From positions 66,726 to 130,725 of the forward strand of contig CAZOHN010000001.1 of NCBI GenBank assembly GCA_964579325.1: 64,000 nt of DNA, read 5' to 3'. Numbering within the stretch: the stretch's first letter is position 1; the number at the start of each line of letters is the position of its first letter. The position numbers and the translations under genes are program-made. This document shows positions 1 to 64,000 of this stretch, one piece after another. Origin of the DNA: an uncultured Rhodobacterales bacterium (GTDB taxonomy: Bacteria; Pseudomonadota; Alphaproteobacteria; Rhodobacterales; Rhodobacteraceae). The notes below the pieces were generated by a model. The model saw only the letters and a program-made list of their open reading frames with translations, made no database searches and was not told the origin of the DNA.

Positions 1-9246: not shown

Positions 9247-10116
9247 TTGTTCAGTATCGTTGGCATCGTCGTCATTTTCGTCATGGTCTTCGGCGGCTAC
9301 ATGTTGGCCGGGGGGAAATTCGGCATTATCATCAAGGCGCTGCCCTTCGAGATGATGATGATCGCCGGTGCGGCAGTTGGCGCGTTCCTGATCACGAACG
9401 ATTCGAGCACGGTCAAGGCAACACTCAAGGGGTTGGGAAAGGTCTTCAAGGGCCCGCACTGGAAGCCCGACGACTACCGCGATCTGCTATGCCTCCTGTT
9501 CGAGTTGATCCGGGTTTCTCGCGCCAATCCTGTAGCCCTCGAAGAGCAGATCGAGTCGCCCGAGACTTCGCCCATCTTCTCTCGATACCCCCGCATCCTT
9601 GCCGACCACGAAGCAATCGACTTGATCTGCGATACCTTGCGCGCTGCCTCCATGAACTACGACGACCCGCATCAGGTCGAGGAAGTCCTCGAGAAGCGCT
9701 TGGACGTACACTTCCATCACATGAGCCACCCTTCGCATGCGTTGCAAGGCATGGCCGACGGACTTCCGGCGCTGGGAATCGTTGCTGCCGTTCTGGGGGT
9801 GATCAAGACGATGGCCTCGATCGACCAACCTCCGGAGATCCTCGGCAAGATGATCGGCGGCGCGCTTGTCGGCACGTTTCTCGGTGTTTTCCTGGCCTAC
9901 GGGTTTGTCGGACCGTTTTCGGGCAAGGTCGGGAGCATCGCCGATGAGGACAAGCAGTTCTACAAGCTCATCCGCGAAGTCCTCGTCGCAAACCTGCATG
10001 CGCATCCGCCGGCGATCTGCATCGAGGTGGGTCGCCAGAACACCCCGCACCACTACCGTCCCACGTTCTCCGAACTCGAGGAGGCCCTGAAGAACGCCAA
10101 GCAGGATGCGGCATGA
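9247..10116 (+). CDS. motA: Flagellar stator protein MotA
   Basis: 289 aa with the MotA/TolQ/ExbB channel signature (LPALGIVAAVLGVIKTM...GALVGTFLGVFLAYGF). TTG start 7 nt after GGGGAGA. Confidence 0.9.
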   Translation: MFSIVGIVVIFVMVFGGYMLAGGKFGIIIKALPFEMMMIAGAAVGAFLITNDSSTVKATLKGLGKVFKGPHWKPDDYRDLLCLLFELIRVSRANPVALEEQIESPETSPIFSRYPRILADHEAIDLICDTLRAASMNYDDPHQVEEVLEKRLDVHFHHMSHPSHALQGMADGLPALGIVAAVLGVIKTMASIDQPPEILGKMIGGALVGTFLGVFLAYGFVGPFSGKVGSIADEDKQFYKLIREVLVANLHAHPPAICIEVGRQNTPHHYRPTFSELEEALKNAKQDAA

Positions 10117-12632
10117 CCTTTGGGAAGGTGACAGCCAGACAGCCACGTAGTGCAGGGCGGCCATTTCGCCTCCTCCTCGGCTTGGTTCTCATGCACAGCC
10201 TGATCGGTTCGCCTGCGGTGGCCGAGACGGTTCGGGTAAGATCAGGCAATCATGCCAGCTTCTCACGTCTCGTCGTGCCCTTGTCGACGCCAGTCGAGTG
10301 GATTCTCGGTCGTTCAGAGAACGGCTATATCCTTGAAGTCGAAGACAAAGACCTCGAATTCGATCTGGCCGGGGCGTTCGACAGGATTCCGCGAACCAGG
10401 ATCACTGCGCTGCGTGCCGATCGCGGTCGGCCACGGCTGGAGGTCGACCTTGGTTGCGATTGCCACGCGACGGCCTTTGTCTACGGTGCCGCCGCGATCG
10501 TGATCGACGTGAATGACGGTCCCCCGCAACCGGGATCGCGCTTCGAAATGCCGATCGACCAGGCTGCCGCCCGCCCGATGAAGCCCTCGGACTCGATCCC
10601 GCCGTTGCCGTACGCTGGCGGACCGTTCCAGTTCGGATCCGTTCAGGGTCTCGCCATACTGTCTGATGCCGAGCCGAGCGAAGGCTCGATGTCATCCCTA
10701 CGGCCTGAAGTGCCTGCCTTTGCCCAATCACGACAGCCCGTTTGGGCACCCAACACCGCGCCGGCACTGACTGCGGTGGCCGTGCCGGGCGTCTCAGGGG
10801 ATGCCACCGCCAAGGTCGAACTCGCTGCGGAACTTGCCGCGCGGGCCATCGATAGCGAACGGTTGGTCCGAGAGCTTTCGCGCGCAGCCGCACAGGGGCT
10901 GTTGCAGCCGCGACTGCAGGCGGTCGACCCGTTCGAGAGCCTTTTGACGGCAGAACCAGCGGAACAGGAAGGTGTGGCGCCGCCTCCTGAACCTGTTGCT
11001 CGGGCTGACGAACAGTCCGGCCCTGAACTATCGACGCCACAGGGACCGGAGAGCCCGCCTAATCTGCGTATCGTGGCACAGACTTCGATCGACCGCGACA
11101 CCGGCGTATCGCGGATCGTCCGTTCTCTCGGCAACGATGCACAGCCCTGCATCCAGGACTCCGCGCTCGACATCGCCTCCTGGGGTGACACGGATGCTCC
11201 TGAAGAGGGAATCAAGGGCCTTGCGCGGCACCGCGAGAACCTCGTGAAGGAGTTCGACCGGCCGGATCCGAAACGCGTGATCGAACTGGTGCGTTACTAC
11301 CTCTGGCTGGGGTTGGGTGTCGAAGCGCGCTCGGTTCTCAAGGCTTTTGAAGGGGAAATTCCCGCGGCTCCAATAGAGGCGGCCATGACATGGCTCGTCG
11401 ACGGCGAAACTGGAACCGAAGCCGTCGAGTTCAAGGGCCAATCCGGATGTTCCGGCCGCGCGGCGCTTTGGTCGCTTCTCGTCGAATCGGATGGAACGCT
11501 CCCGGAGGGCGTGAACAGACTGGCCGTGGTAGCGGCGTTCTCGGAGCTGCCTCCGGGTCTTCGGAGTGTCCTTGGCCAGGATCTCGCCCGGCGCTTTCTG
11601 GCGGCCGGCGATCGCAATTCGACAATCGCAATTCGCAACGCCCTCGCCCGCGCGGGTGCGCCATACATGCGGGAAGCAGAACTGATCGATGCCCGCATGG
11701 CGGTTCTTGAAGGAGATACCTCGGCAGGTCGGATGCTCGAGGCTCTTGCAATCGGAAATGACAGGATTGCGGCTGAAGCGCTCGCGTTGCAAGTCGAGGC
11801 GGGACTTGATCGGGGGGAGAATGTGGCGGGCGCAGCCGATGCGATAGCCGGACTTGCGCGAACGCATGGCGAAGCACTGCCCGGCTCTGATCTCGACCGG
11901 CTCTCGATTCGAGCGCGGATCGCAGCTGGCGACTATGACGAGGTCCGGGCCGACCTCCTCCGCCGGGCGGCGGTCGATGGGGAAGCCGGAGAGGACCGCG
12001 CCTTGTGGTCGGAGTTCGTTTCGACCGTGACCGGAGATGCAAGCGATGCCGCGTTCCTGCGCCAAGCCTTTGCGCTGCGCCGCGACCTCGTAAACCTCCC
12101 CGTGGATCCGGATGCCAGGAATGCCCTCGCACATCGCCTTGAAGAATTGGGTTTTCCCGAAGAAGCGGGGGAGGTCCGTTCCAAGGCAGCCGAAGAGCCG
12201 GGACACAACCTGATGCGACCTGGGGGGGAGCCGTCGCGCAGGGATGCGAGTGCACAGGCTGATACTTCAGCCACCACGACCGTCGAGCCGGCAACGGGCC
12301 GAGACCCAGTCGAGGGCGCGCGGGCGGGAGCCCTCACGGCGCCCGAAGCATTCGAGATACCAAGTTCTGGCGCCAACAGGGACGAACCAACAGCCCAAAG
12401 CCTGCCGACGCAGGGAGTGGAAAGCCCGTCCCTGGAGGCGGGAAACGGGCTACCCATGGCAGCCGACGCTACCGCATCCGGGCGTCGCACGGCAAATAGC
12501 GAGAGCCGCCCGCTCGTGGTGGAGGGTGGTGTGGTCGAGCGTGCTGCCAATGCGCTGGAGACTGCACGCGCGGCAAGGGCCGCGATCGAGCAGAGGCTGC
12601 AGGCCCTGCGAACGGCCGAGCCCTCGGGCTGA
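10113..12632 (+). CDS. 839-aa exported protein (AMIN-like N-domain, disordered linker, TPR-like C-region); flagellar-cluster protein of unknown role
   Basis: ATGA overlap with the motA stop. Signal peptide ending AVA-E. The N-terminal beta-rich segment (VRVRSGNHASFSRLVVPLSTPVEW...GYILEV) resembles an AMIN domain. The C-terminal half is helical-repeat-like. Confidence 0.6.
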   Translation: MTFGKVTARQPRSAGRPFRLLLGLVLMHSLIGSPAVAETVRVRSGNHASFSRLVVPLSTPVEWILGRSENGYILEVEDKDLEFDLAGAFDRIPRTRITALRADRGRPRLEVDLGCDCHATAFVYGAAAIVIDVNDGPPQPGSRFEMPIDQAAARPMKPSDSIPPLPYAGGPFQFGSVQGLAILSDAEPSEGSMSSLRPEVPAFAQSRQPVWAPNTAPALTAVAVPGVSGDATAKVELAAELAARAIDSERLVRELSRAAAQGLLQPRLQAVDPFESLLTAEPAEQEGVAPPPEPVARADEQSGPELSTPQGPESPPNLRIVAQTSIDRDTGVSRIVRSLGNDAQPCIQDSALDIASWGDTDAPEEGIKGLARHRENLVKEFDRPDPKRVIELVRYYLWLGLGVEARSVLKAFEGEIPAAPIEAAMTWLVDGETGTEAVEFKGQSGCSGRAALWSLLVESDGTLPEGVNRLAVVAAFSELPPGLRSVLGQDLARRFLAAGDRNSTIAIRNALARAGAPYMREAELIDARMAVLEGDTSAGRMLEALAIGNDRIAAEALALQVEAGLDRGENVAGAADAIAGLARTHGEALPGSDLDRLSIRARIAAGDYDEVRADLLRRAAVDGEAGEDRALWSEFVSTVTGDASDAAFLRQAFALRRDLVNLPVDPDARNALAHRLEELGFPEEAGEVRSKAAEEPGHNLMRPGGEPSRRDASAQADTSATTTVEPATGRDPVEGARAGALTAPEAFEIPSSGANRDEPTAQSLPTQGVESPSLEAGNGLPMAADATASGRRTANSESRPLVVEGGVVERAANALETARAARAAIEQRLQALRTAEPSG

Positions 12633-12741
12633 GCCGGATGGAATTCTGGCGGTCTGGCTGCGGCTTGCCGAAGACTTACCGAATCTTCAGTTTCGCCCGC
12701 CTAGAGTGCGGTCACTCCAGCAAGAACTGTGGGGGAGGAAC

Positions 12742-13578
12742 ATGTCCGACGGGGCCCGGCCGGCAATCGGCGTATCAGTCTTGGATGGTGGATGGCTGGG
12801 TCGTCGGGGCAGCAGTGTGCAGGGCTTGCTCCTGGCCACGGCGCTGTGCTTCGCGGTGCCGTCCCCACGCGCGTGGGCGGAGGACACCCCACAGTCGGAT
12901 CTGCGCGCCGATCCTTCGCTGCTTTGCGATGCGGCAGCCGCTCGGGTGTCGCGCGAGAGCGGCATTCCGCTCGCCGTGCTGCAGGCGATCAGCCTGACGG
13001 AAACCGGGCGTCGCCGCCATGGCGCATTGCGGCCCTGGCCCTGGACCGTGAACATGGAAGGAAAGGGAGACTGGTTCGGCACACGTGAGCAGGCGCTCGC
13101 ACATGTCGAAGCCAACTTCACGCGGGGCGCGCGCAGCTTTGATGTCGGCTGCTTTCAACTCAACTTCCGTTGGCACGGAGACGCCTTCCGATCCATCGAG
13201 GAGATGTTCGATCCGCTCGCGAATGCGCGCTATGCGGCCGCATTTCTTGCGGAACTCCACGCCGAACTCGGAAACTGGAGCGCAGCAGCCGGGGCCTATC
13301 ATTCCCGGACACCAGAGTACGCCCGGCGCTACCGAGCGCGCTTCGATACGATTCTGGCGGCGCTTGAGGGCGATGCTTTTCCGGGGTCGGAACCTGGGTC
13401 TCCCCTGATCGAGGTCGCGACCGCTGAAACCGCGGTACTCCCTGAGCGCGTCAACAGTTTCCCCCTGCTCCAGACAGGCCTCGGTCCGAGATCGCTCGGT
13501 TCGCTGGTTCCCCTCGAGGTGGGGCGTTCGGTCGCGTTCTTCGGGCTGCCCTCATCGGGAATTGAAGATGCTCTCTGA
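12742..13578 (+). CDS. Lytic transglycosylase (SLT domain), SltF-like flagellar peptidoglycan hydrolase
   Basis: ATG at 12742 is preceded by GGGGGAGGA. Signal peptide, then LAVLQAISLTETGRRRHG...PWPWTVNMEG...FDVGCFQLNFRWHG. The track ORF start at 12244 is an upstream extension that overlaps the previous gene. Confidence 0.8.
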   Translation: MSDGARPAIGVSVLDGGWLGRRGSSVQGLLLATALCFAVPSPRAWAEDTPQSDLRADPSLLCDAAAARVSRESGIPLAVLQAISLTETGRRRHGALRPWPWTVNMEGKGDWFGTREQALAHVEANFTRGARSFDVGCFQLNFRWHGDAFRSIEEMFDPLANARYAAAFLAELHAELGNWSAAAGAYHSRTPEYARRYRARFDTILAALEGDAFPGSEPGSPLIEVATAETAVLPERVNSFPLLQTGLGPRSLGSLVPLEVGRSVAFFGLPSSGIEDAL

Positions 13579-15661
13579 CCTGACGTTGGGCTCACTCTTC
13601 CGGCCGACCGTCCTCCTGGCCCTGGCGCTCATGGCAGTCATCATTATGATGATTTTGCCCGTCCCGGCATGGCTTCTGGACCTCGGTCTCGCCGCATCCT
13701 TCGCGCTTGCGATCCTTATATTCACCGTCACGCTGTTCATCGAGCGCCCCCTCGACTTCTCGGCTTTTCCCACTGTCCTGCTCGCGTCGCTTATGCTGCG
13801 CCTTTCACTCAACATCTCGTCCACGAAGCTGATCATCGGCGAAGGGCATACCGGGACCTCGGCCGCAGGAAACGTGATCGAGGGTGTCGCCATGTTCATC
13901 ATGGATGGCAGCGTTTTCCTCGGCCTTGTCGTGTTCTGCGTCCTGCTGATCGTGAACTTCGTCGTGATCACGAAAGGCGCGGGGAGAATGGCCGAAGTCG
14001 GCGCGCGCTTTGCCCTCGATGGTATGCCAGGCAAGCAGCTCGCAATCGATGCAGATATGTCCGCGGGGGCGATCGACCACAAGGAGGCGAAGTCTCGGAG
14101 GGAACGGGACCAGGCCGAAACCACGTTCTTCGGCTCGCTCGACGGGGCCTCAAAGTTCGTGAAGGGTGACGCGGTGGCAGGGTTGCTGATCACGCTCCTG
14201 AACCTGGTCGGCGGCTTGATCATGGGGACGGTCGTCCATGGAATGCCAATGTCCACCGCATTCAAGACCTACGCGATCCTCACTGTCGGGGATGGCCTGG
14301 TCTCCCAGATCCCAGCGGTGATCATCTCGGTCGCGGCCGCGCTGCTGCTTGCGCGCGGTGGACAGAGCGGCGCAACGGATATCGCCCTCTTCCGGCAACT
14401 TGGCCGATATCCTGCAGCTCTGGGGACCGCTGCCCTGCTGATGGGGTTCTTCGCACTGTTTCCTGGCCTTCCCTTCACGCCCTTCATGATCGGTACCGTT
14501 GTCCTTGGGTTCTTCGCATGGCGCCTCGCGCGCGCCGAACACCCGACTGCGGGCGATCCGTCACAACCGGCAGGGCCTGAGCAGGCATTGCCACAGTCAA
14601 AGCCCATCGGCGATTCCCTCGACCTTGACGACATCCATGTCGAGTTTGCGCCCGATCTCGTGTCGATGGTGCTCGACCCCGCAACCGGACTCGAAGTGCG
14701 GATCACGAACATGCGCCGCCATGTCGTGCAAACCTACGGCCTTATTCTTCCCGAGCTCAGGCTCACCGACAATGCTAACCTCCCGTCTGGGACCTACCTC
14801 GTCCGGATTCAAGGCGTCGAACAGGCGCGGAGTTCCGTCCGCACCGACCGGTTGCTTGCCCTGACCGGGGGATCAGAGACCGAACTGCCGGACGGAGAGG
14901 ATGTCCGGGAACCCGTCTACGGTGCGCCCGCCCGCTGGATCACGCCGGCCGCCCGGGAGGATGCCGCGTTGCTGGGGCTGACGGTTGTTACGTCTACCGA
15001 GGTCCTCGCGACGCATCTGCTGGAGATCATCAAGAAGAACCTTCCGCGCCTGCTGACGCTCAAGGCGCTCAGGCGGATTCTGGACGAACTTACCGGGCTT
15101 TCCGATCCGGCCCGTGCAGAGGCCAACCGGAGGCTGTTCGACGAGCTGATCCCCGAAAAGGTCCCGATGGACCTGCTCCTTTCCGTGCTGCGGTTACTCC
15201 TTGATGAGCGGGTCTCGATCCGGAACCTGCCGCTGATCCTCGAGGCAGTCGCCGAGGTGCGCCACGCGAACGTGCCGCCGGAGTCGGTCTGCGAACATGT
15301 GCGGCACAGGCTCGGGTTCCAACTCGTCGCTGAGTTGCGCCGTCCGGATGGGACCATTCCGCTCGTGCAGCTCGCCCCCGAGTGGGAAAAGACCTTCGCG
15401 GAACACGAGGTTCCGGGTGATCGGGGCCAGCCCGACGTCGCGCTACCTCCTGAGGATTTCAACCGACTTGCCCGCGCGATTGCGGAGCGTGTCGCACTTG
15501 CAGGCGAGCAGGGTACCCAGGCGGCAGTTGTCACCTCGACGCGCCGCCGCCGCTTCGTGCGGACCGTTCTCAAGGCCAAGGGGGTCTCCGCTACCGTTCT
15601 GTCGTTCGAGGAGATCGGTCTCGAGGCGCGACCGGCTCTCGTGGGACTGGTTGCTGCATGA
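13568..15661 (+). CDS. flhA: Flagellar export apparatus protein FlhA
   Basis: About 697 aa with the FHIPEP family signature (FPTVLL...GAGRMAEVGARFALDGMPGKQLAIDADM). ATG at 13568; the track's TTG at 13562 is the alternative. Confidence 0.93.
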   Translation: MLSDLTLGSLFRPTVLLALALMAVIIMMILPVPAWLLDLGLAASFALAILIFTVTLFIERPLDFSAFPTVLLASLMLRLSLNISSTKLIIGEGHTGTSAAGNVIEGVAMFIMDGSVFLGLVVFCVLLIVNFVVITKGAGRMAEVGARFALDGMPGKQLAIDADMSAGAIDHKEAKSRRERDQAETTFFGSLDGASKFVKGDAVAGLLITLLNLVGGLIMGTVVHGMPMSTAFKTYAILTVGDGLVSQIPAVIISVAAALLLARGGQSGATDIALFRQLGRYPAALGTAALLMGFFALFPGLPFTPFMIGTVVLGFFAWRLARAEHPTAGDPSQPAGPEQALPQSKPIGDSLDLDDIHVEFAPDLVSMVLDPATGLEVRITNMRRHVVQTYGLILPELRLTDNANLPSGTYLVRIQGVEQARSSVRTDRLLALTGGSETELPDGEDVREPVYGAPARWITPAAREDAALLGLTVVTSTEVLATHLLEIIKKNLPRLLTLKALRRILDELTGLSDPARAEANRRLFDELIPEKVPMDLLLSVLRLLLDERVSIRNLPLILEAVAEVRHANVPPESVCEHVRHRLGFQLVAELRRPDGTIPLVQLAPEWEKTFAEHEVPGDRGQPDVALPPEDFNRLARAIAERVALAGEQGTQAAVVTSTRRRRFVRTVLKAKGVSATVLSFEEIGLEARPALVGLVAA

Positions 15662-16440
15662 CGGAGGCACTGCTTGCGCTCACCGACCTGGGAGCCGACA
15701 CGCTCTACGCGATGCTTGCCGTATTCCTGCGGGTCGGAGCCGTCATGGCGGTACTTCCCGCGTTCGGCGAGCAGTCGATTCCAATGCGAATTCGGCTCGT
15801 GCTTGCCGGCGCCTTCACCGTCATCGTGGCCCCGGCAGTTGCGCCGGAGCTCCCCAAGGTGGCTGGTGATCTTGTATCGCAGGTTCGGATCCTAGGGGCG
15901 GAAGTAATCGTCGGGCTTGCCCTCGGCCTTGGGCTGCGGCTCTTCATCCTGGCCCTTCAGACTGCGGGTGCGATGGCCGCCCAGGCGGTGTCATTGTCCC
16001 AAATCTTCGGCGGAAGTGCCGGAGTCGACCCGCAACCGGCAATATCTCACCTGCTCACAATTGCCGGGCTCGCCCTTGCGGTCCTGACAGACCTGCACGT
16101 CCGGGTGGCGGCCATCCTGATCCAGTCCTATGAGATCTTTGCCCCTGGGCTCTACCCCAGCGCCGATGCCTTTGCGGAATGGGGCGTCTATCGGACGGCA
16201 CAGTCCTTCGCCCTCGCGTTCTCCCTCGCCGCGCCCTTCGTCGTTGCATCGGTGCTGTACAACGTGGCGCTTGGTGCCATCAATCGCGCCATGCCGCAAC
16301 TCATGGTCTCCTTCGTCGGCGCGCCGGCTTTGACATGGGGCGGGCTGGCCCTCCTTCTGATGTCGATGCCGATCATGCTCGATGTCTGGATCGACGCTCT
16401 GCTCCGCTTCATGGGCGATCCGATGGGGGTCGGTGGATGA
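15658..16440 (+). CDS. fliR: Flagellar export apparatus protein FliR
   Basis: 260 aa polytopic membrane protein. ATGA overlap with flhA. FliR N-terminus (FLRVGAVMAVLPAFGE). Confidence 0.85.
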   Translation: MTEALLALTDLGADTLYAMLAVFLRVGAVMAVLPAFGEQSIPMRIRLVLAGAFTVIVAPAVAPELPKVAGDLVSQVRILGAEVIVGLALGLGLRLFILALQTAGAMAAQAVSLSQIFGGSAGVDPQPAISHLLTIAGLALAVLTDLHVRVAAILIQSYEIFAPGLYPSADAFAEWGVYRTAQSFALAFSLAAPFVVASVLYNVALGAINRAMPQLMVSFVGAPALTWGGLALLLMSMPIMLDVWIDALLRFMGDPMGVGG

Positions 16441-17540
16441 GCGGGGGGGCTGATGACGACACGGAGAAGGGTCACGAGCCGACACAGAAGAAGCTCGATG
16501 ATGCGCGCAAGCGCGGAGAAGTTCCCCGCTCGCAAGACCTGAACACGGCGGCAGCCTATTTCGGTCTGTTGATCGCCATTGTCGGATTCGGAGCCTACAG
16601 CGTCGATCGGATTGGAAGTGCTTCGAGCCTTCTCCTGGCGCGGGCCCATGAATTCGCCCCGCTGCTGATTGACGGTGGCAGTCCGGCCCTCGGTGAACTC
16701 TTCAAGGAGGTCGGTGCGGGTGCACTTCCGTTGTTCCTGCTGCCTGCCCTGGCAGCCCTTGTTACCGTGATCGCCCAACGCAGCTTCGTGGTGACCGGCG
16801 AGAATCTGGAGCCGAAGGCCTCCCGGATCTCACCGATCGCCCAGTTGAAGAACAAGTTCGGTCGCAAGGGCCTCTTCGAGTTCGCAAAGAGCACCGTGAA
16901 GCTCGTGGTCATCGCCACGATCCTGGCGGTCTACCTCGTCCATGAGGCCGAATCCGTCATCGGCCTCGTCCTGCTCTCTCCGGGGCAGTCGATGCTCGAA
17001 CTCGGGCGGCTACTTTCCGGATTCCTGTCCGTTGTCCTCGTCGTTGCGATGGTGATCGGAGCCATCGACTACTTCTGGCAGTACTTCGAGCACATCCGTT
17101 CCAACCGCATGTCTCACAAGGAACTCACCGACGAGATGAAGGAGAGCGAAGGCGATCCCTACATGAAGAACGAGCGGCGCAGGCGTGGTATCGACATTGC
17201 GCTCAACCGCATGATTGCCGATGTCGCCAAGGCGGATGTGGTCGTGGTTAACCCGACCCACTATGCCGTTGCGCTGAAATGGTCGCGGGATCAGGGCACG
17301 GCACCGATCTGCGTAGCGAAAGGGGTCGACGAAATCGCAGCCCGTATCCGGGTTGCCGCGGCCGAGGCCGGGGTTCCCGTTCATCGTGACCCGCCGACCG
17401 CGCGAGCTCTCCATGCAACGGTCGAGCTGGGGGCAGAAATCAGGCCCGAACACTATCGTGCCGTTGCCGCAGCGATCCGGTTCGCCGAACGTATGCGCGA
17501 ACGGGCGCGGAGTCGGTTCAGCACAGGGCGCGCGGAATGA
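16437..17540 (+). CDS. flhB: Flagellar export switch protein FlhB
   Basis: ATG at 16437 overlaps the fliR stop. EKGHEPTQKKLDDARKRGEVPRSQDL N-terminus and NPTH autocleavage motif (VVNPTHYAVAL). The track start at 16179 is an out-of-context extension. Confidence 0.92.
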   Translation: MSGGADDDTEKGHEPTQKKLDDARKRGEVPRSQDLNTAAAYFGLLIAIVGFGAYSVDRIGSASSLLLARAHEFAPLLIDGGSPALGELFKEVGAGALPLFLLPALAALVTVIAQRSFVVTGENLEPKASRISPIAQLKNKFGRKGLFEFAKSTVKLVVIATILAVYLVHEAESVIGLVLLSPGQSMLELGRLLSGFLSVVLVVAMVIGAIDYFWQYFEHIRSNRMSHKELTDEMKESEGDPYMKNERRRRGIDIALNRMIADVAKADVVVVNPTHYAVALKWSRDQGTAPICVAKGVDEIAARIRVAAAEAGVPVHRDPPTARALHATVELGAEIRPEHYRAVAAAIRFAERMRERARSRFSTGRAE

Positions 17541-17899
17541 AAAGAAATCGGACCGCTGCGCTGCGTGAGGTCGTCAATCTCATCCTAGACGCCGAACTGG
17601 CACGTCTGCGCTCGGAAACGGGAGTTCGAGGAGCGCTGATCGGGCGGATCGGTGAGCTTGACCTTGCCGTCGCACGACAGCAGGAAATTCTGGCGAGTGA
17701 AATCGACGCGGAAGTGAGCGGTTCGGTGTATGATCGCTGGGGCGGGTGGGTCGAGAGCAGGAAAGTTGCGCTCAACACGGCCTTGGCCGCCCAGACCGCC
17801 AGAACGGACGTTCAGGCCGATCGCGCGCGTCGCGCCCTCGGACGTGTCGAGGCTTTGCGCCTAATCGCCGAAGCCGACGCCCGTAAGCGGCGAAGGTGA
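17537..17899 (+). CDS. Small coiled-coil protein, ATGA-coupled to flhB (possibly FliJ-like)
   Basis: 120 aa, all-helical and Arg/Ala-rich. The position suggests an export-chaperone or FliJ-type role. I recognise no diagnostic motif. Confidence 0.45.
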   Translation: MKRNRTAALREVVNLILDAELARLRSETGVRGALIGRIGELDLAVARQQEILASEIDAEVSGSVYDRWGGWVESRKVALNTALAAQTARTDVQADRARRALGRVEALRLIAEADARKRRR

Positions 17900-17962
17900 C
17901 GCCGGCATTGACAGAACATCCAGGGGTCGGTTGTCGGGTCGCTTCTCCGTTGGCGCCCCCGA

Positions 17963-18442
17963 TCAGGAGTCCTGGCGAACGATATCAATGATCAGGATGT
18001 CTGACACATCGCGTCCCATTACGCTGCGAGCCGCCTCCAGCAGTGCGCGGCGCAAGGCGCCGAGCGTGTCGGATGAGGTGAACTGCCCGTCGAAACCGCC
18101 GGCATTGGCATGGTCGAACATCACCCGGAGGAACAGATCGCGCAATTTCGGTTCGCGTGAGTAGACGTCCTCCCGCATGCCGATCTTGACCTGCAGGCTC
18201 ACAGACATCGCGATCATGGCTGTGACTTGGCCATCGCGGACAATCGGGACGATGAACTGGTTGTTTAGCTTGACGAAGTCGAGTTCCGCCGCAGCGGCTT
18301 GCTCTGCCTCGACGGCCTCCGCTTCGGCCTCCGCGTGCTCGTCGATCTCGGCGAGTTCGGGTTCCGGGCGTAGCATGAGGCCGGCACCGGCGCCCGCGCC
18401 CAGTCCGAGAACCGCGAGGAGAATAGGGAGGATCTTGCGCAT
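17963..18442 (-). CDS. Second FliL-family protein
   Basis: ATG at 18442 gives MRKILPILLAVLGLGAGAGAGLML (TM) followed by a FliL-like domain (FVKLNNQFIVPIV...MIAMSVSLQV...ILIIDIVRQD). It is the last gene of the flgB operon. Confidence 0.7.
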   Translation of the reverse strand: MRKILPILLAVLGLGAGAGAGLMLRPEPELAEIDEHAEAEAEAVEAEQAAAAELDFVKLNNQFIVPIVRDGQVTAMIAMSVSLQVKIGMREDVYSREPKLRDLFLRVMFDHANAGGFDGQFTSSDTLGALRRALLEAARSVMGRDVSDILIIDIVRQDS

Positions 18443-18455
18443 TGCGGACTGCCGT

Positions 18456-19187
18456 TCAGAAGGGCAGGAGGCGATCAGCGGCCTCCTGGCCATAGCGGGG
18501 CTGCTGCACGGTCGAGACGAGGCCTCTCCCGCCGTAGGAAATGCGGGCCGCCGCGATCTTGTCGTAGGTAATCGCGTTCTGGCGCGAGACATCTTCGGGG
18601 CGCACGTATCCAGTGACGATCAGGTCGCGCAGCTCGTTGTTGACGCGCACTTCCTGCGTACCCTCGATCCTGAGGATGCCGTTGGGCAGCACTTCCACCA
18701 CGGTCGCCGCGACCTTCAGGGTCAGCTTTTCGCTTCGCCGTACCGACCCGGTCCCGGTGTAGCGCCCCTGCGAATTGAAATCGACCGCGTCCGCCAGCGT
18801 CGCTCCATCCGGCAGGATTTCGTTCGCCCGCTGCGGGATGCCCAGAAGGGACGGTATGCCCATGCGCTCGCTGCCGGTACGCGAGCGCTGCGACGTGTTC
18901 GACATCTCTGCCCGTTCGTCGATCTCGATGACCACTGTCAGGATGTCACCTCGCGTCGCTGCCCGCCTGTCGCCCAGCAAGGATCTGCGATCCGCGTTCC
19001 ACAGAGACGAGTCGTCGAATGGCGAGCCGGCGCGGGTGCTCGCCGGCATCGGTTGGTTCATCATCGCGTAGTAGGGATCTGTGCCGACGGTCGGCGAGAA
19101 CTGGGGGGGCTGGCCGACGTCGGACAATTTCGAGCAAGCCGAGGGCGCCAGTACGGCGAGGAGGGCAATGGCGACGGGGCGAAGCAT
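18456..19187 (-). CDS. flgH: Flagellar L-ring lipoprotein FlgH
   Basis: Lipoprotein signal LAPSAC and conserved FlgH core (RGDILTVVIEIDE...GNGILRIEGTQEVRVNNE). Confidence 0.92.
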   Translation of the reverse strand: MLRPVAIALLAVLAPSACSKLSDVGQPPQFSPTVGTDPYYAMMNQPMPASTRAGSPFDDSSLWNADRRSLLGDRRAATRGDILTVVIEIDERAEMSNTSQRSRTGSERMGIPSLLGIPQRANEILPDGATLADAVDFNSQGRYTGTGSVRRSEKLTLKVAATVVEVLPNGILRIEGTQEVRVNNELRDLIVTGYVRPEDVSRQNAITYDKIAAARISYGGRGLVSTVQQPRYGQEAADRLLPF

Positions 19188-19198
19188 TGGAATTCCTT

Positions 19199-19633
19199 TC
19201 AGGAACCGGCTGGGGAGGCGACGAGCACGGTCCCATCGGGCTGAACCCGCCCGGTGACTGTGACCCGAGACATGAGATTGAGGACGCGCAGGTCGTCCCC
19301 TGCGCCGGCACGCCCCATGGAGCGCCCTTCCGCGCTGATGGTGAGGCCACCGGAGCGGTAGATCAACGTCACGAATGCGTTGCGTTCGACCATGGTGGGC
19401 GGTCCCAGGTCTCCAGGCCGGATCGGCCGACCCGCGTAGAGCACCACACGGGACTCCAGGCCAATTGCATCCTCCGGTCGCGACAGGGCTCCGAGGACTT
19501 CCACCTCCCCATAGGCGAGATCGTCCGGCGCGATGATGGTATTCGCTCGGATCGTTCGCGTCGCGATGAGCGTGTCCGCCGAGGCCGGGAGCGCGACGAG
19601 CACGGCCAGCAGGAACACCCAGGGCCGCATCAA
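19199..19633 (-). CDS. flgA: P-ring assembly chaperone FlgA
   Basis: 144 aa with a signal peptide and SAF/FlgA C-terminus (VERNAFVTLIYRSGGLTISAEGRSMGRAGAGDDLRVLN). Confidence 0.8.
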   Translation of the reverse strand: MMRPWVFLLAVLVALPASADTLIATRTIRANTIIAPDDLAYGEVEVLGALSRPEDAIGLESRVVLYAGRPIRPGDLGPPTMVERNAFVTLIYRSGGLTISAEGRSMGRAGAGDDLRVLNLMSRVTVTGRVQPDGTVLVASPAGS

Positions 19634-20415
19634 CGCACCTGCACCGTGGCGCCCAACATCTGGTCGGCGGCGGAGATGACCTTGGAGTTAAGCTCGTACC
19701 CGCGCTGCGCCTTGATCAGTTCGGTGATTTCCTTCACGGGATCGACCGAGCTTTCCTCAAGGTAGCCTTGGCGCAGGGTGCCGAGACCGTCGGTGCCCGG
19801 GACGTTCACCGCCGGCGGGCCGGAAGCCGCCGTCTCGATGAACAGATTCGAGCCGATGGCCTCGAGCCCTTTCTCGTTGGTGAAACCGGAGATCGTGATC
19901 TGGCCGAGCAACTCCGGTTCGACCCGGTCGATGAAGTAGGCCCAGACCTCGCCACTTGCATTGATCGCGATGCTGCGCGCGTCCGCCGGAATCGTGATGT
20001 CTGGTACGACCGGATAGCCTTCGGACGTCACGATCTGGCCTTCGGCGGACCGCTTGAGCGCACCGTCGCGCGTATAGGCGGCCGCGCCGGAGGGGAGCGT
20101 CACCTCAATGTAACCCTGTCCCTCGATCGCAACGTCGAGATCGCCCCCCGTCTGTGCGAGCGATCCCTGCGCGACCATCACGGTCACCGAAGCTGGGCGG
20201 ACGCCCAGACCCAGCTGCACCCCTGTCGGCAGGACTGTCCCATCCGAGGCGTTGATTGTACCAGGCCGGGTATACTGCTGGTAGTGCAGGTCTGCGAACT
20301 CGGCCCGCCGCGGATTGTAGCCCGTGGTGCTCATATTCGCGAGGTTGTTCGAGATCACGTCGACACGCGTGGCTTGAGCAGCCATTCCGGTGGCTGCGAT
20401 CGCGAGGGATTTCAT
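19630..20415 (-). CDS. flgG: Distal rod protein FlgG
   Basis: 261 aa with rod N-terminus (ISNNLANMSTTGY) and C-terminus (ITELIKAQRGYELNSKVISAADQML). Confidence 0.92.
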   Translation of the reverse strand: MKSLAIAATGMAAQATRVDVISNNLANMSTTGYNPRRAEFADLHYQQYTRPGTINASDGTVLPTGVQLGLGVRPASVTVMVAQGSLAQTGGDLDVAIEGQGYIEVTLPSGAAAYTRDGALKRSAEGQIVTSEGYPVVPDITIPADARSIAINASGEVWAYFIDRVEPELLGQITISGFTNEKGLEAIGSNLFIETAASGPPAVNVPGTDGLGTLRQGYLEESSVDPVKEITELIKAQRGYELNSKVISAADQMLGATVQVR

Positions 20416-20426
20416 CTGTCTGTCTC

Positions 20427-21143
20427 CTAGCGTCCGAAGGTGCGAAGCACCGAGCGGATCCGCTCGTCTTCACGGTCAAGGAAGGTCTGCCCCAGCTCAT
20501 AGGCGCGGCTGACTTCGATCATCCGCGCAATCTCGGTGACAGGGGACACGTTCGAACCTTCGAGGAACCCTTGGAGCATGCGCGGTTCTTCAACCGGCTC
20601 GGCCCCTCCGGGAACGGCGAACCGCGTGCCTGCGGCCCGTGTCATGTCGTTCGGATCCAAGGGCAGGAACATCCCGATCTGGGCGATCGGTTGCCCGTCT
20701 GCGGATAGCGTGCCGTCGGCCGCGACCGAGATGGCCAGAGCATCGGCCGGCGCGAACACGGGCGCCCCTCCCAAGTCGAGGAGCCGCGCGCCGTCCGGTG
20801 CCACCAATTCGCCTTCGGCGTTCGGGGAGAACGATCCGGCCCGCGTGAGCATCTGGCCTTGCGGTGTCTCGACCATGAAAAACCCCTCGCCCTCGATCGC
20901 GAGATCGAAGCGGCCACCGGTGAGCTCGAGTGGACCCTGGCGCGTATCGGTCATCCAGGTGTCGCCATATGCCATCGAGACCGAGTCGCCCCCATCATCG
21001 AGCGCCGTGATGTGCTCGGAGAAGATCAGGCCTTCGCGCCGGAATCCGGTGGTCGAGATATTGGCAATGTTGTTCGCAACAACCTGCATCTCGCGGAGCA
21101 GGCCTGTCTGGCGGGTCAGCGTGGTGTAGCCGGCGTTGTCCAT
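20427..21143 (-). CDS. flgF: Proximal rod protein FlgF
   Basis: 238 aa (VVANNIANISTTGFRRE ... MIEVSRAYELGQTFL). Confidence 0.88.
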   Translation of the reverse strand: MDNAGYTTLTRQTGLLREMQVVANNIANISTTGFRREGLIFSEHITALDDGGDSVSMAYGDTWMTDTRQGPLELTGGRFDLAIEGEGFFMVETPQGQMLTRAGSFSPNAEGELVAPDGARLLDLGGAPVFAPADALAISVAADGTLSADGQPIAQIGMFLPLDPNDMTRAAGTRFAVPGGAEPVEEPRMLQGFLEGSNVSPVTEIARMIEVSRAYELGQTFLDREDERIRSVLRTFGR

Positions 21144-21146
21144 GGT

Positions 21147-21416
21147 CTAGCCTCCCGCGATCAGCGGTACGAGTTGGTTCGTGAAGTAGGTGATCAGCGT
21201 TTCGGTCATGAAGCCCATCGACAGCCAGAACACCGCCATCATGGCCGCCAGCTTCGGAACAAAGGTGAGCGTCATCTCCTGGATCGACGTGAGCGCCTGA
21301 AAGAGACCGACGGTAAGACCCGCAACGAGTGCGACCGTGAGTAGCGGTGTCGAGATCAGGACGGAGATCCAGAGCCCTTGGCGCAGGGTGTCGTAGAAGA
21401 CCCCCTCGGTCATCAC
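21147..21416 (-). CDS. fliQ: Flagellar export apparatus protein FliQ
   Basis: 89 aa with two TM segments and the QALTSIQEMTLTFVPK motif. Confidence 0.9.
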   Translation of the reverse strand: MMTEGVFYDTLRQGLWISVLISTPLLTVALVAGLTVGLFQALTSIQEMTLTFVPKLAAMMAVFWLSMGFMTETLITYFTNQLVPLIAGG

Positions 21417-21700
21417 ACCGGCATCCTGAGGATCTCTTGGTAGGCCTCGACGACCTTGTCGCGCACTGTGACGGCCGTTTCGACAGCCAGTTCTGTCGCT
21501 GCGAGGGCCTGGACGAGCGCATACGGATCGGCATCGCCAGTCATGGCGGCCTTGGCGGTGTCTTCGCCTTTTCGCAGCGTGTCTGCGAAGTCGCGGGCGG
21601 CCTGCTGAAGGCCGCTTTCGGTAGCCGTCGCTGCATCCGGCTCCGTCAACGGTCGTGCCCGCTGATAGAGCTGGGCGGCAATCGAGGATCTAATGTCCAT
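21413..21700 (-). CDS. fliE: Hook-basal body complex protein FliE
   Basis: 95 aa with the C-terminal VTVRDKVVEAYQEILRMPV signature. Confidence 0.85.
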   Translation of the reverse strand: MDIRSSIAAQLYQRARPLTEPDAATATESGLQQAARDFADTLRKGEDTAKAAMTGDADPYALVQALAATELAVETAVTVRDKVVEAYQEILRMPV

Positions 21701-21712
21701 TCTGGAACTCCC

Positions 21713-22105
21713 TTATCGACGCAACAGTTCGATCAGAGCCGAGTGCATCTGCCTGGCCTGGTCGAACATCCTGAGATTTGCCTCGTAGCTTCGCTGCGCT
21801 TCGCGCGCGTCGGCGATTTCGACCACGAGGTCGACGTTGGTGCCGTCATAGTAGCCGCCGTCGTCTGCGAGCGGGTGACTCGGGTCGTAGATCCGCTGGA
21901 GCTCCTGGCCGGAGAGCGAGACCCTTCCCAAGGCGACTTCGCCCGTCCGCCTACCCTCCTTCACGGCCTCTTCGAAGGCCACGATCTTGCGATGGTAGCC
22001 AGGTGTGTCCGCGTTCGCGATGTTCTCCGAGACATGCCGGAGCCGCATCGCTTGTGCCTGCATGCCGCTTGCGGACAGCGACAGCGTCTTGGAGAGATCG
22101 CTCAT
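21713..22105 (-). CDS. flgC: Rod protein FlgC
   Basis: 130 aa (SASGMQAQAMRLRHVSENIANADTPGYHRK). Confidence 0.92.
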   Translation of the reverse strand: MSDLSKTLSLSASGMQAQAMRLRHVSENIANADTPGYHRKIVAFEEAVKEGRRTGEVALGRVSLSGQELQRIYDPSHPLADDGGYYDGTNVDLVVEIADAREAQRSYEANLRMFDQARQMHSALIELLRR

Positions 22106-22118
22106 CCTTCAGACTCCC

Positions 22119-22517
22119 TTACCTTCCCCGACCGAGGCTGGTCCGCAGGATCCCGATGGCGTTCTGGTAGATCGAGAGCGCCATGTCGTGACTCGCACGG
22201 ACATCGGCTGCTCTCATCATCTCGGCCTCCACCGAGACGTCGTTGCCATTGGGCGCGGTTGCGCCGAGGACCGGCCTGAGTTCCGGGTGTTGACCGCCTC
22301 CAACAGCGGTGGAGGACGGAACATGGCCCGAACGGGTTGTGCGAAGGTCGAACGACCCTCTCTCGGCGCGATAGGTCTCGGCGAACGGTGCTAGGTCGAC
22401 GGCTCGGTAGCCGGGTGTGTCGGCATTCGCGACGTTCCTCGCGATTGCGGTTTGGCGCGCGCTCGCATGCTGCGCCATGGCATGGGCCTGCCTGAAGATC
22501 TCAAGCTTTTCAAACAT
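22119..22517 (-). CDS. flgB: Rod protein FlgB
   Basis: ATG at 22517 follows GGGAGAAG. The IARNVANADTPGYRA motif is present. Confidence 0.88.
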   Translation of the reverse strand: MFEKLEIFRQAHAMAQHASARQTAIARNVANADTPGYRAVDLAPFAETYRAERGSFDLRTTRSGHVPSSTAVGGGQHPELRPVLGATAPNGNDVSVEAEMMRAADVRASHDMALSIYQNAIGILRTSLGRGR

Positions 22518-22618
22518 CGGGGCTTCTCCCACGACTAACTGCACGAAGCTTTAAGAGTGATTCCTTTAGAAACGATTGAGTGCCGCGGAAATGCCGTGGA
22601 CAAAGGGAGAGAACGCCC

Positions 22619-24028
22619 ATGGCAAGATCGGCCTTCGAGGGTCTTCTGGCTGAAATCACCGAACTTTCCGCGGCGCGACACGTCGGCCGGATCGCCCGGA
22701 TTTCTGCCGGTCGCCTGATCGTGACCGGCCTCGCGCAGCACGCGGGTCTGGCCGATCTCTGCCGCGTGTCACCAAGTGCTGGGCCGGTGATCGGGGGCGA
22801 AGTCATCGGCCTTGAACCCGGAGCCGCGACCATTCTGCCGGAGGGTCCGGCCGAAGGCGTCCGGATCGGGGATCGGGTCGAACTGGTCGGCCCGGCGTCG
22901 CTCGCGCCACGTTGGGATTGGGTCGGACGCGTCATCGACCCGTATGGCCGCCCGATCGACGGCCGCCCTCTGTTTCGCGGCCCTCAGCCCCGGGCCCTCA
23001 GGTCGCCTCCTCCCGAGCCCGCACGGCGGCGACCGATGGGTATGCGGCTTTCGACCGGTCTCGCCGCCTTCGATACGATGCTCCCCATCGTCCGTGGCCA
23101 GCGCGTGGGCCTGTTTGCGGGGTCTGGTGTCGGCAAGTCGACCCTGCTGGGAATGCTCGCGCGCGGCCTCGAGGCGGATGTCGTCGTGATAGGACTGGTC
23201 GGAGAGCGTGGGCGAGAGCTGCGCGATTTCACCGACCGCGTTCTCGGGGACGAAGGGATGGCACGTTCAGTAGTTGTCGCCGCCACTTCCGATCGTTCGC
23301 CTTTGGAACGACGCCGCGCGGCATTGTCGGCAATGACCGTTGCCGAGCATTTTCGGGATGAGGGAGCACATGTGCTGTTGATGGTCGACTCGGTAACACG
23401 GTTTGCCGAAGCGCACCGCGAGATCGCGTTGGCGTCGGGTGAGAACCCAGGCCTCGGAGGCTATCCACCTTCCCTCGCGCATGCGATAATGGCACTTGCG
23501 GAACGGGCAGGCCCGGGGTCGGACCTGTCAGGCGACATAACGGCAGTTTTCAGCGTGCTTGTGGCGGGGTCCGACATGGAGGAGCCGGTTGCGGATATTC
23601 TGCGCGGCGTGCTCGACGGTCACGTCGTGCTTGACCGGGAAATCGCCGAGCGTGGTCGCTTTCCGGCAGTTGATCTGCTGAGATCGGTTAGCCGAAGTCT
23701 CCCCGAGGCAGCTTCCATCGGGGAAAATGATTTGATCGCGCGCGCCAGGCGTCTCTTGGGTGCCTATGACAGGTCGGAAACCATGATCCGGGCGGGCCTT
23801 TACCAGACAGGGACGGATCCGATTCTGGATGAGGCAGTGCAGGTCTGGCCTGCACTCGACGCATTCCTGTCAGAACCTTCGCCTGGAGGTGTCGCGGAGA
23901 GCTTCGAGCGACTTGAAAGCTGCCTGGTACAGCGGCAACGGTCGTTGCCAGGCTCACATACGGTCTTGTCAACTGACCCGGCAACACCTCGGTCAGCATC
24001 CGTACCTAGGTTCACGCTTGAAGCCTGA
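22619..24028 (+). CDS. fliI: Flagellum-specific ATPase FliI
   Basis: ATG at 22619 follows GGGAGAG. Walker A GSGVGKST and Walker B LLMVDSVTRFA in a T3SS ATPase fold. Divergent from flgB. Confidence 0.92.
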   Translation: MARSAFEGLLAEITELSAARHVGRIARISAGRLIVTGLAQHAGLADLCRVSPSAGPVIGGEVIGLEPGAATILPEGPAEGVRIGDRVELVGPASLAPRWDWVGRVIDPYGRPIDGRPLFRGPQPRALRSPPPEPARRRPMGMRLSTGLAAFDTMLPIVRGQRVGLFAGSGVGKSTLLGMLARGLEADVVVIGLVGERGRELRDFTDRVLGDEGMARSVVVAATSDRSPLERRRAALSAMTVAEHFRDEGAHVLLMVDSVTRFAEAHREIALASGENPGLGGYPPSLAHAIMALAERAGPGSDLSGDITAVFSVLVAGSDMEEPVADILRGVLDGHVVLDREIAERGRFPAVDLLRSVSRSLPEAASIGENDLIARARRLLGAYDRSETMIRAGLYQTGTDPILDEAVQVWPALDAFLSEPSPGGVAESFERLESCLVQRQRSLPGSHTVLSTDPATPRSASVPRFTLEA

Positions 24029-24152
24029 CAGGAGGGTGATGCATCAGCCGGGTCAAAGGAGCTCGGAAAGGTCACCGTTATGCTGGCGTTCCGGCAGATG
24101 CTTGCGCCTAAAGCGCGTATCAGCGGGAAGCACCAATGTGACAGATCTGCGA

Positions 24153-24956
24153 TTACCTGGTCAGTGGTACTGACTGGAGCAGAGACAGTGCCGCGCTGCC
24201 CCGGACGGATGCAGGCAATCCTTGGATTTCGGCGCGGATAATGAAGGACCTTACAAGTTCCTCACGACGCTCGGCGTCGGCGAACTGCCGGATCGAATTG
24301 TCGCCAAACGCGCGCTCGGATTTCGATTTTAGAACCTCGACTTGCTGGTCGAGGTCGATGCTGCCGAAACTCTTGGGTAGTCCCAATGCAGTCTCGAATA
24401 CGCGGCGCAGGGGTGGTTGGCCGAGAACCGTGAGCCATAGGGTACGATCCGTAGAGCCGCTCCTCGACAGCTCGGCGAGTTCACGCGTTGCTGCAAGGGC
24501 TAGCCGCATGTCCTCGTTCTGATCGCCGACAGCAACCTCAAACTGCCTCGTTTCGAAGGCGCGGACGAGCTTCTCCACGATATCCGGGCGTCCGGAAAGC
24601 CGGTTCACCTGCTCTCCAAAGCCGAAGGTCTGAGATAGGTCCCTATAGCGCTTGTCCGCCAGCCGGTTGGCCAACGCCTTCGGATCGGTCGAAGCGCTGT
24701 CCAGCACCTTCTCCACGAAGGCCTTGTTCGGAAGGTCCGCGTCCAGCCCGAATGCACCGAGTGCCACCTTGAGAAGCTGCCGGTCCTTCACGAGATCAGC
24801 TGCAGTGGTGATTGCGCCAATCCGCTCTCGAAACGCGTCGACGTCGCGCTGTATCGCGGGAGTTCTTGACAGGCTCTCCTGTTGTGTAGCTGCCGTTCGC
24901 GTCAGAAAGCGCCAGCCCGCGTACCCTGAAATCGGGATGACGGGTTGAAAGGTCAT
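24153..24956 (-). CDS. DUF1217-type flagellar-cluster protein
   Basis: 267 aa. The N-terminus MTFQPVIPISGYAGWRFLTRT and repeats of LKVALGAFGLD type match my recollection of DUF1217 proteins in alphaproteobacterial flagellar loci. Confidence 0.65.
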   Translation of the reverse strand: MTFQPVIPISGYAGWRFLTRTAATQQESLSRTPAIQRDVDAFRERIGAITTAADLVKDRQLLKVALGAFGLDADLPNKAFVEKVLDSASTDPKALANRLADKRYRDLSQTFGFGEQVNRLSGRPDIVEKLVRAFETRQFEVAVGDQNEDMRLALAATRELAELSRSGSTDRTLWLTVLGQPPLRRVFETALGLPKSFGSIDLDQQVEVLKSKSERAFGDNSIRQFADAERREELVRSFIIRAEIQGLPASVRGSAALSLLQSVPLTR

Positions 24957-25357
24957 TGCTTCGTGGCGGCGAACAGCCGCTCCTCCCTCGGAAGCAAGCC
25001 GCGCAGCGACTTCAGGACCTGGTACGGCTGTCCGGAAAGCACGGCCTCCGTGGCGATCGTGAGCTGGCTGCGGCTATCGTGGTCGGTAAATACCTGGCTC
25101 AACTGTTCGATCCCCCGCAACAACTGGTGGCGTGCTTCGTCTGGATCGGCGTCTCCAGACAGGACCAGCTGTGCGATGTAGCAGACCCGACGGACGGGAG
25201 TGTTGACTTCGCCTGGGTGGATCGCGTCGCGCAGGCGCAGGATGTTTGCGCCGGGGGTCATGATCGACAGCCGCGAGCGCTTGTCGCCGTTCTCGATGAC
25301 GGCGCCATTGATCAGGACCCGCTCGCGAGGACCCAACTTCAAGACCAGCCCCGTCAT
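24953..25357 (-). CDS. flbT: Flagellin synthesis repressor FlbT
   Basis: 134 aa (LVLKLGPRERVLINGAVIENGDKRSRLSI). Confidence 0.85.
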   Translation of the reverse strand: MTGLVLKLGPRERVLINGAVIENGDKRSRLSIMTPGANILRLRDAIHPGEVNTPVRRVCYIAQLVLSGDADPDEARHQLLRGIEQLSQVFTDHDSRSQLTIATEAVLSGQPYQVLKSLRGLLPREERLFAATKQ

Positions 25358-25731
25358 CGTGCGGCCCCTTCGGCCGACAGTCCGCGCATCACGGCTGTGT
25401 TGAGCTCGATCAGGATGTCTGCCTTAGCCTCTCCGCGCATCACGCGAGGCGTGTGAATCTGGGTGAACTCGGCGAGGTAGAAGAGACGGGCCCTGAGATC
25501 GGGAGGGAGACCGTTTTCGGGATCGGAGAGGTCGGCTGCAAGCGTGATCCAGAGCTCGAGGTTGTCATGGAGCGCACGTATGCGGCCTGGTCCTTCGAGG
25601 CGGCCCGAGTCGCGTGTCTCGCGAAGACGACGGGTAACCCTTGCGAAGAGATCGTACTCGGTGGCGCGTGCCGATTTCACGGGGGCACCGGGTGTTGCGT
25701 AGGCCATTCGGGCCTTTTCGAGACTGTTCAC
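25354..25731 (-). CDS. flaF: Flagellin synthesis regulator FlaF
   Basis: 125 aa with a GTG start, overlapping flbT (SARATEYDLFARVTRRL). Confidence 0.8.
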   Translation of the reverse strand: MNSLEKARMAYATPGAPVKSARATEYDLFARVTRRLRETRDSGRLEGPGRIRALHDNLELWITLAADLSDPENGLPPDLRARLFYLAEFTQIHTPRVMRGEAKADILIELNTAVMRGLSAEGAAR

Positions 25732-25782
25732 AACAAGTCCTTCCGAACGCGGTGAGGTCGACCGGCAGCTTCAGCCGGCAGG

Positions 25783-25814
25783 AAAAGTCGGGGCGCCCGC
25801 ATGGGCACCCCGAC
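25783..25814 (-). terminator. Rho-independent terminator after the flagellin gene
   Basis: Minus strand reads GTCGGGGTGCC-CATGCG-GGCGCCCCGAC followed by TTTTCC, 10 nt after the flagellin stop. Confidence 0.7.
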
Positions 25815-25823
25815 GAAGAGCCA

Positions 25824-27059
25824 TTACCGGAACAGAGACAGGATCGACTGCGGCGACTGGTTGGCGATCGAGAGCGCCTGGATGCCCAGCTGCTGCTGGA
25901 CCTGGAGCGCCTGAAGCCGAGCCGATGCCTCTTCCATGTCGGCATCCACGAGCGTGCCGATGCCTGACTTCAAGGAGTCCGTCAGCTTCGAGACGAACTC
26001 GGCCTGAATGTCGATGCGCCGTTCGGCCGAGCCGAAGTCCGAAGACGCCTGGATCGCGGTGTCGATCATGCCTTCGATACGAGCCAGAGCTCCGGACGCA
26101 TCGGTGGTTACGTCGATCGACGCGAGGTCGCCCAGCATACCCGACCCGACGTTCCGGATCGTCGCGCTGATGGCGATGTCGTTGCCAGTGTCGTTGTTGA
26201 TTGTCAGTTCCGTCGGCGCGTTCGCGGCGTCGTAGGTGACAGTCAGGCCTTCGATTCCGAGTGAGTCGATGGCGTTCTTGACGCCAATGGCAATTGCCTC
26301 GTTCACATCAGGCGTGATGTTGGTGTCGACGTCCTCAGCAGACACGGTGTAGGTCGCCGTCTGGTCGCCGATACGAATCGAGATCTTGTCACCAGCCTGG
26401 ATCTCGGCATCTGCCGCGCCGGCAGTGCCGACGAACTCGATGGAGTCATCGGCGCCTTCGTCGATCGCCACGGCGTAGGTGTCGGTGTTGGTGCCGACGA
26501 CCGCATTGCCCGTGCCGCCGCCCGCACCGAACGCCGCACGTGCCAGGTAGCCGGACGTGCCGAGGTTGACACCCTGCACTTCGATGGTGCTCGACGTGAC
26601 GTTGCCAAGCGAGTCGCGGTCGAGCGAAGACAGGAAGTTGGCGGTGGCACCGGTGTTGACGAGGTTCAGGCCATTGAACTGCGCCGCGCCGACCACGGAG
26701 GTCACCTGCTCGGTGAGCCGGTTGATGTCGGTCTGGATCTTGGCGCGGTCAACGTTCGGCTCCTGCGAGGCGACGATCAGCCCCTTGATCTCGGTCAGAA
26801 GGTCGGTGACGCTTTCGGCCGCATTTCGGGCCACGGCGATGGTGGATTGGCCGAGCGCGAGGCTGTTCGAGATCTGCTTGAAGCCCTTTACGTCCGATTC
26901 CATCACTTTCGAGATGGCCCAGACGGCCGAGTTGTCGCGAGCGGAGCCGATCGACTTGCCCGACGCAATCTCCTGCTGCGTCCTGGCGAGGCTCGTGTTG
27001 GTCTGCTTGAGGGTCTGAAGGGCGACCATCGAGCTGGTGTTGGTCAGAATGCTGGTCAT
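25824..27059 (-). CDS. fliC: Flagellin
   Basis: ATG at 27059 follows AGGAAACAG. N-terminus MTSILTNTSSMVALQTLKQTN...SGKSIGSARDNSAVWAIS and C-terminus ALQVQQQLGIQALSIANQSPQSILSLFR. Confidence 0.93.
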   Translation of the reverse strand: MTSILTNTSSMVALQTLKQTNTSLARTQQEIASGKSIGSARDNSAVWAISKVMESDVKGFKQISNSLALGQSTIAVARNAAESVTDLLTEIKGLIVASQEPNVDRAKIQTDINRLTEQVTSVVGAAQFNGLNLVNTGATANFLSSLDRDSLGNVTSSTIEVQGVNLGTSGYLARAAFGAGGGTGNAVVGTNTDTYAVAIDEGADDSIEFVGTAGAADAEIQAGDKISIRIGDQTATYTVSAEDVDTNITPDVNEAIAIGVKNAIDSLGIEGLTVTYDAANAPTELTINNDTGNDIAISATIRNVGSGMLGDLASIDVTTDASGALARIEGMIDTAIQASSDFGSAERRIDIQAEFVSKLTDSLKSGIGTLVDADMEEASARLQALQVQQQLGIQALSIANQSPQSILSLFR

Positions 27060-27276
27060 GACTGTTTCCTGATGTCTGCTGACGCTTTGCGCCAGGTTGC
27101 GGAAGCCGCCCGTCGTGGGCGGCGGCACGTGGCCGTTCTGACCGGCGCGGACCGAGGCTTTTTACCCGGACCGCACGATCCACTGCTGGATCTCTTTCGG
27201 ACCATCCCCGGAAACCGCTAACAGTTCGCTAAGCGACGACGGAGACTGCCAGGCATTTGTCTAAAGTGCGCCCGGT

Positions 27277-27624
27277 TCAGGCACGCTTCTCGAGTGTTCG
27301 GCCGCCGCCCTCGTGGACGGTAGATCGTCCCTCGCAGTCGTAGGTGTGCAATGCGGGGCCGCCGCTCCTGAGTTCCTCAAGCTGGGTCCTCACCGCGATC
27401 ACGGCGTCTCTTGCGGCCGCGATAAGAGCCTGGTTGGCTTGCGCAGCCTTGCGCAACCGTTCCAGGCCGGGCACTGGCTGGTGGTCTGCGAGGGCTTCGA
27501 CCAACCGCTCCTTGCGGAGTACAAGATCCCCGAGTGCATCGAAGTCACCTGACAGAAGTGCCTGCCGCTCGGCCGCAAGTACCTCTGCGAGACCGTCCGC
27601 TTCCGGACCCATGTCACGTTCCAT
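27277..27624 (-). CDS. Small helical protein, FlgN-like (tentative)
   Basis: 115 aa (LAEVLAAERQALLSGDFDALGDLVLRKERLVEAL). Its start overlaps the flgJ-like stop by 11 nt. Confidence 0.4.
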   Translation of the reverse strand: MERDMGPEADGLAEVLAAERQALLSGDFDALGDLVLRKERLVEALADHQPVPGLERLRKAAQANQALIAAARDAVIAVRTQLEELRSGGPALHTYDCEGRSTVHEGGGRTLEKRA

Positions 27625-27997
27625 TGACGCGCTCCTTCAATGCTTCGAAGATCGATTCGGCGAGTCCGATGCCTCCGGACTTCACCAGCTCGTCCGCTTG
27701 TGCCTGGACAAGGAAGGACGAGAAATGCTCCTCGCCGGCGCCTCCTCCGAAGGAACTTCGCGGTTGGCCGAGACCTGCGTACTCGAGCATCTGTGCGAGA
27801 AAGCTCGCCTCCAGGTCGCGCGCGACCTGCCGGAGTGCTGTTTCGTCCAAGGGGCCGCGCGCCGGAGCGGGCGGGGCGGAAACGGGTACCGTCGGTTGTG
27901 TTGCGGAATTGATGAGCACCCGCGTTCCCTCCAATTGGCGAAACTTCCCTCGCAATAACGCCTGCGGGGTAAAGAAGCGGTAACTCCCTGCCGTCAT
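27614..27997 (-). CDS. flgJ: Rod-binding protein (single-domain FlgJ-like, no muramidase domain)
   Basis: Rod_binding signature LEASFLAQMLEYAG...FSSFLVQAQADELVKSGGIGLAESIFEAL. ATG at 27997. The remainder of track ORF 27614..28747 is antisense to fliK. Confidence 0.7.
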   Translation of the reverse strand: MTAGSYRFFTPQALLRGKFRQLEGTRVLINSATQPTVPVSAPPAPARGPLDETALRQVARDLEASFLAQMLEYAGLGQPRSSFGGGAGEEHFSSFLVQAQADELVKSGGIGLAESIFEALKERVNGT

Positions 27998-28032
27998 ATG
28001 TCGGTGGACGTGGCAGAAGCCGGGAGTTCGTG

Positions 28033-30081
28033 ATGCAGCCAGTGGCTGGACCGGAGGCAGTGCAGGCGGCGATTGTCGGGCGCGACGTCGTTCCGCGCAA
28101 TTCGCGCACCCAAGGTGTCCTCGAAGAGCGTCGGGACCCTGGCGCATTTTCGCGCGTCTTTGCCAATGCCCCGGGATCGCCGCCTTCACCCGATGCGCTC
28201 TATTCCCAGGGCGTGCGACAGGTTTCGTCAGCACTGACAGTCGCCACCTCCGCTGCTGGCGGGGGTACGGTCTCGCACATCTTTCCTCAGCCGGGCGACG
28301 TTTCGGCGGAAGTACGGCCAGAGCCAGATTCGGCGCATGCTTTCGCAAGGAAGCCCGAGAGCGAGGCAGGTCACGAGCCATTGGTCGAACCTGGCCTCGC
28401 TCCCGAAGCGAAGGCAACGCCGAACATTCCGTCAGGCTACTCTCCGCGCGATGTGGAGCCGTTCGGTTGGCGCGGTCATGACCGGCAGGGTCAACTGTTG
28501 GCTGGGCGGATGGATGGAACCCTCGATCCGGAAGCTCCGTCCTCCCAGAGTGATTCCGCGGGCCCACGGACCAGTCCGGAACCGATTGCGCCCGGTACCC
28601 GCGAAATGTGGATAGTTGGTTCGACGCCGGTTGCAACAGACGTGGCCGCTCCTGCGGGCAAACTTTCAGCGACTTGGCATCAGGCGCCCGAAGCCTCCCA
28701 GCCGCCGGGTCAGGCAATGCCCGGGCCGTTCGAGCTGACTGCGACAACGGAACCGCCCGGCCTGCTGGTCGGCCGGCAGGGTGCTTCGATGGATGATCCG
28801 GGAAGGTCGATACCGCAGGTAGCGGCGGCTAACTCAGGTCTGCAGAGCATTCCAGTTTCCGACCGATCCAAGGCTCTTGTGCCCGGCAATCCTGGTCGTC
28901 CGCCGCTGGTTGACCCAGGGGCGGGACTCGAGCCGGTAGTCCCCGCCACGGGAGGAACGCAGCCGCCAGCGGAGGATGACCAGGACGCCCAGCCGGCAGA
29001 TACACATGCGCGAGGTGCCCCCGAGCTGCGTGCCCCGCCCGGCACGCCCGTCCGCGCGACCGAATCCTTCTCCGCGTCGGAGCCCCCGCAAGGTCGGTCG
29101 GGTGCTGCCAGCGAGCCCGTGGTGAAACAACCTGTCCCAGGATTGGTCCCGGTGGTCGCCGACGCGAAGACCATCGCTTCGCCGGAGAGCCGGGTCGCGA
29201 CGGATATGAGTTCTAGGGGCCTCCAGAATGCGCCGCTTGTCGCGGCCACTCCAGAAGGCTCAGACCGCCTTGCATCCTTCGAACGACCGGCCGCTGGCAA
29301 GACGCCAACTTCGCCGATCGCAACACCCGTGCCCATTCTCGAGCGGGTGTCCCTCGCGGAGGTCTCGACGCCCGTGCGCGTTGTGCCCTCCCCGGAGGTG
29401 GACGTCTCGCTTCAGGCTCAGGGAGAGACCATCAGGGGCGACGTGTCGGCGCGGACCGAGAGCGTGAAACCGACTCGGGAAACCACCAGCGCTCGGACGC
29501 AACCTCTGCCGCCGGTCGCAGAAGCCGCGCCGGTCTCCCTGCAGCCGGATGTCTCGTCAATCGCACTCTCGTCCGATGGCGGCGAGCCGGGGCTGTCGCC
29601 CGGCGACATGGCCTTGGGCACGACCCAGGGATCCGAACCAAGGTACAGTTCGATCCAGCCACCGCAACGGGTCGAGACCGGGCAAGGGGTTGCCCATCAG
29701 CTGTCCGTCGCGATCGCCGGCGCCACCAGCGACAAGATCGAACTGGTCCTCGACCCTGCCGAGTTGGGCACGGTGCGTCTCAGCCTGGCTCCAGAAGGCC
29801 AATCAGTGGCGGTTTCCCTCGTGGCCGATCGGGCCGAGACCATGGACCTGCTTCGCCGCCATATCGATCAGCTCGCACGCGACCTTCGCGAAGCGGGCTA
29901 CTCGGACGTCACCTTCAGTTTCGGGCCCCAGACGGGTGGAGGTGGCGGGCACCACTCCACTTCAAGACTTTCCGGGAGTCCGGGGAGCGAACATGGGGGT
30001 TCCGCAGATCCGGTCTCTTCCGAGACCCTGGCAGCTCGACCTCTCTCCGACCGGACGACCGGTCTAGATCTCAGGATGTGA
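28033..30081 (+). CDS. fliK: Hook-length control protein FliK
   Basis: Pro/Ser-rich disordered body and a C-terminal Flg_hook domain (LVLDPAELGTVRLSLAPEGQSVAVSLVADRAETMDLLRRHIDQLARDLREAGY). GTG at 28030 is the alternative start. Confidence 0.8.
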   Translation: MQPVAGPEAVQAAIVGRDVVPRNSRTQGVLEERRDPGAFSRVFANAPGSPPSPDALYSQGVRQVSSALTVATSAAGGGTVSHIFPQPGDVSAEVRPEPDSAHAFARKPESEAGHEPLVEPGLAPEAKATPNIPSGYSPRDVEPFGWRGHDRQGQLLAGRMDGTLDPEAPSSQSDSAGPRTSPEPIAPGTREMWIVGSTPVATDVAAPAGKLSATWHQAPEASQPPGQAMPGPFELTATTEPPGLLVGRQGASMDDPGRSIPQVAAANSGLQSIPVSDRSKALVPGNPGRPPLVDPGAGLEPVVPATGGTQPPAEDDQDAQPADTHARGAPELRAPPGTPVRATESFSASEPPQGRSGAASEPVVKQPVPGLVPVVADAKTIASPESRVATDMSSRGLQNAPLVAATPEGSDRLASFERPAAGKTPTSPIATPVPILERVSLAEVSTPVRVVPSPEVDVSLQAQGETIRGDVSARTESVKPTRETTSARTQPLPPVAEAAPVSLQPDVSSIALSSDGGEPGLSPGDMALGTTQGSEPRYSSIQPPQRVETGQGVAHQLSVAIAGATSDKIELVLDPAELGTVRLSLAPEGQSVAVSLVADRAETMDLLRRHIDQLARDLREAGYSDVTFSFGPQTGGGGGHHSTSRLSGSPGSEHGGSADPVSSETLAARPLSDRTTGLDLRM

Positions 30082-30752
30082 AAGGCAGAAGGATGGATAT
30101 CGGATCACTGAGCACGATCAGCTCGGCTACAAGCGCAGGCAACGAGTCGACCAAGAAGAAAGGTATCGTTTCGGACTATCAGACCTTCTTGAAGATGCTC
30201 ACAACGCAGCTTGAGAACCAGGATCCGCTCAACCCTGCGAAGGCCGACGAGTTCGCGGTGCAGCTCGCCACATTCTCGTCGGTCGAGCAGCAGGTCCGGA
30301 CCAACGACTTGCTTGCCCAGCTTGGGACCCAGTTCGCGGCCATGGGAATGACGCAGTTCGCCGGTTGGGTTGGCATGGATGCGCGCGCCTCGGCCCCGGC
30401 GAACTTCCACGGCGCGCCGGTCACGCTTGCCCTCTCGCCCGCGGCGGGGGCCGATCGAACCGAGCTGGTCGTCCGCGACGCGTCGGGACGCGAGCTGGAG
30501 CGTTTCGATATCCCGGCGACGGCTGGCACCTACATCTGGGACGGCCGCAACCAGTTCGGCGGGTCCTATCTCCACGGTCTCTACAGCTTCGATCTGGTGA
30601 GCTTCCAGGGAGACACGCCGGTTGCGACGACGCCGGTCGAGACCTTCGGCCGGGTCATCGAGGCGCGAATCGAGAATGGCCAGACGGTGATCGTCAGGGA
30701 GGGCGGCGTCGTTGTTCCCACGGCGGACGTCACCGGGGTCCGCGCCGGCTGA
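30078..30752 (+). CDS. flgD: Hook capping protein FlgD
   Basis: DYQTFLKMLTTQLENQDPLNP motif. The GTG overlaps the fliK stop; the alternative ATG is at 30093. Confidence 0.88.
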   Translation: MKGRRMDIGSLSTISSATSAGNESTKKKGIVSDYQTFLKMLTTQLENQDPLNPAKADEFAVQLATFSSVEQQVRTNDLLAQLGTQFAAMGMTQFAGWVGMDARASAPANFHGAPVTLALSPAAGADRTELVVRDASGRELERFDIPATAGTYIWDGRNQFGGSYLHGLYSFDLVSFQGDTPVATTPVETFGRVIEARIENGQTVIVREGGVVVPTADVTGVRAG

Positions 30753-30753
30753 T

Positions 30754-32286
30754 TTATCGGTTCAGTAGCACGGCGGCTGTCGCCGCCGCGCCGATGGTTG
30801 CGCCTCCGAGCGCCCAGAGAAGCCCGCGGGCCAGCCGCGGTTTCTCCGGCGGCCTTGCTTCTTCAGTCTGTCGGATCAGGGCACTCTCCGCCAGTTTCGG
30901 CAGCTTTGGTCCGAACCGCGCGAGAACGCGCGCGGTTTGAGCGAGATCACGCAGCAACGCACGCGGGCCGACATTCTGCCGGATGTAGTCCTCGACGATG
31001 GGTTGGGCGACCTTCCAGATGTTGATCGTCGGATTGAGCGACCGGGCCACGCCCTCGACCACCACCATCGTCCTCTGCAGGAGGATGAGTTCGGTGCGCG
31101 TCTCCATCCCGAAGCGCTCGGTCACCTCGAACAGGTAGGCCAGAAGCCGGGCCATGGAGATCCGGGTTGCATCCATTCCAAAGATCGGCTCGCCCACACT
31201 GCGCAGAGCCCTGGCGAATTCGTCGATATCGCGATCCGCGGGAACGTAACCCGCCTCGAAATGCACCTCGGCGACGCGGCGGTAGTCCTTGCGGATGAAC
31301 CCAAAAAGGATTTCAGCATAGACCCGCCGGGTGTATTCGTCGAGGCGTCCCATTATTCCGAAATCGTAGGCGATGATCTCGCCCTCGGCGCCCACCTTCA
31401 GGTTCCCCTGGTGCATGTCGGCGTGAAAGTAGCCGTCGCGCAGGGCGTGCTGCAGGAACAGCTGCAGGACACGCTCGCCAAGCGCGTCGCAGTCGTGGCC
31501 TGCCGCGCGGATCTCTGGGACATGGCCCATCGGTATGCCCTCTGCCCAGCCCAGTGTCATCACGTTGCGGCTGGACAGGAACCAGTGCGGCCTGGGCACG
31601 CGGAAGCCCTTGTCGCTGGCGGTATTCGCGGCAAACTCGGCCGCGGCGGAGCTTTCGAGACGCAGGTCGAGCTCCCCCATCACCACGCCCTCGAAGTGGC
31701 GGATGACATCGGTGGGGCGCAGGCGCCGCGAAGCCGGCGACAGCGTCTCGATCAGCCATGCGGCGAAGTAGAAGGCGTCGATGTCCTTTCGGAAGGCCTG
31801 TAGGATGCGCGGGCGCAGCACCTTGACGGCGACCTCCTCGCCCGAATCTGTCAACCGCGCCCGATGAACCTGGGCAATCGACGCGGCGGCGACGGGTTCG
31901 GAGAACTCCGAGAATGACTGGTCGACCGGAAGCCCGAGTTCTTCCTCGATCATCCGCTTTGCTACCGCGGTCGGGAACGGCGGCAGCTTATCCTGCAGGA
32001 CCCGCAACTGGTTTGCGACTTCGTCCCCGACGACGTCGGGACGGGTGGAAAGGACCTGGCCGAACTTGATGTAGGCGGGTCCAAGTGCAGTCAGCGCGCG
32101 CGTCGCGGGCGGCATCGACGGGTCACCCTTCAGGCCCAGCCACTTGAACGGCCACCCCAGGATTCTCGCCGCAATGCGGAGGTTCGGCGGGGCGTTGAAG
32201 GCGTCGAGCACAACCCGCATGGCCCCGGTGCGCTCCAGAGTTGCGCCCGTCCGGATCAAGCGGACGATGTTGTGCGGGCCCTTCAC
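30754..32286 (-). CDS. ubiB: Ubiquinone biosynthesis protein kinase UbiB
   Basis: ABC1/UbiB kinase motifs (AAASIAQVHRA, FHADMHQGNL). GTG at 32286 lies 1 nt after the ubiE stop. Confidence 0.88.
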   Translation of the reverse strand: MKGPHNIVRLIRTGATLERTGAMRVVLDAFNAPPNLRIAARILGWPFKWLGLKGDPSMPPATRALTALGPAYIKFGQVLSTRPDVVGDEVANQLRVLQDKLPPFPTAVAKRMIEEELGLPVDQSFSEFSEPVAAASIAQVHRARLTDSGEEVAVKVLRPRILQAFRKDIDAFYFAAWLIETLSPASRRLRPTDVIRHFEGVVMGELDLRLESSAAAEFAANTASDKGFRVPRPHWFLSSRNVMTLGWAEGIPMGHVPEIRAAGHDCDALGERVLQLFLQHALRDGYFHADMHQGNLKVGAEGEIIAYDFGIMGRLDEYTRRVYAEILFGFIRKDYRRVAEVHFEAGYVPADRDIDEFARALRSVGEPIFGMDATRISMARLLAYLFEVTERFGMETRTELILLQRTMVVVEGVARSLNPTINIWKVAQPIVEDYIRQNVGPRALLRDLAQTARVLARFGPKLPKLAESALIRQTEEARPPEKPRLARGLLWALGGATIGAAATAAVLLNR

Positions 32287-32287
32287 G

Positions 32288-33040
32288 TCAGAGTTTCCAC
32301 CCGGAATGCAGCGCGGCGACACCCATCGTCATGTTACGGTACCTGACCTGGTCGAACCCGGCACCGTGGATCATCGTGGCGAAGGTTTCCTGGTCGGGAA
32401 ACCGTCGGATCGACTCGACAAGATACTGATAGCTTGCGCGATCCCCCGCCACGACCTGGCCCATGGCCGGAATCACGTTGAACGAGTAACGGTCGTAGAG
32501 CCACTGCAGGCCCGGGTTCGGCAACTGGCTGAACTCCAGAACCATCAATCGCCCGCCCGGCCGGAGCACACGGAAGGCCTCGGACAGCGCGTCCTCGATC
32601 CGGGTGACATTCCGGATCCCGAAGCTGATCGTGTACACATCGAATGTTGCGTCCGGGAAGGGCAGGGTCATCGCGTCGCCCACAATCCAGGTCAGGCTGT
32701 CCGACAACTTCTCGGCCTCGGCCCGCTTCTGCCCTTCGACGAGCATCGATTCCGTCATGTCGAGCACTGTCGCCGTAGCGCCGGGCGCGCGTCGAAGGAA
32801 TCGGAAGGCGATATCCCCCGTGCCGCCGGCGACGTCGAGTAGGTTCTGCCCCCTGCGCGGCGCCAGCCAGTCCATCATGGCGTCCTTCCAGAGCCGGTGG
32901 ACACCCCCGCTCATCAGGTCGTTCATCACGTCATAGCGGCTCGCCACGCGCGTGAAGACACCGTGCACCCGCCCGGCCTTCTCCGACTCGGGCACGTCCT
33001 CGAACCCAAAATGTGTAGTTTTCTCGTCTTCGTCAGCCAT
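32288..33040 (-). CDS. ubiE: Ubiquinone/menaquinone C-methyltransferase UbiE
   Basis: ATG at 33040. [36 protein letters not shown] and the SAM motif [10 protein letters not shown]. Confidence 0.9.
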
Positions 33041-33131
33041 CTGCCCTTGCCGCCACCGAGGAGTCTCCCTCCTTATAGGGCGCCCGGAGGGGCTGTCCAT
33101 GCGGCCCACCCGCCGCAGGGGGAGAGTGAGA

Positions 33132-33983
33132 GTGCCCGAACTTCCAGAAGTCGAAACGGTTCGGCGCGGTCTTGTGTCGGTAATGGAGGGCCGTCGCTTA
33201 GAAGGCGTGGCCGTCAACCGGCCCGACCTGCGCTGGCCGCTCCCCGAGCGAATGGCCGAACGACTCAAAGGTGCCCGCGTCGAGCGGCTGCGGCGGCGAT
33301 CGAAGTATATCCTCGCCGACCTCTCGACCGGGGAGAGCCTGATCGTGCACCTCGGGATGTCAGGTCGAATCCTCGTCTCGGGCGTCACGCTGGGAGGGTT
33401 TCATCACTCCCACCCTGTGCCTCAGAAGCACGACCACGTGGTGTTCGAGATGGAGGGCGGGGGCCGCGTCACGTTCAACGACGCGCGCCGGTTCGGAGCG
33501 ATGGACCTGATCGAGACAACCCGGGTGGAGGATCACTGGCTTCTGGCTGGACTCGGCCCCGAACCGCTCGGCAACGCCTTTGACGAGGCCTATCTTGTGG
33601 CGCGACTGCGGGGACGGAACACGCCCGTGAAGGCGGCGCTGCTCGACCAGAGGGTCGTAGCCGGACTCGGCAACATCTACGTGTGCGAGGTCCTGCACAG
33701 GGCGGGCATCTCACCCGCGCGCAAGGCCGGACACATCGCTTCGGACCGCGTTGCGCGCCTTGTTCCCCAAATTCGGGAGGTTCTTACCGAAGCGATCGAG
33801 GCTGGCGGGTCGAGCCTGCGCGACTATCGGAGGGCGGACGGGGAACTGGGCTATTTCCAGCACGCGTTTCGGGTCTACAATCGCGAGGGTGCGCCCTGTC
33901 CCTCCCCGGGGTGCGACAGAACCATCCGGAGGATCGTGCAGTCCGGCCGTTCGTCGTTCTACTGCCCGGCCTGCCAAAGATAG
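33132..33983 (+). CDS. mutM: Formamidopyrimidine-DNA glycosylase
   Basis: GTG at 33132 yields (M)[14 protein letters not shown]-terminal zinc finger CPSPGC...FYCPACQ. Confidence 0.9.
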
Positions 33984-34042
33984 CTTGAACCTTGCCGCCG
34001 CGGTGTTAGGACTCGCGCCCGACGCCAGCGAAGGGGAACGCG

Positions 34043-34819
34043 ATGGCCTACCAGACGATCATCGTCGAGGTTGAGGACTACGTGGCGACGATCCGGCTGA
34101 ACCGGCCCGACGCCCTGAACGCCCTCAACTCCCAACTGATGGCCGAGCTCGCGGATGCCGTGAAGTCGGCCGACGGCAATGAACGAGTGCGGTGTATCAT
34201 CCTGACCGGGTCGGAGAAGGCCTTCGCGGCCGGGGCCGACATCAAGGAGATGGCCGAGAAGACATTCGTGGAGGCCTTCACCGACGACCTGTTCACAGGT
34301 CCCACCGAACAGATCCTGCGCTGCCGCAAGCCGATCATCGCGGCCGTCTCAGGCTATTGCCTGGGTGGCGGCTGCGAACTGGCAATGATGTGCGATATCA
34401 TTATCGCTTCGGAGACCGCCAAGTTCGGCCAGCCGGAGATCAACCTCGGGACAATGGCCGGAATTGGCGGCACGCAGCGGCTCACGCGGATCGTCGGCAA
34501 GTCGAAGGCGATGGACATGCACCTGACAGGTCGCTTCATGGATGCGGTCGAAGCGGAGCGGTCCGGTCTTGTCAGCAGGGTCGTCCCGGTGAAACGGCTC
34601 ATGGAGGAGGCGCTCTCGGCGGCAAACAAGATTGCCGAAAAGTCCACCCTGACCGCCATGGCTGTGAAGGAGACAGTCAACCGCTCTTACGAGACCACCC
34701 TGAGAGAGGGGCTCCTGTTTGAGCGGCGGCTGTTCCACGCGCTGTTCGCGTCCGAAGACCAGAAGGAAGGGATGAACGCCTTTCTCGAAAAGCGCACTCC
34801 GCAGTTCCGTGACCGCTGA
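34043..34819 (+). CDS. Enoyl-CoA hydratase (crotonase family)
   Basis: 258 aa (RPDALNALN...[10 protein letters not shown]...[18 protein letters not shown]). Confidence 0.88.
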
Positions 34820-34860
34820 AGGCGGACCACAGGGAAGCGAAAGGCCGCCGGAAATGGCCG

Positions 34861-34889
34861 TTGACTTGGCGGTGAGTCGGTCCTAGAAG
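34861..34889 (+). promoter_or_regulatory. Predicted sigma70-type promoter of rpsT
   Basis: TTGACT-N17-TAGAAG, about 48 nt upstream of the rpsT ATG. Confidence 0.4.
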
Positions 34890-34936
34890 CGCGTCTTCAA
34901 GTCGAAACGCAGCCCTTTTGAGGGACGAGAGAACAC

Positions 34937-35203
34937 ATGGCAAATACGCCCTCATCGAAGAAGCGCGCCCGCCAGACCGAGCGCAAGACCGCGGTCAACA
35001 AAGCCCGCAAGTCGCGCATCCGCACGTTCCTCCGCAAGGTGGAAGAGGCGCTGGCGGTCGGCAGCAAGGACGCTGCAGCCGAGGCACTGAAGTCGGCGCA
35101 GCCCGAACTGATGCGCGGTGTGACCAAAGGCATCGTCCACAAGAACACGGCCTCGCGGAAAATCTCTCGTCTTTCGGCCCGGGTGAAGGCTCTGACGGCC
35201 TGA
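34937..35203 (+). CDS. rpsT: 30S ribosomal protein S20
   Basis: 88 aa ([38 protein letters not shown]). Confidence 0.93.
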
Positions 35204-35231
35204 TCGTCACCTCTATCGAAGCCCCGTATAG

Positions 35232-35253
35232 CGCCGCCCTAGGGCGGCGTTTT
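35232..35253 (+). terminator. Rho-independent terminator after rpsT
   Basis: Perfect palindrome CGCCGCCCTAGGGCGGCG followed by TTTT. Confidence 0.7.
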
Positions 35254-35819
35254 GCTGTTCTGGCACCCCCATTGGTTGCATGGTCTCCGGCCCCATACGT
35301 TAACGAATTCCCTTTGTTTCGTTAGCAATTCGCCATGGGTGATGCAGCCGTGCAAGGGCCGGCTGGATTCGTTCCGCCGAAAGAGCCGTCAAGCGTGAAG
35401 TTCTGTTGCGGCGCTGGCTGCGGGCTTGGTAGCGTTCTCTTGCGATTCACGTCGCCTTGGGGGGGACTTGGGAAAGGCACGGAACCGAAGGTCTGGAAGC
35501 GGGGCATCGTGTCTCCGCTTCATGGGACCGGACCGAGGTTCCAGAGTGTCCCGATCACATCGCTTTCGGACGCCTGTCCGTTCCGTGTGATCGTGGTCTG
35601 CAGTGTGTCGGCCTGCCACGCCGTCAGATTGCAATGCCGACCTGTCCAAAGGCCGCTTGCTTGCGGTCATTCTCGGCTGGACTGCGGCGAAGCCGCAGAG
35701 CGGTCACCTGCGCGGGTCTTGGCCCTGCGCGGCCCTGGGCCTCGTATTTCGCACTTTCGCCGGGAGAGTGTCCCGGCGGTTTGTGAACGACCGGAAACCG
35801 GCGGATGGGTGCGACGAGA

Positions 35820-37178
35820 ATGACGAGCGAGACATGGGGACTGGTACTGTCGGAGCTGCAGCGGACCGTGGGTCAGAACAACTACACCACCTGGCTTGAG
35901 CCTTTGGTCTTCAAATCCCTCGATGATGGCGTGGCCATTGTTCATGCCCCAACCAGCTTCGTCGCAAACTGGGTCGAGCGGCACTACGGGGAAACCATAC
36001 TTCGCGAATTGGCGCGAACTGGCGTCGAGGTGCAGCGCCTCGAAGTGAAGGTCGCGCTGCGGTCGCCGCCGCGCAAGCACCCTCCGACCACGGTCGCGCG
36101 TCGTGCCAGCGCGATGCGTCACGGGGACGACATCGACCTTCCGGGCGCGCCACTTGACGGGAGATTCACGTTCGACAGTTTCGTGGTGGGCAAACCGAAC
36201 GAGCTTGCTCACGCCGCCGCGCGCCGTGTCGGCGAGGGTGGACCGGTATCGTTCAACCCACTGTTCCTTTATGGTGGCGTGGGCCTCGGCAAAACCCACC
36301 TGATGCACGCCATCGCATGGGAGCTTCAGACGCGCCGGCCTGAACTTCGGGTGGTTTATCTGTCGGCAGAGCAGTTCATGTATCGCTTCGTGCAGGCGCT
36401 TCGCGAGAAGGACATGATCTCCTTCAAGACGTTGTTCCGGTCGGTGGACGTGCTCATGGTTGACGACGTGCAGTTCATCGCAGGCAAGGACAGCACGCAG
36501 GAGGAGTTCTTCCATACGTTCAACGCGCTGGTGGATCAGAACAAGCAGATCGTGATTTCCGCCGATCGCGCACCCGGAGAGATCAAGGATCTCGAGGAGC
36601 GCATCAAGAGCCGCCTGCAATGCGGCCTCGTCGTAGATCTTCATCCGACGGACTACGAATTGCGTCTCGGTATCCTGCAAAGCAAGGCCGAATACTATCG
36701 GCGCCAGTACCACGGCCTCACAATAGAGAATGGTGTCCTCGAGTTCCTCGCGCATCGGATCACAAGCAACGTTCGCGTTCTTGAGGGTGCGCTGACGCGC
36801 CTGTTCGCCTTTTCCTCGCTCGTCGGCCGCGACATTTCCCTCGACCTCGCGCAGGACTGCCTGTCCGATATTCTCAAGCAATCCGAACGCAAGGTCACCG
36901 TTGAGGAGATCCAGCGGAAGGTCAGCGAGCACTACAACATCCGGCTTTCGGACATGCTCGGGCCGAAAAGGGTGCGCAACATCGCCCGACCGCGCCAGAT
37001 TGCGATGTACCTCGCCAAGGCGCTCACCACGCGCAGTCTGCCAGAGATTGGCCGCCGTTTCGGGGGGCGCGACCATACCACTGTCATGCACGGAGTGCGG
37101 CGCATCGAGGAGTTGAAGGGCAGCGACTTCCAGATGGCGGAAGACATCGAAATGCTGCGCCGGACACTCGAAGGCTGA
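35820..37178 (+). CDS. dnaA: Chromosomal replication initiator DnaA
   Basis: AAA+ Walker A GGVGLGKTHL, Walker B DVLMVDDVQF, and the C-terminal DNA-binding helix (FGGRDHTTVMHGVRRIE). I prefer the ATG at 35820; an in-frame ATG at 35805 is also possible. Confidence 0.93.
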   Translation: MTSETWGLVLSELQRTVGQNNYTTWLEPLVFKSLDDGVAIVHAPTSFVANWVERHYGETILRELARTGVEVQRLEVKVALRSPPRKHPPTTVARRASAMRHGDDIDLPGAPLDGRFTFDSFVVGKPNELAHAAARRVGEGGPVSFNPLFLYGGVGLGKTHLMHAIAWELQTRRPELRVVYLSAEQFMYRFVQALREKDMISFKTLFRSVDVLMVDDVQFIAGKDSTQEEFFHTFNALVDQNKQIVISADRAPGEIKDLEERIKSRLQCGLVVDLHPTDYELRLGILQSKAEYYRRQYHGLTIENGVLEFLAHRITSNVRVLEGALTRLFAFSSLVGRDISLDLAQDCLSDILKQSERKVTVEEIQRKVSEHYNIRLSDMLGPKRVRNIARPRQIAMYLAKALTTRSLPEIGRRFGGRDHTTVMHGVRRIEELKGSDFQMAEDIEMLRRTLEG

Positions 37179-37299
37179 CCGCGCGCCAGTCGGTGCACCG
37201 GATGGTCCCGAAAGACCTTGTGCGTATCCCGGGATTGGCTCATTTTGCCGTCCCGGCCCGTGGCCTCGCCCGCCACCCCGGCACAGAGGGAGCGAGGGA

Positions 37300-38418
37300 A
37301 TGAAGTTCAGCATCGAACGCGGCGCGCTGCTCAAGGCGGTCGGCCAGGCACAGTCTGTTGTCGAGCGGCGCAACACGATCCCGATCCTCGCGAACGTCCT
37401 GATCGAAGCCGAGGGCGGAGATGTAAGTTTTCGCGCAACCGACCTCGACATCGAGGTGGTGGATCGCGCACCGGCGATGGTCGAGCGCCCGGGGTCCACG
37501 ACCGTCTCTGCAGTGACGTTGCACGAGATCGTTCGCAAGCTGCCCGATGGAGCGCTGGTAAGCCTTGGGGCCGATGCCGCCACCGGGCGGCTGACGGTGC
37601 AGGCCGGCAAGTCGACCTTCTCGCTCGCGACGCTGCCGAAAGAGGACTTCCCGGTCATGGCATCGTCGGAGTACACCACGAACTTCACCATCCCGGCCCC
37701 GGTGCTGCGCCGGCTCTTCGACAAGTCGAAGTTCGCGATTTCGAATGAGGAGACACGCTATTACCTCAACGGCGTCTACATGCATGTGGCCCAGGGAGAT
37801 GCGGGCCCGGTGTTACGCTGTGTCGCGACCGACGGGCACCGCCTCGCCCGGATCGACGCCGAGGTGCCGGACGGAGCGTCGGGAATGCCGGGCGTCATCG
37901 TGCCGCGCAAGACCGTGGGCGAACTGCGCAAGCTTCTCGATGACGACGAACAGAAGATCGCCGTGTCGGTGAGCGAGACCAAGGTACGTTTCGCCACGCC
38001 CGAAATCACTCTCACCTCGAAGGTCATCGACGGCACCTTCCCGGATTACAGTCGTGTCATTCCCAGTGGCAACACGCGACGGCTCGAAGTCGACGCCGCC
38101 GAATTCGCGCAAGCCGTCGATCGAGTTGCCACCGTATCGTCGGAGCGGAGCCGTGCAGTCAAACTCGCGCTCGACGAGGATCGTCTGGTACTGAGCGTCA
38201 ATGCGCCTGACAGCGGCGCGGCTGAAGAAGAGCTCGCGGTAGCCTATGGGGACGACCGTCTCGAGATCGGCTTCAACGCGAAGTATCTCCTCGAAATTGC
38301 AAGCCAGGTTGATCGGGAGAACGCGGTTTTCCTGTTCAACTCGTCGGGTGACCCGACTTTGATGCGCGAGGGCAACGACATGTCGGCGGTCTACGTCGTC
38401 ATGCCGATGCGCGTGTGA
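37300..38418 (+). CDS. dnaN: DNA polymerase III beta sliding clamp
   Basis: 372 aa (MKFSIERGALLKAVGQAQSVVERRNTIPILANVLIEA ... MPMRV). Confidence 0.93.
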   Translation: MKFSIERGALLKAVGQAQSVVERRNTIPILANVLIEAEGGDVSFRATDLDIEVVDRAPAMVERPGSTTVSAVTLHEIVRKLPDGALVSLGADAATGRLTVQAGKSTFSLATLPKEDFPVMASSEYTTNFTIPAPVLRRLFDKSKFAISNEETRYYLNGVYMHVAQGDAGPVLRCVATDGHRLARIDAEVPDGASGMPGVIVPRKTVGELRKLLDDDEQKIAVSVSETKVRFATPEITLTSKVIDGTFPDYSRVIPSGNTRRLEVDAAEFAQAVDRVATVSSERSRAVKLALDEDRLVLSVNAPDSGAAEEELAVAYGDDRLEIGFNAKYLLEIASQVDRENAVFLFNSSGDPTLMREGNDMSAVYVVMPMRV

Positions 38419-38488
38419 TGGACCGGGCTGGCGGGGGCGCCGTTGCCCCCCTCGGCACACTCCCGGGAAGCCTCGGACAAGTGAAGAG

Positions 38489-39592
38489 GTGTCGTCCGTG
38501 CGGCTTGCCGTAACGTCCCTTCGGCTCTCGCACTTCCGAAGCCACCAGACTGCGCTGCTTGAGGCCGGCCCGGGCCTGATCGCGCTCTACGGCGCAAACG
38601 GCGCAGGCAAGACAAACCTCCTCGAAGCCGTGTCTCTGTTGTCACCGGGCCGCGGCCTGCGGCGGGCCGCACCCGAGGAATTGCCGCGGCAGCCCGAGGC
38701 GCTGGGCTGGAAGGTGGCAGCCGAAGTCGAAAGCCTTGGCGTGCGACACGAGTGCGAGACCTGGGCCGAGGCGGGCCAGTCGCGACAAGTAAGGGTCGAC
38801 GGCAAGACGGCGTCTCAGGTCGTGCTCGGTCGCATCGCCAGGGTGGTCTGGCTCGTGCCGGCAATGGATCGCCTCTGGAGTGACGGACCGGAGGGGCGCC
38901 GCCGATTCCTCGACCGGGTGACCCTCAGCTTCGAGCCGGGTCACGCAGAAGCTGTACTCGAATACGAAAAAGCGATGCGCGAACGGAACAGGCTGTTGCG
39001 GGACGGCGTTCGAGACGGGCGCTGGTATGCAGCCCTGGAGTCTCTGATGGCCACGGCCGGAGCGACGATCCGCGCCAACCGTCTGGCGGCGGTGGCTCGG
39101 TTGATGTCGGCGCAGAACGGGGCTGCGACCACATTTCCCAGGGCCGAAGTCGCCGTGATGGAGCATGGTGCGCAGGACGACCTCGCATCCGCGCTTATCG
39201 AATCTCGCTCGGCGGATCTGGCAGCCGGTCGGACGCTCGTGGGTCCGCATCGCGCGGACATGGCCGCTGTGTTCGCCGAAAAGGGCGTGCCGGCAGAGTC
39301 GTGTTCCACGGGCGAGCAGAAGGCACTCCTACTTTCGCTGGTGCTTGCAAACGCCCGTGCGCTGCGCGAGGACTTCGGGGCCCCGCCGATTCTGCTTCTT
39401 GACGAGGTTGCCGCCCATCTGGACTCCGGCCGCCGTACCGCCCTCTATGGAGAAGTGCAGGCCCTCGGAGCGCAGGCGTGGATGACCGGTACAGGGCCTG
39501 AGCTGTTCGATGGGCTGGCCCCCGGGGCGACGTTCTTCGAAGTGACCGAGAGCGACGGCCGCTCGTCCGTCGAACAAAGGGAGGTGCCATGA
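38489..39592 (+). CDS. recF: DNA replication/repair protein RecF
   Basis: Walker A GANGAGKTNLLEA, signature SSGEQK-like STGEQKALLLSL, and LLLDEV. GTG start. Confidence 0.9.
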   Translation: MSSVRLAVTSLRLSHFRSHQTALLEAGPGLIALYGANGAGKTNLLEAVSLLSPGRGLRRAAPEELPRQPEALGWKVAAEVESLGVRHECETWAEAGQSRQVRVDGKTASQVVLGRIARVVWLVPAMDRLWSDGPEGRRRFLDRVTLSFEPGHAEAVLEYEKAMRERNRLLRDGVRDGRWYAALESLMATAGATIRANRLAAVARLMSAQNGAATTFPRAEVAVMEHGAQDDLASALIESRSADLAAGRTLVGPHRADMAAVFAEKGVPAESCSTGEQKALLLSLVLANARALREDFGAPPILLLDEVAAHLDSGRRTALYGEVQALGAQAWMTGTGPELFDGLAPGATFFEVTESDGRSSVEQREVP

Positions 39593-40023
39593 CACCGCAA
39601 CGCGTGACCCTGATCACCCTCGGCGTCGCCGACCTGGCCCGGTCGCGGGCGTTCTACGCCGCACTTGGATGGCGTGAGCATGCCGAGAGCCAGCCCGGCG
39701 TGGCCTTCTACCAGATGCATGGAGCGGTCCTCGGGCTCTTCGGCCATGACGACCTCGCCGCCGACCAGGGTAGGCCGGGTGCCACGCTCGGCGTCGGAGC
39801 GGTGACGTTCGCCCAGAACTTCGAGACAGAGGCAGCGGTCGATGCCGCCTATGCCGCAGCGCTCGCGGCGGGCGGAACCGGTCTCAAGGCACCTCAGAAA
39901 GTGTTCTGGGGCGGGTACTCGGGCTACTGGGCGGACTTGGATGGGCACGTCTGGGAAGTTGCAATGAACCCTTTCTGGACCCTTGGCGATGACGGCTCGC
40001 TCACCCTGCCGGACGTCGCATGA
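39589..40023 (+). CDS. VOC/glyoxalase-family protein
   Basis: 144 aa (ITLGVADLARSRAFYAALGW ... GYWADLDGHVWEV). ATGA-coupled to recF. Confidence 0.75.
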   Translation: MTPQRVTLITLGVADLARSRAFYAALGWREHAESQPGVAFYQMHGAVLGLFGHDDLAADQGRPGATLGVGAVTFAQNFETEAAVDAAYAAALAAGGTGLKAPQKVFWGGYSGYWADLDGHVWEVAMNPFWTLGDDGSLTLPDVA

Positions 40024-40640
40024 CGATCACGGCGGCGCAGCTCCTGCTTTACGCGGGCGCCCTCCTGATCCTGTTCCTGACACCTGGTCCGGTCTGGGTG
40101 GCACTCATCGCCCGCGCAATGTCGGGCGGGTTCGCTCAGGCCTGGCCATTGGCGGTTGGTGTAACGATCGGCGATCTTCTCTGGCCGCTGCTTGCCATTC
40201 TCGGGATGAGCTGGGTCCTTGGCCAATGGGGTGAGGCTCTAACCGTCCTCAAGTGGATCGCGGCGGGCATATTCCTCTGGATGGGCTGGGCCCTGATCCG
40301 TCATGCTGACCGGGCGCTTTCATCGGACTCGCGGCTGGTCCAACCGGGCAAGCTCGCCGGCTTCCTTGCCGGGGTTGCGGTTATCATTGGCAACCCCAAG
40401 GCGATCCTGTTCTACATGGGCGTCCTGCCGGGATTCTTCGATCTTCGCTCCGTCACCGTCACGGACATTGCGGCGATCTGCGCAATGAGCATGGGCATCC
40501 CCCTCGTGGGCAACCTCGTCCTCGCCGTGGCACTCGACCGCGCGCGGCGGCTGCTTTCTTCGTCCACGGCTCGCAGCCGTGTGAACCGGATTTCGGGTGC
40601 GCTCCTGATCGCTGTTGGCCTGATCCTGCCTTGGGTTTGA
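40020..40640 (+). CDS. LysE-family amino-acid exporter
   Basis: 206 aa with six hydrophobic segments, an N-terminal LTPGP motif and NPKAILFY. Confidence 0.8.
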   Translation: MTITAAQLLLYAGALLILFLTPGPVWVALIARAMSGGFAQAWPLAVGVTIGDLLWPLLAILGMSWVLGQWGEALTVLKWIAAGIFLWMGWALIRHADRALSSDSRLVQPGKLAGFLAGVAVIIGNPKAILFYMGVLPGFFDLRSVTVTDIAAICAMSMGIPLVGNLVLAVALDRARRLLSSSTARSRVNRISGALLIAVGLILPWV

Positions 40641-40688
40641 TCGACGTCGTCCGCGCCGTACTGAGCCACCAAATATAGTGGCAGGTGC

Positions 40689-43901
<3,213 letters not shown>

Positions 43902-43949
43902 ACGGTGTTCCTTCCCCGAAACCGTTCTGCATGAAGAACGTTACCTCGG

Positions 43950-44441
43950 TCACTTTATTCCCAGCTTCTGCGCAACGGCGATCCGCGCCCGCGCCAGGCG
44001 GCTCATCACCGTGCCGATCGGAATACCCAGCACTTCGGCGGTCTCCTTGTAGGTGAGTTCCTCAACACAAACGAGAAGGATGACTTCCCGCTGGTCCACC
44101 GGCAAACTGGCGATCGCCGCCTCGGCTTCTGACAGTGCGATCCGATTCATCGCGATATCCTCGCCATCGACAGTTGCCGCTTCCGGCATATCGTCGATGT
44201 CAACGGCCACGCCCCGGACGGCACCGCGCCGGGTATGGTCGATCCAGGCGTTGCGCAGGATGCGCAGCAGCCACGCATCGAGCCGCGTCGCGGGATCGAA
44301 CCGGTCGCGGGCGGCGAGGGCGCGCTCGGCCGTGATCTGGACGAGGTCGTCCGCGAGGTCGGATCGTCGGCTGAGAGAGAGGGCGAACCGCCGGAGATTG
44401 GGCAGTAGCGCGATCAGCTCTTCTATGAAGCGATCGGACAT
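43950..44441 (-). CDS. ECF-type RNA polymerase sigma factor
   Basis: Region 2 (DLVQITAERAL...RLDAWLLRILRNAWIDHTR) and region 4 (EVILLVCVEELTYKETAEVLGIPIGTVMSRLARAR). ATG at 44441; the track's GTG at 44453 is the alternative. Confidence 0.88.
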   Translation of the reverse strand: MSDRFIEELIALLPNLRRFALSLSRRSDLADDLVQITAERALAARDRFDPATRLDAWLLRILRNAWIDHTRRGAVRGVAVDIDDMPEAATVDGEDIAMNRIALSEAEAAIASLPVDQREVILLVCVEELTYKETAEVLGIPIGTVMSRLARARIAVAQKLGIK

Positions 44442-44475
44442 GACACTCGGCACCCTTGTATCAAACTCGCTCGAT

Positions 44476-44502
44476 CGGGAATATTCCGCGTCACCAGACG
44501 TA
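44476..44502 (+). promoter_or_regulatory. ECF-type promoter candidate P1 upstream of the S8 peptidase gene
   Basis: CGGGAATA-N15-CGTA. The -35 is embedded in the palindrome GGAATATTCC (44478-44487), and the GTG start lies 62 nt downstream. Same motif as P2 and P3. Confidence 0.55.
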
Positions 44503-44564
44503 TACCCCGAGCCTCCCCGGTCAATCCGGGGTTGATCGATACTGGACGAAGGAGGACAAGACCA

Positions 44565-45959
44565 GTGGCTGTGCGAACCTGTCTCGTGGCTTTCGGCATC
44601 CTGTCCTTGCTTGCCGTCGCTTCGCTGCCTAACGAAAGCCCCTTCGCCTTCGCCGGGTCGGCTCAGGCCGATGACGACGACGGTGGTGACGGCGGAGGCG
44701 CAGACAACGACGACGACAACGGCGGCGTTGGGGGAGGTGCATCCAACGACGACGACGATGATGATGGCCCGGGAGCTTCCGGCCGAGGTTCGCGCGATCG
44801 TGCCGTCTCCCCAAACAGGCGGACCGCCGCGCCACCACGGGCGACGGAGCCCGTGCAGCGACTCCTGTTCGCGCGCAACGAGATCGTCGCGCTCGACCTC
44901 GATGACGGTAGCCTGGCAGAACTCATCGCGCAGGGCTTCACGTTGATCGAAGAACGCTCGGTACCGGCCATCGGCCAGACCGCGCGGCGACTTTCAGTTC
45001 CGCCTGACCAGACGCTCGAAGCCGCGCGGGAGACCGTGCGCGGCTTCGCACCCGGCGGCGGAGCAGATTTCAACCACTTCTATCGCTCGGAAGGTGACGA
45101 ATCCTCGCTGTGCGACGGTCCCCACTGCGCCGCGCGAAGCCTGATCGGCTGGCCCGAGCAGGCCCTCGCGCCCTTGACCTGCGGCGTGAACGTCGCGATC
45201 GGTGTGATCGACACCGGAATCAACGCTGACCACGAAGCCCTTGCATCGGTCAAGATCGAGGTGCATCGGATCGTGGAGGACGAAACCCTCGATCGCTCCC
45301 GTGCGATCCATGGCACCGCAGTTGCTGCCCTTCTCGTGGGCGCTGCCGGCAGCCGGACGCCCGGGCTACTGCCCGAGGCGCAACTTGTCGCTGTCGACGC
45401 CTTCCACCGCACTGGCGGCGATGAGCGGGCGGATGTCTTTGCCCTCGTAGAGGCCATGGACTTCCTCGTCGCGCGCGGGACGCGGGTCCTCAACCTGAGC
45501 CTTGCCGGCCCCGCCAACGCCGTTCTCGAAGAAGCGATCGCGAGGCTCCACGACGCCGGCATCGTTGTGGTCGCTGCCGCCGGAAACGGTGGGCCAAGGG
45601 CGGAACCGGCCTTTCCGGCGGCCTATTCGACAGTCATTGCAGTGACTGCGGTGGATAGCTCGGGTGCGATCTATCGGCGCGCTGGCCGGGGCGACCACAT
45701 CGATATCGCTGCGCCGGGTGTCGAGGTCTGGACGGCCGCCTCGATCCGCGGGGCGCGTCCGAAGTCGGGCACGTCGTTCGCGGCCCCCTTCGTTTCGGCC
45801 GCCGCCGCACTTCTTCTGGCTGCCGAGCCGGACCTGACCGCCGAAGACGTCCGCCACCGCCTCAAATCCGCAGCCCGCGACCTGGGCGATGCCGGGGAGG
45901 ATCCGGTGTTCGGCGCTGGCCTGTTGCAGGCCTCCGGCTTCTGCGTATCGACAGATTGA
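44565..45959 (+). CDS. Secreted S8 (subtilisin-family) serine peptidase with an N-terminal Asp/Gly/Asn low-complexity insert
   Basis: GTG at 44565 lies 8 nt after GGAGGA. Signal peptide. Catalytic D (AIGVIDTGIN), H (IHGTAVAALLVG) and S (SGTSFAAPFVSAAAALL). D-rich tract ADDDDGGDGGGADNDDDNGGVGGGASNDDDDDDG. Confidence 0.85.
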   Translation: MAVRTCLVAFGILSLLAVASLPNESPFAFAGSAQADDDDGGDGGGADNDDDNGGVGGGASNDDDDDDGPGASGRGSRDRAVSPNRRTAAPPRATEPVQRLLFARNEIVALDLDDGSLAELIAQGFTLIEERSVPAIGQTARRLSVPPDQTLEAARETVRGFAPGGGADFNHFYRSEGDESSLCDGPHCAARSLIGWPEQALAPLTCGVNVAIGVIDTGINADHEALASVKIEVHRIVEDETLDRSRAIHGTAVAALLVGAAGSRTPGLLPEAQLVAVDAFHRTGGDERADVFALVEAMDFLVARGTRVLNLSLAGPANAVLEEAIARLHDAGIVVVAAAGNGGPRAEPAFPAAYSTVIAVTAVDSSGAIYRRAGRGDHIDIAAPGVEVWTAASIRGARPKSGTSFAAPFVSAAAALLLAAEPDLTAEDVRHRLKSAARDLGDAGEDPVFGAGLLQASGFCVSTD

Positions 45960-45980
45960 CCAGGCACAGGATCGTACCCG

Positions 45981-46691
45981 ATGGGATTCCTTCGAAAGAC
46001 CTCGCAGACCATCCGCTTCACCTGCGAGCATCGCGACGAGAATGTGATAGCCGAGCCTGTGCCCGCCAAGAGCTACCTGCCTGACTGGTTCCGCAAGCTT
46101 CCTGCAGTTGACGAGACCAAGCTTTCGACCGGCGATACGGGCCTGACCGTCAAGCGCTGCATGCCCTTTCTCGACGCCATGAGCACGGGCTGGCTCATCC
46201 CGCTGGCGGCCACGGTGCGGCTCGAGATCACAAAGGACGGTCGCCATGTCAGCGCAGGGTGGGACTTCGATAGAACGATGGTGTCGAACCACGGGATGCA
46301 CCAGGTGAAGGGGCATGCCTGGGGCGACCGACCACCCATGAAGTTCCACAATTACTGGACGATTACCACGCCTCCAGGCTGGAGTTGTCTGTTCATCAAT
46401 CCGCTGAACCGGCCCAACGGGCTGTTCGAGATCGTGGCGGGCGTGGTCGATACCGATACCTACGCCTCGCCGATCCACTTCCCCTTCTTTGCAACGGGCC
46501 CGGACGGTCTGCATGTGATCGAGAAGGGGTCTCCCATCGTGCAGGTCATCCCGTTCCGGCGTGACAGCGCCGAGATCGTCGCAGAGATCAGGGCAGAGAC
46601 CGGGGAGGAGGCAGCGCTGCGGGCGAAGATCCTGCGTCAGACCCAGGCTGCTCCCGGATGGTATCGCATCGAGGCGCGCGCGAAGCGCTGA
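45981..46691 (+). CDS. Conserved hypothetical protein (possibly DUF6065-like; recollection only)
   Basis: 236 aa, starting 21 nt after the S8 stop on the same strand. No signal peptide. Motifs KRCMPFLDAMSTGW and AGVVDTDTY. I cannot assign a fold. Confidence 0.55.
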   Translation: MGFLRKTSQTIRFTCEHRDENVIAEPVPAKSYLPDWFRKLPAVDETKLSTGDTGLTVKRCMPFLDAMSTGWLIPLAATVRLEITKDGRHVSAGWDFDRTMVSNHGMHQVKGHAWGDRPPMKFHNYWTITTPPGWSCLFINPLNRPNGLFEIVAGVVDTDTYASPIHFPFFATGPDGLHVIEKGSPIVQVIPFRRDSAEIVAEIRAETGEEAALRAKILRQTQAAPGWYRIEARAKR

Positions 46692-46787
46692 CATCCAAAT
46701 TCCGAAGGGTGAAGCGGGCGTGGGATCAAACTCACGACCGTTCGGCATTCTTGATGCGAGGAAACCGCGACTGCGGGGGCAGCTCAG

Positions 46788-46815
46788 ACAAGAACGCCGA
46801 CCCCGAGGGTCGGCG
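46788..46815 (-). terminator. Rho-independent terminator after mini-gene 1
   Basis: Minus strand reads CGCCGACCC-TCG-GGGTCGGCG followed by TTCTTGTCT. Confidence 0.6.
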
Positions 46816-46840
46816 GCCCAGTCCGGTAGGGGAGCCCGGA

Positions 46841-47200
46841 TCAATCGTCGTCGTCGTTGGAGTTCGACGAGGAGTTGCTTGAGGAATTGGAAGAGCTGTT
46901 GCTGCTCGAATTCGAGGACGAGTTGCTCGAAGAGTTCAACGAGCCGTTCGAGTTGCTGTTCGACGACGAATTGCTGCTCGAATTGCGGTTCGAGTTCGAG
47001 CGGCCATTGTCGTCGTCATCATCGTCCCGGCTGCTGCGGTAGCTGCGCGAGTCGAAGCTTGTCCGGCGCTTGTCGTTCGAGACCGACTGCGGCTGGAAAA
47101 GCTGCTTCAGCCAGCGCGGCGCGTCGTCCGCAGCGGCGGGAGCCGAAAGCGTGGTCGTTGACACCAGGGCGGTGATCAGGAGGGTCGATATGCGCTTCAT
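46841..47200 (-). CDS. Small secreted protein 1: signal peptide, PRWLKQL motif, poly-Asp, (SSN)n tail ending DDDD
   Basis: ATG at 47200 gives MKRISTLLITALVSTTTLSAPAAADDAPRWLKQLFQP...RSYRSSRDDDDDDNGRSNSN...(SSNSSSN)n...NDDDD (119 aa). It has its own promoter motif and terminator. Confidence 0.7.
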   Translation of the reverse strand: MKRISTLLITALVSTTTLSAPAAADDAPRWLKQLFQPQSVSNDKRRTSFDSRSYRSSRDDDDDDNGRSNSNRNSSSNSSSNSNSNGSLNSSSNSSSNSSSNSSSNSSSNSSSNSNDDDD

Positions 47201-47248
47201 GTCGGGGCCTACTCTCTTTGACCAGCAGTCCATCTGCTGCCATGGAGA

Positions 47249-47275
47249 AACGCGCGAGCAGTGTTCTTATTCCCG
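47249..47275 (-). promoter_or_regulatory. ECF-type promoter candidate P2 upstream of mini-gene 1
   Basis: Minus strand reads CGGGAATA-N15-CGTT, 48 nt upstream of the ATG at 47200. Confidence 0.55.
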
Positions 47276-47320
47276 GAAAGCCGCTCGGAAGTGTTTGCGT
47301 GCCATCGCGCCGCCAGCCGC

Positions 47321-47355
47321 AAACGAAGAACGCCGGTCTTGACGGACCGGCGTTC
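47321..47355 (-). terminator. Rho-independent terminator after mini-gene 2
   Basis: Minus strand reads GAACGCCGGTC-CGTCAA-GACCGGCGTTC followed by TTCGTTT. Confidence 0.65.
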
Positions 47356-47380
47356 CCAGGAGAATTCGGACGGGCAGCGA

Positions 47381-47635
47381 TCAATCGTCGTCGTCGTCAC
47401 GGTCACCGCGATCATCATCATCGTCGTCACGGCCCCGGCCCCGACCATCGTCGTCGTCATCATCGTCTCGACCGTAGCGATAACTGCGCATCTCGCTGCG
47501 AGAGCCGCGCTGGCCGCTAAGTGCGGGCTGCAGGAGTTGCTTGATCCAGCGCGGCATGTCGTCGGCTGCGGCGGGGGCCGAAAGCGTTGTCGTGGACACC
47601 AGTGCGGTGATCAGGAGCGTGGAGATCCGTTTCAT
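47381..47635 (-). CDS. Small secreted protein 2: same signal peptide and PRWIKQL motif, poly-Asp/Arg-Gly tail
   Basis: 84 aa: MKRISTLLITALVSTTTLSAPAAADDMPRWIKQLLQP...RSYRYGRDDDDDDDGRGRGRDDDDDDRGDRDDDDD. The first 26 residues are identical to protein 1. Confidence 0.7.
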   Translation of the reverse strand: MKRISTLLITALVSTTTLSAPAAADDMPRWIKQLLQPALSGQRGSRSEMRSYRYGRDDDDDDDGRGRGRDDDDDDRGDRDDDDD

Positions 47636-47682
47636 GTTGCATCCTTTCCAATGATGCAGCCATCAGGCGGCTGTATTGGAAG

Positions 47683-47709
47683 AACGGACGGTGCCGGCCT
47701 TTATTCCCG
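47683..47709 (-). promoter_or_regulatory. ECF-type promoter candidate P3 upstream of mini-gene 2
   Basis: Minus strand reads CGGGAATA-N15-CGTT, 47 nt upstream of the ATG at 47635 and just downstream of the fmt stop. Confidence 0.55.
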
Positions 47710-47726
47710 CCAAGTCTTCGATGCTT

Positions 47727-48650
47727 TCAGGCTGGCGAATTCTTTCCCGCCGGACCGAGGTGCCGCGGGAGCGCCAGTCCCCGCAAGACCTCTTCAGCCG
47801 GCATCGGCCTGCGCCCTTCGCGCTGGGCCTCGGATATGTCCACGGCACCCTCGCCGCACGCGACCGTCAGCCCGCAAAGAACCTCACCGGGCTCGCCTGC
47901 CCCTGCGACGCAGCGTGACCGAAGCAGCTTGAGCCGTTCGCTTCCCGCCATGGTCCACGCGCCCGGGAAGGGCGAGAGCGCCCGGATCAGGCGATCCACC
48001 TCGGGCGCAGGCCGTGTCCAGTCCACTTCTGCCTCGGATTTGTCGATCTTGCGGGCATAGTTGGCACCCTGTTCGCTCTGCGGTTCGGGAACAAGTCGAT
48101 TCAGGCGTCCGAGAGCCTCAACGATCAGCCGTGCGCCCAGTGCCGCGAGGCGCGGGGTCATGTCGCCGGTGGTGTCCTGCGCCTGGATCGGCATCGCTTC
48201 GCGCAACAGGACCGGCCCGGTATCGAGCCCCTCCTCCATCTGCATGATGCAGACGCCGGTTTCGGTGTCGCCGGCGAGGATCGCCCGGTGGATCGGTGCG
48301 GCTCCGCGCCAGCGCGGCAGGAGTGAGGCGTGAATGTTGAGGCACCCCCTCCGCGGCGCATCGAGGATCGGTCGGGGAAGGATCAGCCCATAGGCGACCA
48401 CCACGGCAGCCCCGAGGTCGAGTGCGGCGAAGTCGGCCTGCGCTTCGGGTGTGCGCAGCGTCCTTGGCGTGCGGACGGGGAGGCCGAGGGCTTCGGCGCG
48501 GGCCTGAACGGGTGAAGGGCGGTCCTTCTGGCCCCGTCCTGCGGGACGGGGAGGTTGTGAGTAGACTGCAGCGATCTCGTGACCCGCAGCATGGAGCGCG
48601 TCGAGCGCGGGCACGGCGAAGTCTGGCGTTCCCATGAAGGCGATGCGCAT
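47727..48650 (-). CDS. fmt: Methionyl-tRNA formyltransferase
   Basis: 307 aa ([16 protein letters not shown]...[16 protein letters not shown]). Confidence 0.92.
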
Positions 48651-48725
48651 GCAGGGCTCCTTTCCGTGCCGGGTCTAGCGGCGGGCTGCTGGCTTGGCTA
48701 GGGTTGCTCCGAGGTGGAGGCCGCG

Positions 48726-49175
48726 ATGGACTATACTGAACTGAAGGGCAGGATCGCTGCCGTCTGCGAAGGCGAACCCGATACCATCGCCCTCATGGCG
48801 ACGGTGGCCTGCGAGGTGCACCACGCCGACGACCGCTTTGACTGGACTGGGTTCTACCGGGTCGTGGCACCAGACCTTCTGAAGATCGGCCCCTACCAAG
48901 GTGGGCACGGATGCCTCGTGATCCCGTTCGCACGTGGTGTCTGCGGCGCCTGCGCCCGAACGGGCGAGGTGCAGCTGGTGCCCGACGTCGACGCCTTCCC
49001 CGGCCATATCGCCTGCGCGTCCACGACCCGCAGCGAGATCGTCCTTCCGGTACGCAACGGGGCCGGCGACCTGATCGCCGTCTTCGACATCGATAGCGAC
49101 CTACCCGCTGCCTTCACCGAGGCCGATGCCGAGGGCCTTGGCGCGATCCTTCACGTGGTGTTCGGTCGGCTCTGA
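48726..49175 (+). CDS. GAF-domain protein, free methionine-(R)-sulfoxide reductase-like
   Basis: About 149 aa (FDWTGFYRV...GVCGACARTGEVQLVPDVDAFPGHIACASTTRSEIVLPV). Confidence 0.75.
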   Translation: MDYTELKGRIAAVCEGEPDTIALMATVACEVHHADDRFDWTGFYRVVAPDLLKIGPYQGGHGCLVIPFARGVCGACARTGEVQLVPDVDAFPGHIACASTTRSEIVLPVRNGAGDLIAVFDIDSDLPAAFTEADAEGLGAILHVVFGRL

Positions 49176-49993
49176 CGTCGACGCGCGAGAACCGGGTAGC
49201 CCTCGGCGCCGATCCGGTCGACAGCCTCAACGACCGGCTCGTAGCTCACAGCCATCGCGTGGGCGTTGGCATGGATGAACGTCTCGGGATCGACCGCCAG
49301 GGCGACGTGGCCTTTCCAGAACACGAGGTCTCCGCGTGCAAGCGGCGCTTCGTCCTGAAGTGGGACGCCCAGCGAGGCGCGCTGCAGGTCGCTGTCTCCC
49401 GGACAGGCAATTCCGCAGGCAAGGCAGGCCGCCTGCACGAGGCCCGAGCAGTCGATGCCACGGATCGAGTTTCCGCCCCAGAGATAGGGCGCCCCGAAGA
49501 AGAGCTGTGCCACCGAGGCGGGGTCGGTGAACGGCTTGTTGGCCGGGCGGAGATGGGGCTTGGGAACGAAAAGCCCAAGATCGGTCTCGAAGAACGCGCC
49601 CGAGGCTGACACGATCCGCAGGCGTGCGCCGAAGGAGAGGTGCGCAAGCTCGGTGCGCTTGAGATCGGGCGCCGGGTAGAGGTGGGTGGCGGGAACGCCG
49701 ACGATGTGCGTCGTGTCCGCCGGTGTGCCGAGGGCAGTTTGCGCGACATATCCGCAGTAACCGTCGCGGCGGGCCTCCACGAAGGCGAACCCGGCGCGCG
49801 CCTCGAAGACCGTCACGGTCTCACCATAAAGTAGCTGGCGATCCCGCGTGCCATCCGGGGCGGCGAGCAGATCGACCACCGGAACACAGATTTGCGCCGC
49901 GTCCCCCTCGATGTAGGCCTCAGCCTTGACCTGACCCTTCAGGCGCGTTGCGGCGACACGGCCGTTTGCGGGGGTGAGCCTGCGGTCCATCAC
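49151..49993 (-). CDS. NlpC/P60 (C40) peptidase with N-terminal SH3-like region
   Basis: YLWGGNSIRGIDCSGLVQ (catalytic Cys) ... GDLVFWKGHVAL (His). Confidence 0.8.
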   Translation of the reverse strand: MMDRRLTPANGRVAATRLKGQVKAEAYIEGDAAQICVPVVDLLAAPDGTRDRQLLYGETVTVFEARAGFAFVEARRDGYCGYVAQTALGTPADTTHIVGVPATHLYPAPDLKRTELAHLSFGARLRIVSASGAFFETDLGLFVPKPHLRPANKPFTDPASVAQLFFGAPYLWGGNSIRGIDCSGLVQAACLACGIACPGDSDLQRASLGVPLQDEAPLARGDLVFWKGHVALAVDPETFIHANAHAMAVSYEPVVEAVDRIGAEGYPVLARRRQSRPNTT

Positions 49994-51378
49994 AGGCCTA
50001 GGTAGGCCGGCAGCGCTTCGAGAAGCGCCCGCGCGCCCTGCCCTACGCCGCCTTTCGGCCGACCCGGAGCTGCCTTCGGTTGCCAGCCGTAGATGTCGAA
50101 ATGGACGAAGGGAACGTCCGGCTCCACGAACCGGCGCAGGAACAGGGCGGCAGTGACCGATCCCGCCATACCCCCCGAGGGAGCATTGTCGAGATCTGCG
50201 ATCCCGGGTTCGAGCATTTCCTCGTAGGGTGTGTGGAATGGCATCCGCCAGAGCGGGTCGGCCACTGCCGCTGCCGCCCCGGAAATCGCCGATGCGAGAC
50301 GTTCGTCATCGGTGTAGAACGGCGGCACGTCCGGGCCGAGTGCCACCCGCGCCGCTCCGGTGAGCGTGGCCATTGAGACGAGGGCGGCCGGCCGCTCACC
50401 CTCGCAGGCCCAGGCCAACGCATCGGCGAGGATCAGGCGCCCCTCGGCGTCGGTGTTGTTCACCTCGACCGTCAGTCCCTTGCGCGAGGTCAGTATGTCT
50501 TGCGGTCGGAACGCGTTGCCCGATACGGCGTTCTCGACCACGGGCAGGATCACCCTGAGACGCAGCGGCAGCGCGAGCGAGCGGATCATCCGTGCGAGGC
50601 CAAGGACCGTCGCCGCGCCGCCCATGTCCTTCTTCATCAGGCCCATGCCCGCCGCAGGCTTGAGGTCGAGCCCGCCTGTGTCGAAGCACACGCCCTTGCC
50701 GACCAGCGTGACAAGGGGGCCGGCATCACCGTGACACAGCTCGATCAGTCGAGGCGCGCGCGGGGAAGCCCGCCCGACGGCATGGATCATCGGGAAGTTG
50801 CGCGACACGAGGTCGTCGCCGCGGACCACATGGGAGGAGAGGCCGAAATCGGTCGCGAAGGTGAGTGCCGCCGCCTCGAGTTCGTCCGGCCCCATATCGG
50901 ACGGCGGCATGTTGATGAGGTCGCGGGTCAAGGCCTCGCCAGCCGCGACCGCCTCAAGCCGAGACGCATCCACACCTTCCGGCACGGCAAGGCGCGCCTT
51001 CGGCGCCGATTGGACACGATAGCGATCGAACCGGTAGGCAGACAGAAGCCAACCGAGAGCAGCCTCCTCGCGCTCTCCCTGAGAGAGGACCCCGGCGATC
51101 CGCCATGTAGCATCCGGCAGTGTCTCGGCGGCCTTGGCAAGGTGGAACCGCCCGCGTGCGCGCGACGCGGCGTCGCCCCAGCCGAAAGCGGCGGCTTCCG
51201 GGCGACCATCGTTGCCGGGCAGCACGACAACGCTTCCAAGGCGACCCGAAAACGATTGAGCCTCAGCCCAGGCGCGATGCCCTCCGGGCAGGGCGGCCAG
51301 CCACGCGGCGCAGGAGTCCGTCGGAACGACATGGAGCGGAAGCGACGGCGAGTCTGCAGGGGCGAGGGTCAGGAGCAT
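49990..51378 (-). CDS. M17 leucyl aminopeptidase family protein
   Basis: VGKGVCFDTGGLDLKP and NTDAEGRLILADAL motifs. ATG at 51378. Confidence 0.85.
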   Translation of the reverse strand: MLLTLAPADSPSLPLHVVPTDSCAAWLAALPGGHRAWAEAQSFSGRLGSVVVLPGNDGRPEAAAFGWGDAASRARGRFHLAKAAETLPDATWRIAGVLSQGEREEAALGWLLSAYRFDRYRVQSAPKARLAVPEGVDASRLEAVAAGEALTRDLINMPPSDMGPDELEAAALTFATDFGLSSHVVRGDDLVSRNFPMIHAVGRASPRAPRLIELCHGDAGPLVTLVGKGVCFDTGGLDLKPAAGMGLMKKDMGGAATVLGLARMIRSLALPLRLRVILPVVENAVSGNAFRPQDILTSRKGLTVEVNNTDAEGRLILADALAWACEGERPAALVSMATLTGAARVALGPDVPPFYTDDERLASAISGAAAAVADPLWRMPFHTPYEEMLEPGIADLDNAPSGGMAGSVTAALFLRRFVEPDVPFVHFDIYGWQPKAAPGRPKGGVGQGARALLEALPAYLGL

Positions 51379-51587
51379 CTGGTGGCCTTCATCGGCTGTC
51401 CGTCTGGCGCGGCCCAGCCACCCTAGCGGCTCTGCAACCGCCCGCAAGGGGAGTGCGTCAGGGGCGTTCAGCAGCTCCCGGAAACCCTCAAAAAGGCAGC
51501 GAATTTACCCTATGCGACGGGACATGGCCAGCGTATCATTCCCCAACGGCAAGGCGCAATGCGACCTCGCCGTCAATGGAGGGCAAT

Positions 51588-51791
51588 GTGAAGACGTTCA
51601 TGCTTTCAGCGGCCGCGGTGGTCGCACTGGCGAATCCGGCGCTCGCTGGCGGTTTGGGTGAAGCGATCATGGAACCCGAGGTCGTCGCCGAGGCGGCATC
51701 CTCGTCGAACGGCGGCATCCTCGTGCCGATCCTCGCGCTGATCCTGCTGGCTCTCGTGCTGTCCGACGGCGGCAACGGCAACCCGGTCTGA
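51588..51791 (+). CDS. Small protein with signal peptide and C-terminal TM segment
   Basis: (M)KTFMLSAAAVVALANPALAGG...GGILVPILALILLALVL. GTG at 51588 follows GGAGGG; an in-frame ATG at 51576 is the alternative. Confidence 0.45.
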   Translation: MKTFMLSAAAVVALANPALAGGLGEAIMEPEVVAEAASSSNGGILVPILALILLALVLSDGGNGNPV

Positions 51792-51831
51792 AGTCGTTCC
51801 GTCGCGGTTCCGGGCGCGGCGGGATCGGCCG

Positions 51832-52209
51832 TCAGCCAGACAGATCGTGTGAGTCCCAGACGGCGGTCAGGGAGCGTTCCGCTGTTCTCACCAGCCGCGC
51901 AAGTGTTGCGGCGGTGGCCGGCACGTCGCAGCGTTCCGCGCAGTGGGTTACATCTGCCGCAACATGTGCCAATAGCGTCATGCCGACCTGCTCGGCGATG
52001 GCGACCAGACTACGTGCCCCTTTCGCCAGGGCGGCCCAGTCGCCTGCGGCCTGAGACCGGTCGAGCATGGCTATCCGCATCGCGAGTTCTTCCATGGCCC
52101 GGCAGATCACCTCTTCCGCTGCCGGTTCACCCAGTTGCGCATAGAGGTCCGCCAGGCAGCGGCGCTCGAGCCGGACCACCTCGACAAGTCTCAACCGCGT
52201 CGGCTGCAT
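51832..52209 (-). CDS. Hypothetical four-helix protein (Hpt-like shape, no obvious phospho-His)
   Basis: ATG at 52209, 125 aa. The segment WAALAKGARSLVAIAEQVGM resembles the HxxKG Hpt helix but has L in place of H. Confidence 0.35.
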   Translation of the reverse strand: MQPTRLRLVEVVRLERRCLADLYAQLGEPAAEEVICRAMEELAMRIAMLDRSQAAGDWAALAKGARSLVAIAEQVGMTLLAHVAADVTHCAERCDVPATAATLARLVRTAERSLTAVWDSHDLSG

Positions 52210-52352
52210 CGTACCCTCATCACAAACCACAGGCCCCCGCCTTGGACGAAACTTCTGCAGCCCTCTCGTCAAGAAATGGTTGAGCCGCCGCGATTTGCTG
52301 TCTCGAATTTTGCGAGAATGCTCCATAGGAAGGCGGCAAGGAGACCGTGAAG

Positions 52353-53003
52353 ATGGATCATGCCCGACCGCTGCCTGCCTACCTCGTCAGCCGCTACATG
52401 GGCTGGAAAGCGACGACCTACGAGCAGAACAAGGGCTGGTATCGCCGCCTCGCCGAAGATGGCCAGCGCCCGCGGGTAATGGCCATCGCCTGCTGCGACA
52501 GCCGGGTCCATATCGCGGCAACGTTCGGAGCCGACACCGGCGAAATCTTCATCCATCGCAACGTGGCCAACCTCGTCCCGCCCTACTCGCCGGACGGCGA
52601 CCACCATGGGACCTCGGCGGCGGTCGAGTACGCGGTCCGGCACCTCCGCGTGGCGCACCTCATCATCCTCGGGCACTCGAACTGCGGCGGCGTTAACGCC
52701 TGCCACGACATGTGCGCAGGGAGCGCCCCCCATCTCGACGAGACAGAAAGCTTCATCGGCCGCTGGATGGATATCCTGCGTCCGGGCTATTCACGGGTCG
52801 AAGGCATGGCGGATGAAGGCGAGCGACGCCGCGCGCTCGAGAGGCAGGCCGTGGTGGTCAGCCTCGAGAACCTGATGACCTTCCCGTTCGTCGCGGCCGC
52901 CGTCGCCGCCGACGATCTCCAGATCCACGGGCTCTGGCACGACATCGGCGCGGGACAACTCGACCAGTATCTCGGCTCCGATCTCGGCTTCCAGCCGCTC
53001 TGA
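52353..53003 (+). CDS. Beta-class carbonic anhydrase
   Basis: Zinc ligands in IACCDSRV and LGHSNCGGV. ATG lies 8 nt after AAGGAGA. Confidence 0.88.
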   Translation: MDHARPLPAYLVSRYMGWKATTYEQNKGWYRRLAEDGQRPRVMAIACCDSRVHIAATFGADTGEIFIHRNVANLVPPYSPDGDHHGTSAAVEYAVRHLRVAHLIILGHSNCGGVNACHDMCAGSAPHLDETESFIGRWMDILRPGYSRVEGMADEGERRRALERQAVVVSLENLMTFPFVAAAVAADDLQIHGLWHDIGAGQLDQYLGSDLGFQPL

Positions 53004-53060
53004 GCCTTCAAAGCCTGCAGCGGGCACCCTACTTCAACCGCAGAAGACCTGGGGGGACGG

Positions 53061-54041
53061 ATGGACGGCATCCTTTCACTTGCGGCCGACAATCTCCTGT
53101 CGCCCATCATCCTGTCGTTCGCCCTGGGTCTCGCGGCGGCCCTTGCGCGATCGGACCTGACAATACCCGAAGCGGTTGCCAAGGGGATGTCGATCTACTT
53201 GCTGTTCGCAATTGGGTTCAAGGGTGGGGTCAGCGTCGCGCGGCATGGCGTCGATGCGACCCTGATCGGCGCAATCGGTGCCGGCGTGGTCCTGTCCTTC
53301 GCGATCCCCTTCGTTGCCTTTGCGCTTCTGCGTGGGATGACGCGCCTCTCGGTGACCGACGCCGCTGCGGTATCTGCGCACTACGGTTCGATCTCGATCG
53401 TCACCTTCGTGGCCGCAACCTCGGTTCTCACCGGTGCAGGGCTCGTCGCCGAAGGATTCATGGTCGCCGTCGCTGCGGCAATGGAGGCACCGGCGATCCT
53501 CTCTGCGCTCTGGATCGCAGCCCGCTTCGGCGCCGCCCGCGAGGCCGACGGGGACCTCTGGCGCGAGATCCTTCTCAACGGGTCCATCGTCCTGCTCGTG
53601 GGAGCGTTTCTGATCGGCATTGTGACCGGTGAAGAGGGCTTCGACCGGATCTCCGCCTTCATTGACGCCCCGTTTCAGGGTGTGCTCTGCCTGTTCCTGC
53701 TCGACATGGGGCTGGTTGCTGGCCGAGGATTGCGCAACAGCCGTGGCGCGCTGGGTGTCGGAGCGGTCGCCTTCGGGGTTCTCATGCCGCTGGTCGGAGG
53801 GTCGATGGGCCTCGCCGCGGCTTCCCTTCTGGGCCTCTCGACGGGCGGTACCATGCTGATGGCGGCGCTCGCAGCCTCGGCGTCCTACATCGCGGTTCCT
53901 GCAGCCATGCGGGTGGCGCTGCCTGAAGCGAACCCGTCGGTCTACCTCACGCTCTCGCTTGGCGTGACCTTTCCCTTTAACCTGACCCTTGGCCTGCCGC
54001 TCTACCTCGTGGCGGCGACCTGGGCGACCGGAGGCGGCTGA
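53061..54041 (+). CDS. SbtA-like sodium-dependent bicarbonate transport family permease
   Basis: 326 aa polytopic membrane protein (SPIILSFALGLAAALARSDLTIPEA...). It is paired with a PII-like gene through a TGATG overlap. Confidence 0.65.
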   Translation: MDGILSLAADNLLSPIILSFALGLAAALARSDLTIPEAVAKGMSIYLLFAIGFKGGVSVARHGVDATLIGAIGAGVVLSFAIPFVAFALLRGMTRLSVTDAAAVSAHYGSISIVTFVAATSVLTGAGLVAEGFMVAVAAAMEAPAILSALWIAARFGAAREADGDLWREILLNGSIVLLVGAFLIGIVTGEEGFDRISAFIDAPFQGVLCLFLLDMGLVAGRGLRNSRGALGVGAVAFGVLMPLVGGSMGLAAASLLGLSTGGTMLMAALAASASYIAVPAAMRVALPEANPSVYLTLSLGVTFPFNLTLGLPLYLVAATWATGGG

Positions 54042-54349
54042 TGGAGATGCACAAGGCCAAGCGTGTCGAGATCATCATCGAGTCGCCGATGGAGCGACGC
54101 CTGACCGAAGCGCTGATGCGGGCCGAGGTGACGGGATTCACGGTGCTGCCCGTGCTGGGCGGTTCGGGCCGGTCGGGCCAGTGGACCCGCGAGGGGCAGG
54201 TCGGCCGAACGGGCATGGTGGCGGTGATCTGCATCGTCCGACCCGAGAGGGTGAGTGGCCTCCTTGAGGCCGCCTTCGGGGTGGTCGAGCGCCACATCGG
54301 CGTGGTCAGCGTGACCGATTGCGAAGTGCTGCGGGCCGAGCGGTTCTGA
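54041..54349 (+). CDS. PII-like small regulatory protein (SbtB-like)
   Basis: 102 aa with a beta-alpha-beta pattern (KRVEIIIESPMERRLTEALMRAEVTGFTVLPVLGGSG). Confidence 0.65.
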   Translation: MEMHKAKRVEIIIESPMERRLTEALMRAEVTGFTVLPVLGGSGRSGQWTREGQVGRTGMVAVICIVRPERVSGLLEAAFGVVERHIGVVSVTDCEVLRAERF

Positions 54350-54397
54350 GCGCGGATCGCAACCGTTCGTTAAGCTGGAATCGGCGAAGCTTGTGCG

Positions 54398-54847
54398 ATG
54401 ACAAGCGAGCGCTTCATCACCTTGCAGATCCCCGAAGCGCTCTACTGCGCGGCCCTCCGCACAGCTTGCAAGGAATCTCTTACCCCGGCGGAGCTGGTGC
54501 GTGACGCTTTGGCGCAACGGGTCGCCAATCAGGGCCGGCTCGATCGGGCCGTGGAAAACATGAGGACTTCGCTCTCGCACGAGTTCGAGACCGCCTCGGA
54601 CTGGCTCGACCTTCAGCGGCGGCTGCGCGCCCAGGACTGTGTCATCCGGCGTCACACAGGTGAGCTTTGGCTTTGCAGCTGGCCCTGGGAGCGGCGTCTC
54701 GTCCGGCTTGAGCGGTTGGGCTCCCCCGAAGCCGAGCTTGCGCTTCGGTTCCACGCGCGGTTTCCGGCACACGGAACCGAGCCGGTCAAGGTAGGGCACC
54801 GTATCGCGCGCCCCGGCTTCCTGCGTTGGCGGCGAAAGCTGGCGTGA
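54398..54847 (+). CDS. Hypothetical protein with RHH-like N-terminus
   Basis: 149 aa (ITLQIPEALYCAALRTACKESLTPAELVRDALAQRV). Confidence 0.4.
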   Translation: MTSERFITLQIPEALYCAALRTACKESLTPAELVRDALAQRVANQGRLDRAVENMRTSLSHEFETASDWLDLQRRLRAQDCVIRRHTGELWLCSWPWERRLVRLERLGSPEAELALRFHARFPAHGTEPVKVGHRIARPGFLRWRRKLA

Positions 54848-54862
54848 CGGCCCCCGCGAACC

Positions 54863-55885
54863 TCAACCCTTCTTGAGGCAGCGGTTTCCGAGCACTTCGG
54901 CAATCTGCACAGCGTTCAGCGCGGCGCCCTTGCGCAGGTTGTCAGACACTACCCACAAGTTGAGTCCATTCTCGACAGTCGAATCCTGGCGGATGCGGCT
55001 CACGTAGGTGGCGTAGTCACCGACGCACTCGACCGGGGTGATGTATCCCCCCGGCTCGCGCTTGTCGATGACGAGCACGCCGGGCGCTTCGCGCAGGATG
55101 TCGCGCGCCTCGTCCTCGTCGAGAAATTCCTCGAACTCGACGTTCACCGCCTCGGAATGGCCTACGAACACCGGAACGCGGACGCAGGTCGCCGTGACCT
55201 TTACCTTCGGGTCGAGGATCTTCTTGGTCTCCGCGACCATCTTCCATTCCTCCTTCGTCTCGCCGCTGTCGAGGAAGACGTCGATGTGCGGGATGACGTT
55301 GAAGGCGATCTGTTTGGTGAACTTCTTTGGCGCGACCTCCTGGCCGGGGACGTACATCCCCTTGGTCTGGTCCCAGAGCTCGTCAATACCTTCCTTGCCG
55401 GCGCCGGACACCGACTGGTAGGTCGCCACCACGACACGCTTGATCCGCGCCCGGTCGTGCAGCGGCTTGAGCGCCACGACCATCTGCGCAGTCGAGCAGT
55501 TCGGGTTGGCGATGATCATCTTGGTGCGGTAGCCCTCGATCGCGTCGGCGTTTACCTCGGGCACGATCAGCGGCACCGCCGGGTCGTAGCGGTAGAGCGA
55601 CGAGTTGTCGATCACCACGCAACCTGCCGCCGCGGCCTTGGGCGCGTAGGTCTTGGTGGCCTCCGAGCCAACGGCGAACAGAGCGATGTCCCAGCCTCCG
55701 AAATCGAAGGTGTCGAGGTCCCTTGTCTTGAGCGTCCGGTCGCCGAAGCTGACTTCCGTGCCGAGTGACTTGCGCGAGGCAAGCGCGGCGATCTCGTCGA
55801 CCGGGAATTCCCGTTCGGCGAGGATGTTCAGCATTTCGCGGCCCACGTTGCCGGTGGCGCCCGCGACGACGACTCGATAGCCCAT
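54863..55885 (-). CDS. asd: Aspartate-semialdehyde dehydrogenase
   Basis: ATG at 55885 follows AAGGAGG. MGYRVVVAGATGNVGREML and the active-site region IANPNCSTAQMV. Confidence 0.92.
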   Translation of the reverse strand: MGYRVVVAGATGNVGREMLNILAEREFPVDEIAALASRKSLGTEVSFGDRTLKTRDLDTFDFGGWDIALFAVGSEATKTYAPKAAAAGCVVIDNSSLYRYDPAVPLIVPEVNADAIEGYRTKMIIANPNCSTAQMVVALKPLHDRARIKRVVVATYQSVSGAGKEGIDELWDQTKGMYVPGQEVAPKKFTKQIAFNVIPHIDVFLDSGETKEEWKMVAETKKILDPKVKVTATCVRVPVFVGHSEAVNVEFEEFLDEDEARDILREAPGVLVIDKREPGGYITPVECVGDYATYVSRIRQDSTVENGLNLWVVSDNLRKGAALNAVQIAEVLGNRCLKKG

Positions 55886-55979
55886 TGATGCCTCCTTGGT
55901 CGGCAGGTCGCGGCCCATTAGCGCAGGACCGGGTCCGAGGGAAGGGCCGCCCCGTGCGAGATGCCCGACCGTTGCAGGC

Positions 55980-57482
55980 TCACTCGACCGGCGGCGCCCC
56001 CCCGGCCTTCGTCCGCGCCTCGACAAAGGCGGCCAGCCGGTCGGCCGCCGCCTCGGACCACGCCGGGCGCGGTGTCTCGGCGAGGCGTCTCTGCCAGGCG
56101 GCAGTCGCCCGTTCTTCGGCCGTCAGTGCGCCGGTTTCCACCCACTGGCCGTGATTTGTGAGGTCGGCCACGAGCGGCTCGCGGAAGGCCGTGGCGTATC
56201 GCATCATCGTATGGGCGGCGGCGAAGAAATGCCCGCCCGGCGGCACTTCGGCCAATGCATCGGTGGCGGTGTCAAACTCCGGTGCGGAGCAGAGCTCGGC
56301 CAGCATCTCCACCGCCTCCATATCGGCCACGAACTTTTCGTAGCCGAAGGTGAGGCCGCCTTCGAGCCAGCCAGCCGAATGGACGACTAGCGTTGCCCCT
56401 GACAGGAGTCCGCCCCACAGCCCCATCAGGTTCTCGGTTGCGCCCTGGTGGTCGGCCGCATTTCCGGCTGAACCGGCGGCCGAGCGCCAGGGGAGGCCGA
56501 TGTGACGCGCCAGTTGCCCCGATCCGAGCTGCATCTGGACATGCGCGGGCGTCCCGAATGCCGGTGCCCCTGACTTCATGTCGACGTTCGACCCGAAGCC
56601 GCCATAGCTCACCGGCGCGCCCGCGCGGGCGATCTGGGTGAGTGCGATGCAGGCCAGCGCCTCGGAATGCTGGAGTGTCAGGGCCCCGCCCACCGTCACC
56701 GGCGCCATCGCGCCCATCAGGCAGAAGGGGGTCACGATGCTCGCCTGCCCCGCGCGGGCGAAGTCGATCAGCCCCTGCGCCATCGGGTTGTCGAGAAGGC
56801 GCGGCGAGTTCGTGTTGATGACTGTCGTGCACCAGACGCCAGTGTCCCAGTCGCTATCTGAGAGGTCGAGCCCGAGACGGATCATCTCGAAGCTCTCCTG
56901 AACCTGCGCCCGGCCGCGCGCATAGACGAACATCGGCTTGTCGCCGAGGGTCATCTGCCCTCTCAGCATCGCGTAATGGCGAAGTGGCGCAGGCACATCC
57001 TGGGGCTCCACTGAAGGGCCATGCTTGTGGATCGCATCGAACGACTGCTGGAGGACAAGCGCCTCCTCGTAGTCCCGCAGGGAGCCCGGCCGCCGCCCGC
57101 GCGTGAGGTCCGACGCGTTCGGGCAGCCCGATCCCGGCGAGAACAGGACTGCGCCGGGAGCGTATTCACGCGCGCGGGCGGGGTTGGCGGCACAAAGGCG
57201 AAAGCGCTTCGGGGCCGTGGCGAGGCATCCCTCCACGATCTCGCGCCCGAGACGCACGATCATGTCGGTCTCGTCCACGCGTGCTCCGGCCGACCGGAAC
57301 AGCGCTCGGGCTTCGGGCAGGAGTACTTTCATTCCCAGGGTTTCAAGCGCATCCAGGGCCGCCTCGTGAATGGCGGCGACCTGATCGTCCGAGAACAGCC
57401 GTTGCGGCACGAACGGGTTCTTCAGTTGGACAAGGTCTATCTGGCGCGCCGCCCGGGGTGCTCCGCGGCGATTTCGGGTCAC
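55980..57482 (-). CDS. MttB-family (trimethylamine methyltransferase superfamily) protein, non-pyrrolysine
   Basis: About 500 aa, uninterrupted (LKNPFVPQRLFSDDQVAAIHEAALDALETLGMKV). GTG at 57482 forms a GTGA overlap with the upstream gene; GTG at 57494 is the alternative. Confidence 0.8.
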   Translation of the reverse strand: MTRNRRGAPRAARQIDLVQLKNPFVPQRLFSDDQVAAIHEAALDALETLGMKVLLPEARALFRSAGARVDETDMIVRLGREIVEGCLATAPKRFRLCAANPARAREYAPGAVLFSPGSGCPNASDLTRGRRPGSLRDYEEALVLQQSFDAIHKHGPSVEPQDVPAPLRHYAMLRGQMTLGDKPMFVYARGRAQVQESFEMIRLGLDLSDSDWDTGVWCTTVINTNSPRLLDNPMAQGLIDFARAGQASIVTPFCLMGAMAPVTVGGALTLQHSEALACIALTQIARAGAPVSYGGFGSNVDMKSGAPAFGTPAHVQMQLGSGQLARHIGLPWRSAAGSAGNAADHQGATENLMGLWGGLLSGATLVVHSAGWLEGGLTFGYEKFVADMEAVEMLAELCSAPEFDTATDALAEVPPGGHFFAAAHTMMRYATAFREPLVADLTNHGQWVETGALTAEERATAAWQRRLAETPRPAWSEAAADRLAAFVEARTKAGGAPPVE

Positions 57483-58732
57483 ACGTCCTCCCACGGGAAG
57501 GTGTCGATCCGCTCTGCCCCGGTCTCGGTGATGAGAACCTGGGTTTCGAGCTTGATCGATTCCGACCCCTTCTCGGCGACGAGGCTTTCGACGCAGACCA
57601 CCATGCCGGTTTCGAACGCGCCTGACATCGCCTGGTTGCTCCAGTCACAGTGGAGCGGCACCACTGGCCACTCGTCGGCCATGCCGACGCCGTGCACGGC
57701 GAGCGAGTAGCGGTACGGCAGGTGTCGCTCCGGGATGCGCCAGCTTTCCGCGTTGAACGCCTCGAACGTCAGGCCCGGCCGGAGCAACGCCAGGTTGTGC
57801 TCGATCTGGGCGAGGGCAGTGCGATAGAGCCGTCGCTGGTCGGCGTTCATGGGCGCGTAGCCGCAGACCCAGGACCGCGAGACATCGGTGCAGTAGCCGT
57901 AGGGACCGATCATGTCGGTGTCGAAGCTGATCATCTCGCCCGCGCGGCAGGGCCGTTCCGAACATTCCCGCATCCAGGGGTTGGTGTTCGGCCCGCTGGT
58001 CAAGAGCTTGGTCTCGAGCCACTCCCCGCCCGAGCGGGCGTTCTCGAAGTGCAGGTGGGCCCAGAGTTCGGCTTCGGTCACGCCCGGGACCGAGTGCTCG
58101 TAGATGCGCGCCATCCCTGCCTCGCAGACCCGCATCGTCCAGCGCATCAAGTCAATCTCGTCAGCCGACTTGATCGACCGCGCGATCTCGGTGATCGGGC
58201 CGGCGTCGGTCACCCGGATACCGCGGTCCGCGAGGGCGTTCACGCCCGGCGGGTCGAGCCGGTCGGCGGCGATCCGGGTGCCACCATGGCCGCGGAGAAT
58301 GTCAGCGATCTCGTCGGCCCAAACCTCGACCGCGGCTTCGGTCTTGTCGCCCTTCATCATGAACATCCAGGTGCGCGCCGGACGGATCTCGTCGATGCCC
58401 GGCAAGCCGGCGTTCAGGTGTTCGGCACCCTTGTACTCGAACAGGATCGCCGGTCCGCCATTGAGGATCAGCGCATAGCGGGTCGGATTGTGCGCGGCCC
58501 AGATCGACATGTTCGAACTGTCGAAGGCGTATCGTAGGTTGACTGGGTCATAGAGCAGCAGGCCCGCCACGTCGTGATGTCCCAGTTCCGACCGGAGCCG
58601 GCCCAGCCGATATGCGCGCGCGCGGTCCAGAACCTCAGGCAGAACGGGCGACTTCAGCGGCTTGTCGACGCCGTCCGCGTTCAGGTAGGCGCCCTTGCGG
58701 GCGTCCTTGAAGGGGCTGGGCATGTCCTTCAT
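57479..58732 (-). CDS. M24-family metallo-enzyme, creatinase/DddP-like
   Basis: 417 aa from the ATG at 58732. The segments LLLYDPVNLRYAFDSSNMSIWAAHNP, GGEWLETKLLTSGPNTNPWMRECSERPCRAGEMISFDTDMIGPYGYCTDVSRSW and HGVGMADEWP closely resemble my recollection of DMSP lyase DddP. The track ORF's N-terminal 311 codons are rejected. Confidence 0.7.
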   Translation of the reverse strand: MKDMPSPFKDARKGAYLNADGVDKPLKSPVLPEVLDRARAYRLGRLRSELGHHDVAGLLLYDPVNLRYAFDSSNMSIWAAHNPTRYALILNGGPAILFEYKGAEHLNAGLPGIDEIRPARTWMFMMKGDKTEAAVEVWADEIADILRGHGGTRIAADRLDPPGVNALADRGIRVTDAGPITEIARSIKSADEIDLMRWTMRVCEAGMARIYEHSVPGVTEAELWAHLHFENARSGGEWLETKLLTSGPNTNPWMRECSERPCRAGEMISFDTDMIGPYGYCTDVSRSWVCGYAPMNADQRRLYRTALAQIEHNLALLRPGLTFEAFNAESWRIPERHLPYRYSLAVHGVGMADEWPVVPLHCDWSNQAMSGAFETGMVVCVESLVAEKGSESIKLETQVLITETGAERIDTFPWEDV

Positions 58733-59643
58733 GACGAGTTCCCGTGTCTGAGGCCCGCAACATAACGGGCGGTGGCGCGGACATAGCCGCGTTCGGTCGT
58801 GCGCAGATGCGGCGCGGTCAGCGCGTGCAGGTCGGGCAGGCGATGGAAGGGCACCGCCGGGAAGGCATGGTGCTCTGCATGATATGGCATGTTCCAGGCG
58901 ATCCAGCGCACGACCTTGTTGGTGAATGTGGTGCGCGAGTTCTCGAACATGTCCGCCACGAAGGGGCAGCGGCCATGTTCTGCGAGGAGGTAGAGGCGCA
59001 GGAAAGGCTGTCCCAGCAATGCGGGCACGATCCAGACCCAGAGCAGGAGCTTCCACCCGAGGACTGCCGACCCAAGCGCCAGCATGACGTACAGCGCCAG
59101 CATCACGCGGGCCTCGCGCACGATCCGGCCCATCGCGGCCCCCGGCACGAAGGCATCGCGATTCTGTCCGAGCGCATTGGTCGTCAGAACCCTGAGCGCG
59201 CCCCACCAGAGCGGCAAACCGGAGAGGTGCGCGAGATACTGGCCCGGGGTCTCCGGTTTGGGCGAGGCAAGTTCCGGGTCGTGCCGCGGATTCTGCGTGT
59301 GCCGATGGTGGGCAAAGTGAAACAGCCGGAACCACTCGGGCGGCAGGACAAGAAGGAACCCGGTGGCACGGGCCAACGCGTCGTTCAGCCAGCCGGTTGC
59401 AAAGGCGGTACGGTGCGACGCCTCGTGCATCGCCGTGAACAGGAATACGATCAGGATACCCTGCGGAAGCAGGAGCGCCCACCACCCCGGCACTCCGGCG
59501 GCGATCAGACAACCGAGCAAGGCGACGGCGCCTCCGTGCGCGGCACTCCGGACGAGGCCCGGCCCGTCTCTGCGACGGACCAGTTCCCCACGAACTTCGG
59601 GGGACAGCGCACGCAGGAAGCGGTCGTGGTCGGGTGCGGTCAC
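58729..59643 (-). CDS. Membrane fatty-acid-desaturase-family di-iron enzyme
   Basis: His boxes HEASH, HFAHHRH and HAEHHAF, with hydrophobic segments. GTG start. Confidence 0.8.
   Translation of the reverse strand: MTAPDHDRFLRALSPEVRGELVRRRDGPGLVRSAAHGGAVALLGCLIAAGVPGWWALLLPQGILIVFLFTAMHEASHRTAFATGWLNDALARATGFLLVLPPEWFRLFHFAHHRHTQNPRHDPELASPKPETPGQYLAHLSGLPLWWGALRVLTTNALGQNRDAFVPGAAMGRIVREARVMLALYVMLALGSAVLGWKLLLWVWIVPALLGQPFLRLYLLAEHGRCPFVADMFENSRTTFTNKVVRWIAWNMPYHAEHHAFPAVPFHRLPDLHALTAPHLRTTERGYVRATARYVAGLRHGNSS

Positions 59644-64000: not shown

Follow-up and report, generated by a model that had tools for sequence, protein, structure and literature searches.

Tandem genes for predicted exported low-complexity proteins as probable effectors of an RpoE6-like ECF26 sigma regulon

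Introduction

Sigma factors of group ECF26 recognize promoters with the consensus GGAATA at -35 and GT at -10 (PMC6180224). In S. meliloti, the ECF26 member RpoE6 induced SMa0142 and SMa0148 by 2^4.7 to 2^6.5-fold (Lang et al.) and activated an ECF26 reporter about 2^8-fold (PMC10880074). None of the stresses tested there induced its targets, and a deletion mutant showed no phenotype (PMC6180224). The ECF26 regulons of RpoE6, RpoE1 and RpoE4 have in common a -35 GGAATA/-10 CGT promoter, a single-pass anti-sigma factor whose gene has an internal promoter in front of it, and a divergent S8 protease gene, all of which recur in the DNA analysed here. RpoE1 and RpoE4 serve the sulfite response and the control of sulfite oxidase.

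The two small proteins discussed below, A and B, recall hydrophilins and LEA proteins, silk sericin and the periplasmic protein Asr of E. coli, which are likewise small or repetitive, very hydrophilic, disordered and stress-regulated. Sericin, a eukaryotic protein, has a high content of Ser, Asn and Asp; Asr, which is secreted and disordered, is rich in Lys, Ala and His; and hydrophilins differ in being Gly-rich and cytoplasmic. To our knowledge none of these proteins has a sequence relationship to A or B, and we know of none with a strict (S1-3N)n chain. Long Ser-dominated repeats that function through O-glycosylation or phosphorylation are found in the serine-rich repeat glycoproteins of Gram-positive bacteria and in the (DSS)n repeats of phosphophoryn; these proteins exceed 1000 residues and are either LPXTG-anchored with export by SecA2/Y2 or of vertebrate origin.

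Here we describe a locus in which A and B are probably effector genes of a compact RpoE6-like ECF26 regulon, with products that would be exported and unstructured, and in which A belongs to a family linked to the domain of unknown function DUF6065.

The locus and its promoters

The window, which is the whole 64-kb stretch of DNA analysed, carries the features listed in Table 1. Comparison with the S. meliloti proteins shows the sigma and anti-sigma genes to be orthologues of those of the RpoE6 system. The architecture is also that of the RpoE6 locus: the S8 gene is divergent, and the anti-sigma gene is preceded by an internal promoter that in rpoE6-ecfR6 likewise overlaps the 3' end of the sigma gene. 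The present locus differs from that of S. meliloti in being chromosomal, beside gyrB and fmt, and in having two mini-genes. Its S8 protease has a signal peptide followed by a poly-Asp/Gly segment. The DUF6065 gene is probably co-transcribed with the S8 gene, and gene A is convergent to it across a gap of 150 nt.

Table 1. Features of the locus, with coordinates in the window
Feature	Coordinates	Strand	Details
Single-pass anti-sigma factor	43161..43901	minus	246 aa; 36% identical to EcfR6 over full length
Anti-sigma gene promoter, ECF26-type	43937..43961	minus	overlaps 3' end of sigma gene
ECF sigma factor	43950..44441	minus	163 aa; 57% identical to S. meliloti RpoE6 (group ECF26)
S8-DUF6065 operon promoter, ECF26-type	44478..44502	plus	GGAATATTCCGCGTCACCAGACGTA; one mismatch to pattern
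S8 (subtilisin-like) serine protease, predicted secreted	44532..45959	plus	orthologue of S. meliloti SMa0142
DUF6065 protein	45981..46691	plus	236 aa, no signal peptide; 21 nt after S8 gene
Hairpin after gene A, terminator-like	46795..46815	minus	9-bp GC stem, then UUCUUGUCUG; between convergent A and DUF6065
Gene A	46841..47200	minus	119-aa precursor, start MKRIS; mechanical ORF extends to 47233
Gene A C-terminal DDDD	46844-46855		
Gene A S/N repeat tail	46856-47008		residues 65-115
Gene A signal peptide	47129-47200		residues 1-24; n/h/c-region inspection
Gene A promoter, ECF26/RpoE6-type	47249..47273	minus	GGAATAAGAACACTGCTCGCGCGTT; end 48 nt before ATG
Hairpin after gene B, terminator-like	47318..47357	minus	13-bp stem, then CGUUUG; z-score -3.0
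Gene B	47381..47635	minus	84-aa precursor; leader and helix as in gene A
Gene B tail	47384-47470		Asp runs with RG between, 30-nt period x2.4; no S/N repeat
Gene B promoter, ECF26/RpoE6-type	47683..47707	minus	GGAATAAAGGCCGGCACCGTCCGTT; end 47 nt before ATG

The pattern GGAATAA-N14-CGTT has three matches in the window against 0.03 expected. Allowing at most one mismatch gives four, all at this locus, which precede the anti-sigma gene, the S8 protease-DUF6065 operon, A and B. The motif is that of the RpoE6-dependent promoters of ecfR6, SMa0142 and SMa0148 mapped by 5'-RACE (PMC6180224), and it also lies 5' of distant homologues at two other loci (L005 and L006). Before the S8-DUF6065 operon, the -35 element falls within a palindrome, GGAATATTCC, common to the divergent sigma gene. 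Both A and B thus have -35 GGAATA and -10 CGT(T) elements at ECF spacing, next to genes for a cognate sigma factor and a single-pass anti-sigma factor; a scan for sigma-70 promoters found none, and an Rfam scan of the region found no RNA family. An earlier note on this DNA had described a tandem duplication in which each copy carries a promoter and a hairpin of its own, and the motifs and the GC-rich hairpins followed by U-rich tracts agree with this. The ECF-sigma type of these promoters, shared with the adjacent sigma/anti-sigma/S8/DUF6065 cluster, was missed there.

From the promoter sequences we infer that A and B depend on the sigma factor in the host organism. In the proposed sequence of events, the membrane anti-sigma factor would release the sigma factor, and RNA polymerase would then start at four GGAATA-N15-CGTT promoters, those of the anti-sigma gene, the S8-DUF6065 operon, A and B. 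A and B would each be monocistronic and end at their own hairpin, and their products would be exported via a Sec-type signal peptide and be unstructured after cleavage. Each mature protein would then start with the short amphipathic helix, followed by RSYR as a basic/aromatic patch and by a run of Asp. Beyond these, A has its long (S1-3N)n chain, neutral and polar, with DDDD at the end, and B has further Asp/Arg-Gly blocks.

Two paralogous genes under purifying selection

The ORF translations agree with the earlier description of the pair. The first 26 residues, MKRISTLLITALVSTTTLSAPAAADD, are the same in A and B; PRW[LI]KQL[FL]QP and RSYR-xx-RDDDDDD are common to both, the sequences diverge beyond, and the N-terminal 55 residues of B are clearly common to A. 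In A, the signal peptide is followed by the short amphipathic helix PRWLKQLF, the RSYR..RDDDDDD block, about 50 S/N-repeat residues and DDDD. Inspection of the n-, h- and c-regions by eye bears out the signal-peptide-like character of both leaders, which consist of MKR, a hydrophobic core of 15-17 residues and an AxA site (PAAA followed by DD), and from them we infer export of the two products.

In composition, the mature A protein is 57% Ser plus Asn, with 16 Asn-led units, and B is only 7%. Both are very hydrophilic (GRAVY -1.9 for A and -2.2 for B). The mature proteins had been called extremely acidic, which holds for B, with a net charge of -10, 35% Asp and three D5-7 runs, but not for mature A (net charge -4) or for the wider family of A, described below. 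AlphaFold2 on A gave a pLDDT of 50 and a pTM of 0.15, with a helix at residues 29-34 only, from an alignment of just seven sequences, which makes this low confidence weak evidence of disorder. The mature parts of both proteins look unstructured, as had been proposed, and would be disordered in vivo. Scans of A and B against Pfam and NCBIfam gave noise only, a word-indexed protein search with B matched only B itself, and tblastn of A against plasmids, where the low-complexity filter masks the tail, gave no match.

A and B are real protein-coding genes under purifying selection. Their leaders differ at 11 synonymous and no non-synonymous positions over 26 codons, and the 11 synonymous differences exclude gene conversion as the origin of the identical leaders. 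A relative that is 83% identical (L007) has both genes at the same lengths of 119 and 84 aa, its orthologue of B being P0007, and the changes are mostly synonymous: 35 synonymous-codon differences stand against 11 amino-acid changes in A, and 16 against seven in B. Among the six frames, dN/dS is lowest in the coding frame. Gene callers predicted both genes on independent metagenome contigs, including A at 119 aa on three contigs of Logan. Homologues with the same leader and helix block exist; the earlier note would have taken their lack as a sign of spurious ORFs.

A family defined by a Ser/Asn-repeat tail beside DUF6065

The neighbourhood of DUF6065 was compared across 80 loci from species representatives of Rhizobiaceae, Phyllobacteriaceae, Paracoccaceae, Stappiaceae, Devosia, Salinarimonas and others. 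An S/N-repeat ORF lies directly beside DUF6065 in 76 of them, and thus in all 76 that are informative, the four excluded loci being contigs that end about 60-310 nt past DUF6065. In about 50 of the 80 loci, the genes for sigma factor, anti-sigma factor and S8 protease are no more than 8 kb away. The signal-peptide heuristic is passed by 70 of these 76 ORFs. Family members are 102-171 aa long with a median net charge of +1, and 48 of 70 have a C-terminal DD(D), while Sinorhizobium-type members end in basic residues. The ECF26-type motif precedes 63 of 70 members, with a median of 47 nt from its end to the start codon; about 10% have no match in the upstream scan. The N-terminal regions fall into at least three unrelated types, and the conserved part is the S/N tail. 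What had been seen as a runaway, divergent tail is therefore the defining element of a large family, from which B is derived.

Gene A has the signal-peptide-like leader, a (S1-3N)n chain of at least 10 units that forms most of the mature protein, and the adjacency to DUF6065, and is the local member of this undescribed alphaproteobacterial family. Gene B has the leader; with its low S+N content it is not a member by its chain, and it is instead a lineage-restricted paralogue that kept the N-terminal half, lost the S/N chain and gained Asp/Arg-Gly blocks.

Public protein collections hold few of these proteins. An exhaustive HMM search with a seven-sequence profile over 1.84 billion representatives returned 17 matches, about 11 of them genuine, a low count that may come from missing gene calls, from the composition filter of HMMER, or from both. 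None of five sense S/N proteins looked up was present among about 15 billion database proteins, in which the partner DUF6065 forms 1631 clusters. Literature searches returned nothing for the repeat string, no paper mentioning DUF6065, and only Lang et al. for SMa0146.

The window's DUF6065 protein reaches 75% identity with its closest GTDB representatives (a Rhodobacter MAG, Pseudotabrizicola). Against PDB sequences it has no match, either as a single sequence or as a profile. Its AlphaFold2 model, built from a low-diversity alignment of 45 sequences, reached a pLDDT of 56.5 and a pTM of 0.62, and Foldseek of this poor model against the PDB gave non-significant dUTPase-like matches at best (E about 0.07). 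As a candidate property of the repeat chain, N-glycosylation sequons were rejected, since only 69% of Asn fit N-x-S/T and the chain also occurs in (NS)n variants.

The S. meliloti counterpart and its annotation

The counterpart of gene A in S. meliloti 1021 is an S/N-repeat ORF on the plus strand of pSymA, SMa_ORF_1 (80386-80772), the antisense partner of annotated SMa0146. Like A, it combines a signal peptide with a long tail of (NSSS)n, and it is sited between the anti-sigma gene and the DUF6065 gene (SMa0148). Its promoter reads GGAATAG-N14-CGTT (80312-80336), and a plus-strand transcription start site, SMa_TSS0230, lies at 80344, 8 nt past the motif, in a data set that lists SMa_ORF_1 merely as an automatic 'new ORF' (PMC3616915 supplement). 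Unlike A, it has an unrelated N-terminal part (..DGEIIVAGN..) and a basic C-terminus, SDRSYRPGKLWHTGR, in place of DDDD; it is present in one copy only, and its DNA repeat is more perfect than that of A and variable among strains.

Public annotation raises the question of whether A and B are genes at all, or chance ORFs in a low-complexity spacer with a true gene on the opposite strand. A 'hypothetical protein' is annotated on that strand in S. meliloti (SMa0146, AAK64735.1) and in Rhizobium sp. CC-CFT758, JGI called an antisense ORF of 107 aa in L007, and A and B are without Pfam or NCBIfam matches. We find this reading hardly credible. It is the sense frame that has the lowest dN/dS and that in about 70 species combines a signal peptide and an SD sequence with a terminator and a conserved promoter set at a fixed distance, and it is the sense strand on which the S. 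meliloti start site was mapped. The start of the antisense 'ELELEE' ORF is not conserved, the ORF measures only 61 aa in the window, and it is an unavoidable by-product of TCG/TCC/AGC/AAC codons; gene B, moreover, is conserved despite having neither an S/N tail nor a comparable antisense ORF. The 5'-RACE primers for SMa0146 were aimed at the antisense strand, the one annotated, and Lang et al. list no start site for SMa0146 in their Table 1. Their array probed only antisense SMa0146, with a logFC of 2.3 that read-through from SMa0148 could explain.

Annotated SMa0146 is thus an antisense artefact of SMa_ORF_1, and together with many 'hypothetical proteins' of PGAP and IMG it represents a systematic annotation error. 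With the sense gene absent or miscalled, annotation-based work by proteomics, Tn-seq or transcriptome analysis has been blind to the S/N-repeat gene.

Possible roles of the exported proteins

Within the proposed regulon, A and B might act as a polymer of the envelope or the extracellular space, very hydrophilic in the manner of sericin or hydrophilins and with cation-binding acidic blocks, a role that we suggest with low confidence. The DUF6065 protein in the cytoplasm and the secreted S8 protease, which is co-induced, would take part in making, modifying or turning over such a polymer. The family is not acidic overall, and cation binding therefore cannot be what the S/N chain has been conserved for. 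The known Ser-repeat proteins work through modification, which suggests that DUF6065 might modify the S/N chain; a glycosyltransferase or kinase gene is absent from the present locus. A tentative and rather doubtful extension is that the S/N-repeat protein and DUF6065 make up a new two-gene effector module across Alphaproteobacteria, in which DUF6065, as an enzyme or pilot, would modify or handle the chain before Sec export and S8 would trim it. If so, the product would be a new kind of bacterial secreted polymer, comparable to modified mucin, sericin or phosphophoryn, and the module would have escaped notice because gene finders report the antisense 'ELELEE' ORF or nothing at all. The tandem genes offer a natural experiment on chain function, one copy having the S/N chain and the other not. 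The RpoE6-type regulon gains concrete, testable content: the DUF6065 protein and a secreted Ser/Asn-repeat protein as core output, often accompanied by a secreted protease and sometimes by poly-Asp proteins.

Several other roles have to be weighed. That the Asp runs act specifically on Ca2+ or minerals in the way of poly-aspartate or phosphophoryn, by chelating Ca2+ or blocking mineral nucleation at the envelope, or by supplying Ca2+ to the co-induced subtilase and RTX proteins, is unlikely, although the Asp content and runs of B, the DD(D) ends of most family members and the poly-Asp/Gly segment after the signal peptide in S8 proteases of DUF6065 loci would all suit it. Some loci also have RTX-type Ca-binding proteins behind the same promoter with type I secretion (T1SS) ABC-transporter genes alongside, the Paracoccus denitrificans locus contains a 'calcium-binding protein', and separate poly-Asp small secreted proteins recur beside S8 in Rhizobium, Agrobacterium and Devosia (e.g. 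WP_162993126.1; about 85-95 aa with a signal peptide). Like gene B, the latter have R-x-Y-R motifs, several D5-10 runs, a poly-D end and the same promoter type; their N-terminal half is unlike that of B, and low complexity prevents establishing homology. Against a dedicated Ca2+ role, the element that the family conserves is a neutral S/N chain rather than acidic blocks, at a median net charge of +1, and Sinorhizobium-type members end in a basic tail.

The identical leaders and divergent C-terminal parts of two small tandem genes also bring RiPP precursors to mind, with the leader as recognition sequence, the tails as cores, and S8 and DUF6065 as maturation enzymes. The strong constraint on the leader, the subtilisin-like protease and highly conserved DUF6065 next door and a weak, sub-threshold match of the protease to the PatA/PatG domain (72 bits, cut-off 421) would fit. 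We nevertheless judge it very unlikely: the leader has classic Sec features, the protease carries its own signal peptide, the 'cores' would be 60-95 low-complexity residues, and the family pattern is the reverse of that of RiPPs, with a variable N-terminus and a conserved tail in place of a conserved leader and hypervariable core. A cyclodehydratase, LanM/LanB, radical-SAM or ABC-peptidase gene was not found nearby, nor was any other enzyme of a known RiPP class found in the locus. Still less probable are signalling peptides, whether the secreted products or fragments released by S8, that act back on the anti-sigma factor through its periplasmic domain. They would resemble the OMP C-termini that activate DegS in the E. 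coli sigma-E pathway, and both the co-encoded, co-regulated sigma/anti-sigma pair and secreted serine protease and the C-terminal DDD-COOH of most family members could be read in this way. Yet in about 27 of the 80 DUF6065 loci the DUF6065/S-N pair stands apart from the sigma, anti-sigma and S8 genes; L007 has lost the anti-sigma gene and still keeps A and B under purifying selection, and a peptide signal would not need a chain of 50-100 S/N residues.

Repeat DNA and length variation

The tails had also been proposed as a substrate for slippage or recombination, based on imperfect tri- and nona-nucleotide repeats, which would make this a contingency locus maintained for its repeat-number variants. 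The DNA of the gene A tail does not bear this out as a good tandem repeat: TRF finds only a 12-mer in 2.2 copies (score 40), and the longest exact direct repeat is 14 nt. Its eight identical NSSS units use seven different 12-mers, whose identity averages 58%, and such codon-scrambled units are not prone to slippage here. The lengths, moreover, are the same in L007 and on four metagenome contigs. We consider a contingency locus highly improbable, with the window giving no sign of one and S. meliloti showing some of its features. The codon-scrambled tail rather provides a clean example of selection keeping a protein repeat while avoiding the instability of a DNA repeat. In S. meliloti, the number of NSSS repeats differs among strains (12 in Rm1021, 10 in LMB1) and Rm1021 has an exact direct repeat of 42 nt. 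Members of the antisense-ORF cluster range from 129 to 174 aa, next to the spread in length of the S/N family itself. All length variation observed comes in multiples of 12 or 24 nt and preserves the reading frame, with no on/off switching.

Regulatory setting of genes A and B

The regulatory frame of genes A and B is already known. Their neighbourhood (see the table) is arranged like the rpoE6 locus of S. meliloti (group ECF26; Lang et al. 2018, PMC6180224). In that organism rpoE6-ecfR6 and the serine protease gene SMa0142 point in divergent directions, and 5'-RACE mapped RpoE6-dependent promoters of ecfR6 (GGAATAACACAGGCGACCGGACGTT, within rpoE6), SMa0142 (GGAATAGACCGACGACTCAGCCGTT) and SMa0148 (GGAATAGAAGCCTCTCCGTTCCGTT), with an ECF26 consensus of GGAATA at -35 and GT at -10 (PMC6180224). 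An ECF26 reporter promoter is strongly activated by RpoE6 in S. meliloti (PMC10880074). The sigma factor of the window shares 57% identity with RpoE6; the anti-sigma factor matches EcfR6 along its full length, at 36% identity.

Features of the neighbourhood of genes A and B, with positions in the window
Feature	Position	Strand	Remark
gyrB			first in neighbourhood order
Anti-sigma factor	43161-43901	minus	
ECF sigma factor	43950-44441	minus	
Palindrome GGAATATTCC	44478-44487		between divergent sigma and S8 genes
S8 protease	44532-45959	plus	
Low-complexity segment of S8 protease	44620-44790		residues about 30-85
DUF6065	45981-46691	plus	
Gene A	46841-47200	minus	119 aa, start MKRIS
Gene B	47381-47635	minus	84 aa
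fmt		minus	follows gene B
tRNA-Pro (CGG)	61418-61494	minus	sole Rfam/ARAGORN RNA gene in the window

A GGAATAA-N14-CGTT motif stands upstream of A and of B, its end 47-48 nt from the ATG. Three copies occur in the 64 kb window, where 0.03 would be expected, and the third is just before a 246-aa ORF downstream of the ECF sigma gene; allowing one mismatch, a window scan adds a single site, before the S8 protease gene. A scan for sigma-70-like promoters of A and B found none. With a GC-rich hairpin and U-rich tract 3' of each gene, the separate promoter motifs and terminators proposed in the earlier note are borne out. The prediction that A and B would be transcribed from ECF26 (RpoE6-type) promoters within a four-promoter local regulon, as monocistronic units with an exported and disordered product, is well supported.

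The palindrome could serve as a -35 element in both directions; on the plus strand it is followed, at the correct spacing, by CGTA, on the minus strand by GTT only.

Coding status and origin of the two genes

The two minus-strand ORFs are as first described and located. They are identical over residues 1-26 and share PRW[LI]KQL[FL]QP and RSYRxxRDDDDDD, after which A continues with an S/N-repeat stretch of about 50 residues that closes with DDDD, and B with Asp runs separated by RG (a 30-nt period, 2.4 copies, in the DNA). Gene callers report both on four independent metagenome contigs identical to the window, and both occur with unchanged lengths on L007, a JGI metagenome contig of about 83% DNA identity. 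Between the window and L007, A has 35 synonymous codon differences and 11 amino-acid changes, B has 16 and 7, and the dN/dS of the A/B reading frame is the lowest among the six frames.

The 26 leader codons of A and B differ at 11 synonymous and no non-synonymous positions, so selection at the peptide level keeps the leaders identical; the 11 synonymous differences rule out recent duplication or gene conversion as the cause. In their N-terminal halves A and B have diverged to a dS of 0.75-0.85, more than the window and L007 orthologues have (0.36-0.55), so the duplication is older than the split of these lineages. AlphaFold2 gives A no fold (pLDDT 50, pTM 0.15), with a helix at residues 29-34 only, and the mature parts are very hydrophilic (GRAVY -1.9 for A, -2.2 for B). 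The mature proteins had been called extremely acidic; this is right for B (net charge -10, 35% Asp), whereas A is only mildly acidic (net charge -4).

The suggestion that the tails are prone to slippage fared less well. For eight identical NSSS units the DNA uses seven different 12-mers of 58% mean identity, the longest exact repeat in the S/N tail is 14 nt, and TRF detects almost nothing there. Both genes have the same lengths in L007. Codon variety, short exact repeats and conserved lengths leave slippage unsupported in the window. The S. meliloti gene contains exact copies of a 24-nt unit, which create an exact direct repeat of 42 nt; length differences between strains amount to 24 nt and always preserve the frame. 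The observation holds up and is of interest beyond two odd ORFs; it is also less exotic than 'runaway repeats'.

A family of S/N-repeat proteins beside DUF6065

The earlier note would have taken a lack of homologues with shared features as a sign of spurious ORFs. Database homologues are few (P0002-P0006, P0010-P0014) and follow a common plan: signal peptide, short helix, R.Y.R with an Asp run, (S1-3N)n chain and DDD end. The same promoter precedes the two whose contigs reach far enough for inspection.

For a wider survey, a DUF6065 alignment was scanned against one genome per species and the best 80 of 206 loci were kept. An S/N-repeat ORF lies immediately beside DUF6065, convergent or co-directional, in 76 of these 80; the four exceptions are contigs ending about 60-310 nt after DUF6065, so adjacency holds in 76 of 76 informative loci. 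Seventy of the 76 ORFs have a signal-peptide-like start, and 63 of these 70 carry the promoter motif upstream. Median length is 123 aa, S and N make up 66% of the mature part, and 48 of 70 proteins end in DD(D). Sigma, anti-sigma and S8 genes are at most 8 kb away in about 50 of the 80 loci; in the remainder the DUF6065/S-N pair stands alone, with the promoter kept. The N-terminal regions fall into at least three types, the window genes having the commonest, SP-ADD..P..R[FW]L... DUF6065 adjacency, leader, promoter and N-terminal type identify gene A as the local member of this effector family, which has no earlier description, is widespread and is mostly missing from protein databases.

Conservation among the 70 family promoters (L012-L091 and the window) runs past the -10 into the start of the transcript (CGTTnCTCCc..GCAGCC), with T-rich DNA ahead of the -35. 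Common descent could account for this, as could an element of the 5'-UTR or discriminator.

Between families, DUF6065 proteins keep 64-75% identity and many invariant His, Asp, Cys and Trp; sequence searches of the PDB, an AlphaFold2 model and a Foldseek comparison of that model with the PDB gave no fold assignment. The window protein scores only 36.6 bits against Pfam PF19541, yet about 200 alphaproteobacterial proteins match it at 64-75% identity; those linked to sigma genes look like a divergent subfamily of the Pfam family.

Gene B shares its first 55 or so residues with A, lacks the S/N chain, and is found only in the window lineage (window and L007). Small putative secreted poly-Asp proteins of similar composition are encoded beside the S8 gene, behind the same promoter, in a Rhizobium plasmid, a Rhizobiales isolate and an Agrobacterium pAt plasmid, and in two Devosia genomes a similar protein directly follows the S/N-repeat gene. 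S/N-type and poly-Asp-type proteins thus form a recurring pair in the regulon.

Probable wrong-strand annotation

In S. meliloti, between ecfR6 and SMa0148 (DUF6065), a signal-peptide-like start followed by (NSSS)10-12 is encoded opposite the annotated strand, behind GGAATAG-N14-CGTT. This sense ORF is listed as the automatic 'new ORF' SMa_ORF_1 (80386-80772, plus), with a TSS at 80344 (Schlueter et al. 2013 supplement, PMC3616915). That TSS lies 8 nt past the motif at 80312-80336. The annotated 'hypothetical protein SMa0146' (AAK64735.1) corresponds exactly to the 174-aa ORF on the antisense strand. Lang et al. directed the SMa0146 probe set and 5'-RACE primers at the antisense strand, found a modest logFC of 2.3 (6.5 for SMa0148), and list no SMa0146 TSS in their Table 1 (PMC6180224); the 2.3 could be read-through from SMa0148.

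Among about 15 billion proteins, none of five sense proteins (window A, Rm1021, R. leguminosarum, A. tumefaciens, Aminobacter) is present; SMa0146 and its relatives form two clusters there, of 73 and 42 members, and DUF6065 has 1631 clusters. The antisense strand is also called by PGAP in S. meliloti LMB1 and Rhizobium sp. CC-CFT758, and by JGI in L007. An exhaustive HMM search returned only about 11 genuine relatives, a low count to which the HMMER composition filter may contribute.

Antisense 'hypothetical proteins' of ELELEE-/IVVVII-type (SMa0146, PGAP, IMG) lie opposite S/N-repeat and poly-Asp genes in L011 (pSymA 80295-80819), L009 (3853-4245), L092 (4929-5198 and 640-999) and L007 (10594-10917), and look like systematic wrong-strand annotation.

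Candidate function

From the obligate adjacency of their genes, we infer that the S/N chain is the family's functional element and acts with DUF6065. With low confidence, the products are proposed to form a hydrophilic polymer, in the envelope or outside the cell, whose acidic blocks would bind cations and which DUF6065 and the S8 protease would handle. RiPP precursors, a non-coding or antisense gene, a contingency locus, a specific Ca2+ role and feedback signalling were weighed as rivals.

In related genomes, GGAATA-N15-CGTT also precedes genes for glycerate kinase, an SLC13/DASS permease, RTX-type calcium-binding proteins and a type I secretion ABC protein (loci L008, L027, L028, L033, L038-L040, L046, L050, L056, L058, L067, L068, L073, L079, L081, L083, L085 and L091). 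In the P. denitrificans locus, genes for a calcium-binding protein, glycerate kinase and SLC13 permease adjoin those for sigma, anti-sigma and S8. Together with poly-Asp/Gly segments in the S8 proteases, close in composition to the acidic blocks of the mini-proteins, the RTX, kinase and permease genes behind this promoter hint at a cation or envelope theme, against which stands the S/N-repeat family, not acidic as a whole.

The S8 segment, poly-Asp/Gly(/Ser), directly follows the signal peptide in the window and recurs in every inspected S8 of this locus type (also L009, L010, L033, L093, L016-L021 and L083). L007 lacks the entire anti-sigma gene and the sigma 3' end through an 840-bp gap (window 43162-44004 against L007 13639-13641), and retains both mini-genes, S8 and DUF6065; the sigma factor might be constitutively active there. 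The gyrB, dnaA and dnaN calls of L007 are fragmented, which makes its assembly quality uncertain. Downstream of the S8 gene in L010 (Aminobacter pAM01), an ECF26-type motif at 7404-7428 precedes genes for DUF4956, a VTC-like polyphosphate polymerase domain protein and a phytase-like esterase, which may be a lineage-specific extension of the regulon.
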